From positions 7,316,001 through 7,380,000 of the forward strand of contig NC_043006.1 of NCBI RefSeq assembly GCF_006345805.1: 64,000 nucleotides of DNA. The letters run 5' to 3'. Both the position numbers and the translations under genes were made by a program. The notes beneath the pieces were generated by a model. It did not search any database. It saw nothing but the letters and a program-made list of their open reading frames with translations, and was not told the origin of the DNA. Positions 1-64,000 of the stretch are shown here, piece after piece (the stretch's first letter is position 1; every line of letters starts with the position of its first letter). The stretch is from Octopus sinensis. Lineage: Eukaryota.

Positions 1-612
1 TTTCCAGACGGCCATTATTTGGGAGATCTATTTAATTACTAAACGGCTGTTGTATGCACCGATATGGAGGGAAAGTAACTATCACGGATATAAAATCAGT
101 CGAAACATTTTACAAATACATCTGTGAAAGGTCAAATCAATTAACCAGTTATAGAAATATGAACATTATTTGATTTAACAATCAATGTTAACTCTTTCTC
201 TTCAGCAGTCGCAATGTGATCAATGTTAAGAATACTCGTTTCATTTTATTTTCCAAATGCGCTGAAACAATTTCTGTTAAGACGTAAATCACTGAGTTAG
301 TCTACACCGTAACACGAACAAAATATTTCATGCAGGAAGAATATGTCTAATTAATATTTTCTGAAATTTTACTTATATACAAGACTTCTTTCATGTCCAA
401 GATGTTATGAAAACAACAATTTTACTGTAACTAATAAAATGCTATTTCATTTTAGTACTATCATTAATATTTTTTTCTGACATATATTAAATGCGAAAGG
501 TCTTCAGAGGAAAATTTAGTCAGTTAAATAGATAGACAGCTGTATATTAGTGTTACATATTCTATTGCACCAAAAAGAATGAAACTGTTCGATAACAGAA
601 TGTTAAAGAATA

Positions 613-866
613 CAGTAATCCGTCGACTTTCGCGGTTGTTACGTTCCAAACCCACCCACTCGCGAAAATCCACGAAGTAGAAACAGTACTGTATTGAAAT
701 TTTTTTTTTTATAATCTGTATATATTTATTTTATTATAAATGCAAAATAACACCACAGAGGATTCGACGTAAGCTTAAATAATAAACCACGATAGATGAA
801 CAGCGATAGGTTAACCGTGATAAGTTAACCGCGATAGGTTAACCGCGATATGGCAATGGATTACTG
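613..866. mobile_element. Tigger/pogo-like (Tc1/mariner superfamily) MITE
   Basis: Terminal inverted repeats CAGTAATCC (613) / GGATTACTG (858-866), subterminal CGCGGTT/AACCGCG, TA on the left and GA (decayed TA) on the right; internal GATAGGTTAACCGY repeats at ~805-850. Confidence 0.7.
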
Positions 867-1599
867 GACAACCAGACACTGCAAAACACAAACAATCTGC
901 TAAGGCCTGGAACTGATTCAATAAAAACCTTTCAACCACATTTCACTGATGAGACTAATGAACGAGCAATTTTACTACGCAAACGTGAGCTGATGTGATG
1001 AAAGTGTAGCGACTTACCTCGATATTTCTGTACCTCACAATCTATAAATTAAAACTTGGATTTGTAACTAAAACTTATTCTTCCAGAACTAATAAACCAA
1101 TGTGTAATATGGAAATGGTGTGGTAGGAATTATGCATTGTGTGAAAGTCAGACAAAGTTTGTATCTAGTTTTAAGATCGGATTCATACTTATACGTCTTT
1201 AAACGCGCTTTCTCTACCTTCAGCCCGTTAAATATATCCAGTAATATTATTTGGGTTTCCTTACTTTACAACATGAACAATCCATTAAATTAAAGGGAAT
1301 AGGCATTAAATGAAGAGATGTATATCTTCGAATCTAGTAAACAATGTACCTTTAAATAGTTGTTACAATCGTTCCAGGGTTAGACGTATTAAAGACCCAT
1401 TAGTAATGAGTTTTCCAACGCTGAAAGAAATCGAATGCAAAATAAGTGTACGGAAATGATTACCTTTTTTTTCATCTAGGTCCCTCATATATGAGACAAC
1501 GAGAAATTACGAAATGTATATTAACTCCTTCCATCAGTATATTAGCGGAGAAAGCCTTCAGTCAAAACTGAGGTAACACAGACCATGAATTCGGTTCGC

Positions 1600-1750
1600 T
1601 GCAGTGATCTCCATGAATTTATTCCGGATATCGTTATCGTAAATTAGCGATCTCCAGCAGTTTATCCAATATATTTTTATCGTTCATACAACGATCTCTG
1701 TGGTGGTAATGCGATGATATTCGTGAATTTATCCAATATATTTTTATCGT
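1600..1750. repeat. Degenerate short tandem duplication
   Basis: TTTATCCAATATATTTTTATCGT occurs at ~1661 and ~1728; GATCTC recurs three times. Confidence 0.45.
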
Positions 1751-2421
1751 AATGTTTTCATTAATAGATTTCCCTGTCTGAAAAATTCTCTTCAATGGGA
1801 AAGTCAGTATCTAATTATTATTAACTATTTAATATTCCGTTTATTAATTAACGTAATTAAAACCACAAAGAATTAATTCCATATTTATGCAACGTGAGGA
1901 AAGAATTCCTGAGTATTACCAGGTTACGATAATAAACATATTTCCTGAAGTTGCATGTATAATGTGGTACTTCCTTGTAGTTTTGATTACGCTAGTTATT
2001 AAATAAATATATTTAGTATTTAGTATATTAAACAAGTTCCAACATTTCGCAGAAATATTATTGCAGCAGTTTTGATTCAGAGACTGCTGAGCGAGAGAGA
2101 AACAATATTCTCATTTAATACAAAACTTAAAGGACCAGGGATGTGAGTCAACTATCTCGAACATTTGTAACCATTTAATTTTCGATGCATTAGTGACTGT
2201 TTCAATTTCACAGCTCAAAGAACAAAAATGAAATCTGAAGCCTTGATGTAATGCATCGAGATGCAATCAACCAGGAAGGAGTCCTCATGCTTCTCAGTAC
2301 AACATCCGTATGATTAATTGTACTTTACACTAAACTTTATTGATAGTCATGTTAAATATATTGTACATTCATTGCTACAGTGGTGAGTGTTCAACCAAAT
2401 AGAACCCAGCTATAGTGAAAC

Positions 2422-3120
2422 ATTTGGCAGATTGCACAAACGTGTTTGGCACAATAATAACCCGAAGAACAAAACAAAGGTCAGTGTCTACAGGGCCGTG
2501 GTTCTCACCACTCTTCTCTATGGCTCAGAGACCTGGATCACTTACCGCAGTCACATCCGTCTCCTCGAGCGCTTCCACTTGCGGTGTCTCCGCACCATCC
2601 TCAATATACACGGGTGTGACTTCGTTACAAACATTGAAGTCTTGGTACGGGCCGAGATACCCAGCATTGAAGCCATGCTACTGAAGTCCCACCTCCGATG
2701 GGCAGGGCATGTCTCCAGAATGGAGAACCATCGCCTTCCTAAGATTCCCCTGTTTGGCGAACTCTCCACTGGCCACCGTGTGAGAGGAGCTCCAAGGAAG
2801 CGTTACAAAGACTGCCTCAAGAAGTCTCTAACAGCGACCACCAATGCTGGTCAGACCTGGCTGCGGACCGTGATGTCTGGCGCCACACGATCATCAACGC
2901 AGTCAGCAAGTTTGAGGAACAAAGAAGTGACGCGCTTAAAGACAAGAGACGCAGGAGGAAGACGCGAGCCGCTCTGATACCACACCGGATGTTACCTTCG
3001 TCTGTGGACACTGTTCACAGACCTGCTTTTCCCGTATCGAACCTGTGAGACATGAGCGTGCATGCACACGACGTGGACAGCCCTCCTGATCTTCGTTCGC
3101 GAAGCCGAGCCATGATGATG
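2422..3120 (+). mobile_element. 5'-truncated RTE-clade (BovB-like) LINE
   Basis: Translation FGRLHKRVW..VYRAVVLTTLLYGSETW..LRWAGHVSRM..RGAPRKRYKDCLK, then (frameshifted) CGHCSQTC..HERAC finger; 3' end GATCTTCGTTCGCGAAGCCGAGCC plus (ATG)n tail; 10-bp target-site duplication ATAGTGAAAC at 2412-2421 and 3121-3130. Confidence 0.92.
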
Positions 3121-3499
3121 ATAGTGAAACCGACTTATTATTGTAATAATTAAATGTCTTTTTCCAAGCCATATAGTGAGATGGTTTGATCGGGTTCCCT
3201 TCGCTCAGTAGTCTGAGAATCTGAGAATCGGTCAATAAAAGCAGATTCAGTTCAGTTTTAATTGTTTTTAAGGTTACTGACCTGTGTTTGGTTTATGAGG
3301 AATAGTTTCCAAGTTACGACCACATCATATTTCTTACATTCAACTCTGTATTTGAAATTCTAACATCAACTCTATTGTACCCGTTTGCTTTGGTTTAAAT
3401 TACCATCTTGTTTCAACGCCAGGTGATAACATTATTGAATCTGCTGCAGTCAATGCATCTTTTGTGTTTTATACCAGTATTCCTGCAGTTGATGCTTCA

Positions 3500-3701
3500 A
3501 ATATTGTTGCCAATACTGCTAATGCGGCAACTACTACTAATACAACTACAATCACTACTACTACCACTATTATTACTGCTGCTGTTACTGCTGCCGGTGC
3601 TTATACTACTACTACTACTACTACTACTACTGCTGCTGCTGCTATTACTACTGCTACTACTACTACTACTACTACTACTACTGCTGCTGCTATTACTACT
3701 G

Positions 3702-3738
<37 letters not shown>

Positions 3739-3776
3739 CACTATTTCTACTGCTGCTGTTACTGCTGCCGCTCCTT

Positions 3777-3837
<61 letters not shown>

Positions 3838-3915
3838 TATAACTACTGCTGCCGCTGCTTCTACTACTACTACTCCTACTCCTCCTCCTCCTCCTACTAC
3901 TACCTCCATCACCAT
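3500..3915. repeat. Compound (ACT)n/(GCT)n/(CCT)n triplet microsatellite
   Basis: Direct inspection; explains the poly-Thr/Leu/Val ORFs in the track. Confidence 0.95.
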
Positions 3916-4051
3916 TTATGCGAGGACCACTTGCTCTATTAACACTTATACTGAAGGTTTGTCCCCCCTACTTAAATATTTCAGCAGCAACAAAAAGTAT
4001 TATTTTTTGAAATCCCCACTAAACCACTTAGATTTTCTTGCTATTAGACAA

Positions 4052-4200
4052 GTTGTTCGGCCAAAGAGACAGATAGAATAAGTACTAGGCCTTACAAAGA
4101 TTAAGTCCTGGGAGCGATTTCTTCAACTAAAAACCTTTAAGGCGGTGCTCCAGCATGGCCGCCGTCAAATGACCGAAACAATTAAAAGAATAAAAAAAAG
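4052..4200 (+). mobile_element. SINE family A, 3' fragment
   Basis: Matches GATAGAATAAGTACT..GGCGGTGCTCCAGCATGGCCGC..TGACTGAAAC 3' part of the full copies. Confidence 0.85.
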
Positions 4201-4723
4201 CACACCTCGTAACTATTTTACGTCCCTTAGAAAATAAGTAAAGTAACCCGCATTCAGAAACGAACCCCAACACTACCACTAATGAGATGCCGGAATTTCT
4301 TTTGTCAGCAAAACCAAAATAATTCTGATATAATGCGAAGTACATGTTAAAATATATCGAGTGCTAAGCTATTAATAATTCTTCCCTGACGGCAATATAC
4401 GTTAAAACTTTCATTTTACAGCATCTTTAACATTGGTTTTCAGTTTAGGAATAATATCGCCTAGTTTAGCTTCTTACATTTATTCGTACGAAAATGTATT
4501 TTTATCGCCATATATTCCGTTTTTTTTTTTTTTTTAATATTCATTGTTTTTTGTCGTGACACAGTCATTGAAAGTTTAGCAGAAATGATTTTTCTTTTTG
4601 TTTTTTAACGATGCAAATCTGAGATAATTATATAACTAAGCCGTTTTGTTTTTTTTCATAAGTCGGAAAACATAATGATCAGGCAATTGTCAAACAGATA
4701 TATTCTTGTTACATACATGTTGA

Positions 4724-4975
4724 ACTCTTTACTCTTTTACTCTTTTACTTGTTTCAGTCATTTGACTGTGGCCATGCTGGAGCACCGCCTTTAATCGAGC
4801 AAATCGACCCCGGAACTTATTCTTTTTGTTAGCCCAGTACTTATTCTATCGGTCTCTTTTGCCGAACCGCTAAGTGACGGGGACGTAAACACACCAGCAT
4901 CGGTTGTCAGGCAATGCTAGGGGGACAAACACAGACACACACACACATACACATATATATATACATATATACGAC
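4724..4975 (-). mobile_element. SINE family A, 3' half
   Basis: (GTAAAAGA)n tail and body nearly identical to 5040-5300; stops at the central (TA)/(TG) tract. Confidence 0.9.
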
Positions 4976-5039
4976 AGGGAGAATTTGGAGTATAAGAACT
5001 GCGCGCCACCATCAACTCACAATCTGAGCCCGTATATAC

Positions 5040-5459
5040 TCTCTCTTTTACTCTTTTACTCTTTTACTTGTTTCAGTCATTTGACTGCGGCCATGCTGGA
5101 GCACCGCCTTTAATCGAGCAACTCGACCCCGGGACTTATTCTTTTTGTAAGCCCAGTACTTATTCTATCGGTCTCTTTTGCCGAACCGCTAAGTGACGGG
5201 GACGTAAACACACCAGCATCGGTTGTCAGGCAATGCTAGGGGAACAAACACAGACACACAAACACACACACATACACATATATATATACATATATACGAC
5301 AGGCTTCTTTCAGTTTCCGTCTACCAAATCCACTCACAAGGCATTGGTCGGCCCGGGGCTATAGCAGAAGACATTCGCCCAAGATGCCACGCAGTGGGAC
5401 TGAACCCGGAACCATGTGGTTGGTTAGCAAGCTACTTACCACACAGCCACTCCTGCGCC
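5040..5459 (-). mobile_element. SINE family A, full length (tRNA-derived octopus SINE)
   Basis: Head GGCGCAGGAGTGGCTGTGTGG (A-box-like) and GGTTCAGTCCC (B-box-like), central microsatellite, (GTAAAAGA)n tail; more than ten related copies in the window. Confidence 0.93.
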
Positions 5460-5672
5460 TAAATACCTTTTGCATATGCTATATTACTTTACACCGTGAG
5501 CTCACATTCCGCTGAGCTATCAATCTTCTTTCATAATTCTAAGACGGATACAATAATTCCAGCGAAGTTATGCAATCGATTTAATCGACTATACTCCTCT
5601 TCCAGCATCGTGTTAACCTCATAAAGTCCTAATTTTCATATTTGTATTTCTTATAGATATAAGATCTACGCA

Positions 5673-5997
5673 GTGAGGGCGCGTGGCTTAGTGGTTAGGG
5701 CATTCGGCTCATGATCGTAAGGTTGTGACTTCGATTCCCGGCGACGCGTTGTGTCCTTGAGCAAGACACTTTATTTCACGTTGCTCCAGTCCACTCAGCT
5801 GGCAAAAATGAGTTGTACTTGTATTTCAAAGGGTCAGCCTTGTCACTCTCTGTGTCACGCTGATTATCCCCGAGAACTACGTTAAGGGTACACGTGTCTG
5901 TGGAATGCTCAGCCATTTGCACGTTAATTTCACGAGAAGCTGTTCCGTTGATCGTATCAGCTGGGACCCTCATCGTCGTAACCGGCGGAGTCTTTTA
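5673..5997 (+). mobile_element. SINE family C, full length (tRNA-derived, CORE-like GTGTCCTTGAGCAAGACACTT)
   Basis: A box TGGCTTAGTGG, B box ACTTCGATTCC; 12-bp TSD AAGATCTACGCA at 5661-5672 and 5998-6009; second copy at 44742-45070. Confidence 0.92.
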
Positions 5998-7034
5998 AAG
6001 ATCTACGCAACTAATTGATTACCTGAGGAATGTTGGAACGTCAAATATACTGAGAGAGAACTCAAGTCAATCGAAGGAATCGCCCTCAGAAGTTACTGTA
6101 ACGACATAAGCTATGTATTAGACTCCTCACATATATATTGGCGGAGTGCATGCTAGAGGACTGAACTAATCCAAATTCTTTCTGAACTGTGCCTTTATGT
6201 TGCTGGTTTGTTGGTGTTCAGGTATAAAGTTAGTGAAAGTTGTTTTATATATTAAAATATGCAAGAAGAATCGCACATAAGATATGGAACCATAACAGCG
6301 AAGCAAAATATACCAATTATAGCAACGCAGGCGCTGAAATAATTTTCTGAAGAATAGTTTATTTCAAGTTTAAATGACGAAATAACCAAATTAATCTAAT
6401 AATAAATTAAACTTCATTCTATAATTAATTTCAATTATGTAATCTTCATGACTTTCTGCTTTTGAAAACAATGTATTTATGAACTAAAATAAATACTTAA
6501 CTTGTAATTGTTATTGTTTTGCCAATATCAGGAATCGAAGATACCATAAGAACATAATAGAATATAGTATAAAGGTCGTCCACCTTCAGATTTCACCCTG
6601 TGCTATCCAGTAATAATATTATACGTAGTTCCAGGTTTGCGTACAGGGATCTGTCGAGTGTGAATATATAATTGAAAAAAATTGGATTCAACAAGGAATA
6701 TTGTTGGACATTTATTTCCTATCACTACAATTGTTTCCACGTAACGTAGTTCTCCAGGCGTGCAGGTACTTTATCATGCAACCGTTTCCCTGCATTATGA
6801 GATCTAGTTGTGTTTCCTCAGACGATATATAAATATTGTCTCCGTATTTAGTAGTAGTCACCGATCTTATGAAGGTGTTGGCAAACTGCTTTGAATGTGT
6901 AGATGTAATGGGATAGTGATTCTGCTACTGTTAAAGTGATTTCGGTGAAAACAATTGTAATGACAAAAAATAAATGTGCAACCGTACGCCAAATCTTTTC
7001 AATTTTATATATTGTTAAATCCAAATATTTTCGA

Positions 7035-7058
7035 TTTTATATATATATACATAGATAG

Positions 7059-7131
<73 letters not shown>

Positions 7132-7190
7132 GTGTGTGTGTGTGTGGTGTGTGTGTGTGTGTGTGTCTGTGCACGTGCTTGTGTGCGTAT
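7035..7190. repeat. (TA)n-(TG)n microsatellite (one of many such tracts)
   Basis: Direct inspection. Confidence 0.95.
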
Positions 7191-7375
7191 GAAAAAATAA
7201 GTCGAACATAAAAATAAATATTAGTATATATATACATATATGTATAAATAAATAAATATATATATATGATACATACATACATACATACATATATATATTA
7301 TATATACATATATATATATATATGCGGAACAGGGTGGAAAAAATAATACTCGAATACCAGAAGTAGAGTAATAGG

Positions 7376-7539
7376 CTTTATTAAAAGTAGCAAAAATATC
7401 GCAAAAACTGTTACTCAGAGTATCAAGCTCTCGTTCGTCGGACAGTTTTGTTTAGATTCTAAACAAAATCGTCAGACGCGCGAGAACGTGAAACTCTGAG
7501 TAACAATTTTTGTGATATTTTCGCTTCTTTTTAATAAAG
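7376..7539. repeat. Foldback inverted repeat, probably Penelope-like
   Basis: Imperfect arms CTTTATTAAAAG..TTACTCAGAGT / ACTCTGAGTAA..TAATAAAG with central TTTTGTTTAGA-T-TCTAAACAAAA; decayed CTGACGA..GAAAC-like motifs on both arms; flanked by (TA)n. Confidence 0.8.
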
Positions 7540-7600
<61 letters not shown>

Positions 7601-7814
7601 AAATTTTAAACATAATATGTGCGTATGAGTGCGAGCATGCATGGATTAGGTTGTATAAATCAGTTCATTTCTTTCCAATCTAATTTGAATTAACTCGAAA
7701 GCGTTTTATGTTTTACTGTAGCTCTGTTTTTTTTTATCAACAACTTTTGTTTATTGCTTTTGAAATTTGAATGACTATTACCAACTCTCAGACATATGAC
7801 GACGTAATGCAGAG

Positions 7815-8230
7815 TAGAAAGTAATGAACATTTTCGACATCTGCTCCTCTTCGCTTTCAATAATGATTCCAAAGTTGCCAAATCTGCTCGAGATATTTGA
7901 GCTGTTTACGGATGTGGCGCAATTACTGAAAGAAATTCACAGAAATGATTCACGCTTTTCAAGGTGGAGAAATTCTATCCGACAGACTCTTCACACTGCC
8001 GCCAACATGTTCATTTCCATGCGTATCAACTGAACGCGTTGTCTGGCCTGGTAGACGGAATTGTCCCATGATACTGTCAACCGTCACCTTCATTCAATGA
8101 ATATGATAAAAAAAAAACGCTTTGCATGGGTATTACACGCTCTAAGCCAAAGAAACAATCTCTAGCATCCATGTCGTTAATTTGACCCAAATACTGTTCA
8201 GGAGCGCTCTGGAAACTTCAACCGCATCCA
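7815..8230 (+). pseudogene. Decayed mariner transposase, N-terminal HTH region
   Basis: Frame reads NEHFRHLLLFAFNNDSKVAKSARDI*AVYGCGAITERNSQK*FTLFK, matching the mariner HFRHxLLFxF..AARxIxAVYG..W-F pattern with stops. Confidence 0.8.
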
Positions 8231-8289
8231 CCGTATTCTCCTCAAATTCTGCCTTCAAATAGTTACTGTTGCATGTGTGTATGTGCGCA

Positions 8290-8505
8290 TATGAGCGTGC
8301 GTTTATGCCTGTGTCTGTCCCCCACCATCGTTTCGCAACCAGTGCTGTTGTTTTTCTGTCTCCTTAACTTAGCTGTTCGCCTAAAAACTGGTAGGATATA
8401 TACCATGCTTAAAAGCATAAGTACTGGGTTCGATTCATTTGACTAAGAATTCATCAAGGCAGTGCCCCAGCATAGTCACAATCTACTGACTGAAACAAAT
8501 AGAAA
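8290..8505 (+). mobile_element. Old diverged SINE family A-related 3' half
   Basis: Diverged match to AACTTAGCGGTTCG..AAGTACTGGGGTCGAT..GGTGCCCCAGCATGG..TGACTGAAAC. Confidence 0.7.
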
Positions 8506-8619
8506 CAATGTAAAACTTATGTATATATACGTATATAAGTTGAGGTAGAGTGTATAATATGATGGCTTATATGAGCAAAATTTCCTCCACTACATAGCTG
8601 TTCCAAATTCAAATATATC

Positions 8620-8846
8620 TATTTCTTTACTACCCACAAGGGGCCAAACACAGAGGGGACAAACAAGGACAGTCAGACGGATTAAGTCGATTACATTGAC
8701 CCCAGTACGCAACTGGTACGTATTTAATCGAATCCGAAAGGATGAAAGGCAAAGTCGACCTCGGCGGAACTTGAACCCAGAACGCAGCGGCAGACGAAAT
8801 ACCGCCAAGCATTTCGCCCGGCGTGCTAACGATTCTGCCAGCCCGC
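8620..8846 (-). mobile_element. SINE family B, monomer
   Basis: GCTGGCAGAATCGTTAGCACGCCGGGCGAAATG head, GGGTTCAAGTTCC B box, GCCTTTCATCCTTTCGG core; long TSD (GC)TGTTCCAAATTCAAATATATC ending at 8619 and 8867. Confidence 0.93.
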
Positions 8847-9188
8847 TGTTCCAAATTCAAATATATCAACATCCTATTCAGCGGGGTCATATATTTCGAA
8901 CGTTTCATCTTACGGAAGTTACAGTACATCATGAAATCATTGAATAACGCCCATGAAGATTCAAGATTATTTATAAAAGTTGAGAAACCTCGTCTGAGAC
9001 TTTAAAATAGATATTTGTATATATTTTTTGTTTGTTCAATTCGTCATTTCGGTTTTATCTTAATCGATAACCGTATTCGATTAATAATATATTTGTAAAC
9101 AGAATGGTGTACATACAAAATATTGCTATTGATTTTGAGATTGTTATATCTATTATCCAATTTCAAAGCAGTAAAAACAAGACGGCAA

Positions 9189-9370
9189 TACTGACGTCAG
9201 TAACAAAAAATAATAATATGCAAAACACAATTTTTTTTTCAATCACAATCGTAAGATAAATATTTGCTATTCGTTCAAAAGAAAGTTTCAAGTTTTAATA
9301 TCTTACATAATTGATTTCGGCGGCAAGCGACGTAGATCGGTACTAAACTTATACTGACGTAAACCAATCA
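9189..9370. promoter_or_regulatory. Possible promoter-like motif cluster (CRE palindrome, CRE half-site, CCAAT)
   Basis: TACTGACGTCAGTA 14-bp perfect palindrome at 9189-9202; TACTGACGTAA at ~9352; CCAATCA at 9364. No transcript evidence. Confidence 0.2.
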
Positions 9371-10299
9371 CCCTGTCTCTATCGTATTTCTAAAGAATTT
9401 TTTTTAAACTTGTGTCAATATTTTTTTTCTTTCGGAATGGTTACCAATGTTACTAAAAAAAACATTTTCTCTCTTCCATCTATTTTTGGATAGCAATCAC
9501 GAAGAAATATTGGCAATAAAAGATGATTGTGATAACTCATAGGTAACTTTCAAACCGACTATCTATAAGACGATTTAAAAGGCATTACTGACAAATGAAC
9601 CTCAGTTTTCCCCGCTTCCAGAAAAATAAATCAGAGATATCATTTTCGTATTGAAACCTATTCCTATTCCTCATGGTGAAGTTGGGGAAAGATCCTAAAG
9701 ACTGTATACTTCAATCACTGTTCACATCAATAGAAATAGTAATGTGTTACTAATATACCCGTAAAAATTGTACTAATATTTCATCCACTAATTTCATATT
9801 TCCGAACAGCTTCGAGCCTATTTTCTCCTGGAATAAATTAATAATGCGATTCGCAATTTCGTGTAAGTAGTAGAGAACGTTTAAATCAGATACACTTACA
9901 AATTGTTATATGAACCAGAGGAATTCTCGCTTCAGTGAGAACGAAGTATTTTGAAGTAAATCTTTCTATGATTTTATGAAATCGGAGTGGAAAGTGCTAG
10001 CCTGAATTTGATTTTGATATACTCTCAAAGTCAACGAGGTAGAACAAATTCATGTTATTTAAAATTTATTGTATGAAGTATGTATAAGTTGCTAGATACC
10101 TTGTTAAAAATATATAACGCTTTGGAAGCCTGTGTGTACATACACACACACACATATACACTTACACACAAACAAACACACACACACATATATATGTGTG
10201 TATATACAGATAGATACATACATACTTATTCATATGTTTATAAACATATGATATATACACACACATATATATACATATATATATATTTAAAATTTAATA

Positions 10300-10600
10300 A
10301 TGGTAGAAATTGATATTAATCAATTAAAACCAGTGGCCCAGTATATTAAAAAAATCCGAAGATTAAAATATTTTACATACAAAATTTAAAGGACTGACCA
10401 CTAAAAGTGGACGGTCAACATGCTAGATATAGACGTCAAATCGCTATTTTATATATAAATATATATATATAGCAATAAGAAAATGGAGGGGATCAGGGAT
10501 ACCAGTAATTATTATAAAATGACATGCATGAATATAAATTGGGAAAATAACTTACAGCTGTTTCAGCCAAGAGTTAAAAATACCTCATTCTACCTTTATT
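10300..10600 (-). mobile_element. Possible Penelope-like terminal remnant
   Basis: Minus strand has GAAACAGCTGTA (GAAA plus palindromic stem III plus GTA) preceded by a decayed core; bounded by (TA)n. Confidence 0.3.
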
Positions 10601-10920
10601 ACTTACGTAGACTGAAGTAATAGGTTGATGGAATTGATATATATGCAGACGTTGCTTTGTAATGTGTGTCTTTGTTTCTCTGTCTGTCCGCCGCCACTGC
10701 TTGACATCCACTGTAACTTAGCAGTTCAGCCACAGATATGAAATAAATATCAAGCTTCGAAATACTAAATACGGGAGTCGATTCATTCGGCTAAAATTCT
10801 TCAAGGTGATTTCCCAGAATCTAAAAGACGACTTAAAAGGCATAAATGCCAAGAGAGCTTCATTTTTTCCCCGCCAGAAACGTGTGTGTGTGTGTGAGTA
10901 TCTGTGTGTCTGTGTCTGTA

Positions 10921-10951
<31 letters not shown>

Positions 10952-11375
10952 GTGTGTGCGTTTGTGGATGTGTGTACAACGAAAGAGAAAATGAATTGGG
11001 GAAGAGAAAGAAAGCACAGTTTGTGAACGATACAAGATTAGAGCGTTATCAACGAAACGAAGCAGAATCAGTAGAAAAAGAGAGAAACGTTTTAGAACGC
11101 ATATAAAACTTTTGCTGAATAAACTGTGGTAGAATACAGTTTATAAATAATCTCACAGACAGCCAAACAACCAGCGGATAAGCTGATCTAACTCCGACAT
11201 ACTGATATCTCATTGATATACCTCTAACTTTCCGACTGAAGCCATCCACAGTTTCAGAGTAAGAAATATCCATAACACAAACGGTTAAAAGTTTTATGAC
11301 GTAGTATATACAAAAACACACGCATCCTGACATGTTAGTCTGTGTCTTTATGTATGTCTGTGTGATTGTGTGTAT

Positions 11376-11427
<52 letters not shown>

Positions 11428-11446
11428 ATATATATATATATATATA

Positions 11447-11851
11447 TTCTCTTTTCTTTTACTCTCTTTTACTTGTTTCAGTCATTTTGACTGCGGCCAT
11501 GCTGGAGCACCGCCTTTAGTCGAAGAAATCGACCCCGGGACTTATTCTTTGTAAGCCCAGTACTTATTCTATAGGTTCCTTTTGCCGAACCGCTAAGTGA
11601 CGGGGACGTAAACACGCCAGCATCGGTTGTCAAGCAATGCTAGGGGGACAAACACAGACACACAAACACACACATACATATATATATATACATATAAACG
11701 ACAGGCTTCTTTCAGTTTCCGTCTACCAAATCCACTCACAAGGCATTGGTCGGCCCGGGGCTATAGCAGAAGACACTTGCCCAAGATGCCACGCAGTGGG
11801 ACTGAACCCAGAACCATGTGGTTGGTTAGCAAGCTACTTACCACACAGTCC
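11447..11851 (-). mobile_element. SINE family A, near full length
   Basis: High identity to 5040-5459. Confidence 0.92.
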
Positions 11852-11869
11852 TATATATATATATATGTG

Positions 11870-11912
<43 letters not shown>

Positions 11913-12229
11913 CAGGGGCGTGCTGCCTAGGTAGGCACTACCTTGAAAAAATAGATTGATAGCAACATTTTCCTTTTATGGCAAAATATGATCCTAGCTC
12001 AATAAAATTATGAAGGTTAATCTGATTACTACGCATAAAATGCAATATATATCCATTTTTTAAAGATAAGGTAGGCATAATTCACCCCTGCCTTTCAATC
12101 TCAGTATTTAAGCTACGCATAGTAACTGCTGTAGTACACGTGGTGTGTACATTCCTACAACGTCGTCTCCTTTACGTGCTATGAAGGCAGATGTAAATCT
12201 GCATTCAACTCAGTCGCGCACCTGTATAT

Positions 12230-12660
12230 ATATATACTGTTTTTACCCCTCTGCAAAGGAATTTTATTTAATTCTTTCGCAGGAAGGACTAGTTCGACGA
12301 GGCGCGTTCTGTCCTCACCTTCGAAACACGGTGGAGTTGAACTAGGGACAGCTGATGCAGGGGATTTTTCCTTGTGCAGTGGTCTTGTACTCTGTTTTTT
12401 CGTTGTTAAAAAAATGGTCCGTTCCATGCTGTTTTTACTTTTTCGTTTCTCGTTGAGTTCTACGTCTATTTGTGGTGTCCTATACACACGTATATATATT
12501 TATATATGCATGTATATATACATGTAGATGTAGGTACGTACATATATGTTTGTATGTATGCATCTATTTTATTTATTACACTATTGTATGACTGAGCGCC
12601 CTCGCGTCTATTCGATTCGTTTCGTTTGGTTTCGTTTCTTCTTCTACTCTAAGCTGGTTC
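12230..12660 (+). mobile_element. Possible Penelope-like remnant with hammerhead-like motif
   Basis: CTAGTTC-GACGAGG..CCTTCGAAACACGGTG..GAACTAG at ~12289-12344; bounded by (TA)n. Confidence 0.35.
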
Positions 12661-12714
12661 ATATATATATATATAGATAGATAGACAGACAGGTCGGTAT
12701 GTACTTTGATAAGT

Positions 12715-12850
12715 AGGTAGGTAGGTAGGTAGTAGGTAGGTAGGTAGGTATGTAGGTAGGTAGGTAGGTAGGTAGCTAGGTAACTAGGTAGGTAGGTAGA
12801 CAGGAGGCAGGCTGGTAGGTAAGTAGACAGACAGATAGATAGATATATAG
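12715..12850. repeat. (GGTA)n/(GATA)n microsatellite
   Basis: Direct inspection. Confidence 0.9.
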
Positions 12851-15001
12851 TTAGATACTATCTCTATCAAGGTCGTCCCACAGGATGCCCCAACATAGAT
12901 ATATAGATATAGATATATATGCATATATTCACGCGCATACAACTGCACCTATATTTCTGTGATGTATGCGTGTAATGTATATGTAGTATTGTCAAGTATT
13001 TGAATATTCTAGAATGAAATCGTATATTCGTTAAGGCATATTGATACATTTTAGTTATAAAAGGAAAAACGCAAACTAGCGGGTATCATGGATACCTTCC
13101 TGCAGTTATTTCTTGTCTCTTTCGTTGATATTAGATACAAGTCTGCATTCACTGTTGCATTCTACCATTTCTACTGGACTAACGTTGGAACTGGATACCA
13201 AATAAGGAATTTCCCCAAACAAATGTTCCCAGTCAAATGTCTCGTTAATCTGTGACTCTACCAGCGGGAAAACTGGTACATTCCAATTTATTGTGTAATC
13301 AGAATATAACAAATGTTGTACCCATTGTGAGATGGAGTTGTCACATAATCAGAATGTACAAAATATATACAAAATTGCGTCATAATATAACACTGCATTA
13401 TTTATTGTAGGTGACATAAAATGGATTTTCATATCAAATAAATAATTAACTATATATAACAAATACTAAATAACCCTCCACCAATTGAAAGGGAACTTTT
13501 ACCATGCTACTTCTGTACTTAGACTCCAAATGGAGCAAACTAATTAAAAGAAGCGGTCTTTTTTCAATAATTTGCATTTACAGCCACCATGAGATTAATA
13601 TGATATGATATCATTTAAAATCTGTATATGTGATAAAAAAACAATAGGACATAATAAACAAAGCTATTATCAGTATCAGTTTTAGTATCATAGTCATGTT
13701 ACCATGTTACTTCCAGAGAAAAATGAACTGATAAAAATCTCATAGTTTTACAAGTTTCAATTTCTCTTCCTAAAGTTGTGAAGATCAGTGACTGAGATAC
13801 GTTTCTCTCTTGGGTAGAAATGCGATATAGCATCTTTGGGGTACCTCCTTGCTAAAGCAATTTCAAATTACCCCATGATCAAATTCCGATATTGGAGCAT
13901 TAAACGTATTGTTACACTATAACCGTTCGTTATAACAACGTAAAACTAGGAGATTTAAAAACAGTGGCCATGTTACACGGAAACAGAAATTGCGTTGCGT
14001 TTCTCTAACAAAAAATTGCCGTAAAGATGCAAAAATGGCTGAATTTCCGGAGTTTCTTAATGCAAACTTCATTTAATATTCCAAATGCTCACATAGACAG
14101 AAGGCATAAAGGACAGATGAACAGCCAGTTGATGGTTTCCGTAAGTAGCTAGTATGGAGAAATTGTTAACATTCGAAGTAAGGAAACTTACCAAATGGAA
14201 ATTGGAGCTGAAAATGAACCACTGAATGTCATTATGTTGCTTTGCAAAATCGAACACCAATTTCATAAAATTCCTCTAGATTTACCTCTAGAAAAATTCT
14301 AGAAAAATACATCACTACATCTCTTTCAGAACATGTGTGCTCTAGAAAAACATTTCGCTCACGCATACATCTCTATCATGTGACATTACATTTACATAAC
14401 ATGGCTTCAAAAAACAAAAACGGTGCTCAGATAATTCTCGTTTACAAAATAAATCCAGGAGGATAGACGTTATATATGTAAGGCAAGCTGATGTACTCAG
14501 ATTGTGTTAGTATCAACATCCTGCATCACTGGACGTTCTCAGACTTTCACCTAAAGGTCTTTATCAGCGATTCACTTGTGGATTGAACGATATGCCCAAT
14601 AGCTCGAGAAATAGCTATGCTATGCTCCGTAACCATTGGATCTATTATGAAATTACAGTATTGAAAGGACCTTGACGCAAACGTAAAAGCTAAACAATAG
14701 GGCTGACAAATCGATAATACCAATGATTTTCCCATTCTGAATGTTAAAGAGCTCAGAAACTAACAGAGTTTCTTGCGATTATCAAATAAAATTTCATGAT
14801 TGATTGTAGTACTAAACGCAGTTCCTGTAGAAAATTTTGCATAAACGTTTCCCCTGCTACAGACAGTACCTTGATGTTTGTGATAACACAAAAGTCACTG
14901 AAATTTCTGCGAAAGTTAGGACATCTACCGACATGCAACGATTCCGTTTTCATGGACAAATAAAATCCTCTAAATCATGTATCTATCCGTAGCTACAGAA
15001 G

Positions 15002-15060
<59 letters not shown>

Positions 15061-15133
15061 CATACAAATACACCATACGCATGTACATACAGACACATAT
15101 ACACGTGTATATAATGTTTATTTGCAATATTAG

Positions 15134-15320
15134 GATATGGAACAATTTATTGCTTTACTATATAACATTAAAGAATGTGATGTCAGTGAAAATTTGCTGG
15201 TTTCAATCTGTTTGGATTCAGAAAAATTAGATCTTCCAATATTTGGAGTTTCAAGACAATCTATGTATTACAAGAGTCATTCAGTATTCGCTGGCGGAAC
15301 AGACTTGGTTCAAATGAATA
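15134..15320 (+). CDS. Candidate internal coding exon of an unidentified gene
   Basis: TTTGCAATATTAG acceptor, open frame DMEQFIALLYNIKECDVSENLLVSICLDSEKLDLPIFGVSRQSMYYKSHSVFAGGTDLVQMN, donor A|GTGAGT; no family recognised. Confidence 0.3.
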
Positions 15321-18189
15321 GTGAGTTGCATCGTTTACGTTACAGATTTATGATACAATGAATGTGACAAATATAGTTAACTCTCATCACTTCATAACAT
15401 CTCGTTATGTCTACTACAGGTTGTGAAATTGAGCGTTCATTAAATTTCACAAAATTTTTGTTTGATTAGTTTATAGAATTCTTCTCACTTTATGAGCTGA
15501 GAAGTAGATACATGTAGTGCTTCAAACTAGACACATTACTTAAAAGTGAAATATCCTATATTGCCCTTGGAATATAATGTTTTAATGTGATCTACCTCAC
15601 CATGTATCGCAGATGTTTTTTTATCGTTATTATATACTGCGGCCTCAAAGTGTTAAAATTTTATGCACTCAAATACAGCAGACGAATTATTCAGACATTT
15701 GTAAATAATAATTCTTTTTGATCCAGGTTTTATATTCATGAGAATTTACAGATGGCTGTGTACTTTGATTTCTTAGTACGTAGATATAAAAAAAAAACTT
15801 AAGAAATTGTAATTATTAAATATCAAAAATTAACATTTATGATATTTTGAATAGTTTTTAAAGAGGAAATGCAATGCATCTCCTGCCTATTATATATTCC
15901 CATTTACTTAGAATAGTTGTTAGTCATTTATATGTCTATATCCATTTATAAAAATGCCATCTAAATTTATACGTTTGAATTCAACGCGCATAGGCATTCT
16001 ATACAGACTCACCAACAGATTCATGGGTGTGTGTGTGCGTGCAAGAATACATGCATAATTATAGATACATATGTATATGCATATACATAATATTATATTA
16101 TATAAATATACATATTGTCAAGTACAGAGCACCCACTGGTCTTATGTATGCATGCGTATATGTATGTGTGACGAGATGTATAATGTATATTACACGCACA
16201 AACACACACACATACATACATGCATATGTATATGTGTGTATGTGCGTATAATATACATCATATATTTATAGAGAGAGAGGGAAGAGTTGGAGAGAGACAC
16301 ATATATATACACGGCCCTTGATTGCAATGCACTTGGAAAATCGTACTTTTCGTTTTCGCGGCCAGTAATGAAGAATCGTGATTAGAATCCATTCTCTACT
16401 GGATAAGCTATATACAGCATGTCTAATGCTAGTTAATAAAAACTCATAATAACCACAAGGTATTTCGTTATCACAACCGTTCCTAAGTTTTACAAGTATG
16501 AATCATTTGGGGTGGGACAATAATCCTTCGTTACCATTTTGTATTAATATTCCAACGACATGAATGTAATATTACCTAAGTTGGAAAAAAAAAACTATCA
16601 TATAATTAGTGTCTATGTTTTATACTATAACAGCGTCACCTATCTTTTTTAGGATTACTGAAACATACGAGGCCGTAATCGTATAAGTCTGATAAAGTAG
16701 CTTATTTCATTTATGTTTGTTTTTTTTTCAACTGCCACTTATAATGAAGAAACTTATGTTCACACTTAATGCTTTAAAGATTAAATGTACTTTTTATGTT
16801 GACTCCGTTGTTGCTTTCGTTTAAAGCTAGTTGGTGTCAGTAACTTTACGTACTTACATCAACAGATGAACAAATGTTATTTGTTGGACCTTACTGTTTC
16901 CGAATCGATTATTCCTACAAATTATATTCCGGTAGTGCATGATACTGTTACTCCCTAATATGACATTCATATAAGAAGGTTAAATACATTTCAAATCTCA
17001 CTTTCGGGTAAAGTCTCCTTTCTTTTTACCACGTAAAATAACCTAGTTTTCCCGCCAATGTGTACTTGCATCGCCCAAATACATCACTTCATTTGGGATC
17101 ATTAAAAGTAAGTCATTTGCTTTAATTTTGAACACTAAACTTCAAGATAAAGATGAAGAACGTTTGTGTGAATCATCACATATGTAATAAAGCTGATGAC
17201 TTTGATCAAATGATGGGGCAGGTTGAATATCACTGGTGGTCAGAAATTACTGTTTTATACAAATATCAAGTAAAATATGGATTAGGAGCGCTAAGCAGAA
17301 ATGTGTGCATATATAAACTTTTTCTTAGTTCGAATATACTTGAGAAGTATTCGAAGTCGGAAGAAAATCATTCATTGTATTTTGTCACGAAGAAAAGTTT
17401 TCGCTGTGAAAAGTAGGTGGACAACCACAACCTCAAGTTCGATGCATTCCCTACGCATTATTAATGGATGCATAAGATTTGGAGAAGGAATAGCCACCTC
17501 CCCATCAAACATGGGAAAGAGAGAAGCTGCGATCTGACAACGAAAGACCAGTCTCTTTTATATTCATATCTACCTACATTGACACATTGCGCTAGTCAGC
17601 GATCCGGACGTAATAAAATACGGATTTGAAACGCTTAGCAGTGAAATATGTGAACAAAATATAACTCATTACCATTTCAAATATTCTTGAGACATATTCA
17701 AACCCGAAAAAATACCATTCACAGTATTTTGTCATGGGAAAACATCCTCGCTGTAGACAAACAGATTATGAACGGACCAAATAATTCCTAGGCGTTCTCT
17801 ACCAAGATTAATAGCTGCATGCATTCCAGCGCAGTTATCTCCATTCGGCATCAAACACTGAAAAGGGAGGAACTGAGTTCATTTAATCAAATATGAAAGA
17901 GGCTCTTTAAATATTACATAGATGATTAAAAAAATAAACAATAAGAAGTTAAAATAAATTTTTAACAAATTTGGTTCGAGCAATTGAATAAACAGAAAAT
18001 TTGATGAGCGTGCCTGATGGCAGATGATGATACGAAACATGGAAGCTATGATCAATGTTTTCCTTAAGCAAGTTTATATGTATACCACTAAATTCTACTG
18101 AGTGTTGGTTCACTTTAATATTAATATTAAACAGTTTTTATATATTGCTATATAAAAAAAAAGATTCAGCTAGATAGATCTCCTTTTTT

Positions 18190-18350
18190 CTCTCCTTGGT
18201 TCTCTCCTTGTTTGTTCTGCGTCCCTTTCTGTAGAAGAGCGTAGGCTCGAAACGTAAAAGACTTTTTCTATTCCTGAGTGTTATACTAATACTTATGTTT
18301 GTTTTGTACACCACCTCTCTTCGTCTTTTGTTTTTTTCGTAAACTCTCCT
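18190..18350 (+). mobile_element. Penelope-like terminal-repeat remnant
   Basis: Contains a hammerhead-like motif; its 3' part TGTTTGTTTTGTACACCACCT..GTAAACTCTCC recurs at ~22740-22800. Confidence 0.55.
18225..18260 (+). ncRNA. Minimal type I hammerhead-like motif (variant core)
   Basis: CTTT-CTGTAGA-A-GAGC(GTAG)GCTC-GAAA-CG-TA-AAAG: stem I CTTT/AAAG, stem II GAGC/GCTC, palindromic ACGT stem III; core differs from CTGANGA. Confidence 0.45.
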
Positions 18351-18416
18351 AGATAAATAGATAGATGGTTATGTATGTAAGTATGTATGTATGTATGCAA
18401 AATTCTCTGTAGTTAT

Positions 18417-18465
<49 letters not shown>

Positions 18466-19324
18466 TCACACACCTACACATATATAAATATATATTCATG
18501 TCAATTTCTACTGAGTTATTTTTCTTTTTTATCCACATACTTTATTTGAATTCATACATCATTTATGTAAGTTTTTTGTGATTCGTACAATTTTGGTAAA
18601 ATTTTCTATGGAAATCGATTGCTAAATTCTAAGATGTTTTATTCATTTGTAGAAACAAATTATATTTATTAGAAAACGTCAGATATTTCTGAAATACATT
18701 ACTACACTTATGTTTTTAATGTCTCATGTTTTTTCGACGAGACTGTAGAAATGATAAATGCCAGATGAAATGCAGTTCATTTCATATTTCTAAATTCAGA
18801 TATAAGTAATCACTGTAAATAATTTTGATTATCACCTCGTGTCTGACTTACAGTATGATATAAAGTTGTAAAGCATGCAATTATATAATAAGGTAATGGA
18901 TTTCGAGGTAACTTTTAATGCGATGGAAAATAGTAGTACAAAAAACAATGCACAAACAAAATATTATTTTGCTATACGAAGAAGATAATATTTCACACAG
19001 GATCGTTTATTTGTGGAATTTGAATTGTTTACTGGTAGTTGTGATTAAACTACAGAGAAGAAGAGAAAGAAAAAAAACATACATTGAATGCTATAAGGGA
19101 AACAGATGTTCGTCAGAGCGCAATGGTAAAATCGATCAAATAACTAACAAGAGTGCACGAAAATAAGAAGTCCCCTTTATTTAAATTGTTCTGGTGTAGA
19201 TCCTTCATGTGTTCGTTCATTTCTAGCAGAACGCTTGTAACAAACATTTGCCTTAAAACAGTTGCAACATGTAGAAATATCTCCTCTTACCATCATAGAC
19301 AAATACTCGATCACATGTGGGCAT

Positions 19325-19642
19325 AAGCGTCGGACTTGGTAAACACCCACAAAGTTATCAACCACCTCACCAACAACAACACTGAACACCTTTTTGATCT
19401 CCATGTGTCTAACAGACGTGGACATGCCTACAAAGTCAGAAAACAACACAGCTCCCATGACTTTCGGAAACATTTTTTCACGCTCAGAGTTGCTGAAGCA
19501 TGGAATAAACTGCCTGCGTCAGTTGTTGACTGCCATGACACTGCATCCTTTAAGGCCCTCATGCTTTCCGAAATCCGCCGAAACTACACCTGATTATATA
19601 TACACTTTAGATGAGTTGTAGTGCACCTGAGCACTGTACACA

Positions 19643-19672
<30 letters not shown>
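19325..19672 (+). mobile_element. CR1-clade LINE 3' fragment
   Basis: ORF ..RGHAYKVRKQHSSHDFRKHFFTLRVAEAWNKLPASVV.. is a typical CR1 ORF2 C-terminus; short 3' UTR and (ATT)n tail. Confidence 0.85.
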
Positions 19673-19675
<3 letters not shown>

Positions 19676-20021
19676 AATATAGAACTTGTGAACAGTAACA
19701 AATACCCAATTAATGTTGCAATTATCCCAAAAAGCAATCCCCCAGACAAAAACTAATCCATCATCATCATTGTTCCACATTTTCACATCTCCAAATCGTA
19801 AGACTCAGGAAATTTTATTACTCTCAGAACTAAAAGTTCCCAGTTGTACCATTCTACTGACGGGAGAAATTTTGTGTCTTAACTTGCTATTATCCACTTG
19901 CGTTGAAAATACTCAACGGCCGCTGGCAAATTACCTTCTATGATTCCAATATATACACAACGACATTCCCAGAAATGGCGATTTATGCGTCTATATATAT
20001 ATATGTGTGTGTGCATGTATG

Positions 20022-20077
<56 letters not shown>

Positions 20078-20079
20078 TA

Positions 20080-20128
<49 letters not shown>

Positions 20129-20305
20129 TACCTATATATATATATCAATATATATAAAATTAGGGAGTACAATATATATATATATATATAATAATAATAA
20201 TATTAGGGAGAATAAAAATATATATTATTTGTTATTTATGTATTGGTTATGTCTCTCACTGTTTGAGTTGCATAATAGTGGTTTTATCTCTAATTTATAT
20301 TTTAC

Positions 20306-20379
<74 letters not shown>

Positions 20380-20604
20380 ATGCATAAATACATACACACA
20401 CATATACACATATATAAATAAATAAACATACATACACACACATACCGCGTACATGAGTAGAGCAGTATGGCTAAACTCTACTTAGAAGTTATTTGGCGAT
20501 TCTTGGTGGCTACAAAGGACATTGACCTAAATGTGGGACGGCGTGGGTCGAAGCTAAATGCAGGAACGCGTAAATAGAACTAGTTAACTACACACCAGTT
20601 TTGG

Positions 20605-20654
<50 letters not shown>

Positions 20655-21066
20655 TGTAATCTATTTATTCAGCAATATCAGTACCTATTTCATCTTTCTC
20701 CGATGGAGATTCCTGCTCTAAATGTTAATTTATTATTGATATAATTTTTAATTAATATGATTTATAATTAATATACAAATTTATTCCAGTTTTCGAACTT
20801 GGGTTCTGAGATCAGTTGTGTCCATCTGTTGCAAAAATAAAGTTTATTCGAAGATAGGAAATCAATAGCCTCCATGACGCATTCTCCAAATAACGGTTAC
20901 AATATATCAATTTCAACGTTGAATATGTTAACGTATAATAGTTACTATAACAAATTGTAGTAACTGTTGGTTTCACAACCCACATTGTTTATTCGTATAC
21001 AGTTGAGATGTCATTTCATTCAATATTGCGTTCTAGGAGAAAGCTGGTAACGATATATTTTATATC

Positions 21067-21481
21067 TATTTCTTTACTACTCACAAGGGGCTAAACACAG
21101 AGGGGACAAACAAGGACAGACAAACGGATTGAGTCGATTATATCGACACCAGTGCGTAACTGGTACTTATTTAATCGACCCCGAAAGGATGAAAGGCAAA
21201 GTCAACCTCAACGGAATTTGAACTCAGAACGTAGCAACAGACGAAATACCTATTTCTTTACTACCCACAAGGGGCTAAACACAGAGGGAATAAACAGGGA
21301 AAGACAAACGGATGAAGTCGATTATATCGACACCAGTGCGTAACTGGTACTTATTTAATCGACCCCGAAAGGATGAAAGGCAAAGTCGACCTCGGCGGAA
21401 TTTGAACTCAGAACGTAACAGCGGACGAAATACCGCTAAGCATTTCGCGCGGTGTGCTAACTTTTCTGCCAGCTCGCCGCC
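21067..21481 (-). mobile_element. SINE family B, form with duplicated 3' part
   Basis: Head plus two body units joined at AAAGAAATA-GGTATTTCGTC; flanking ATATATTTTTATATC duplication. Confidence 0.92.
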
Positions 21482-21767
21482 TTTATAGCAATATATTTTA
21501 TATCAATAGCGAAGACATAAATGCATGTGAATTTTCGTTTAAATGGTTAATATGAATTCGGGTCAGATGACGTTTATTATACACATCAATACACGTCTGT
21601 GAATGGTTTTATACAGAAACATATACGTACACATACATATGTGTGTGTGCTTGTGTGCGCGCATGTGTGTATATATATAGGTGTGTGTATATGTGTGGTG
21701 TGTGTGTGTGTGTAAGTTCACATACATGTATACATACGTATTATTTATATTTTATATCTACATATCT

Positions 21768-21922
21768 ACTTAGCGGTTCGGCAAAAGAGACAGATGGAAT
21801 AAGTACTGGGCTTACAAAGATTAAGTCCCGGGGTCGATTGCTCAACTAAAGGCGGTGCTCCAGTATGGCCGCAGTCAAATGACTGAAACAAGTAAAAGAG
21901 TAAAGAGTAAAGAGTAAAGAGT
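21768..21922 (+). mobile_element. SINE family A, 3' fragment
   Basis: Body match with (GTAAAGA)n tail. Confidence 0.9.
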
Positions 21923-22436
21923 ATATATTTATGTGTGTATGTATGTATGTATGTCTGCAGGCAGGTATGTACGTTAATGTATCTACATATTTCGAGTCAT
22001 ATTTAGAACAGAATCGCTGACTGAAGGCGGACAGAAAAAATGTCGCTCCAAATCCTTGTTTTGTATTTTGTTAATGTATCTGTGTAAATGGAGACACGAA
22101 TAGGTGTCACGTATAAAGCATAACAATGAAGTGATTCCAAGGAGTGTTATTTTGAAAGTAGTTAATATGTAGATATCAGATCTTTGCGCTATAGATAAAA
22201 AGGAACGTTATCGGCCTCATTTAACACACTGCAAAATATTTCGAAAATAGTATTTTGAAATGTGTTAACTGAGGAAGATATTACGTACGAGATGAATTTC
22301 CTTTTCAACTATTGTGCAATGATCTGAAACGTACGTATTATAAGCATTCAAAATATTGTTATACGTTAAACATGCATGTATGTGTGTGGACAAAGACATA
22401 TAAGCGTAGACATATGTATACATACGTATATATATA

Positions 22437-22680
22437 TATATATTGTTATATTTCGGAATGGTCATATTGCCAGTTTAGCCAATAAAAACACACGCACTAT
22501 ATATTTGGTGTTACTTTGCTTCAGTGTTATTTATTTTTTACATTAATCTTAATCTTATTTCGGCCAGAGTTTAATGTAAAAAATAAATAATAATGAAGCA
22601 AAATAACACCAAATATATAGTGCGTGTGTTTTTATTGGCTAAACTGGCAACATGACCATTCCGAAATATAACAATATATG
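22437..22680. repeat. Long foldback (~105-bp arms, ~25-nt spacer)
   Basis: TATATTGTTATATTTCGGAATGGTCA..TTTTTTACATTAA pairs with TTAATGTAAAAAA..TGACCATTCCGAAATATAACAATATA with few mismatches. Confidence 0.9.
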
Positions 22681-22694
22681 TTTCAACACACGAC

Positions 22695-22735
<41 letters not shown>

Positions 22736-22799
22736 TATTACATCTGTTTGTTTTGTACACCACCTGTCTTCGTCTTTTGTTTTTTTCGTAAACTCTCCC

Positions 22800-22863
<64 letters not shown>

Positions 22864-23329
22864 ATTATATATATATATACACGCATACATATATACATGC
22901 ATATATATACATACATACATATATATATGTGTTGAACCGTTAATCCCTGCTCGTTTGTTTCTCTCTTCGATTTTTTCTTCATCTCAATCTTTTCTGCCAA
23001 AGAGTGTAGGCTAGAAAGGACAAAGCTTCCCCATTCTTTTCAAGCGTTAAATCTATATACCAGCTTTTTATTCTTTCACATGTTTTCTATTTATATTTAA
23101 ACCAAATTTTCTCAAAACCATTTGTCCGACCGTCCTTAGGCCTCTTCTTTCAGAAACACTGATTTAATCTAAATTTGAGACACCAGCAAAAGAAGAAATA
23201 AAGATAGATTTTTTTCTATTCCAAAGAAAAACGATTTTATTCACAGAAATATGCAAGCGAAGAATTTAAAGTACCAGTAATGATAAAGCTGTTGACTGGG
23301 AGAACACAAACATAGTTTAAACAGTAAGC

Positions 23330-23545
23330 TTGGGAGGAAAGAAACATGCATTTAAGCAGTACAAAAACAACAAAAAATGGAAGGTGCAGTTATGCATTCT
23401 CACATGGAATCGATTTTTGTAATTTTGTCAAGACTTATACACGCCCTGATATTGTCGGTATCTACATATCAAATCAGAGCGCAATCGGATGGAGGATCCC
23501 CGAGAAGGTACACACACACAGACAGAACGGATTTTATATAAGAGA
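23330..23545 (-). mobile_element. Possible non-autonomous Helitron, 5' part
   Basis: Minus strand begins A|TCTCTTATATAAAATCCGTTCTGTCTGTGTGTG, like the 5' ends of other Helitrons here; 3' end not found, lower bound approximate. Confidence 0.4.
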
Positions 23546-24879
23546 TAATTAGAGAAATGTAAGTCTACAACGTAAGCTCTTTGCAGAGAATGGAGTTGTT
23601 GAATTTGACAATCATCTAAGGAATACTGCATATCCTATGCAATAAGCAACATATGTGGCAATTAACTGTGAGAGTAGATATGTAATTCTCCATCTTATAT
23701 GCGAAGTGGACTTCGCAATAATTTTGTGGTAGTTGCGCCCTTTGGCGTATATTTACGGCATCTGTACACTAATAGAGCGTCATTGAAAATATACTAGTTT
23801 CGGCAATAACGTTTTGTTAGTGTTCCAAAACAAAGACTCTTAAAATTGATTCAGGGTTACTATTTTGATTGCCAAAACCACCGGTGTATTGGTATACCTG
23901 TATATTAATTGAATATTATTATAAACTGGAACTACATTCATATAGAAACATTCATGATATTTATATCAATAAAGAATAACTGATAATATATATTAGTTAC
24001 GTGTTCGGAAAATATTCTGAATTTAATTTAGAATATTGAATACCAGAAAATACCAAAGGGTTGAAATTGTCAATTTAGTTGCAAAAGCTATTTTATGACA
24101 GAAGAAAACCTGAATGGAATCGTATCCATAAGGGTTAATAAAAATCAATAATGAAACGCAGAGAATTTTGTTACCGAGAGATACACTACCATAGATTATA
24201 TCTCCATGTTATCTATGTGGGGCACGTCAGTTAAGCTCAAAGTAAACCGCGGTCACATTTCCGCTACGTTCGCCCGTTAAAGTTATTTCACTTCACTTAC
24301 GTCGTTAAAGTTTTTGTGAAATGCCTGAGCGGCGCAGAATCCTATTTCTACTCCAATACACATCCAAGTTTTATGGCTAAGAAAGAAATCAATATTTCCT
24401 TATAGAGGTGATGGGCTTCGGTTAGATCTATTATACGTCGTGTCTGGCGTGGATTCAAGTGTGTTCATACACAAAATAACGGATGTTTCAAATTAAATTG
24501 AATTCAGAGACACGAAATTATGTTCTGACACAAATGTAATTAAACAAAATTCAGTGTCTAATTAACGGGATTGTGTACAAACATTACCAAGTAGATACGT
24601 TGTAATTAGATAAATATATAATTCTCGTGCTGATATCAACACAAAGTTATTTATTCTGGAAATTTCCTATACTTACTCGCACGTAATGTATATACACCCT
24701 CATACACCCCCCACACACACTCACAAACGCCACACACACACACACAATTCACACAAGCACACTCAAACACACGAATATACGTGTACGTATGTTTTATGTA
24801 TGTTTGTACGTCTATACATATATGTATGTGAGTGTGCGCGCGCGTATGTGTGTTTATGTATGTATATGTATGTATGTAT

Positions 24880-24932
24880 GTATCTATATAAGTATGTACG
24901 TATGTATGTATGTATGTACGTATGTATGTATG

Positions 24933-24966
<34 letters not shown>

Positions 24967-24995
24967 TGTATGTATGTATGTATGTATGTATGTAT
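24880..24995. repeat. (TATG)n microsatellite
   Basis: Direct inspection. Confidence 0.95.
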
Positions 24996-25500
24996 TTCTG
25001 TATATATGTATGATTGCCGATTCGCGTCTGAATGCATAGGAAAAAACTTCACTTACGAAGCAATAGTTTCCATCATTTTCAGAAAAAATTAAAATTCTTT
25101 CGGGAATAAAGTATTACAAAAATTGTTCGTATTCAAAGGTCCCAAAAGATTGAACTAGATTCATGAAAATTGTTGGTATAAGACTGATGACTATAATGGG
25201 GTTTTCTTGCTTCCCACAATTCTTTTCATATTTACACACAACAGATGCATACAGCCACACTTGCTCACCTATATCTGCTACACAACAATGTATATATATT
25301 CTTATTCTTAAATGTACTTATAAAAATGTATATACGTATACATTCATAGAAAGAAATACACATATACGTATAAAGATATATACATATACATACATATATA
25401 TATATATAGAGAGAGAGAGAGACAGACAGACACAGTCAGAGGTACATATACTCATACATACATATATGTGTGCCTGTATGTATATACATATATATATATA

Positions 25501-25970
25501 TGGCAAATACGAAAATGGAGAGGATACAAAACGACATACATCAACCGGTAGACATTCCAGTGTGTTTATTTATTCCAAAGCATTGGAAAGTATAAGAAGA
25601 AAACATACAGGTGTAGTAACTATGTGTTATATACACATGTATTAATATTACAGAAAAGAGCAGAAGATCAGTTCCTTACGGCCGTTTCTGCTAAGAGGCC
25701 ACGAAATCCTCCATCCCATCTCCATCCCTTCAGTGCTCTGTAGCGATGGGCAGATAAGGTTTGGAAGATGACTGTGTCTCTAGGCTTCTTCAGAGGGTCT
25801 AAGTGGTTAGAAGGTCTAATATATATGATAAGCAGTTAACAATAGGTACAGTGTATTTGTCATTATTGAAAAGAGCAGAAAAAGAATTGGAGCAAACATG
25901 AGGCTGTGAGAGAAGTACAGCTTATTAAAATGAATCAGGTAAGGAAGGGGAAATAAGTTACCAACTTCCT
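25501..25970 (-). mobile_element. Dispersed ~470-bp repeat, possibly Penelope-like (copy 1)
   Basis: Reverse complement of 31140-31611 with few differences; carries GAAACGGCCGTA half-hammerhead; one end abuts (TA)n. Confidence 0.75.
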
Positions 25971-26776
25971 GTGATGTATTCCAGGATCCATGTTACTTCG
26001 TCCAATAGTGGATAGGTGAGTATAGAATTACAGACAGCGGTATGTATGTTCCTGCATCCTTAGTTATTACTGTAACTGTTGATTAAGTCCATGACAGTTA
26101 GACCGCAGTAAACAACCGTGACCATCGCATTACATTTTCCTGGAAATCTATTTTCAATACGCTGCGAAGTTATAAGTTATCCTGAAGAAGAGTTGTTTGC
26201 TATATCTCTGGCCTCAGAGGGACATTCGCCACCTCGTTTGTTTATCTAGATCTTCACGAACATGAGATTAATTTTCCCCGAAAATTGAAAGTTAGAATGT
26301 AATAATCTGACACCGTTTGTAATTACTATAAAGAGCTTAATCATTACTTTCCAACAAATAGCTACTGCCGAAAGTAAAATATTTTAGTTAAAATATATTC
26401 ATCTCAGGAATCCGACTAAACGATCAATGATGTACTCGGTATCATAGAAGCGATATAGAAAATGCAGTATACACACGAAGAAGCAATATGCACGATGCAG
26501 TGATAAATGCAACAGAGCGATGTATAGTATAAAGTGATATTTATGATGATACGATATATAAGGGGTTTTAAATTACATGGTTGTCAGACTTGTATGCTTT
26601 TGATCACGAATCAGTCTTTACATTGGTATAATTAATATCGTTTGCTTCAACATTCTTAGACGTTAATTAACAGCTTTTGCCAACATATGGACATACATGT
26701 ATCTATATCTTTCTGCCATTGTGTCTATCTACCGATTTACATTTTCTTATTACTCACTCTCTACCATCTCGAACGT

Positions 26777-26816
<40 letters not shown>

Positions 26817-26918
26817 TGTGTGTGTGTCGATGTGAGTTCCTATGCACTATTTACATTTCTCAGCGTCAAGAACTGCATGTACTGGGAACTGTTTAGATGT
26901 ATACATAAATGTGTGTGT

Positions 26919-26997
<79 letters not shown>

Positions 26998-28139
26998 TAT
27001 ACATAAATATATATATACATACATACATATATACATGCACATCATACACATATATTTATGTATATGTATGTATTTCTATTTTGGTGTATGTATGCCTTTA
27101 AAAAAACAAAACATATATATATACAAAATCACAAACATTTACGTACATATATATTCGTATGAGCATACACATATTTATACTTGCGTATAAGTATGTATGC
27201 GTATATACAAAAATAACTGAATAACATCCAATAAAATTCAAGTTGTTATTGATCGTATTTTTTCAGTAAAAAAAATCTATATAAAAATAGAATAATGCTG
27301 CCAGCCCCTTATAAAACGAGTGTGAAATATTTACTTGTATTTTATCTGCAGTACATAAATCTGTTAAACCGCTTTATTGAAAAGATAGTGCATTTAACCT
27401 ATGACATACCGATGCCACTTATCTGGTGTTATAGCGATAACTTGACTGTAAAATTATTTTGTAGCTTTCTATGACATTATTTACTTCAAAGAAAACTCAC
27501 TATTGTATAAAATTTAGGAATTAGCTACCATAGTAGATATATCTATGCAATGTGAGTATTAAGTCCATTCTGTTTTGTTTGAAAGTGTATGTAGGTGTAA
27601 CGTTTATTGTAGACATAATTGTACACATCTTTAGGTGTATGAAAAACCGCAGCGTGAGTGACTTGCGACTGTATTCAAGTACTAGATCAGGCATTTGAAG
27701 AATTGCCGTCAACGATTAGTCATTATTATCATGCTATATATCTATATATAAATAGACAACTCTTTAAATCAACGTTGCTAATGGCCATTAATTAATATAA
27801 AGGTTCTTCCCATTATATAGATGAAAACTTTCTCATGACTTGCGGTATAAGTATGTACTACTTTACATATAAATACTCATCAATTGTCAATCGTTAACCT
27901 TCGACATGACGTTGACCCTTCGCTTTCCTTGGGTACTTGCCAAAGGCAAGGATTGCATGAAAATTCCCTTCAACCTGAGACATCTAGGTTAATGTTTCAC
28001 ATAAAACTAGACTCAATATGTTAAATACAGAACCTACAGAGGTTGTTCCTTCATAAATTACAGGTAGTAATATCGACCCCGAAGATAAAAATAAAAGGAA
28101 GAGATTTCAACTTGGGGGTGATTCACGCAAAATTACTTA

Positions 28140-28230
28140 AGTTGCATGAACTTGGAGTCAGCATCTCCGATGATTTTTCATGGAGACCCACATTTACGTC
28201 ATTAACAAGACAGAATTTAAAGTATTTGTA
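28140..28230 (+). pseudogene. Possible ancient LINE RT remnant
   Basis: ELGVSISDDFSWRP resembles the DLGVxIxxxLSWxxH motif of CR1/L2-type RTs; very short. Confidence 0.3.
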
Positions 28231-28510
28231 TTTTACCAGGGTCTGAATATATATATTGCGCTATGCTCAGTTGCTGATGCACACACATACACACAAACAC
28301 ACTCACCATACTACTCTAGAGACTTAGTGCAGCTGCTATCCTCACACGCAGAATGAAGACAATCAAGCAATTAATAAAATTCGCTCGACGCAACCAGGGC
28401 GTTCTTCGAGAATTGGTATTCGATCCGTCATCCCTATCATTCAAATAAACATTATGTGCAAACTTCACTCGTGTTTCGTTTCAGTGCTTGTGTATGTGTG
28501 TATGCAAATA

Positions 28511-28930
28511 TCTTATGTATTATAAACGGCATTTCCTCTCTGACTGTTACCATCTTGCTGCCAAAACCAGCGAACCAATCTTTACGAAATTTTGCATGCA
28601 TGTTAAACTAACATCCATCTCAATGATAGGCTAATTGGACTTCAATAAAAATGGGCCCTCGAAAGGGGTTGGGCTATTATATGATAAAATGAGGAGGGTG
28701 CAAATTGTGATACCCATGATGGGGGTGGCTGATATTAGGGACGTGGGGCGAGAGGAAGAGACAAAGAGACAGAGAATGTGAGAGATAGAGAAAGAGAGCG
28801 AGAGACAGGGACAGAGAGGGAGAAAGAGAATGTGTTTACTGAAGGGAACAGCGAATTTTAGTACTTTGTCCTTTAATTTTTACCTGTCACTTAACGCAAA
28901 CGATTTAGTGAATTAACTATCGTAAGGTCA
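28511..28930 (+). mobile_element. Possible non-autonomous Helitron remnant
   Basis: Starts A|TCTTATGTATTATAAACGGC, similar to the 61918 element start; no clear CTAG end. Confidence 0.35.
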
Positions 28931-29895
28931 ATCAAAACTTTTACAACATATCCAACAGCAAATATCAGACTAACAATTGAAAGGGAAAGTTTTTTTATAT
29001 TTGTTTTCAAATCACTGTAATAAGATTTATTAAAACTTTACCAACGTACTGAAACAGTAACAACATAGATAATGACATTCCTTTTCTTCCATAGGTGAAC
29101 AGCTCGCCGTTGTGGGGGCAATTTTTATAATAAAATGTATTATATAAATTTCTACTTATTCCATGCCTGACCATGCTTTCCCTGAGGGATTTGTGCAAGT
29201 TATAACAGAATTAATTCATTCATGACCTTTTACCTTTTTAAATTATTTACGTGTTTGTTCTAACGTTTCCTATGAGTTTATTCATTAGAACTTAAGACTT
29301 CAGAATTTCTTACAACTTTGGACGTCGTAATGCTTTCCTTTTGTTTGTTTAATAAAAATTCCTCCCTCCTCGTAATGATTTTGCTTTCATTATGTGATAG
29401 ACAACTATCGTGCAGAAAATGCCAGCTTCCAAATCTTGTTTCCGCGTTAGGCAAAAACTGATGAAACTTTTACTGCAATTTTACTGGAAATAACAAAATC
29501 GGATTTAACATGGAAAATTTATTTCAATGCACCAAATTTGAAAATTTTAACGTAATTTTAAAATTTCACAAGCCATTTGTTTATCTATGCTGAAGAGGGC
29601 AAGACCGAAAAGGTAATATATCAAGAGGCTCAGCAAAATTGATAATAATCAACCATCAATCATTTCATAGTCGCACATCGTTAATCCTCTAATCCTTCCA
29701 ACCGTCCACCAAATCAACTTTGATATTACCTTACCGTTAAAATCAATCAATTTTATGATTCAACTGCATTACTTGCCAGTATTTGTAAATCTATTTCTAC
29801 TTTAATCGGGAACTGAACAGAGGACGGAATAGGATACGGGAACGAGAACTAGAAATACCCCTGCTTTTCCAGAAATTACCGGGTAATTCAGCTAG

Positions 29896-29973
<78 letters not shown>

Positions 29974-29996
29974 GATAGATAGATAGATAGATAGAT

Positions 29997-30043
<47 letters not shown>

Positions 30044-30045
30044 CA

Positions 30046-30636
30046 TCTGTATACATAAATGTTTAATGGTATCTGTATGTGTCCAACCGATTTTAATGAT
30101 TTTTGGCACATACGTAGATCACACACTCTGAAGTTCAAATAAGACCGGAATTTTTTGAACACTTGATAATGCTCAGTTGGCATCAACTTATGAGAGCTCA
30201 ATGGAGCATTTGGAGACGTTACAGGACTGAATTACATCAAACAAGATTTTAAAAAATACAGTCAAGTCTCCAGTACACCCATGAAGACATCTTCGGCACT
30301 AGCTGCCTCGAAACTCCACTGTAAGTACCTCTTTACAAATGTAAACTCATTTTCTCAAAATACGTTCTTCAAGTCTTCATTTATTACTTCAGCATCACTT
30401 TGCTGCACCATTGAACGCATCGTCGTCAGCTGCAAGAACACCGCTCCGTCGAGTGCTCTGACCATTTTTCCTCCGCCTGCCACAGATCTACTCCTCCTGC
30501 AGCACCCTGCCGAACCAGATATAATATCTCAATTGGTAATAGTTGGCACGGGCGACGTAGAAGATTTCAATACAAGGTCAGAGGTGGGTTTAACTTCATC
30601 ACGGAAAACACGAGCAACGCCGGGTCCAACAGATAG
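30046..30636 (+). mobile_element. Non-autonomous Helitron with GC-rich internal segment
   Basis: 5' A|TCTGTATACATAAA; 3' GAGCAACGCCGGG hairpin motif shared with 36928 and 61918 elements, ending GATAG (decayed CTAG). Confidence 0.6.
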
Positions 30637-30792
30637 CATATACAGATATATAAGGTGCACTAGTTTGGTTCTCCAATATACAGATAGAAAAGAGATGTAA
30701 CCAAAAATTCTTACAAATTGACATACAGAACTACCACTCCTCTATAAACTCTATTGTTTTTAATAGCACTCTCATTTTCGCCAGGAGATATA

Positions 30793-31015
30793 TATTTCTT
30801 TACTACCCACAAGGGGATAAACACAGAGGGGACAAACAAGGACAGACAAGAGGATTAAGTCGATTATATCGACCCCAGTGCGTAACTGGTACTTTATTTT
30901 CGACCCCGAAAGGATGAAAGGCAAAGTCGACCTCGGCGGAATTTGAACTCAGAACGTAACGGCAGACGAAATACGGCTACGCATTTCGCCTGGCGTGCTA
31001 ACGTTTCTGCCAGCT
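30793..31015 (-). mobile_element. SINE family B, monomer
   Basis: Body match; TSD CAGGAGATATA at 30782-30792 and 31016-31026. Confidence 0.92.
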
Positions 31016-31139
31016 CAGGAGATATACCAACCTAAATATGAGAGAGATAAACGTGATACTTACTGCCCGAAAGACTGTTTTCGAATTTGATAACAAACTA
31101 TGGTCCAGGAAAGATACACCGGACCGATTTGATATCAAG

Positions 31140-31611
31140 GGAAGTTTGTAACTTATTTCCCCTTCCTATACCTGATTCATTTTAATAAGCTGTACTTCTC
31201 TCACAGCCTTATATTTGCTCCTATTCTTTTTCTGCTCTTTTCAATAATGACAAATACACTGTACCTATTGTTAACTGCTTATCATATATATTAGACCTCC
31301 TAACCACTTAGACCCTCTGCAGAAGCCTAGAGGCACAGTCATCTTCCAAACCTTATCTGTCCATCGCTACAGAGCACTGAAGGGATGGAGATGGGATGGA
31401 GGATTTCGTTGCCTCTTAGCAGAAACGGCCGTAAGGAACTGATCTGTTGCTCTTTTCTGTAATATTGATACATGTGTGTGTGTAGCACATGGTTACTACG
31501 CGTCTATGTTTTCTTCTTATATTTGCCAATGCTTTGGAATAAATAGACACACTGGAATGTCTACCGGTTGATGTATGTCGTTTTGTATCCTCTCCATTTT
31601 CGTATTTACCA
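31140..31611 (+). mobile_element. Dispersed ~470-bp repeat, possibly Penelope-like (copy 2)
   Basis: Inverted relative to 25501-25970; ends at (TA)n/(TATG)n. Confidence 0.75.
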
Positions 31612-33599
31612 TATATATATTTATATATATATATATATAAATATATATATGTCTGTATATATGTATGTATGTATGTATATGTATATATGTATGTGTGTAT
31701 GTATGTATGTATATGTATATATGTATGTGTGTATGTATGTATGTATGTATATATGTATGTATGTATGTATGTATTGCATGCACACGGACAGACAGACGTG
31801 TATGTGAGTAGGGAATGCTAGAAAGATAGTAATTTTAAAAACTTTTTTTCAGAAAACGATGAGAAATATTGCTCCATGAATCGAAAATGTTATTTTTATG
31901 CGTATTTTATTATAGTCATTCAACTTGTTTTCTTTTTATATGGTAAAGATTTTTTGTTTACATTCTGTACTTAATTACTATTTTATAACAGTATTACCTT
32001 TCCCAGCAGTAGCATTACAGTGTCCTTCTTTCTTTTTGTGAGAAAGTAATTTTTAAAGGTTGATTATTTTCTATATGGTCGTATTTTTTATGTAAATAGA
32101 TACGGCTTGATCAATGTCGTTCGCTGCCATTAAAAGAATAAAACTTTTCGTTACATACAAGGATGAATAGAGTTCCTTCCCCCTTGATGAATATCTGAAA
32201 TTAAAGTTCGGCAGAAGAGACCTTACCAGATGTACACTAGACAGCTCTTTACTGCTAAACGTAAATTATTCTATCAAAATAAAAAAATCTATCAAAATCA
32301 ATATCGAAAAAAATGTAAAGTCTGGACCACCTAAAAGAAATAATAATAGTTCAAGAGATGAAAAAGAAACAGCAAGTAGACCGTCACATCTTTAATAAAA
32401 CAAAATCTAGTAAGGAGGAGATAAGAGAGGTGTTTAGAAACACAAATAGATTTGTGATATTATCCGCAAAATATTGTCATCGATAAACCAATATTACTGA
32501 TAGAAAACACAAGGAAATGAGCTAGCAAAATCTTCATTACATTGGGTAAAGCGTTTAGGCCGGGTCGACTTTCCCTTTTTTCCTTTCAGTTGTAGTCATT
32601 ATTATCAACTAATCCCCTCTCCCTAAAATTGCAATTCTTTTATCAAAATTTGAAACCGATACTGATAGAAACGAGTTCTTTATTTGTACAACAAAAGAAA
32701 GCACTTCTAAACATTTTCAGATGAATCACGATGTTTTATTTCGCCCCGTTTGTTATCAAAGATATGTGCAGAAGAAAATTTAAACAAAAGTTTTCTAGAG
32801 CTGTTATAATGTGTTGGGAAGTATCGCTGCCAAGTATTTGAATCAATATTCTCTAAATTATTCCAAAATGTTACACTAAGTTATTAGATAATAGTAGAAG
32901 GAACAAATATACGATTAAAATTTTCTCCCTTTAGAAAAGTCCATGCACTCTCAGCATTCTTTATATAACATTATTATAATGTCAGCTCGTTTCCTGGAGA
33001 GAAAAAAAACTGCTAATAGAAACAGTTTTCAAATTTTTAAGTACAAAACCATTACAAAAAAAATAATAAAACATAGAAGAATATTTGAACAATTTGAAAT
33101 ATGTTTCCAGGGATGTAACTATAAGCACATTTATAACCTTTATTCAAATCTTTACTGTAAGACATTTACTCAGTTATAGCAGACCATTATGTCAAAGGTG
33201 AATTTCAGAATTCTTAAGGCCTAAAATCATAATTTGCAGAATTTCAGGAAGAATGTTACAACATTTAGAATCTACATTATTGAAAATGTCTTTTGTCGGT
33301 ATGATCTAAAAAAATAAAAATTAATCAAAGTACAACCGTGCATTATATTTTCGTTCTGCATAAACAATTTTTTAAAGAAACAGAATTAATGATTTGATTT
33401 ATAAATTATAAAATTTATATTTTATTTAATCAAGTCTGGGTTTTGTGTTATTGTCAATGTTGTTTAGCCGCAAGTGAACGCTGATGAAACATACCAAAGA
33501 TGATCTTTCCAGTCGTGACTATCCATTTTGGCCCTCCCTCCTTCGTATTATCCTCTCTTTCCTTTCTCTCGCTCAATCTATTCTCTGAATATGTTCTTA

Positions 33600-33803
33600 C
33601 ATTCTTTCACTAGTTTCAGAAATTTGACCGCGGCCATGCTGCAGTACCGCCTTTTTAGTCGAGCAAATCGACCTCGGGACTTATTCTTTGCAAGCCTAGT
33701 ACTTATTCTATCGAACTGCTAAGTTACGGGGACGTAAACACACCAGCATCGGTTGTCAAGCGATGTTGGGAGGACAAATACAGACACACGAACATATACG
33801 TAC

Positions 33804-33840
<37 letters not shown>

Positions 33841-33849
33841 ATATATATA

Positions 33850-33885
<36 letters not shown>

Positions 33886-34038
33886 CTATACGACGGGCTT
33901 CTTTCAGTTTCCGTATACCAAATCCACTCACAAAGCTTTGGTCCGCCCGAGGCTATAGTAGAAGTCACTCGACTAAGGTGCCATGCTGTGGGACTGAACA
34001 CGGAACCATGCACCTATCCACACAGCCACCCCTGCACC
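33600..34038 (-). mobile_element. SINE family A, diverged near full length
   Basis: Alignable to 5040-5459 with deletions. Confidence 0.85.
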
Positions 34039-34089
34039 GATATGTTGGTATTTCTAGTATATGGGTGGATATGTGTGTGTATTTATGCA

Positions 34090-34125
<36 letters not shown>

Positions 34126-34206
34126 CGTGTGTGTGTATTTACACTCAGATACATTGTTATTTCGATATTTTCGTTTACTTTATATATTTTGACTAATAAA
34201 TTGCCA

Positions 34207-34348
34207 TACTTCTCCGGTGTAAAATATTGACGCAATCTTCATTTCAAATTACTTTCCGGTAATCTGAAGTTAAGTTTATATTACCCCCGGAGTAACCCGA
34301 ACTTGATTTCGCATTACTCCGGAAATATTCACATAACTCCGCTTCCTG
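34207..34348. promoter_or_regulatory. Cluster of TTAC(N)CCGG(A)GTAA-like motifs, possible regulatory element
   Basis: Four to five related CCGG-centred motifs and ATTGACGCAAT within ~140 bp of otherwise AT-rich unique DNA. Confidence 0.25.
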
Positions 34349-34509
34349 ATTTAGCTGAACTGCTAAGCATCACGATTATTACGTTTATTGCATAATATAT
34401 CGATAAAATGTTGTGTGGGGGACTTTCCATTGCAAAATGTAATAAAAAATATTTTTACAGCTATTATATACAGCTATTAATATCATTACTATTATTATTA
34501 TTAATATTT

Positions 34510-34580
34510 TTCTTCTTCTTCTTCATCTTCTTCTTCTTCTTCTTCTTCTTCTTCTTCTTCTTTTCTTCTTCTTCTTCTTC

Positions 34581-34623
<43 letters not shown>

Positions 34624-34627
34624 CATA
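34510..34627. repeat. (CTT)n-(ATT)n compound microsatellite
   Basis: Direct inspection; abuts the 3' end of family E copy 1. Confidence 0.95.
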
Positions 34628-35181
34628 GAGTGAGCGAGCAGTGCATGCCATCAAAGTGACACTGGGGTAAAATATACGAAGCCCAGTATACCCATCATGA
34701 CTACCCATCTGATAAGGGTACAACAGGCACATGCATCACAACCATATGTGCGCGACATGGTGATCTCATATCAAGATAAACAGCACATGACCTTGCAGGT
34801 GGGCCCCAGTTAGAATTTTCTTCAGATCGAGTAACCCATCCCGCTCAAAAGGTCCCTGAATAAGGGTGTTTAAGGACGTTGAACGAAACACCCATGTTTC
34901 CAGAGGTGAATTATTCAAACCCCAAAGAATCCTTCTCAACACATGGCTATGATGCTCCCCCACTACTTCTGCTCGTGATCAGAGATGCACATATCGTCAG
35001 CCACTAAGGGACATGCTCAACTGGTTAAGGTCAAACAACTGACAAGCAAATCTGTGGTATTGAGCAGAATATTTGCTGTAGCCCATCTTTTATGCCAAGA
35101 CAAAACAATGTACATGATAACACTTCCAATCAGTTAAGATCAGAAGCCATGAGAGCCACTGCCTGGCACCGCATCAGGGCA
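34628..35181 (-). mobile_element. Family E: non-coding ~555-bp retroposon in (TAA)n, full copy
   Basis: Three copies in window, all with the same end (..GCACTGCTCGCTCACTC on minus) against triplet arrays; (TAA)n on both sides; no long ORF, no TIRs. Confidence 0.85.
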
Positions 35182-35249
<68 letters not shown>

Positions 35250-35661
35250 GGCGGCGAGCTAGCAGAAACGTTAGCACGCCAGGCGAAATGCTTAGCCGTA
35301 TTTCGTCTGCGTTACGTTGTGAGTTCAAATTCCGCCGAGGTCGACTTTGCCTTTCATCCTTTCGGGGTCGATAAATTAAGTACCAGTTACGCACTGGGGT
35401 CGATGTAATCGACTTAATACCTATGTCTGTCCTTGTTTGTCCCCTCTGTGTTTAGCCCCTTGTGGGTAATAAAGAAATAGGTATTTCGTCTGCCGCGACG
35501 TTCTGAGTTCAAATTCCGCCGAGGACGACTTTGCCTTTCATCCTTTCGGGGTCGATAAATAAAGTACCAGTTACGCACTGGGGTCGATATAATCGACTTA
35601 ATCCGTTTGTCTGTCCTTGTTTGCCCCCTCTATGTTTAGCCCCTTGTGGGTAATAAAGAAA
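35250..35661 (+). mobile_element. SINE family B, form with duplicated 3' part
   Basis: GGCGGCGAGCT head; same AAAGAAATA-GGTATTTCGTC junction (~35480) as the 21067 copy. Confidence 0.93.
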
Positions 35662-36927
35662 CATATAACAATACTTCTAAATACAGGAGCTGGAATTAGC
35701 ATTATTTTCTCTGTAAGTCCTTCAGGATATTCAATGCCAAAACGTTTTCTAATGAACATTTAAAACCTTTACTTAACAGTTTAGATAATATTTGATATAC
35801 ACCTTTTCTTAAGATGTATCAGATTTTGATAACTAAAAGCGAACACAAATCTTTTTATTCCATTCGTTTATCACTCGTTGCAGATAAAGCACCTAGTTGC
35901 TAATATATTACAGCAGCATTTATTTAGAAAGAAAATATTAATGTAGCAGTCAAGATATAGAATAATGTTTTAGCATCAGATTAATAGATAATAATATGAT
36001 TATTAAAGGAAAATATTCCAGTTAGAATTTTTAAATAGCCTACATTCTTAGTTACTCGTTTATATGATGAAAATGTGTAGATGCGTAGATATTTATGCGA
36101 AAAATATATGAAAATTATATCTGAAAATGAAATATACGGCATTTAACTTTCCTGAAACTAATGCATAATTAGTGATTTATTTTTTATAGCCTTCAATATG
36201 ATAAGTAGATACCGGCTAACACTTACATAAAAACTAAAACATGTAGCTTTTTCACCAAACCGTATTATTGAATTCTGTATTGTTATCGAGATGTTGTACC
36301 TCTGTTAATATATACATATGATCGTTTATAATGCTTGTGTGTGACGCTATACATCATGGATGTATTATCATTCCCTGTTACCTGAAATTTATATGGATTT
36401 TTTTGTCATTAAATAGGTATGTGTTGTGTATTTTTGATTGTTTGCATAGAAAAAGCTGTATTACCTGCAACAAATATGGCTGGTAGTAAAAGCTTCTCCC
36501 TTAATGATTAAATGTAAAAGTTAGCGCTGAATGATTCCTGCGTTTACAGGGATGGTACAACTTTTTTTTATCGATGTTTTTAGCTATTGATCTGATATGC
36601 ATGACTCACAGTTACGTCGCTACAATTGGCTTCTCACTATTCACACATTAATCAATTACCTGTAATAAAATTGAACGACACTGGAGTGCTCATCATCTGT
36701 TTCTTGTATGACAACATGCTTTAGAATATATTAAAGGGATGAAATAATAGTATAATGTATTCACTCCATACATCTGGTTTGACAAAAGAGCGTGTGTGTT
36801 ACTGCGAAAGACCTTTTACTCAGCTAGAAACCAAACTATTTTCTGAATCACTGTTGCCTTTCCGTAAAGTATGAGTGATTTTGCTTTTTATATCATAAGC
36901 ATTGAACTCATCTCGTACTCTGACTAA

Positions 36928-37221
36928 TCTTTATATATAAAAGTCAAGTTGTGTGTCTGTCTCCTACGATTTAGATTCCTAACTACTCCCACATTTTGCG
37001 GTGCAGTTTTTTTTCCATTTTAATGCATTTTTTCGATATTATATAAGGGAAGTAACTCTCTAAAAATGTCTATGATGAGTCAACGATTTAAAAAAAAAAT
37101 TATCATAATTTTTTTTCCATTTTTAATGCATTTTTTTGCTATTTTTTGGCTATAACTCTCTAAAAATGCTTATATAGTTATTTCCCTTACAAACCCGAGC
37201 AACGCCGGGCGATACTGCTAG
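36928..37221 (+). mobile_element. Non-autonomous Helitron
   Basis: A|TC 5' end, CCCGAGCAACGCCGGG hairpin followed by CTAG|T 3' end, A^T insertion without TSD; last ~110 bp shared with 62200-62319. Confidence 0.85.
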
Positions 37222-37494
37222 TATTCAATAATTCTACAATGAATGTGTCTGAATAAAGCAATGGGATGTACAACGCGTATTTAAAAACGGGTACACTCTG
37301 AGATTGAAAATAACGTATGCTACGGACAGTCATCTCACATGTTGGTTATTTGCTACCCATCCAGATTGAGACACTGAATACATAATATGTTTGCGATCAA
37401 TTCTCCAACATAACTGAATTCAAATTAAATAATAACATTTAAGTTCGCAAATACACGCATATAAACAACCAAATGTATGTATTCTAAGCTATAT

Positions 37495-37730
37495 ACTCTT
37501 ACTCTCTTTTTACTCTTTTATTTGTTACAGTCATTTGACTGCGACCATGCTGGAGCACCGCCTTTAGTCGAGCAAATCGACCCCGGGACTTATTCTTTGT
37601 AAGCCCAGTACTTATTCTATCGGTCTCTTTTGCCGAACCGTTAAGTCACGGGGACGTCAACACACCAGCATCGGTTGTCAAGCAATGTTAGGGGGACAAA
37701 CACAGACACACAAACACATACACACATACA
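37495..37730 (-). mobile_element. SINE family A, 3' half
   Basis: Body and tail match. Confidence 0.9.
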
Positions 37731-38038
37731 AGAGGGACAAAGAGAGAGAGCGTGAGAGCACCGTGTTTGAATGCAGTTGTAGCTTGAATGTCGTGTAGTC
37801 GGTAAACAAGGAACAATGATAAAATGGCGTCTATCGACCAATGTCATATGACTATCTATAAAATCAGTTAAGTCATAGATATTTAACCTTTTAATGGTTA
37901 TCTCTCCCATCGGATTAAATGTTTGCTAAAGCCATGTACGATGATGGCTGTCTAAACGGTCACAGTTAAGTAAACACCTTGAGAAATCATTGTAGAAGTT
38001 ATCCTCGGAAATATATACATACACACATACATACACAC

Positions 38039-38152
<114 letters not shown>

Positions 38153-38685
38153 CTACGCATGTATTACTGTGTTACTGTGGTTGTGTTTGAGGAAGCGTGC
38201 TTATGGGAAATTGATATCGGATTTGTCAAATCTCAAAGCAACTAACGAACTCTTTCTAGTAGGAACAAATATCGAGATTTTTTATTGTCACTAGGAACTT
38301 TTATATTGCAGTAAAAAAAAAATGCATTTATTTGCTATAGTAAAAATATTTCTTTCAACAACGATAGAAGGACGATCAAACAACATATTGCTACTAATAA
38401 TATTAATTATATAGCAACTGTTCAAAAAAAAAACTATCAAGTCGCAACCTGTTTCAACTTGACTGCTGCCGACCCAAATTGTGTTCTACATTCCGCCATC
38501 AGTAATTCTATCCAGACAGTAATTACTTCTTTTATCTTTCTTTATTTGCTTCTCAATGAATAATACAGTGTCAAGCAATTCTGTTATCAAAATATGAACT
38601 ACGCATCATCATCATCATCCTCATCATCATCATTATTATCATAATAATAATAATAATAATAATAATTATTATTATTATTATTATT

Positions 38686-38997
38686 GAGTGAGCGAGCAGA
38701 GCATGCCATCAAAGTGACACTGGGGTAAAATATACGAAGCCGTCTGATACGGGTACACCAGGCACATGCATCACAACCATATGTGCGCGACATGGTGATC
38801 TCATATCAAGATAAACAGCACATGACCTTGCAGGTGGAGCCCAGTTAGAATTTTCTTCAGATCGAGTAACCCATCCCGCTCAAAAAGTCCCTGAATAAGG
38901 GTTGTTTAAGGACGTTGAACGAAACACCTATGTTTCCAGAGGTGAATTATTCAAACCCCAAAGAATCCTTCTCAACACATGGCTATGATGCTCCCCC
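38686..38997 (-). mobile_element. Family E, 5'-truncated copy in (TAA)n
   Basis: Near identical to the 3' part of copy 1 (from 34628 to ~34960) with a small deletion; truncation point joins directly to (TTA)n. Confidence 0.85.
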
Positions 38998-39068
<71 letters not shown>

Positions 39069-39071
<3 letters not shown>

Positions 39072-39443
39072 TAGTTTTATTTTTATAGCGTGCTCTCACT
39101 TCACTACCGAGCGCAGCTCTGTGTGCCTTGGGTATGTGCTGTGATTTGTTGTGATGCTCTGATTGTTATTGTATCGAAAGTGTTTTGCGTAGGATGTGCG
39201 CAGTGCCCAGTAGTGAAATTTTCTGTATGTTATATGTGTTTGTAAATCCTGGTGTTTTTGTTATGTATTTGTCTGAATATTTTTTTATCATACCTAATGC
39301 GCCTACTATGATAGGAATTGTTTCTGTTTTTAGATTTCACATTCGAGTTACCTCTATTTCCAGGTCTTTGTATTTTGAAAGTTTCTCCATTTCTTTTAGA
39401 GACACGTTTTCATCTGCTGGTATTGATACATCAATTTGAAATC

Positions 39444-39445
<2 letters not shown>
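39069..39445 (-). mobile_element. R4/Dong LINE, short 3' fragment (second subfamily)
   Basis: Minus strand reads IDVSIPADENVSLKEMEKLSKYKDLEIEVTRM*NLKTETIPIIVGALG..GTAHILRKTLS; ~100-nt 3' UTR unlike that of 46757; (TAA)n on both sides. Confidence 0.9.
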
Positions 39446-39503
<58 letters not shown>

Positions 39504-39553
39504 CATCATCATCATCATCATCATCTTCATCATCATCATCATCATCGTCATCG

Positions 39554-39590
<37 letters not shown>

Positions 39591-39594
39591 TATT

Positions 39595-40034
39595 GAGTGA
39601 GAGAACAGCGTATACCATCAAAGTGACACTGGGGTACAAATATACGAAACCTAATATACCCATCATGACTACGCGTCTGATAAGGGTACACCAGGCACAT
39701 GCACCACAACCGTATGAAATCATACTAGGTGGGGCCCAGTTATAAATTTCTTCAGGTCGAGTAGCCCAACCCGCTCAAACGGTCCTTGAATAAGGGTTTT
39801 TAAGGATGTTTCCAGAGGTGAATTATTTAAACCCCAAAGAATCCCTCTCAACACAATGCTATGATACTCTCCCACTACTTTTGCTCATGATCAGAGCAGA
39901 AACAGTGGTCAATTGGTTAAGGTCAACTGGTTGAGGTCAGACAATTGACAAGCAAATCTGTGGTATTCAGCAGAATATTTAAGAGATGAGGAATCATATA
40001 TGTATCAGGGCATCATAATGCGTACTGCATCAGG
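39595..40034 (-). mobile_element. Family E, older diverged copy with internal deletions
   Basis: Alignable from GAGTGAG.. to ..GCATCAGGG; left flank (CAT)n/(ATT)n. Confidence 0.8.
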
Positions 40035-40715
40035 GTATACGGGGAAATAAGTCGGGGTTGATAAAATAAGTACTTGTTGAACACTGAGAGAGGTATATTC
40101 GACATACCCTTTCTTCTAAATTGTTGGTCTTCCCAAGAAATTTAAATCATCTTCACCCTCATCATCATCTTCACCCTCATCATCATCATCATCGTCATCA
40201 TCATCGTCATCAGCATCGTCATCATCATCATCGTCGTCGTCATTATCGTCATTGTCGTCGTAATTATCTTCATCATGATATGGTGACTCATGTTTACTCG
40301 GGGTTTACTTTAACTGAGTATGTATCGAGTGTCACCTTACGTGGGTTCGAACGCCAGACTTGGTAGGTATATGCTAAATATTTTATATTTTCATTATATT
40401 TGCTTGAATTATTAGCACGTGTCGGAGAAAATACTGAATTTTAAAATTCCACCCAGATCGATTTTCCATTCCATTCTACGGATTCAATAAAATAAGTACC
40501 AGCTTAGCACGGCGGTCAATGTCACCGACTAGCCACCACACCACCAAAATTTCAGGCTATCTGCTTGGCTTGCCGTAACATGGGTTATATTCACGGAAAT
40601 AATTTTTTGGAAAATATAACGAATTTTATAGAAAATGTTTCACATCTAAGTGGAATATTGAATCTAGAATTATTCGGAAAATGTTTACAAATATACAGTG
40701 TAATTAAAATCCAAA

Positions 40716-40837
<122 letters not shown>

Positions 40838-40919
40838 GGGCTCTCCTGCCGAAAACGATGTATGAGCGTTCTGTGCCGAACAATCTGTACAAATGATTTG
40901 TTTATAGATATCAAATGCA

Positions 40920-41118
40920 TGCGTTCTACATTAGCTCACTGTCTCCATCAAACCGAAGTTGTCTGAACCGGTGCATGGTGTACCACTCATCAAGTACCGA
41001 AGTAGCCGCACATCCACGAGTATTGAGGTGTTTTGTCAAGGAACACAACGCGCCACCCGGTCTAGGAATTGAAATCATAAACGCTAGTGCAACAACCCAT
41101 AAGCACTGAAGCATGCGC
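40920..41118 (-). mobile_element. Old tRNA-derived SINE related to family C
   Basis: Minus strand GGGCGCATG..TTCAATTCC..GCGTTGTGTTCCTTGACAAAACAC. Confidence 0.55.
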
Positions 41119-41271
41119 CCTCACAAGTATATATAGTATAATATGCATGTGATATATATATATGTAAATGGAATAGGGATGCATTTCCCATTAAAATTAT
41201 ATAAATATCAGAAGTATGTATTAAATAATTTCAAACTATCAGTATTTTGTTAGACTTCATTATTACAAGTC

Positions 41272-41302
<31 letters not shown>

Positions 41303-41344
41303 TCCCTCAAATAGTTATTATATATATAATTATTTATATATAAT

Positions 41345-41380
<36 letters not shown>

Positions 41381-41443
41381 GTATATAGTCATGTATATAT
41401 ATGTATTATATATATATATATAATATATATATGTATATATATA

Positions 41444-41474
<31 letters not shown>

Positions 41475-41475
<1 letters not shown>

Positions 41476-41660
41476 GTTAATCCAAACAAAAAGCACAAAA
41501 AAACACAACAACGTGAGGACATGGAACAATATAGTATTACTGGACGCTCAGGAAAGAAGAAGAAGGAGGGTTAACGTTTTGAGCGGAGCTCTTCGTCGGA
41601 AACATAGAAGAAGGAAAGATCCAGAGAAGGGAAGACAGAGGAAAAAAAATCGCCACGGTA
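41475..41660 (-). mobile_element. Penelope-like remnant with decayed hammerhead-like motif
   Basis: Minus strand CCGACGA-A-GAGC(TCC)GCTC-AAAACGTT at ~41575-41600; embedded in (TA)n. Confidence 0.45.
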
Positions 41661-41736
41661 CACATACATATACATATATATATATATATATTATAATATA
41701 TATATAATATAATATATATATATATATATAAATATG

Positions 41737-42341
41737 ATAGAAATATTAAAATTACTAAGTCTCTCAAAAGAGATTACGGCAGCGTTCCTGAAATTAATAG
41801 TTATCGCCATACTAATATGGCATTCTTATAAAAATAAGAAGAGCTGTCCGCTTATTAGCTCCATGAGGCCATCGCCTTAAGTTAGCTATTCGATACACAA
41901 ACTGTATCCATATAACCTTCGAACAGCTTTTTTCTTATTTTTATAAGAATGCCATATTAGTATGGCGATAACTATTAATTTCCAGGAACGCTGCCGTAAT
42001 CTCTTTTAGAGAGACTTAGTAATTTTAATATTTCTATTATTGAAAACAAGTGGGTGTATTCCACCGAAACTAGGTAAATAAAACCTTCGAACAGAGATAG
42101 TCAGAAGCGACACCTACTGGGTCTGACTATGCTGCATTGACAAAGGGCAAATACCCTGAAACGCGTCTGTAGCTGTCGGTCAAGTAGTGTGGAGCGACTG
42201 ACCTCCCTTGTTCGAAGGTTATATGGATACAGTTTGTGTATCGAATAGCTAACTTAAGGCGATGGCCTCATGGAGCTAATAAGCGGACAGCTTTTTTCTT
42301 ATTTTTATAAGAATGCCATATTAGTATGGCGATAACTATTA
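41737..42341 (+). mobile_element. Penelope-like insertion with inverted and partial tandem terminal repeats
   Basis: Segment order A-B / A' / C-B'-partial A' (prime = reverse complement); hammerhead in C; flanked by (TA)n. Confidence 0.7.
42131..42173 (+). ncRNA. Minimal type I hammerhead ribozyme motif (mutated core)
   Basis: GCTGCA-TTGACAA-AGGG(CAAATA)CCCT-GAAA-CGCG-TC-TGTAGC: 6-bp stem I, 4-bp stem II, palindromic ACGCGT stem III, GTC cleavage triplet; core is two changes from CTGACGA. Confidence 0.65.
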
Positions 42342-42947
42342 TATAAATATGAGTTCATCAAAATTTAGATTCAAATGAATATGGCACTTAAGTCAGATGT
42401 ACCAGAATTTTCTACGGTGTTATCCATATAAATCCATGGGCTGATTATAATCAAAGTAAGCAACAAGAATATCTTCGGTAATTTGGTACGATCGTTTCAT
42501 GCTACATCATTTTATTAAACATTGTAAGTATTACATCAGTTTTAAAATGTTCATCAACTAAAACAACATGAAGTACGAAAACAAACGAGTTAGATATACA
42601 AACAACGACAAAAATGGAAAACAGGAAAAGTAACACAAAGAAACGACCCTTCATCAGTTGTCGGCTGTCTATCTACTCCTCATTTCGAGCATTCAACGAC
42701 AATATGAGTCTTCGAAGGTAGTGGCTCCCATAACTTGCAAAATAATATTTGGGATTTTATGGAGGGTCAAATTTGGTAACAAAAAGAGGACAGTGGAGAC
42801 ATATAAGGAAACCGAACAAATATGGAGGGTCGTTAGACAAGAACGAGGGGAAAATATTGAACGCTGAGAGAAATTATTTATACCACATATATATATATGT
42901 GTGTGTGTGTGTGTGTTGTGTGTGCGTGTGTGTGTGTTGTTGTGTGT

Positions 42948-43252
42948 GGAGGCGCAATAGCCCAGAGGTTAGGGCAGCGGACTCGCGGTCGTAGGATCGT
43001 GGTTTCGATTCCCAGACCGGGCGTTGCGGTTTTTTTGAGCGAAAACACTTGAAAAGCTCGACGAGGCTCCGGCAGGGGAGGGGGTGATCCCTGCTGTACT
43101 CTTTCACCACTCCTCCTCTCACTCTTTCTTCTGCTGGCCTGCTCGCTTAGCCAGCGGGGTGGCGTCATTCGAAGGTTAAAACAATACGAACGCATTGTGA
43201 CCAGCGATGTGTAGCAACATCTGATGGTCTGGTCGGTCACGTGATCACGTGA
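42948..43252 (+). mobile_element. SINE family D (tRNA-derived), full length
   Basis: A box TAGCCCAGAGG, B box GTTTCGATTCC, (CACGTGAT)2 tail. Confidence 0.8.
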
Positions 43253-44179
43253 TATATATATATATACGTCATATGTTATAATATTATATTATATTATCTG
43301 ATGCACAGTTTCTAAGTCTAAGACGATAGTGTCATAGTAAGGTGAGAATTAGCTGCTACTTCTAGCAAGTCTAATTATTACACCCCCGATCTGCATTTGC
43401 CCCGTTGTATTGGTAGTTTTTCTTTCTGTGTCAAGGTTTCGATGAAAAGAATGCCATAAAGTTTTCAGAAGCCTTATTTAATGTAGTGTTGTTACCTACA
43501 TTAATTAAATTTTATAATTTCATGCATATGCTGTTCTTAGTTTTTTTTTCTCATTTTCATTCTTTTTTTTTTTTTTATGAAATAATTAAATGGCGAAAGT
43601 GAACGATGTGCTGGCGGAGTATTTATTTCAAGAAATATTCAATGCATTAAGCAGCCATTACAATTAATGCTGAGCCTTTAAACTACATCGATGCTGCTTT
43701 GCTTAATTATGTTACAGTTCGTTCAATTGATGCGATCTGTCTGCTTCAATTACTCTATCAAATAACTTAAGCGTTGTTGTTCTTCTGCTTCAGTACTTCA
43801 CTACAAGCTCAATCTTGATCGAGCACATAAATGATCAAATCATTCCAGCCGTGGCTAACACGTCTCGTTCAGAGATTGGATATCCCTTCATTCAGAACTG
43901 CATACTTCTATCCGTTTGTAGGATTAGATTAGCTAATACAAAATTGCTTATTTAATGCGGTAAAATATAATACAGGGATTATCAGACTGAGATTACTAGT
44001 AAAGTGAGTGACCATCTATAGGTTGTCTTGAATTTTTAGAAAATTGTTTTCTCTGACGGGTCACAATCGAATTATATTTTCACATTATAACTAATCTGTT
44101 TATATGTCATTCTCAAACACAGACCACTATTTCTGCCTTCACCCTTGCTTTTATTTTAAAATCAGAAATAATTGCAATA

Positions 44180-46520
44180 TTCACCTTATCGTGTCTCTTT
44201 TTATATTCAATTTGTGCGAGCTTACGGCACTCACTAACAATATGGCTTATTCTTTCTTCCTTCTAAGTGCACATCCTACACTGTGGTGAATCAGTGCTTT
44301 CATCAATGTGATATTTGTAGTAGTTTGTTCTAAGCGCTTGCCTCAGTGGACCCTTTTAAATCTCCTTTCTGCAGCCATTACGAGGTACTATTCCAGTCAA
44401 CCTCATCGTTATTCTTCAAGAACTGACAGTGCCTTTTCTTGTTCTGCCAAATTCTCTTCATCTGCTCTCTCTGTTCTTTCTTACATTGTATTGGATCTAC
44501 GGCTTTGTTCCCTTTTAAGGTTCCCTACATTTTCACTGCTTCAATCATTTCTTTAATCCCCTTCACGTACCAAACCAGGCTATTCTCCTCTTCCCTTATA
44601 CAACCTTCGCAACACACTTATCCCCATCCTCCCTCCCTCCCTCCTCTTTACATACAATCTTGACATATCACTCTTGGGGTGTAGTTTTTTGTTCAATGTC
44701 TTTAATTTACGTTGTCTCCGGTCTTTCTCTTGTTATTCATAGGGAGCACTCCGTCGGTTACAACGACGAGGGTCCCAGCTGATACGATCAACGGAACAGC
44801 TTGCTCGTGGAATTAACGTGTAAGTGACTGAGCAATCCACAGACACGGTTACCCTTAACGTAGTTCTCAGGGAGATTCAGCGTGACACAGATTGTGACAA
44901 GGCCGGCCCTTTGAAAAACAGGTACAACTCATTTTTTGCCAGCTGAATGGACTGGAGCAACGTGAAATAAAGTGTCTTGCTCAAGGACACAACGCGTCGC
45001 CGGGAATTGAACTCACGACCTTACAATCGTCAGTCGAATGCCCTAACCACTAAGCCACGCGCCTTCACTATGTTATTCATACTTCCAGTTAGGAATCATC
45101 CCCTCACTTATTCTCCATTCCTCCTCTTTGAGTGTCTTTAACCATTATGCTTCACTTTCGTGTTGTTTCTCTTCAAAACATATATTTGAACAGAATCTTT
45201 CACTTTCTTCGGCATCCGACACGGCTTTTTCTTTCCCATCCAACTCCTGATGGACTCGTTTCTCATTTTCTTAATCTGTATTTTGCTCAATTTTCCGTTC
45301 ATATCTCTTTAGTTTATGTTCTTTATCTGTCAACCTCTGTTTTAATTCATCAATCACAACATTGATTCCCTTTCTCTTCACCCTCTACTCCCTCCCTCCC
45401 TCTCTAGCTCAACATATTTCTCTCGCCGAACTTCATTTCTCTTTTCCCGTTCCAAAATGTTAATATGCTTTCTGGTCTCATTAACAGATTGCGTTAATCT
45501 CCTTTTTCCATCATGGTTTTGTTAACATTTACCTTTGGCATTCACACCTAACATCCGGGCTATAAAGTTCGAGATTGCATTCATCAGATTCTTGGTGTCT
45601 GTGATGTTGTCAGTTCTGATATCGCCAATGATATCATTAATCTTCCTGACCCATTCATTGGGTTTCTTTCTGTCTGCATTTTTTTAAACACCGTATTAGA
45701 GCTCTGTTCATCAGAGGTCCAAATATCAATGATTTAATTTAAAAGGAATATTTATTCCTTGGTTTTCTCATCACTTTCCTGATCGATAATCTTAGCCTCA
45801 TGCTCTTTTTCTTCCTTTAACTCCACTGTTATGGTTTCACTGCATTCTCTTCCCTAAGCACCCGTCTCTTAATGCTTTCTAGTTCAACTGAAGATAACCA
45901 TTCATTCTTTCTTATGGCTCTAACTTGGCCTCACAGATTTTGTTCACTGCTCCATACTCTGTGCATTCTTTTCCTATATCCCCTAGCGGGCACTTCTTTA
46001 TTATTTCTCGGATGACCCAGAAACTAGCACTCTATAACAGCCACATTCATTTCTTTCGTCCACTTTGTTTTAGTAGTTGCTTAACGACGACTGGACCCAT
46101 GCTGCCTAGCCGTGAGGCACCCACCGGGCGAGAGACCTTCACAAGGAGTTCCAGTCGCATTCAGGCGTACTCATTTCTATTTTTATTTGACACTTCAGCA
46201 CTCATCATGAAAGTTAGTGAATTTTAGGTTGCACAGCCACCAGTATTTTTTAAACCCCGTGATACCATCACTAATAGGATCTCCATCCTAGGATATAGGA
46301 TTCCTGTGATCCTAATTTTTGAAGTTTTCGTCTCCTTTTCCCACAAATTTGTTGGTTTTGTGAAGGGGCCGGGCTTGATTGTCAGAGGACAGATTGTCAC
46401 CACTGTGACTAATGAGTCCTGTCTACCCCAGATTTTAAATCAGAGTATTCCTCCTCCTACACAGACTGCCAAGCAAGGCTCACGAGTTCTGTCGACTCGA
46501 CGGTTTCACAACTCCACTTG
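44180..46520 (-). pseudogene. Old decayed R4/Dong LINE with internal deletion of most of RT
   Basis: Minus-strand pieces KWTKEMNVAVIEC..GYRKRMHRVW..IRKNEWLSSVELE; ELKQRLTDKEHKLKRYE; HPKSDMSRLYV; CRMCT*KEERISHIVSEC..EYKKRHDKV, collinear with the 46757 element; interrupted by SINE C. Confidence 0.8.
44742..45070 (-). mobile_element. SINE family C, full length
   Basis: Matches 5673-5997; TSD TGTTATTCATA at 44731-44741 and 45071-45081. Confidence 0.93.
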
Positions 46521-46683
46521 TTAAATCATTCTGAGTAATTTTTGTACACTCTTATAATTTCCGTGTTACTACTATTATCACTATGTTCTTATTTATTAGT
46601 GCACTACTACAGTTTCACAATTATTACTAATATTATATTATTACTACAAGACCGAGTGATTTTAATATTGTCTCCACTAAATG

Positions 46684-46738
<55 letters not shown>

Positions 46739-46987
46739 TGCTGTTATTATTATTATTCTATGTTTGACTTTTGCTTTATATTTGTACAAGTTGGCTCCAA
46801 GTCTCACCCAGAGACCTCAAGAGACAACAGGGTTGGAAGTTCATGTTGTTGTTATGCCTAGTGTGCCATATATTTGGGGGGTGGGGATGTTGTACTAATG
46901 AATGTCTACAAAAAAAAAAGTTTTTTTTTTTTTTTTTTTTTTTGTTTTTTTTTAAACCGAAAATTATGGTTGTTTTAAACCTTGAGA

Positions 46988-49042
46988 TTACATAGAGAGT
47001 ATTTTGCGTAGGATATGAGCAGTTCCCATGAGCACTATCTTTTGAATTCCTGCCATTTTGGGGTTTCCTGGTATCTGAGTTAGGTAGCAATCAGTCCCTT
47101 TCGCTATCATTCCCAGGGCACCTATGACAACAGGTATTGTTTTAGTCTTCAGCTTCCACATTTTGCTGATTTCTATTTCAAGATCTTTATATTTGCTCAG
47201 TTTTTGGTAGGTCCTGACAGATACGTTTATATCGATTGGGACAGTCATATCAATGAGGATGCATGTTCTTTGTTTGAAGTCTTTCAATATGATGCCTGGC
47301 CTATTTGCATCTATCTTCCTGTCAGTTTGAATGGTGAAGTTCCAGAGGAGTGAGATGTGGTCATTTTCAAGCACTGGGGGTGGTTTGTGTTCCCACCAGT
47401 TTTTTTCATGGGGCAAATCCAGGTTTTTACAGATTACCCAGTGAATATATTGTGCAGCTCTATCGTGCCTGTTGAGATACTCTGTAGGCGCTAGAAGACT
47501 GCACTTGGAGACCACATGGTCAATGGTTTCATTTTGTTGCTTGCATACACGACACGTTGGACTGCTTCTGATCTTTAATATGTTGGCCTGGTAGTTTCTT
47601 GTTGGTAGGCATTGATCTTGAGCTGCTATGATAAACCCCTCTGTTTCAGATTTTAAGCCAGAGGCCATTAGCCATTGATGGGTCAGGGTTTTGTCGATAT
47701 CTGCATTATTCGCTCTCTTTGGGTATTTGCCATAGAGAGGTTTTTCTTGCCATTTATTATTCAGAATATCTAAGGCCGCAGTTTTGGCACGGGTTTTCAT
47801 GCGCCTAGCTTTTTCTGTGCTTGTTTCTTGTATGTCTATCTCTAATTCCGAAATTGGTTGTATTCGGAATTCACTTAGATATTCCTTTGCCTGTTTTGTG
47901 ACTGAGTATGATGCTTTCTTGTTTTCATGTTTTGAGACAAGTTTTAACATCCAGTCCTCAGAGTTTTTCAGGTAGGTGTCTAGGCCAATTGTAGCAATCT
48001 TCATTGTTATTGCCAGTTGCAAAAGACCACGGCCTCCCTCTTTTCTTGGCAGATAGAGTCGTTCTGTATCTGCCTTAGGGTGGTGCATTCTATGCATTGT
48101 CAACAGTTTCCTTATTTTTCTGTCGAGCTGACATATTTCAGTAATTGACCAGTTAACAATATTGAAACTGTAAGTCACGACTGGTATAGCTAATGCATTG
48201 ATTGCTTCGATCCTGTTTCTTGCATTCAGCTCTGTCTTGAGTATTGCTCTCACTCTCCGATAGCATTCTCTCCTGATCCTTTCCTTCATCTCTGAATGCC
48301 TTATTCCGTTCCCTTCAATTACCCCTAGGTACTTGTAGCTCTCCGCTGGGTCTAGTTCTTTTATGACATTCTGTTGGTCAAGGTTAACGTTAGATGTTTC
48401 TGTCATTTTTCCTTTGATAAAGGTAGCCTTTGCACATTTATCGAGGCCGAATTGCATTCTGATGTCGTCACTGAATTGTTTGACTATCGCTAGTAAGCCC
48501 TTGAGTTGTTGATCATTTTTTGCAAAAAGCTTTAAATCATCCATGTAAACGAGATGATTTATATTTTTATCAAACATTTTATACCCGTACTGCGCGTCAT
48601 TGAGCAGCTTTGAGAGAGGTATTAAGGATAAACAAAAGAGGAGTGGTGACAGTGAGTCACCCTGGAAAATGCCACACGAAATTTTTACATCACCAGCATT
48701 TAGGGATTCACTGTCACTGTTCAGAGTTAGTGTGGTTCTCCATGATCTCATACTTACAGTCAAGAAGTTTCGCAGAGTTGGTGCTATCTTATACATTTCA
48801 AGGCATTTCCTAATCCAGCTATGTGGTAGGCTATCAAAAGCCTTTTTATAGTCTATCCAGGCTATTGATAAGTTTTTGTGTCGTTTGTGACAATCTTCTA
48901 AGATCATCTTATTGATGAGTAGTTGGTCTTTACAGCCGTAGGATCCACGTTTACATCCTTTCTGTTCATTAGGGAATATGCTGCTGTCCGTTAAAAAACT
49001 ATAGGTATATTCCGTCAGGACAGATGTTAGTGTTTTGTACAT
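46988..49042 (-). CDS. R4/Dong ORF C-terminal 684 aa: reverse transcriptase, CCHC finger, restriction-like endonuclease
   Basis: WIDYKKAFDS, GIFQGDSLSPLLF, YMDD, GGRGL, CRVCKQQNETIDHVVSKC, RP(G)I..IDMTVP..KLSKY. Confidence 0.93.
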   Translation of the reverse strand: MYKTLTSVLTEYTYSFLTDSSIFPNEQKGCKRGSYGCKDQLLINKMILEDCHKRHKNLSIAWIDYKKAFDSLPHSWIRKCLEMYKIAPTLRNFLTVSMRSWRTTLTLNSDSESLNAGDVKISCGIFQGDSLSPLLFCLSLIPLSKLLNDAQYGYKMFDKNINHLVYMDDLKLFAKNDQQLKGLLAIVKQFSDDIRMQFGLDKCAKATFIKGKMTETSNVNLDQQNVIKELDPAESYKYLGVIEGNGIRHSEMKERIRRECYRRVRAILKTELNARNRIEAINALAIPVVTYSFNIVNWSITEICQLDRKIRKLLTMHRMHHPKADTERLYLPRKEGGRGLLQLAITMKIATIGLDTYLKNSEDWMLKLVSKHENKKASYSVTKQAKEYLSEFRIQPISELEIDIQETSTEKARRMKTRAKTAALDILNNKWQEKPLYGKYPKRANNADIDKTLTHQWLMASGLKSETEGFIIAAQDQCLPTRNYQANILKIRSSPTCRVCKQQNETIDHVVSKCSLLAPTEYLNRHDRAAQYIHWVICKNLDLPHEKNWWEHKPPPVLENDHISLLWNFTIQTDRKIDANRPGIILKDFKQRTCILIDMTVPIDINVSVRTYQKLSKYKDLEIEISKMWKLKTKTIPVVIGALGMIAKGTDCYLTQIPGNPKMAGIQKIVLMGTAHILRKILSM

Positions 49043-50777
49043 AGTTGTTAAGCAGGTTATGGGTCTATAGTTTTTGGTTCATTTGTTTCTTCACTTTTTG
49101 GAAGCAGGAATGTTAACCATTAACTAGCCAAGGAGGCATCCTACTAGGGTGTTGCAAAACATCATTGTACAGTTCTGTTAGCAGTTCATGGCTCTCTGGG
49201 AAGGCATTCAGCCAGAAGTTAGGAATTTTATCCTTTCCTGGAGACTTCCATTTGCTTGACCTCCTGAGAGCAGATCTTATATCTTCTACCTTGACACCAT
49301 CCCACTTTTGCTCTTCTAAGGGGTCCAGTTCTGTAGATATTCTGTCAATCCAGGGGGCCTTTTCGTTGTGTGTTTTTTCTTCTGCCCAGATTTTATTCCA
49401 AAATCTCTGCACTTCTTCTTTTGATGGTACAGACCCTGCAGTAAACGCTGTTTTTCCTATCTTCCTGTAAAAATTCTTGGTGTTATTTTTGAACATGTTG
49501 TTGTCCTTGAAAAATCTAACACGCTTTTCATACCTCGCTATGCGGGCAGCTTTGGCAGATACCTTTTGTTTGATGGTTTCTATGGTGGCATCAATATCAA
49601 GTATAGTTTTCATATTGTATTTTTTCAGTAATTTTTGGGTTTTTGTAGGTTTTTCAAATATTCAATGTCAGATCTAAATACTTTAATTTGTTGTTGCAGA
49701 CGCTCTTGCCAAGAAGGCTTTTTGTGGGACTGTTGCCGTTTTCTAATCTTTACACCACATAGGATCGTTGAGATTTTCGCGGATGCATAGTATAGGTGGT
49801 TGAGGTTTGTGATATCAACATCATTAACTGAAATTATATCCTTAAGTGCAAGCCGGATTTTACCAATTATTTTCATGTTTTGGTTAGAGTTGCGGATTTT
49901 AGGAAGTGTATCACGCTCATCCATGCTGGTTTCTTTAATTTTCAGCCATTCAATCATGATTTGATTTTTTAGCTCATGTAGTTCTGTTGGGTCAATATTT
50001 GTGTGACTTTCTTTATCTATTTGATGCTCATCTGTCTTAGTGTTTATGATTGGTTCAGGGCGTATTTCACTTTGCCTATCACTTATACTAACTCTTTCAA
50101 TCCTCTCTTCGTTTTTATCCGCCCTGGGCTGGTCTATAACCATTTCCTCTGTATTATCTTCTCTAGCTGCAGCTTCGTTCATTTTATCCGATATTGCTTG
50201 TCTAACCTGATCAATCTCTACTTCAGTCAGTAATTTCTTTTTTATAATGTTTCTTCTAACATTGGCAAGCTTGTTACTGTCTATGTAGGGTCTTACTTCA
50301 GGGTGTTTTTGTCTCCAGTTTAAGTATGCTTGTACAGTGCTAGACTTATCTGTGGGGAAATATATGGCATGGTAGAAGGCCTCAAGAACTTCTTTATTAT
50401 CTTCCCTAGACCATTTTTCCTTCTTTTTCTTTTGATTATTTGGTGATGAGCATGGATGGCCATCTGTTGGAATATTCCGGTTGTGGGGTTCGTCCAGCTC
50501 CTGTGTGTTGGGAAGATTTGATCCAGTAACTGATTTTTCAATCAGGATTTGGTTCAATTTTCGGGTACGTGGTCTTTTGTAATCCGCGCAATGACCAATG
50601 CGGTTTATTGTTTGATTTGTTGACCTGAAGCATGACGAGCATCCATTCTTATATTAGGAGATGGATCTGTCAGTTTAGGGTTCACTACATGTAAGCATTG
50701 CTCATAGCGCCGCTTCTTAAGACTAGCAGATCTATATCGTCTGTATTTTTTTTGTTGATAGTTTTATCTCCGGACAT
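49043..50777 (-). pseudogene. Frameshifted N-terminal part of the R4/Dong ORF
   Basis: Track ORFs 49625-50557 (KWSREDNKEVLEAFY..) and 49113-49613 (SPGKDKIPNFWL) join the RT ORF via single-base shifts; start at 50646 or 50777 is inferred. Confidence 0.8.
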
Positions 50778-50993
50778 TTTTTTTTTTTTCCTCCTTTTCC
50801 TCCTCTTCCTTTCTTCAAGGCTTACTGTGTCTGTATTAGTTCGAAATAATGAGAATAAAATACGGAGAAGGAAACGAAAAGAAAGGGAAAAAGACGGGAT
50901 CTGTCAGTTATTATTGTTATTACTATCATCTTCACCACCATCACCATCATCAGCAACATCACCATCACCATCATCATCTTCAATGTGTAGCCA

Positions 50994-51035
<42 letters not shown>

Positions 51036-51187
51036 GTTTTTCCTTCTTTCTTCAAATTTTCTTCCGTTTCTCGCCGAGCCTTTTCCATACACCTAGGGCA
51101 GAGAAGCTCATTGTATGCATTCGCAGATATTACACACGCAAATTCACAGATAAAATATGTATTTAAAAATTATATTATTATCATTGT

Positions 51188-51206
51188 TCTTCTTCTTCTT
51201 CTTCTT

Positions 51207-51302
<96 letters not shown>
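51188..51302. repeat. (CTT)n-(ATT)n compound microsatellite
   Basis: Direct inspection; abuts the 3' end of the 51303 R4/Dong fragment. Confidence 0.95.
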
Positions 51303-51304
<2 letters not shown>

Positions 51305-51850
51305 TTGTCTTTGCACAGCTTCTTAAGCTGCAGATGTACTACGGTGCCAGCTGCTCGCTACTAGTGAACGAACTTAACATCCCTTATTTTTCGAGCACCG
51401 TCCGGAGAATTCGAGCGGTTCCATGCAGTGCTGTTCTCCGCAAGTGCTCCACATTTATTGCAGACCACTTGTTCCATATATTTCTCAATATTTTTACTCA
51501 CTGTTCACAGGCCTCCGGAAATTCTTGGTACTGCTTCCACCTTTTTCAACGACCACAAATACTTAACCTCGCTACCTGACCTGTCATATCTCTCAGCTTT
51601 TCTTTCTTCCTTATCGCATGCGTTGTTGTCAGTTGGGCATGCTATATCTATGATCCAGCATCGTTTTGCTTTCTTCCTCAATTAACATTATGTCTGGTTT
51701 CCTATTTTCTATCTCATAGTCGTATTGAATCATAAAATGCCATAAGATCTCTGCGTTATCCTTTTCGATGATGCCTTCTGGTTTATGTTCAGTGGACAAT
51801 CCTTGCTATATTGCCATGACCATTCTTATATTCTCTCTGGCCTAGTGACG
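51303..51850 (-). mobile_element. R4/Dong LINE, decayed 3' fragment (third subfamily)
   Basis: Minus strand EHKPEGIIEKDNAEILW..RKPDI..IDIACP..GTARILRTVLEK* with frameshifts; 3' UTR ends at (TAA)n. Confidence 0.85.
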
Positions 51851-52673
51851 TACAATGACTGGTAATATGGAAAGTAACCAAGTACCATTCTTTGTTTGTA
51901 TACACTCCCCATGAAAAAGAGGGTAATTTTTAAGGACACCCCACTACGTAGTTTATTAGCCAGCAACTGAAACTTAGCTGAAACATTTTTTAGGTAGTAA
52001 GACAAGCGAAAGAGTTGTTCATGCAACAACTAATGCTAGCGTTCGCTCTGTGCTTTCACAGGTAAAAAAAATAGTTTACAAAGTGTATACCTTATCATAT
52101 TTGGGTTTTTACCCTCTTTTATGCTAACTGCTTTCACTGTTCCATTTTACGGACACTTCCCGATCTTCTAGTGAGTCACATCATATTGAAATACATAAAA
52201 ATTATCAGAAATCTTTTTTTTTGAAATAGCAATCTTTCAAAACAAAATATATTTTTTTAATGTAATAAAGTGAAAGATTTCTTATTCAATAAGCTTGGCA
52301 AAATTCTAATCTTGTAAAAGTGATTTGACAACATAACTGTTGTTGTGAAAACAGTAATTTCCGAAATGTTACAGAATGATATAGAAGCACCATGTAGTGT
52401 GAAATTTTAATTTAAATATGATAAAAAGTCATCTGAGGCATTATTGTATAGACTGTTATTAGTAAATAGTCTATCTACAAAATGATAACTTAACGTACAA
52501 AATCAAACATCATGCAAATTATATTATTTCTTAAAACTTGTTCGACGTCTTCTGTTGTGTCTGGGAAGAGTTATTTTCTTTTTGTGCCTTATTTCCACTT
52601 ATTTCTTATTTTAATTTTCCTAAAATATTTGTTGCGTATTGTAGCACACTCACACGGTGAGCGTGTTAAATAA

Positions 52674-52697
52674 TACTCTTTTACTCTTTTACTCTTT

Positions 52698-52735
<38 letters not shown>

Positions 52736-52900
52736 TACGACAGGCTTCTTTCAGTTTCCGTCTACCAAATCCACTCACAAGGCATTGGTCGGCCTGGGGC
52801 TATAGCAGAAGACACTTGCCCAAGGTGCCACGCAGTGGGACTGAACCCGGAACCATGTGGTTGGTTAGCAAGCTACTTACCACACAGCCACTCCTGCGCC
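52674..52900 (-). mobile_element. SINE family A with internal deletion (head joined to tail)
   Basis: Intact 5' half; (GTAAAAGA)n tail follows the central (TA)n directly. Confidence 0.88.
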
Positions 52901-54099
52901 TATATAATAAGGCACAAAAAGGAAATGACTCTCCCCAGACACAACAGAATATGCTTCAACACACGAATTCATATAAAGAATCTTGCGAACCAAATCCCAA
53001 AACGAAATTCGACGTCTTGTTTCGAGGTTTAGGCTGCAGATATTCCATTTGTACATCTCCGTTTGTGGGTGCGCTTACATAAGGCTAAATTTGACTTAAG
53101 CAATCCCTTACTGCGTCATATGTCATTATAGCCATTAAATACATCCGCATTGCTGTTTTCGCAAACGTAAATCTTTGCTTCTCTCTCCCCTATAGCCTGA
53201 CAAAGCGTGAATTGAAATATTTTTTTTCAATATTTGACAGCTTTGTAGAAAAACGACATATTTTGAATTAAATATGTTGTTGAGAATGTGCTCCCATAAT
53301 GGGATAACTGTCGAAAACTTTTTACGCTGAGATATCATTTTCTGGAGAGAATATATATTTATAATAAATTTTCCATTTAAATAATTTGGTAATTTATGTA
53401 TTTGAAAATGCAAATTCAAATCTGGATATCGTAGTAATAGACAAATACATTAGAACTGTTAAGCTATAAAGGTATCCTGCCACGGAGGGAAGAAAACGCA
53501 ACGAAAATATCGAAAAATTACTGAACCTAAATTGGACACTATAAATGCTTGAACCTACGGAGAGATAATAATATTAATAATTCCTGTTATAATAGGATCA
53601 ATAGTTATGAAGCCTGAAAATACCACTGAAAAATATTTTGTGTAACAATAAGTTTCCCGACACTAAGGAAGCATGGCACAAGGGCTGGAATTTTCGAGAA
53701 AGGACTAATCGATTATATTCATACCTGTAATTTTTGATTGATGCTATATTTTATCGACTTCAGAAGGATGAGAGGTAAAGCTGACCTCAGCAGGAATTGA
53801 ATTCAAAACTAAATAGACTTGATCAAATATTACAAAGCATATTGTCCCGACCATTTGCGATATTTAGTTACGTACACACTCATCCAATGTAGGCATGCAA
53901 GCCGGTGAAGCGATGTGAGGATTCAAGAGTTATATAGTGTTACCTAAAGTGTTTTGCAAGTGAAAGATCATTACACCTGAGGGTTCATGAGAGTACAAAT
54001 TGCTTTGAAATACGATATGCTGTAGTTAGCCAGATCTGGATCATATCAAACTAATTATAAGATACCTTCTCCGGATTCTAGATCCCTATTTCTTTACGT

Positions 54100-54153
<54 letters not shown>

Positions 54154-54200
54154 GTGTGGTGTGTGTGTGTCTTACTTTGTATAGCTAGCTAGCTAGCTAG

Positions 54201-54254
<54 letters not shown>

Positions 54255-54256
<2 letters not shown>

Positions 54257-54287
54257 GATAGATAGATAGATAGATAGATAGATAGAC

Positions 54288-54338
<51 letters not shown>

Positions 54339-54343
54339 CAGAC

Positions 54344-54376
<33 letters not shown>
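54255..54376. repeat. (GATA)n/(GACA)n microsatellite
   Basis: Direct inspection. Confidence 0.95.
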
Positions 54377-55333
54377 TGTTTCTTTATTAGCCCCACAGGG
54401 CTGCACACAGATAGAACAAATTATAAGGTAGAGCTTTTCTTTTGGGGGTAAAAAAAAGGAGAGTGGTGGTTTTCGATCAAAAGGGATCGTAAAAGGAAAG
54501 AAAAAGGACAAAAAGAAGGGGAGGGGTTAAAAAGGGGGGGAGAGAAAAAAAATGAATAATAGGGATCATTATCACAGAAATGTCAATATAAAGTGTAAAG
54601 GGGAGGACAGGTGAGGTTTACCCGTGGAAAGAAAAGCCTACGGAAAAGACCACGGTAACCTCGGTCAATGAAGTCACATGTTATATTTCTTTTTTTTTTT
54701 TTTTGCAAATAAGCAACTCTCTGTATTAATTTTTATGGTTCATAGAATCATAGTCAAGGTGGCTTCGTCATTCATACGTGCCATCCTTGCTACATTCACC
54801 CATCTTTTTTTAAAACATTCACTAGACAAAACTTGACTCTCTACTCTCACTTTCCTCTTCAAGTGATACTTGAAGAAGTTGATGAGAGATTGACCAGAGA
54901 GGAAAGTGTTTGTCTCTAATCCTTTCAGGCGCGTCCACCAGATACATTCTTTCGCCATAGCCACAAGTATGATAAAATAGCTCTTCCTTCCCGTTTGAAG
55001 GAAGGAGGCGTGACGATATTAACGATAGACTCGGCTGATAAACCGACACGTCCCACACGTGACAGCAGTCGTTCGACATAAGCCCACAGGTCGGAAATTG
55101 CTGGACACTGCACGATTGCGTGCAGAGCGGTTTCGTCGCTCTGCCCGCATCTCGGGCAGGTCGGCCCCGTGTTTCTCGAGCCATGCCTATAGAGCTTATC
55201 CTGAACGGGTAGCGCTTCTCGGTAGTACCGCCAGGCCAGGGATCTCTGGAAGTTGTCCATAGGTCCCGGGCCGAAAGTCGTTTGAAACAAGCGGGTCAGG
55301 TATTCCTCGTCGACGCCCAGGTTTGCCCCGAGC
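54377..55333 (-). mobile_element. 5'-truncated Tx1/L1-clade LINE inserted in (TATC)n
   Basis: Minus ORFs [31 protein letters not shown] (zf-RVT-type) and AKECIWWTR; pyrimidine-rich 3' UTR, AATAAA near the end, both junctions in (GATA)n. Confidence 0.88.
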
Positions 55334-55387
<54 letters not shown>

Positions 55388-55442
55388 TGTTTCTTTATTA
55401 GCCACACAGGGCTGCACACAGATAGAACAAAGACAGACAGAC

Positions 55443-55489
<47 letters not shown>

Positions 55490-55502
55490 TAGATAGATAG
55501 AG

Positions 55503-55582
<80 letters not shown>
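55334..55582. repeat. (GATA)n/(GACA)n microsatellite interrupted by a Tx1 3' tip
   Basis: Direct inspection. Confidence 0.95.
55388..55431 (-). mobile_element. Second, extremely truncated copy of the Tx1 3' end
   Basis: TGTTTCTTTATTAGCCACACAGGGCTGCACACAGATAGAACAAA nearly identical to 54377-54420, same junction with (GATA)n. Confidence 0.85.
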
Positions 55583-55583
<1 letters not shown>

Positions 55584-55938
55584 CGGGTGAACAGTGATAT
55601 ATGTTGTGTTGTTCGATAAACAAAATATTCTCTTCGTAAAGAAAGAAAAATGTTGTCGATACTATGAACGAAAAAAAAAACATCGAAAAGAGTTTGAATA
55701 TTATTGTTTTTTGGTGTGATTGCAGCAACCGTTAAAGTTAGCTGTTGTTGCTGTCGCTGTTCGCTCAAGGTTTAGCTAGTGTCAGATTGGGTCGGCAGCA
55801 GTCCGTCTGCTCGCTGTCCGTCTGTTCGCTGTCCGTCTGCCGTCTCATCTTTGCTGTCTTTGAAAGTACACCGAATTCAGAAAGAAGCGCTCCAGATGAT
55901 TAAATTATTGTTGGAGCCAGTTCTATTCGAATTTTCGA

Positions 55939-56169
55939 GGCGGCGAGCTGGCAGAAACATTAGCATGCCGGGCAAAATGCGAAGCCGTATTTCGTCTGTC
56001 GTTACGTTCTGGGTTCAAATTCCGCCGAGGTCGACTTTGCCTTTCATCCTTTCTGGGTCGATTAAATAAGTAGCAGTTACGCACTAGAATCGATGTAATC
56101 GACTTAATCCGCTTGTCTGTCCTTGTTTGTCCCTTCTGCGTTTAGCCCCTTGTGGGTAGTAAAGAAATA
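55939..56169 (+). mobile_element. SINE family B, monomer
   Basis: 15-bp TSD TATTCGAATTTTCGA at 55924-55938 and 56170-56184. Confidence 0.94.
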
Positions 56170-56584
56170 TATTCGAATTTTCGACCGTCAGAATTTTGAT
56201 CACGTGGTTAATATTCTAACGAATCACGACATCTGATGCATTGATTTGATTGTTGAAAATTCCCACTACATAAATATATATATACATACATAGATACATA
56301 CATACATACATACATACATACATACATACATAGAAGCCGGTGGTGGGAACAAACACAGGTAGAAAGACATTTTTTTGTCTTTGTTTCCTCCTATCCACCG
56401 CTTATAAACTAGTGTTGTTGCGCTTAGGTCTCCGTCGTTTAGCGCTCCTGAAAAAGCACCGATAGAATAAGTACCAGCCTTAAAAAAAAAATACGCGGTC
56501 TATTCGTTCAACTAAAATTTTTAAAGGTGGGGTCCCAGCATGGCCGCAGACTAAATGAGTGAAACAAATAAAAGATATACATAC

Positions 56585-56750
56585 AGGCGCAGGAGTGGCT
56601 GTGTGGTAAGTAGCTTGCTAACCAACCACATGGTTCCAGGTTCAGTCCCACTGCGTGGCACCTTGGGCAAGTGTCTTCCACTATAGTCTCGGGCCGACCA
56701 AAGCCTTGTGAGTGGATTTGGTAGACGGAAACTGAAAGAAGCCCGTCGTA

Positions 56751-56781
<31 letters not shown>

Positions 56782-57011
56782 GCGTATGTGTGTTTGTGCG
56801 TCTGTGTTTGTCCCCCTAGCATTGCTTGACAACCGATGCTGGTGTGTTTATGTCCCCGTTACTTAGCGGTTCTGCAAAAGAGACCGATAGAATAAGTACT
56901 GGGCTTACAAAAGAATAAGTCCCGGGGTCGAGTTGCTCGATTAAAGGCGGTGCTCCAGCATGGCCGCAGTCAAATGACTGAAACAAGTAAAAGAGTAAAA
57001 GAGTAAAAGAG
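56585..57011 (+). mobile_element. SINE family A, full length
   Basis: Head to (GTAAAAGA)n tail; TSD TATACATAC at 56576-56584 and 57012-57020; an older 3' fragment lies just upstream (~56420-56575). Confidence 0.94.
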
Positions 57012-57518
57012 TATACATACGTATGTGTGTATGCGTGTGTGTGCGTGAGTGTTTATGTGTGCGAGTACGTGAGTTTGTGCATGTAGAGTTGCAAGTATGG
57101 AGGACGACATTAGTGTTCGCTAATGTTTCATATATTTTTAATTTAATAAATGGTTAGAAACTTTCTGACCGGACATTCTGTTCTTGTTCGTGTGTTCGCG
57201 CCCGTTTCCTGGTGTCTGCCTAATGTCTGCCTTTTAACACAGAGCACTTTACAGCTTTAGGACTGTCCTACTTTTTTTTCTTATCTTATCTCATTAATCT
57301 CTCGAGAGAATAATAAATTTATCTGCTTACATGAACTTGCGACACACATGTGCGCACGAATACTCACATATCTATGTTTTGACTCTCATATTACATACAT
57401 ATACACTTGTGAGCAGGCACACACGCACGCACACGCAAACACCCATTCACACATACGCACACAAAATTAATACGCGTGAACACGCCCAGGCGCGCGCACA
57501 CACACACAGATACACATA

Positions 57519-57740
57519 TTCTTTTCTTTTCTTTTATTTCTTTTACTTGTTTCAGTCATTTGACTGCGGCCATGCTGGAGCACCGCCTTTAGTCGAGCAA
57601 GTCGACCCCGGGACTTATTCTTTGTAAGCCCAGTACTTATTTTATCGGTCTCTATTTGCCGAACCACTAAGTGTCTGTGTTTGTCTCCTAGCATTGCTTC
57701 ACAACCGATGCTGGTGTGTTTATGCCGAACCGTTACTTAG
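57519..57740 (-). mobile_element. SINE family A, rearranged 3' half
   Basis: Body match with a local deletion/duplication around GCCGAACC. Confidence 0.85.
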
Positions 57741-57756
57741 TCGTGCTTTGTGTGTG

Positions 57757-57837
<81 letters not shown>

Positions 57838-58221
57838 GTTATATAGTGTGCATTATTACACATAAATGCCACAAGCTAGGAGGGACTCTTAAAGTCAAAA
57901 ACTACTAAAATAAATAAACATATCCTTCCGAAAGCAATTCTCGAAGCAATTCATTTAAAAATAGAATTCAGTTGCAGATCACCAGTGATTTCGTAATTAG
58001 TGCAGTTATATGCACTCTTCACTCATAGGTGCAAGCATAATTCAAGATTTATAATGAATGAACAAACATATATATGTATATGTATATATACATGCACATA
58101 ATGCATACGTATACGCATAAACACACACACATACATATACACACTCATACACGCATGCATAACAAGGAATGCTAAAGAATCTCTGGCTTCAAGGATGTCG
58201 CAAAAGATCTAGTTGGAGGCT

Positions 58222-58309
58222 CAACCTTCCAACTTCTTTTACAAGGCTTAGAAAACTGATGGACTGCTGCAATAAATATGTGAATCTGAGAGGAGAATAT
58301 GTTGAATAA
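58222..58309 (+). pseudogene. Mariner transposase C-terminal remnant
   Basis: QPSNFFYK / LRKLMDCCNKYVNLRGEYVE* resembles the mariner end FF..GI.KL..RW.KC....G.Y.E*. Confidence 0.55.
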
Positions 58310-58367
58310 AATCATTGTTAACTGATCCTCCTGTATTCTCTTTTATCAGAAGCCAGGGTTCGGATAA

Positions 58368-58420
58368 AATAATATACATGTAAGATGGGGTTCCGCACCC
58401 CATCGTACATGTATATTATT
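58368..58420. repeat. Short near-perfect palindrome
   Basis: AATAATATACATGTA-A-GATGGGGT-TCCGC-ACCCCATC-G-TACATGTATATTATT. Confidence 0.85.
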
Positions 58421-59136
58421 ATCAATCAACAGAAATTAAGTGCATCAATTGCTCTTGTTAAGTAAGAGTCATGGACGAAACTCTAAGCTCTTAAGTCACT
58501 TTGTTAATTCTTTCTATTAAAGTTTATGAAATATATATACCGATGTAATGAATTCTATTTATTCTGTTTGTACCACATTACCTGTATATTCTATTATTGG
58601 GTAATAAGGGGAGTCGTTCTTCATCTCGTTTATTATCACCTAATGAAAATTATGTTTTCAAGTTGAAATCGCTGTATTCGAATTATTCATCAAATAGAAA
58701 TACGTCTGAAACAGCTGTAGCGAAATTTAATCTCAATTGTGCTCGTTTATATTCAAGCACCATGCCTGGAACCTTTCCTATGTTGGATCTGCAACTCTCA
58801 TTCGATCATGGACAGACGCGTCTGTATGTGTTTGTATATTCGGAGATTTGTAAGTATATTGAACGTAGACGTATGTACTACGACTGATCATTTCCAGGTG
58901 TTCTGAATGTTACGTTAACTTGATTGTAACGAATCCTACAACTGATTATTACACTTGTGTGTGTGTGTGTGTGTATGTGTGTATGTGTGTGTTTGTGTGT
59001 CTGAGTGAGTCTGTGTACCTAATAAAAGGTAATTACGAAATCCATCTACTTCAGGAACTCCGCAATGGCAGTTAGAGTAATATTAATTAATATTAAGAGA
59101 TGGATTTCGTATTAGACTTTTATTAGATACACTCAT

Positions 59137-59183
<47 letters not shown>

Positions 59184-59367
59184 CACATATATATAACAAC
59201 AAGCCAGTCGACACTAAAAATCTCTAATGAGACTTCTTCAACAATGTACTTTAAGAGACCCAGACTGATGGGTCGACAAATGTTGTACCTAACAAACGTC
59301 TAATATCAAAATACATCTCCTACTCTTAATTAATATTACACACATACACACACATATATATATATAT

Positions 59368-59405
<38 letters not shown>

Positions 59406-59575
59406 ATATAATATATAATGAGTTGAATGGCCTATTAAGGCCAATCCTTAATATTATTGTTGAATGTACATTATATAGTCTGTTGACTATTCTTTCTTTC
59501 TCACTGGACCGCTGGTGGCGAAAAAATTTCTATCGAATTTTTTGCTACCCTCATATTGATTAATTGATATATACC

Positions 59576-59623
<48 letters not shown>

Positions 59624-59715
59624 CCTTTATATACCTACATATATACAACTATATATGTAAATATATATATATTATATACATATATATATATACACAGACA
59701 CTGAATGGGAAAGAG

Positions 59716-59717
<2 letters not shown>

Positions 59718-59810
<93 letters not shown>
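59718..59810. repeat. (GATA)n microsatellite
   Basis: Direct inspection. Confidence 0.95.
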
Positions 59811-60017
59811 TGTATGTATTTATGCATGTTTAAATACAATCATAAACGCACAATATATCGAAAAGAAATGGGTGACTGTTTATATATGTGCTTGTGTTTT
59901 TGTGCAGGTGAATGGGTGTGGGTTTTGTCGTGGGTGCTTGTGTTTGCGTGCGTGCGTGTAAGCGCGCACCTGTATGTGAATGTGTGTTTATGTGTTAATC
60001 CCTTTCACTCTCTGTTC

Positions 60018-60172
60018 ACCCGCCGAGGTCGACTTTGCCTTTCATCCTTTCGGGGTCGATAAATTAAGTACCAGTTACGCACTGGGGTCGATGTAATCGA
60101 CTTAATACCTATGTCTGTCCTTGTTTGTTCCCTCTATGTTTAGCCCCTTGTGGGTAATAAAGAAATAGGTAT
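60018..60172 (+). mobile_element. SINE family B, 5'-truncated
   Basis: Core and 3' body match, ending AAAGAAATAGGTAT (start of the duplication junction). Confidence 0.9.
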
Positions 60173-60464
60173 GGTTTGACATCAATTCTGTTCTGAAAGT
60201 TAATCTGAATAATAAAAGCGAAACATTCTTATTGTCCTGGAGATGTCGTTCATTTCTCATCGCTATTTTCTATCTCAGCTCGAAATTTCTTCTGATGATG
60301 TAGAATATACCCCTGTTGATCCAGTAACAAAAGTTACATCGATCGTAGAGTAGGATATTCACATTACTTGCAGTTATGTTCTTCAGATATTTATTGAAGT
60401 TATTCACTGAATCCAAACTGACCACAAGCAATTCTTTGCGTTTTATGCATGTATAGAGAGATGG

Positions 60465-60530
60465 ATGGATGGATGGATGGATGGATGGATGATGGATGGA
60501 TGGATGAATGGATGGATGGATGAAAGGATG
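60465..60530. repeat. (GGAT)n microsatellite
   Basis: Direct inspection. Confidence 0.9.
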
Positions 60531-61917
60531 GTTGGATAGATCAATCAGAACTGGTTCTCTCAGATTCCACGCAGAAAACTTGAGGTCTTTAAACTTGAAG
60601 TCTTAAGCATCGAAGATAAAAACACCGCTCAAGTGATAATGGACACATTGTATAAATGAATGGCTATCTCGAAACTGCTGATATGTACTAGCGTGTATGC
60701 AGAAGGCATCCTTATCACAAACCAAGATATTTTAAGAAATGTATAAATTCTTCCTCCTTGAAAGCATTTGTCTAGCTTGATGGCTACTGAAAAATGGTTG
60801 CTATTATCCACCCCCGGTGGGAAATACGGTTAACGTGCCGATGTTCTTTGAATCACAGCGCACCTTTCATCGCAGATTTTAAGCAATCTGCATGACAAAA
60901 CACTTACTAAAAATATTCGTGGTAAAAACATTGTATAACATGCACCACATGTGAAAAGGTTTGCAAACATTTCTGTGATTTCAAAGGACACTGACAGATA
61001 TACACATGGACATCTAACTCTCCCTACAGATGTGCACATACGCAGCCTTGTCTTTTTTATTTCTCATGACTGGAGCATTCTAATTGCTCAGGCTGTCAGC
61101 AGTCGCCACTGTTCTTGTTTTCGATCAGGATTTTTTTTTCTTTCTGTCAACTTCCCCTTGCAGAACGACTTGATAAGGGAATTCGTTGTGTCATAGATAC
61201 ATTGGGTTTATGGCGCTCCATTGCAGCAAGGAGGGGCCCCTTCCCGCTTGCATATTTGGCGGATCGCTGTTATGCAAAGTTGGAAAGCTGGTTGCTTTCT
61301 GATGTTTATACAACATGCGTTGAAAATTTCTGAAATATTTTTATTGGAATGCTTCTAATCTGTAGTTCTGCTTCTGTAGTAAATGTTCAGCTTTCCAGCT
61401 CGGACATAAAGATCAAATTTATGCCGGTCTTGTTCAGTTTCAGCTTTGTTAAAAAGAGCCAGAAAAGGGATTTGATGGAGTTGCGTTTCTATAAGGTGTT
61501 CAAATTTTGCATTAACCTATCTCAGCTGAGAATGGAGAAAAAAAATCTTACAAAAACAGCAAAACAAAGAAAATACACCCATTCAGGCGTCATTTACTGC
61601 ACTGTCACTCAAGGAAATTCATATGCACAGTCTTCGGCATTTGAGATTGCAAATGATATGGTATACGGTATTGCAAACATTTTACAATGGATATCTTCTA
61701 AATTTTCTTAATATTATGGGCCCATAATTGCGTAAATTATGAGGTACATGTTAGGCGGGGCTTTGTGGCAGACGTTTGATTCCTTGCCACAGCGTTACGA
61801 GTTCCTTCGCGCTACGTGGTAGCTTGTTCGAATGTCTTGTAGTATATCCTCGAGCCGGCCATAACCTCGTGAGTGAATTTGGAAGACAGAAGCTGAAAGA
61901 AGTACTACTCGTACATA

Positions 61918-62319
61918 TATATATATATATATAAACGGCAGTTTGTCTGTGTGTGTTTCTGTGTGTCTGTTTGGTTGTACCCTCACCCTGACCACTGCTT
62001 TCAACCGATTCTGATTCAACCGATTCTGATGACACTTGACACACATAGCCCAATGTCATAATTCAAAACTAACGCAGCGAAAATTTTGAAAAGTTCCCCC
62101 AGTTCTGAAAAAAATCGATAAATTCGACATGGGGTCGAGAATTAGAAACACAAACCACAGACTGTCTAGGGGACGCAACTCGACCTTTTTTTAACTCAGA
62201 AAAAAAATTCACCATCATTTTTTTTTCCATTTTTTTGCTATTTTTTGGCTATAACTCTCTAAAAATGCTTTATAGTTATTTCCCTTACAAACCTGAGCAA
62301 CGCCGGGCGATACTGCTAG
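61918..62319 (+). mobile_element. Non-autonomous Helitron
   Basis: 3' GAGCAACGCCGGGCGATACTGCTAG|T shared with 36928-37221; 5' end decayed into (TA)n, followed by ATAAACGGC. Confidence 0.8.
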
Positions 62320-63159
62320 TATATATATAAAGTTGTCGGATTGAACCTTTGAACATCGTGCTTTTTATATGGGCGTTCCAGAGTTGGCCATCCAGACAAC
62401 TTATTCATCTATGCTCTTGAAGGAAAAACAAACAAAAACACGTCGTCTACAAAGCAGCCTTACAGTAGTTATTCCTCTACTGTATTCGTCACATCTATGC
62501 CAAACTGCAGCCGTTAGCAATCAGACTTCCTGCAAGCATTCCATTGATCCTTTGCTTCATTTCCCTAATTGCTGTTAACAGTACATTACCTTCAATAACT
62601 CTTCTTACTTCACGCACGCTGTTCGCTCATAAGCATGCTCTGACATTTATTTTTGTACAAGCCATTATTCTATATGCTCGTTTATTATAAATGATTGCTT
62701 TTCTTTAACATACTTTATTTAATGATTCTCATTAAATAAAAGCTTCGATGCGGTTGTGTTTGGCATGGTGAGAAAAATAAGTTCATGAAACAAAACGCTT
62801 CAAGATATGTGATCCCTAATGCCTACTGCAATTGCTCACTCAATTTATGGACAGTCATTTATTACTAACTGCCAAATTTGTGTTCAAAAATATTTATTCA
62901 TTACCTAAGATTCTTAATATCATATCAAAATGGTAAATATACATTTGACGCTTTGCAACTTGAAACGATGGACTAATTCAACTTAAACCGTCCACATGAG
63001 TGCACTGTTATAATACATCACACCGTCCCAAAGACGTGTGTATTTCCTAGTATATATATGGCGGTGCCCCAGCATGGTCACAGCTCATGAGCTGAAACTA
63101 GAATCAATCAATCAATCAATCAATATATATTCGATTAAATTACACCATCTAGAAAATTA

Positions 63160-63290
63160 CACCGATGTTTAAGTCAATTGCTAAATAATAAATAAAACGT
63201 ATATATTTGGTATATACCTTATATATACGTTTTATATATACCAAATATCTACGTTATTTATTATTTTACAATTTACTTAATCATCGGTAT
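63160..63290. repeat. Imperfect AT-rich foldback
   Basis: ACCGATG..TAAATAATAAATAAAACGTATATATTTGGTATATA pairs with TATATACCAAATATCTACGTTATTTATTATTT..CATCGGT. Confidence 0.7.
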
Positions 63291-63626
63291 AATATTGTTA
63301 AGGTTTTTTTTCTAATTTATATATATTATCTATATATATATATATATAATCATTTATAGCAATTATATTTATACGGCTTTAGTTTAGTATAAATTTTACA
63401 TTTAATCTAAATGTTATATATATAGATATATATATATAAAAGGGCTTAGTAAAATAAATTACTTGCCACATACTGAACTCATTGCCACATTACGAACTCA
63501 TTCGCCATACTGAATTCGCCTAAAATGGTCCCTTTACATACTGAATACTTGGTGAAATTGATTAATAATAATTAATTTTACCCTCAAATGTGATATTATA
63601 TATATATATATATAATATATATATAT

Positions 63627-63691
<65 letters not shown>

Positions 63692-63871
63692 ATTATATTT
63701 GTGAAATTTGAATTAGTATTTCTGAATTGAATTTTTCCCTGTAAGTTAGGAATAAATTTCCTCACAAATTATTATTATTATTATTATATTAATTATTATT
63801 ATTGTTGTATTATTATTATTATATTATTATTATAATATATATACACGTATTATTATAATATATAATATATA

Positions 63872-63908
<37 letters not shown>

Positions 63909-63913
63909 GTATA

Positions 63914-64000
63914 GGTGAAGATGCCTGGATCAGTGGTTAGAGTATGCGGCTTACAGTTTTAACTTTGTTAGTTCGATTCCTGGCGGCGAGTTGTTTCCTT
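63914..64000 (+). mobile_element. Diverged SINE family C-like head, cut by window end
   Basis: TGGATCAGTGG A-box-like and GTTCGATTCC B box. Confidence 0.6.

What the first reader, a model, noticed from the sequence alone, without database searches (positions are those of the whole stretch)
34628..35181. Non-coding ~555-bp retroposon targeted to (TAA)n: candidate non-autonomous partner of R4/Dong
Seen: three copies (34628-35181, 38686-38997, 39595-40034). All keep one end, one is truncated at the other, and all abut triplet arrays reading (TAA)n or (TGA)n on the same strand as the four R4/Dong copies. There is no long ORF, no TIRs and no convincing tRNA A/B boxes. Established: R4-clade Dong elements target TAA repeats, and 5' truncation is typical of target-primed reverse transcription. 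Inference: an element of unknown RNA origin that borrows the Dong endonuclease/RT. By eye its 3' end shows no clear primary-sequence match to the three Dong 3' UTRs here, so recognition might be structural. I cannot tell whether it is already catalogued.
Basis: partly seen in the sequence, partly recalled or inferred. Interest (0 to 1): 0.8.

Follow-up and report, generated by a model that had tools for sequence, protein, structure and literature searches.

The report
Non-coding retroposon inserted in TAA repeats
A roughly 555-base non-coding mobile element sits three times inside TAA microsatellites next to Dong-type jumping genes and probably borrows their copying machinery, though it lacks the RNA hairpin those genes carry near their 3' ends.

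Summary
Three copies of one non-coding repeat lie on the minus strand at 34628-35181, 38686-38997 and 39595-~40036. All three keep the same 3' end (...CTCGCTCACTC) followed by (TAA)n or (TGA)n. One copy is 5'-truncated. The two long copies share a 5' terminal motif, which points to a discrete unit of about 555 nt rather than a fragment of a longer element.

The repeat has no conserved ORF, no Rfam match, no tRNA or pol III boxes and no terminal repeats, and its sense strand carries three T4 runs. Three restriction-like-endonuclease LINEs of Dong type sit in the same or nearby TAA arrays, in the same orientation and with the same tail junction.

The most likely reading is a non-autonomous, target-primed retroposon aimed at TAA arrays and copied by a Dong-type enzyme. 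Partnership with Dong is circumstantial. The element shares no sequence with the three resident Dong copies. It also lacks a covarying 3'-UTR hairpin that I found in Dong-like elements from many organisms, and that is present in two of the three resident copies.

No copy outside the window could be retrieved, so copy number, catalogue status and the partner remain open. This is a new member of a known kind, of moderate interest.

The parts
34628..35181 (-). NA1, the full-length copy (554 nt) of the non-coding element. Its 5' end is TGCCCTGATGCGG... and its 3' end is ...CTGCTCGCTCACTC.
34475..34627 (-). 3' tail or target of NA1. On the minus strand it reads TATGA(TAA)14, then (GAA)n, then short (TAA)-like units.
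35182..35248 (-). (TAA)22 array abutting the 5' end of NA1, the upstream half of the target array.
38686..38997 (-). NA2, a 5'-truncated copy (312 nt, 90% identical to NA1) that keeps the 3' end.
38641..38685 (-). 3' flank of NA2. On the minus strand it reads (AAT)7 followed by (TTA)8.
38998..39068 (-). (TAA)23 array. It is both the tail of DongB and the 5' flank of NA2.
39069..39445 (-). DongB, a 5'-truncated Dong-type LINE (last 88 codons plus 3' UTR). It has a weak match to the conserved 3' hairpin at 39096-39141.
39446..39594 (-). Compound array between NA3 and DongB. On the minus strand it reads AATAA(TGA)~30(TAA)19.
39595..40036 (-). NA3, an older copy (75% identical, several indels) with the same 3' end and a recognisable 5' head motif at 40036. 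Its 5' flank is not a TAA array.
46758..50994 (-). DongA, a near full-length Dong-type LINE. The reading frame is broken, but RT, CCHC and restriction-like endonuclease parts are recognisable. The conserved 3' hairpin lies at 46786-46830, and TAA arrays flank both ends.
51303..51800 (-). DongC, the 3' part of a divergent Dong-type LINE, followed by (TAA)22(GAA)17 at 51187-51302.

Best explanation
The repeat is a non-autonomous retroposon of about 555 nt, with no protein of its own. It is copied into (TAA)n microsatellites by target-primed reverse transcription.

The most likely enzyme donor is a Dong-type (R4-clade) LINE carrying a restriction-like endonuclease. Inferred steps: the endonuclease nicks the TAA array, the (UAA)n 3' tail of the element's RNA pairs with the nicked strand, and the reverse transcriptase copies the RNA from its 3' end. 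Early stops give 5'-truncated copies.

Shown here: the copies, their orientation, the retained 3' end, the truncation, the TAA flanks and the neighbouring Dong copies.

Inferred: that Dong supplies the enzyme, how the RNA is recognised, and how it is transcribed. It is probably not made by RNA polymerase III, because the sense strand holds three T4 runs.
For: - Three independent copies share one 3' end followed by (TAA)n/(TGA)n on the sense strand. One is 5'-truncated.
- The two long copies share a 5' head motif (12/16 matches; 19 of 20000 shuffles reach this), so the unit is discrete.
- Two of the three 5' ends also abut arrays of 22 or more TAA units, while such arrays cover 0.8% of the window.
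- Three LINEs with TAA tails lie in the same orientation, one of them inside the same array as NA2 and NA3.
- DongA's product aligns with solved R2 proteins through the RT and endonuclease regions (E 4e-24) and with ~1190-aa homologues from residue ~6.
- Tail junctions match: NA2 and NA3 read N|AATAA..., as do DongA, DongB and DongC. In 26 outside Dong-like loci the tail starts AAT (13) or ATA (13) and never TAA; NA1 starts ATA.
- Compound TAA/TGA/GAA arrays follow NA1, NA3, DongC and an outside element, L002.
- No coding remnant: tblastn with four full-length Dong-like proteins finds nothing in the element.
- From the literature: Dong elements target TAA repeats (PMC3812793), and R2, another site-specific LINE of this endonuclease type, has short non-coding parasites called SIDEs (PMC3774820).
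Against: - There is no nucleotide similarity to any of the three resident Dong copies at either end.
- The element lacks the covarying 3'-UTR hairpin found in most Dong-like elements. Its best score is 4.8 bits, against 24.1 for DongA and 10.5 for DongB.
- Folding of the last 60-100 nt is no better than shuffles, and three copies give no covariation.
- No HDV-like 5' ribozyme was found. My descriptor also found none at the defined 5' end of intact element L003 and only two off-end matches in L002, so this test has no positive control.
- NA3's 5' side is not a TAA array.
- Only three copies were seen, and no copy from elsewhere could be fetched.
Confidence: 0.6

Rival explanations
1. The copies are 5'-truncated 3' ends of an autonomous TAA-specific LINE lineage that is absent from the window and has a 3' UTR longer than 555 nt. 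On this reading there is no separate non-autonomous element.
For: The three resident Dong lineages all have different 3' UTRs, so further lineages with other 3' ends are likely. If the host is an octopus, which is unverified, several active Dong-R4 families are reported (PMC13282606). The 5' similarity between NA1 and NA3 is weak apart from the head motif.
Against: The resident Dong 3' UTRs are only about 100-230 nt long. A 554-nt truncated copy of such an element should therefore still hold the well-conserved endonuclease coding region, and tblastn finds none. NA1 and NA3 share the 5' terminal motif at the expected place (p about 0.001), and NA1's 5' end abuts a clean (TAA)22 array.
Confidence: 0.15
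2. The element is moved by a LINE of another clade that makes microsatellite tails (for example RTE-like). The TAA arrays would then be its own tail plus an AT-rich cleavage preference, not Dong targeting.
For: RTE-type LINEs and their short partners end in microsatellites (PMC5786205). The window holds a LINE C-terminus at 19336-19593 (+) with an (ATT)10 tail.
Against: That LINE's sense-strand tail is ATT, not TAA, and it has no similarity to the element. Two 5' ends lie in long TAA arrays, which fits insertion into the array. One copy sits directly downstream of a Dong tail.
Confidence: 0.12
3. It is not a retroposon at all. It is a solo LTR, a DNA-transposon remnant, or a piece spread by DNA-level duplication of microsatellite-rich DNA.
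For: On the + strand NA1 ends in CA, and in NA2 and NA3 a T of the repeat precedes GAGTGAG, giving a nominal TG...CA. Target duplications cannot be read inside a microsatellite.
Against: There are no terminal inverted repeats and no LTR-retrotransposon interior nearby. NA1 itself lacks the TG. Flanks are unrelated. The truncated copy abuts a clean TAA array, as expected from an incomplete reverse transcript. All three copies have the same polarity relative to the repeat strand.
Confidence: 0.05

Closest known systems
R2 SIDEs (short internally deleted elements; Eickbush & Eickbush 2012, as described in PMC3774820)
   Same: Both are short non-coding parasites of a site-specific LINE with a restriction-like endonuclease. 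Both are found at the same target and in the same orientation as the LINE.
   Different: SIDEs consist of the LINE's own 5' ribozyme plus its 3' UTR. This element matches neither end of any resident Dong copy, lacks the conserved Dong 3' hairpin, and shows no detectable ribozyme.
Dong / R4-clade LINEs (Bombyx mori Dong, DongAg, DongBg; TAA-specific)
   Same: Shared features are the (TAA)n target, the sense-strand TAA tail, the tail junction, 5' truncation and nesting inside each other's tails.
   Different: The element has no reading frame, no coding remnant and no shared UTR sequence or hairpin.
Classical SINEs (tRNA, 5S, 7SL or snRNA head plus LINE-derived tail)
   Same: Both are short, non-coding, LINE-dependent and keep a fixed 3' end.
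   Different: The element has no small-RNA head and no A or B boxes within 2-3 mismatches at sensible spacing. It has three T4 terminator runs on the sense strand, and its tail is not visibly derived from a resident LINE.
RTE-type non-autonomous elements with microsatellite tails (Bov-tA, AfroSINE and others; PMC5786205)
   Same: Both have a microsatellite 3' tail. Some RTE-type partners are built from UTR pieces without a small-RNA head.
   Different: Those are dispersed, not inserted into arrays of their own tail repeat. No RTE-like sequence matches this element.

Membership tests
LINE-dependent (target-primed) retroposon | All copies keep the 3' end and a simple-repeat or A-rich tail, while 5' ends vary | tested here: met
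   3 of 3 copies keep ...CTCACTC plus (TAA)n/(TGA)n. NA2 is truncated at element position ~223.
LINE-dependent (target-primed) retroposon | No terminal inverted or long terminal repeats, and independent insertion sites | tested here: met
   No terminal inverted repeats; flanks unrelated.
LINE-dependent (target-primed) retroposon | Target-site duplication | not testable with these tools
   Insertions lie inside microsatellites, where a duplication cannot be read.
Dong-type (TAA-specific) insertion | Inserted within (TAA)n with TAA on the element's sense strand | tested here: met
   The 3' side is met in 3 of 3 copies and the 5' side in 2 of 3. Arrays cover 0.8% of the window. NA3's 5' side is unique DNA.
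Dong-type (TAA-specific) insertion | Tail junction in the register used by Dong elements | tested here: met
   NA2 and NA3 start AAT and NA1 starts ATA. Resident Dongs start AAT. In 26 outside loci the counts are AAT 13, ATA 13, TAA 0. This is weak evidence (chance about 0.3).
SIDE-like derivative of a Dong element | 3' end derived from the partner's 3' UTR | tested here: not met
   No similarity to DongA, DongB or DongC. The conserved-hairpin model gives no more than 4.8 bits. Other Dong lineages of the host could not be examined.
SIDE-like derivative of a Dong element | 5' self-cleaving (HDV-like) ribozyme | tested here: inconclusive
   A strict descriptor gives no hit on the minus strand. 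A relaxed descriptor hits 93% of random starts. Rfam gives nothing. Neither method finds a ribozyme at the 5' ends of the outside Dong-like elements L002 and L003, so there is no positive control.
Classical pol III SINE | Head derived from tRNA, 5S, 7SL or snRNA, with internal A and B boxes | tested here: not met
   ARAGORN finds none. Rfam at E<=10 finds none. The best box matches have 2-3 mismatches at unsuitable spacing.
Classical pol III SINE | No internal T4 terminator on the sense strand | tested here: not met
   TTTT occurs at element positions 77, 332 and 510.
5'-truncated autonomous Dong | Coding remnant of the endonuclease or RT upstream of a short 3' UTR | tested here: not met
   tblastn with four ~1190-aa homologues hits only the four LINE loci. 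All six frames are full of stops.
Solo LTR | TG...CA ends, a short target duplication, and related full-length elements | tested here: inconclusive
   TG...CA exists only if a T of the repeat is borrowed, and NA1 lacks it. The duplication is unreadable. No interior is present in the window.

The most novel reading that the evidence does not exclude
The element is a 'tail-only' parasite of Dong. The Dong reverse transcriptase would accept an RNA that lacks its own conserved 3'-UTR hairpin, provided the RNA ends in (UAA)n that can pair with the nicked TAA target. That would make microsatellite-specific LINEs of the restriction-like-endonuclease type relaxed in template choice, unlike R2, and able to spread unrelated RNAs into TAA arrays.
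Probability: 0.25. Interest if true: 0.6.

Novelty: new member of a known kind. Interest (0 to 1): 0.4.

Why it matters
Non-coding parasites are well documented for R2 among site-specific LINEs with a restriction-like endonuclease. I found no description of one for the TAA-specific Dong group, although my literature search was limited. If this element really rides on Dong without sharing Dong's 3' UTR, it bears on how these enzymes choose their RNA template: by a structured 3' UTR or simply by a tail that pairs with the target. It also bears on how TAA microsatellites grow into nested clusters of mobile elements. The conserved Dong hairpin found along the way gives a concrete handle for that question.

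Tried and rejected
- **Finding more copies.** I searched a 70-aa stop-free translation of the element in the 5.8-billion-protein collection and found nothing. Exact 22-mer scans of metagenome and prokaryote genome contigs found nothing. A look-up of the DongA product found it not on record. The best Dong homologue is only 65% identical, so the host genome is not in these collections. Locus L001, fetched through a homologue, comes from another organism with no element or SINE match.
- **Small-RNA origin.** Rfam at E<=10 gave only low-complexity miRNA-like chance hits outside the element. ARAGORN found none.
- **HDV-like ribozyme.** The strict descriptor gave nothing on the element strand. The relaxed descriptor is uninformative, hitting 93% of random starts. 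There is no positive control in the outside elements.
- **Shared 3' structure by folding.** Energies of the last 60-100 nt are not better than shuffles for any element. RNAalifold on three copies shows no compensatory change.
- **Host identity.** Literature searches for the SINE and element sequences as text strings found nothing relevant. An octopus origin is only my recollection of the SINE at 35249-35661 and is not verified.
- **Literature on a Dong partner or a Dong 3' hairpin.** Nothing was found, but searches on 'Dong' are swamped by author names.
- **Plus-strand orientation of the element.** Rejected, because only one of three copies would then keep its 3' end and tail.

Full report
**The repeat and its boundaries**

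The window is AT-rich (35% GC) animal-like DNA, full of microsatellites and retroposons. BLASTN of 34628-35181 against the window returns itself plus two more places: 38686-38997 (90.4% identity, E 8e-136) and 39595-39980 (75%, E 2e-92). With these three masked, a sensitive search finds no further fragment of the element and no similarity to anything else in the window.

The alignment shows one common end. On the minus strand all copies finish ...CCCCAGTGTCACTTTGATGG(C/T)AT(G/A)C.CTG(C/T)TC(G/T)CTCACTC. They then run into AATAATAA... (NA2), AATAA(TGA)n(TAA)n (NA3) or TATGA(TAA)14(GAA)n (NA1).

NA2 stops at element position ~223, directly against a (TAA)23 array. NA1's other end abuts (TAA)22. 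Sequence outside the microsatellites is unrelated between the loci, so these are separate insertions. (TAA/TTA)n arrays of 5 or more units make up 0.8% of the window.

**Orientation and unit length**

Only on the minus strand do all three copies keep their 3' end and tail while the 5' end varies. That is the signature of target-primed reverse transcription. On the plus strand two of three copies would have lost their 3' end.

NA3 diverges from NA1 upstream of NA1 position ~107. The first 16 nt of NA1 (GCCCTGATGCGGTGCC) nevertheless recur at 40036 in 12 of 16 positions. Only 19 of 20000 shuffles of that 165-nt stretch do as well, and no other place in the window matches. The two long copies therefore share a 5' terminus, which argues for a discrete unit of about 555 nt (about 440 nt in the older NA3). 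NA3's 5' flank is not a TAA array; it is about 15 nt of unique DNA and then an old SINE fragment.

**What the element is not**

- All six frames are full of stops. The longest ORF (65 aa) is frameshifted or deleted in the other copies.
- tblastn with four full-length (~1190 aa) Dong-like proteins hits only the LINE loci, never the element.
- Rfam at E<=10 and ARAGORN give nothing in it.
- The best matches to A and B boxes have 2-3 mismatches at unsuitable spacing, and the sense strand has TTTT at positions 77, 332 and 510. A polymerase III origin is unlikely.
- There are no terminal inverted repeats.

**The neighbouring LINEs**

DongA (46758-50994, minus strand) has a 684-aa open frame with an RVT_1 domain (E 1e-22) and a zinc-binding motif. 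It aligns with solved R2 proteins from the RT through the C-terminal endonuclease region (E 4e-24). With two frame breaks it aligns with ~1190-aa homologues from residue ~6. TAA arrays flank both ends.

DongB (39069-39445) is the last 88 codons plus the 3' UTR of a related element. DongC (51303-~51800) is the 3' part of a divergent one. Both are followed by long (TAA)n arrays. A fourth RT remnant (44179-44831) has no TAA tail.

These are restriction-like-endonuclease LINEs with TAA tails and targets, as described for Dong (PMC3812793). No phylogeny was made. Read 5' to 3' on the minus strand, one array contains NA3 - (TGA)n(TAA)n - DongB - (TAA)n - NA2 - (TAA)n. The element and a Dong copy are thus nested in each other's tails.

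**Testing the link to Dong**

There is no primary similarity between the element and DongA, DongB or DongC at either end.

The host genome is not in the collections, since the best protein hit is 65% identical. One metagenome scan returned 80 Dong-like loci from many organisms, and two full-length contigs were fetched as well.

Their 3' UTRs share a hairpin 39-61 nt upstream of the TAA tail. Its form is: outer stem, YTA, GG-NNNN, a loop of about 5 nt (often TGGKT), NNNN-CC, C, GG plus the outer stem.

On 21 such sequences 88% of cells pair, against 59% after shuffling. There are 85 cells with changes on both sides, against 27, and versions slid by 1-3 columns reach at most 46%. The inner stem was picked by a hairpin-seeking script, which biases it. 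The outer stem was not selected for, yet it pairs in 80% of cells with 6 of 7 pairs covarying.

A covariance model built without any window sequence (R1) behaves as follows:
- Across the fetched loci it gives 35 hits, all on the sense strand. About 11 of them were not used to build the model.
- In the window, the two best hits are DongA 46786-46830 (24.1 bits, E 7e-5) and DongB 39096-39141 (10.5 bits, E 1.4, at the expected place).
- In the element the best score is 4.8 bits with no inner hairpin.
- DongC reaches only 6.1 bits.

The element therefore does not mimic this hairpin. Not every Dong lineage has the hairpin either.

Plain folding of the last 60-100 nt shows nothing better than shuffles for any element. 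Three copies give no covariation.

**The 5' end**

B. mori Dong and R4 carry an HDV-like ribozyme that cuts exactly at the TAA/5' junction. R2's non-coding parasites keep that ribozyme plus the 3' UTR (PMC3774820).

I found no such fold at the element's 5' end with a strict descriptor. A relaxed descriptor is worthless, hitting 93% of random starts. Neither my descriptor nor Rfam finds a ribozyme at the 5' ends of the outside Dong-like elements. This test is therefore inconclusive.

**Weighing the readings**

Strong evidence supports the element being a non-autonomous, target-primed retroposon aimed at TAA arrays. The evidence is the retained 3' end and tail, the truncation, the shared head, TAA on both sides in two copies and the absence of coding capacity.

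Weaker, circumstantial evidence points to a Dong-type enzyme as the mover. This rests on the same target, the same polarity, the same tail junction (AAT or ATA start; never TAA in 26 outside loci), the same compound TAA/TGA/GAA tails and nesting with Dong copies.

Two findings count against a simple 'derived from Dong' origin: the lack of any shared sequence and the lack of the conserved hairpin. Two explanations remain. The partner may be a Dong lineage absent from the window, which is plausible because the three resident lineages already differ from one another. Alternatively, recognition may rest mainly on the (UAA)n tail pairing with the nicked target.

The main rivals are a long 3' UTR of an unseen autonomous lineage (0.15), another LINE clade with microsatellite tails (0.12), and not a retroposon at all (0.05).

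**Novelty**

Short parasites of site-specific LINEs of this endonuclease type are known (R2 SIDEs). I found no published Dong counterpart, but I could not check Repbase, Dfam or the host's repeat library. A recent octopus annotation lists hundreds of unclassified SINE families and five active Dong-R4 families (PMC13282606). If the host is an octopus, which I could not verify, the element is probably already an anonymous consensus there. I rate it a new member of a known kind, with moderate interest. Interest would rise if tail-only recognition were shown.

Noticed in passing
window 46786-46830 (-), 39096-39141 (-); loci L001-L083 (e.g. L002 4086-4130, L003 337-380 and 4381-4424): Dong-like LINEs from many organisms share a strongly covarying 3'-UTR hairpin 39-61 nt upstream of the TAA tail (outer stem, YTA, GG-NNNN, loop, NNNN-CC, C, GG). 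88% of cells pair against 59% after shuffling. Model R1 gives 35 hits in the fetched loci, all on the sense strand. Rfam has no match for it in L002 or L003. It is a likely reverse-transcriptase recognition element, and I found no description of it.
   Followed up: partly
loci L004-L080 and window Dong tails: The first repeat unit after the unique 3' end of Dong-like elements starts AAT (13) or ATA (13) and never TAA (0 of 26 distinct junctions). This suggests a fixed priming register on the TAA target.
   Followed up: partly
window 50663-50675 and 50897-50909 (-): An exact 13-nt direct repeat, AACTGACAGATCC (none expected by chance), brackets about 220 nt in the 5' UTR of DongA. It may be a small insertion with a target duplication, in which case the original 5' end would follow the TAA-like run at about 50910.
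   Followed up: partly
window 35249-35661 and 40051-40105 (+): Both long copies of the element have a SINE, or an old SINE fragment, within 70 nt upstream of their 5' end and antisense to the element. This SINE covers only 2.7% of the window. It could be coincidence, a shared site preference or something else; it is unexplained.
   Followed up: partly
window 19336-19672 (+): A C-terminal piece of another LINE (...RVAEAWNKLPASVVDCHDTASFKALMLSEIRRNYT) ends in an (ATT)10 tail on its own sense strand. A second LINE type with a trinucleotide tail, complementary to TAA, therefore lives in this genome.
   Followed up: no
window 44179-44831 (-): This is a degenerate RT/CCHC remnant, 35-46% identical to Dong-like proteins, with no TAA array after it and an A-rich run near 43545-43580. 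It is probably an old or different LINE, not a fourth Dong with a TAA tail.
   Followed up: partly
L003 1-430 and 4160-4511: In this outside contig two copies of a Dong-like element lie head to tail, separated only by (TAA)4. This shows reinsertion into the tail of a previous copy, the same nesting seen in the window.
   Followed up: no
window 34628-35181: CpG observed/expected in NA1 is 0.38, against 0.89 for the whole window, although NA1 is more GC-rich (46% against 35%).
   Followed up: no
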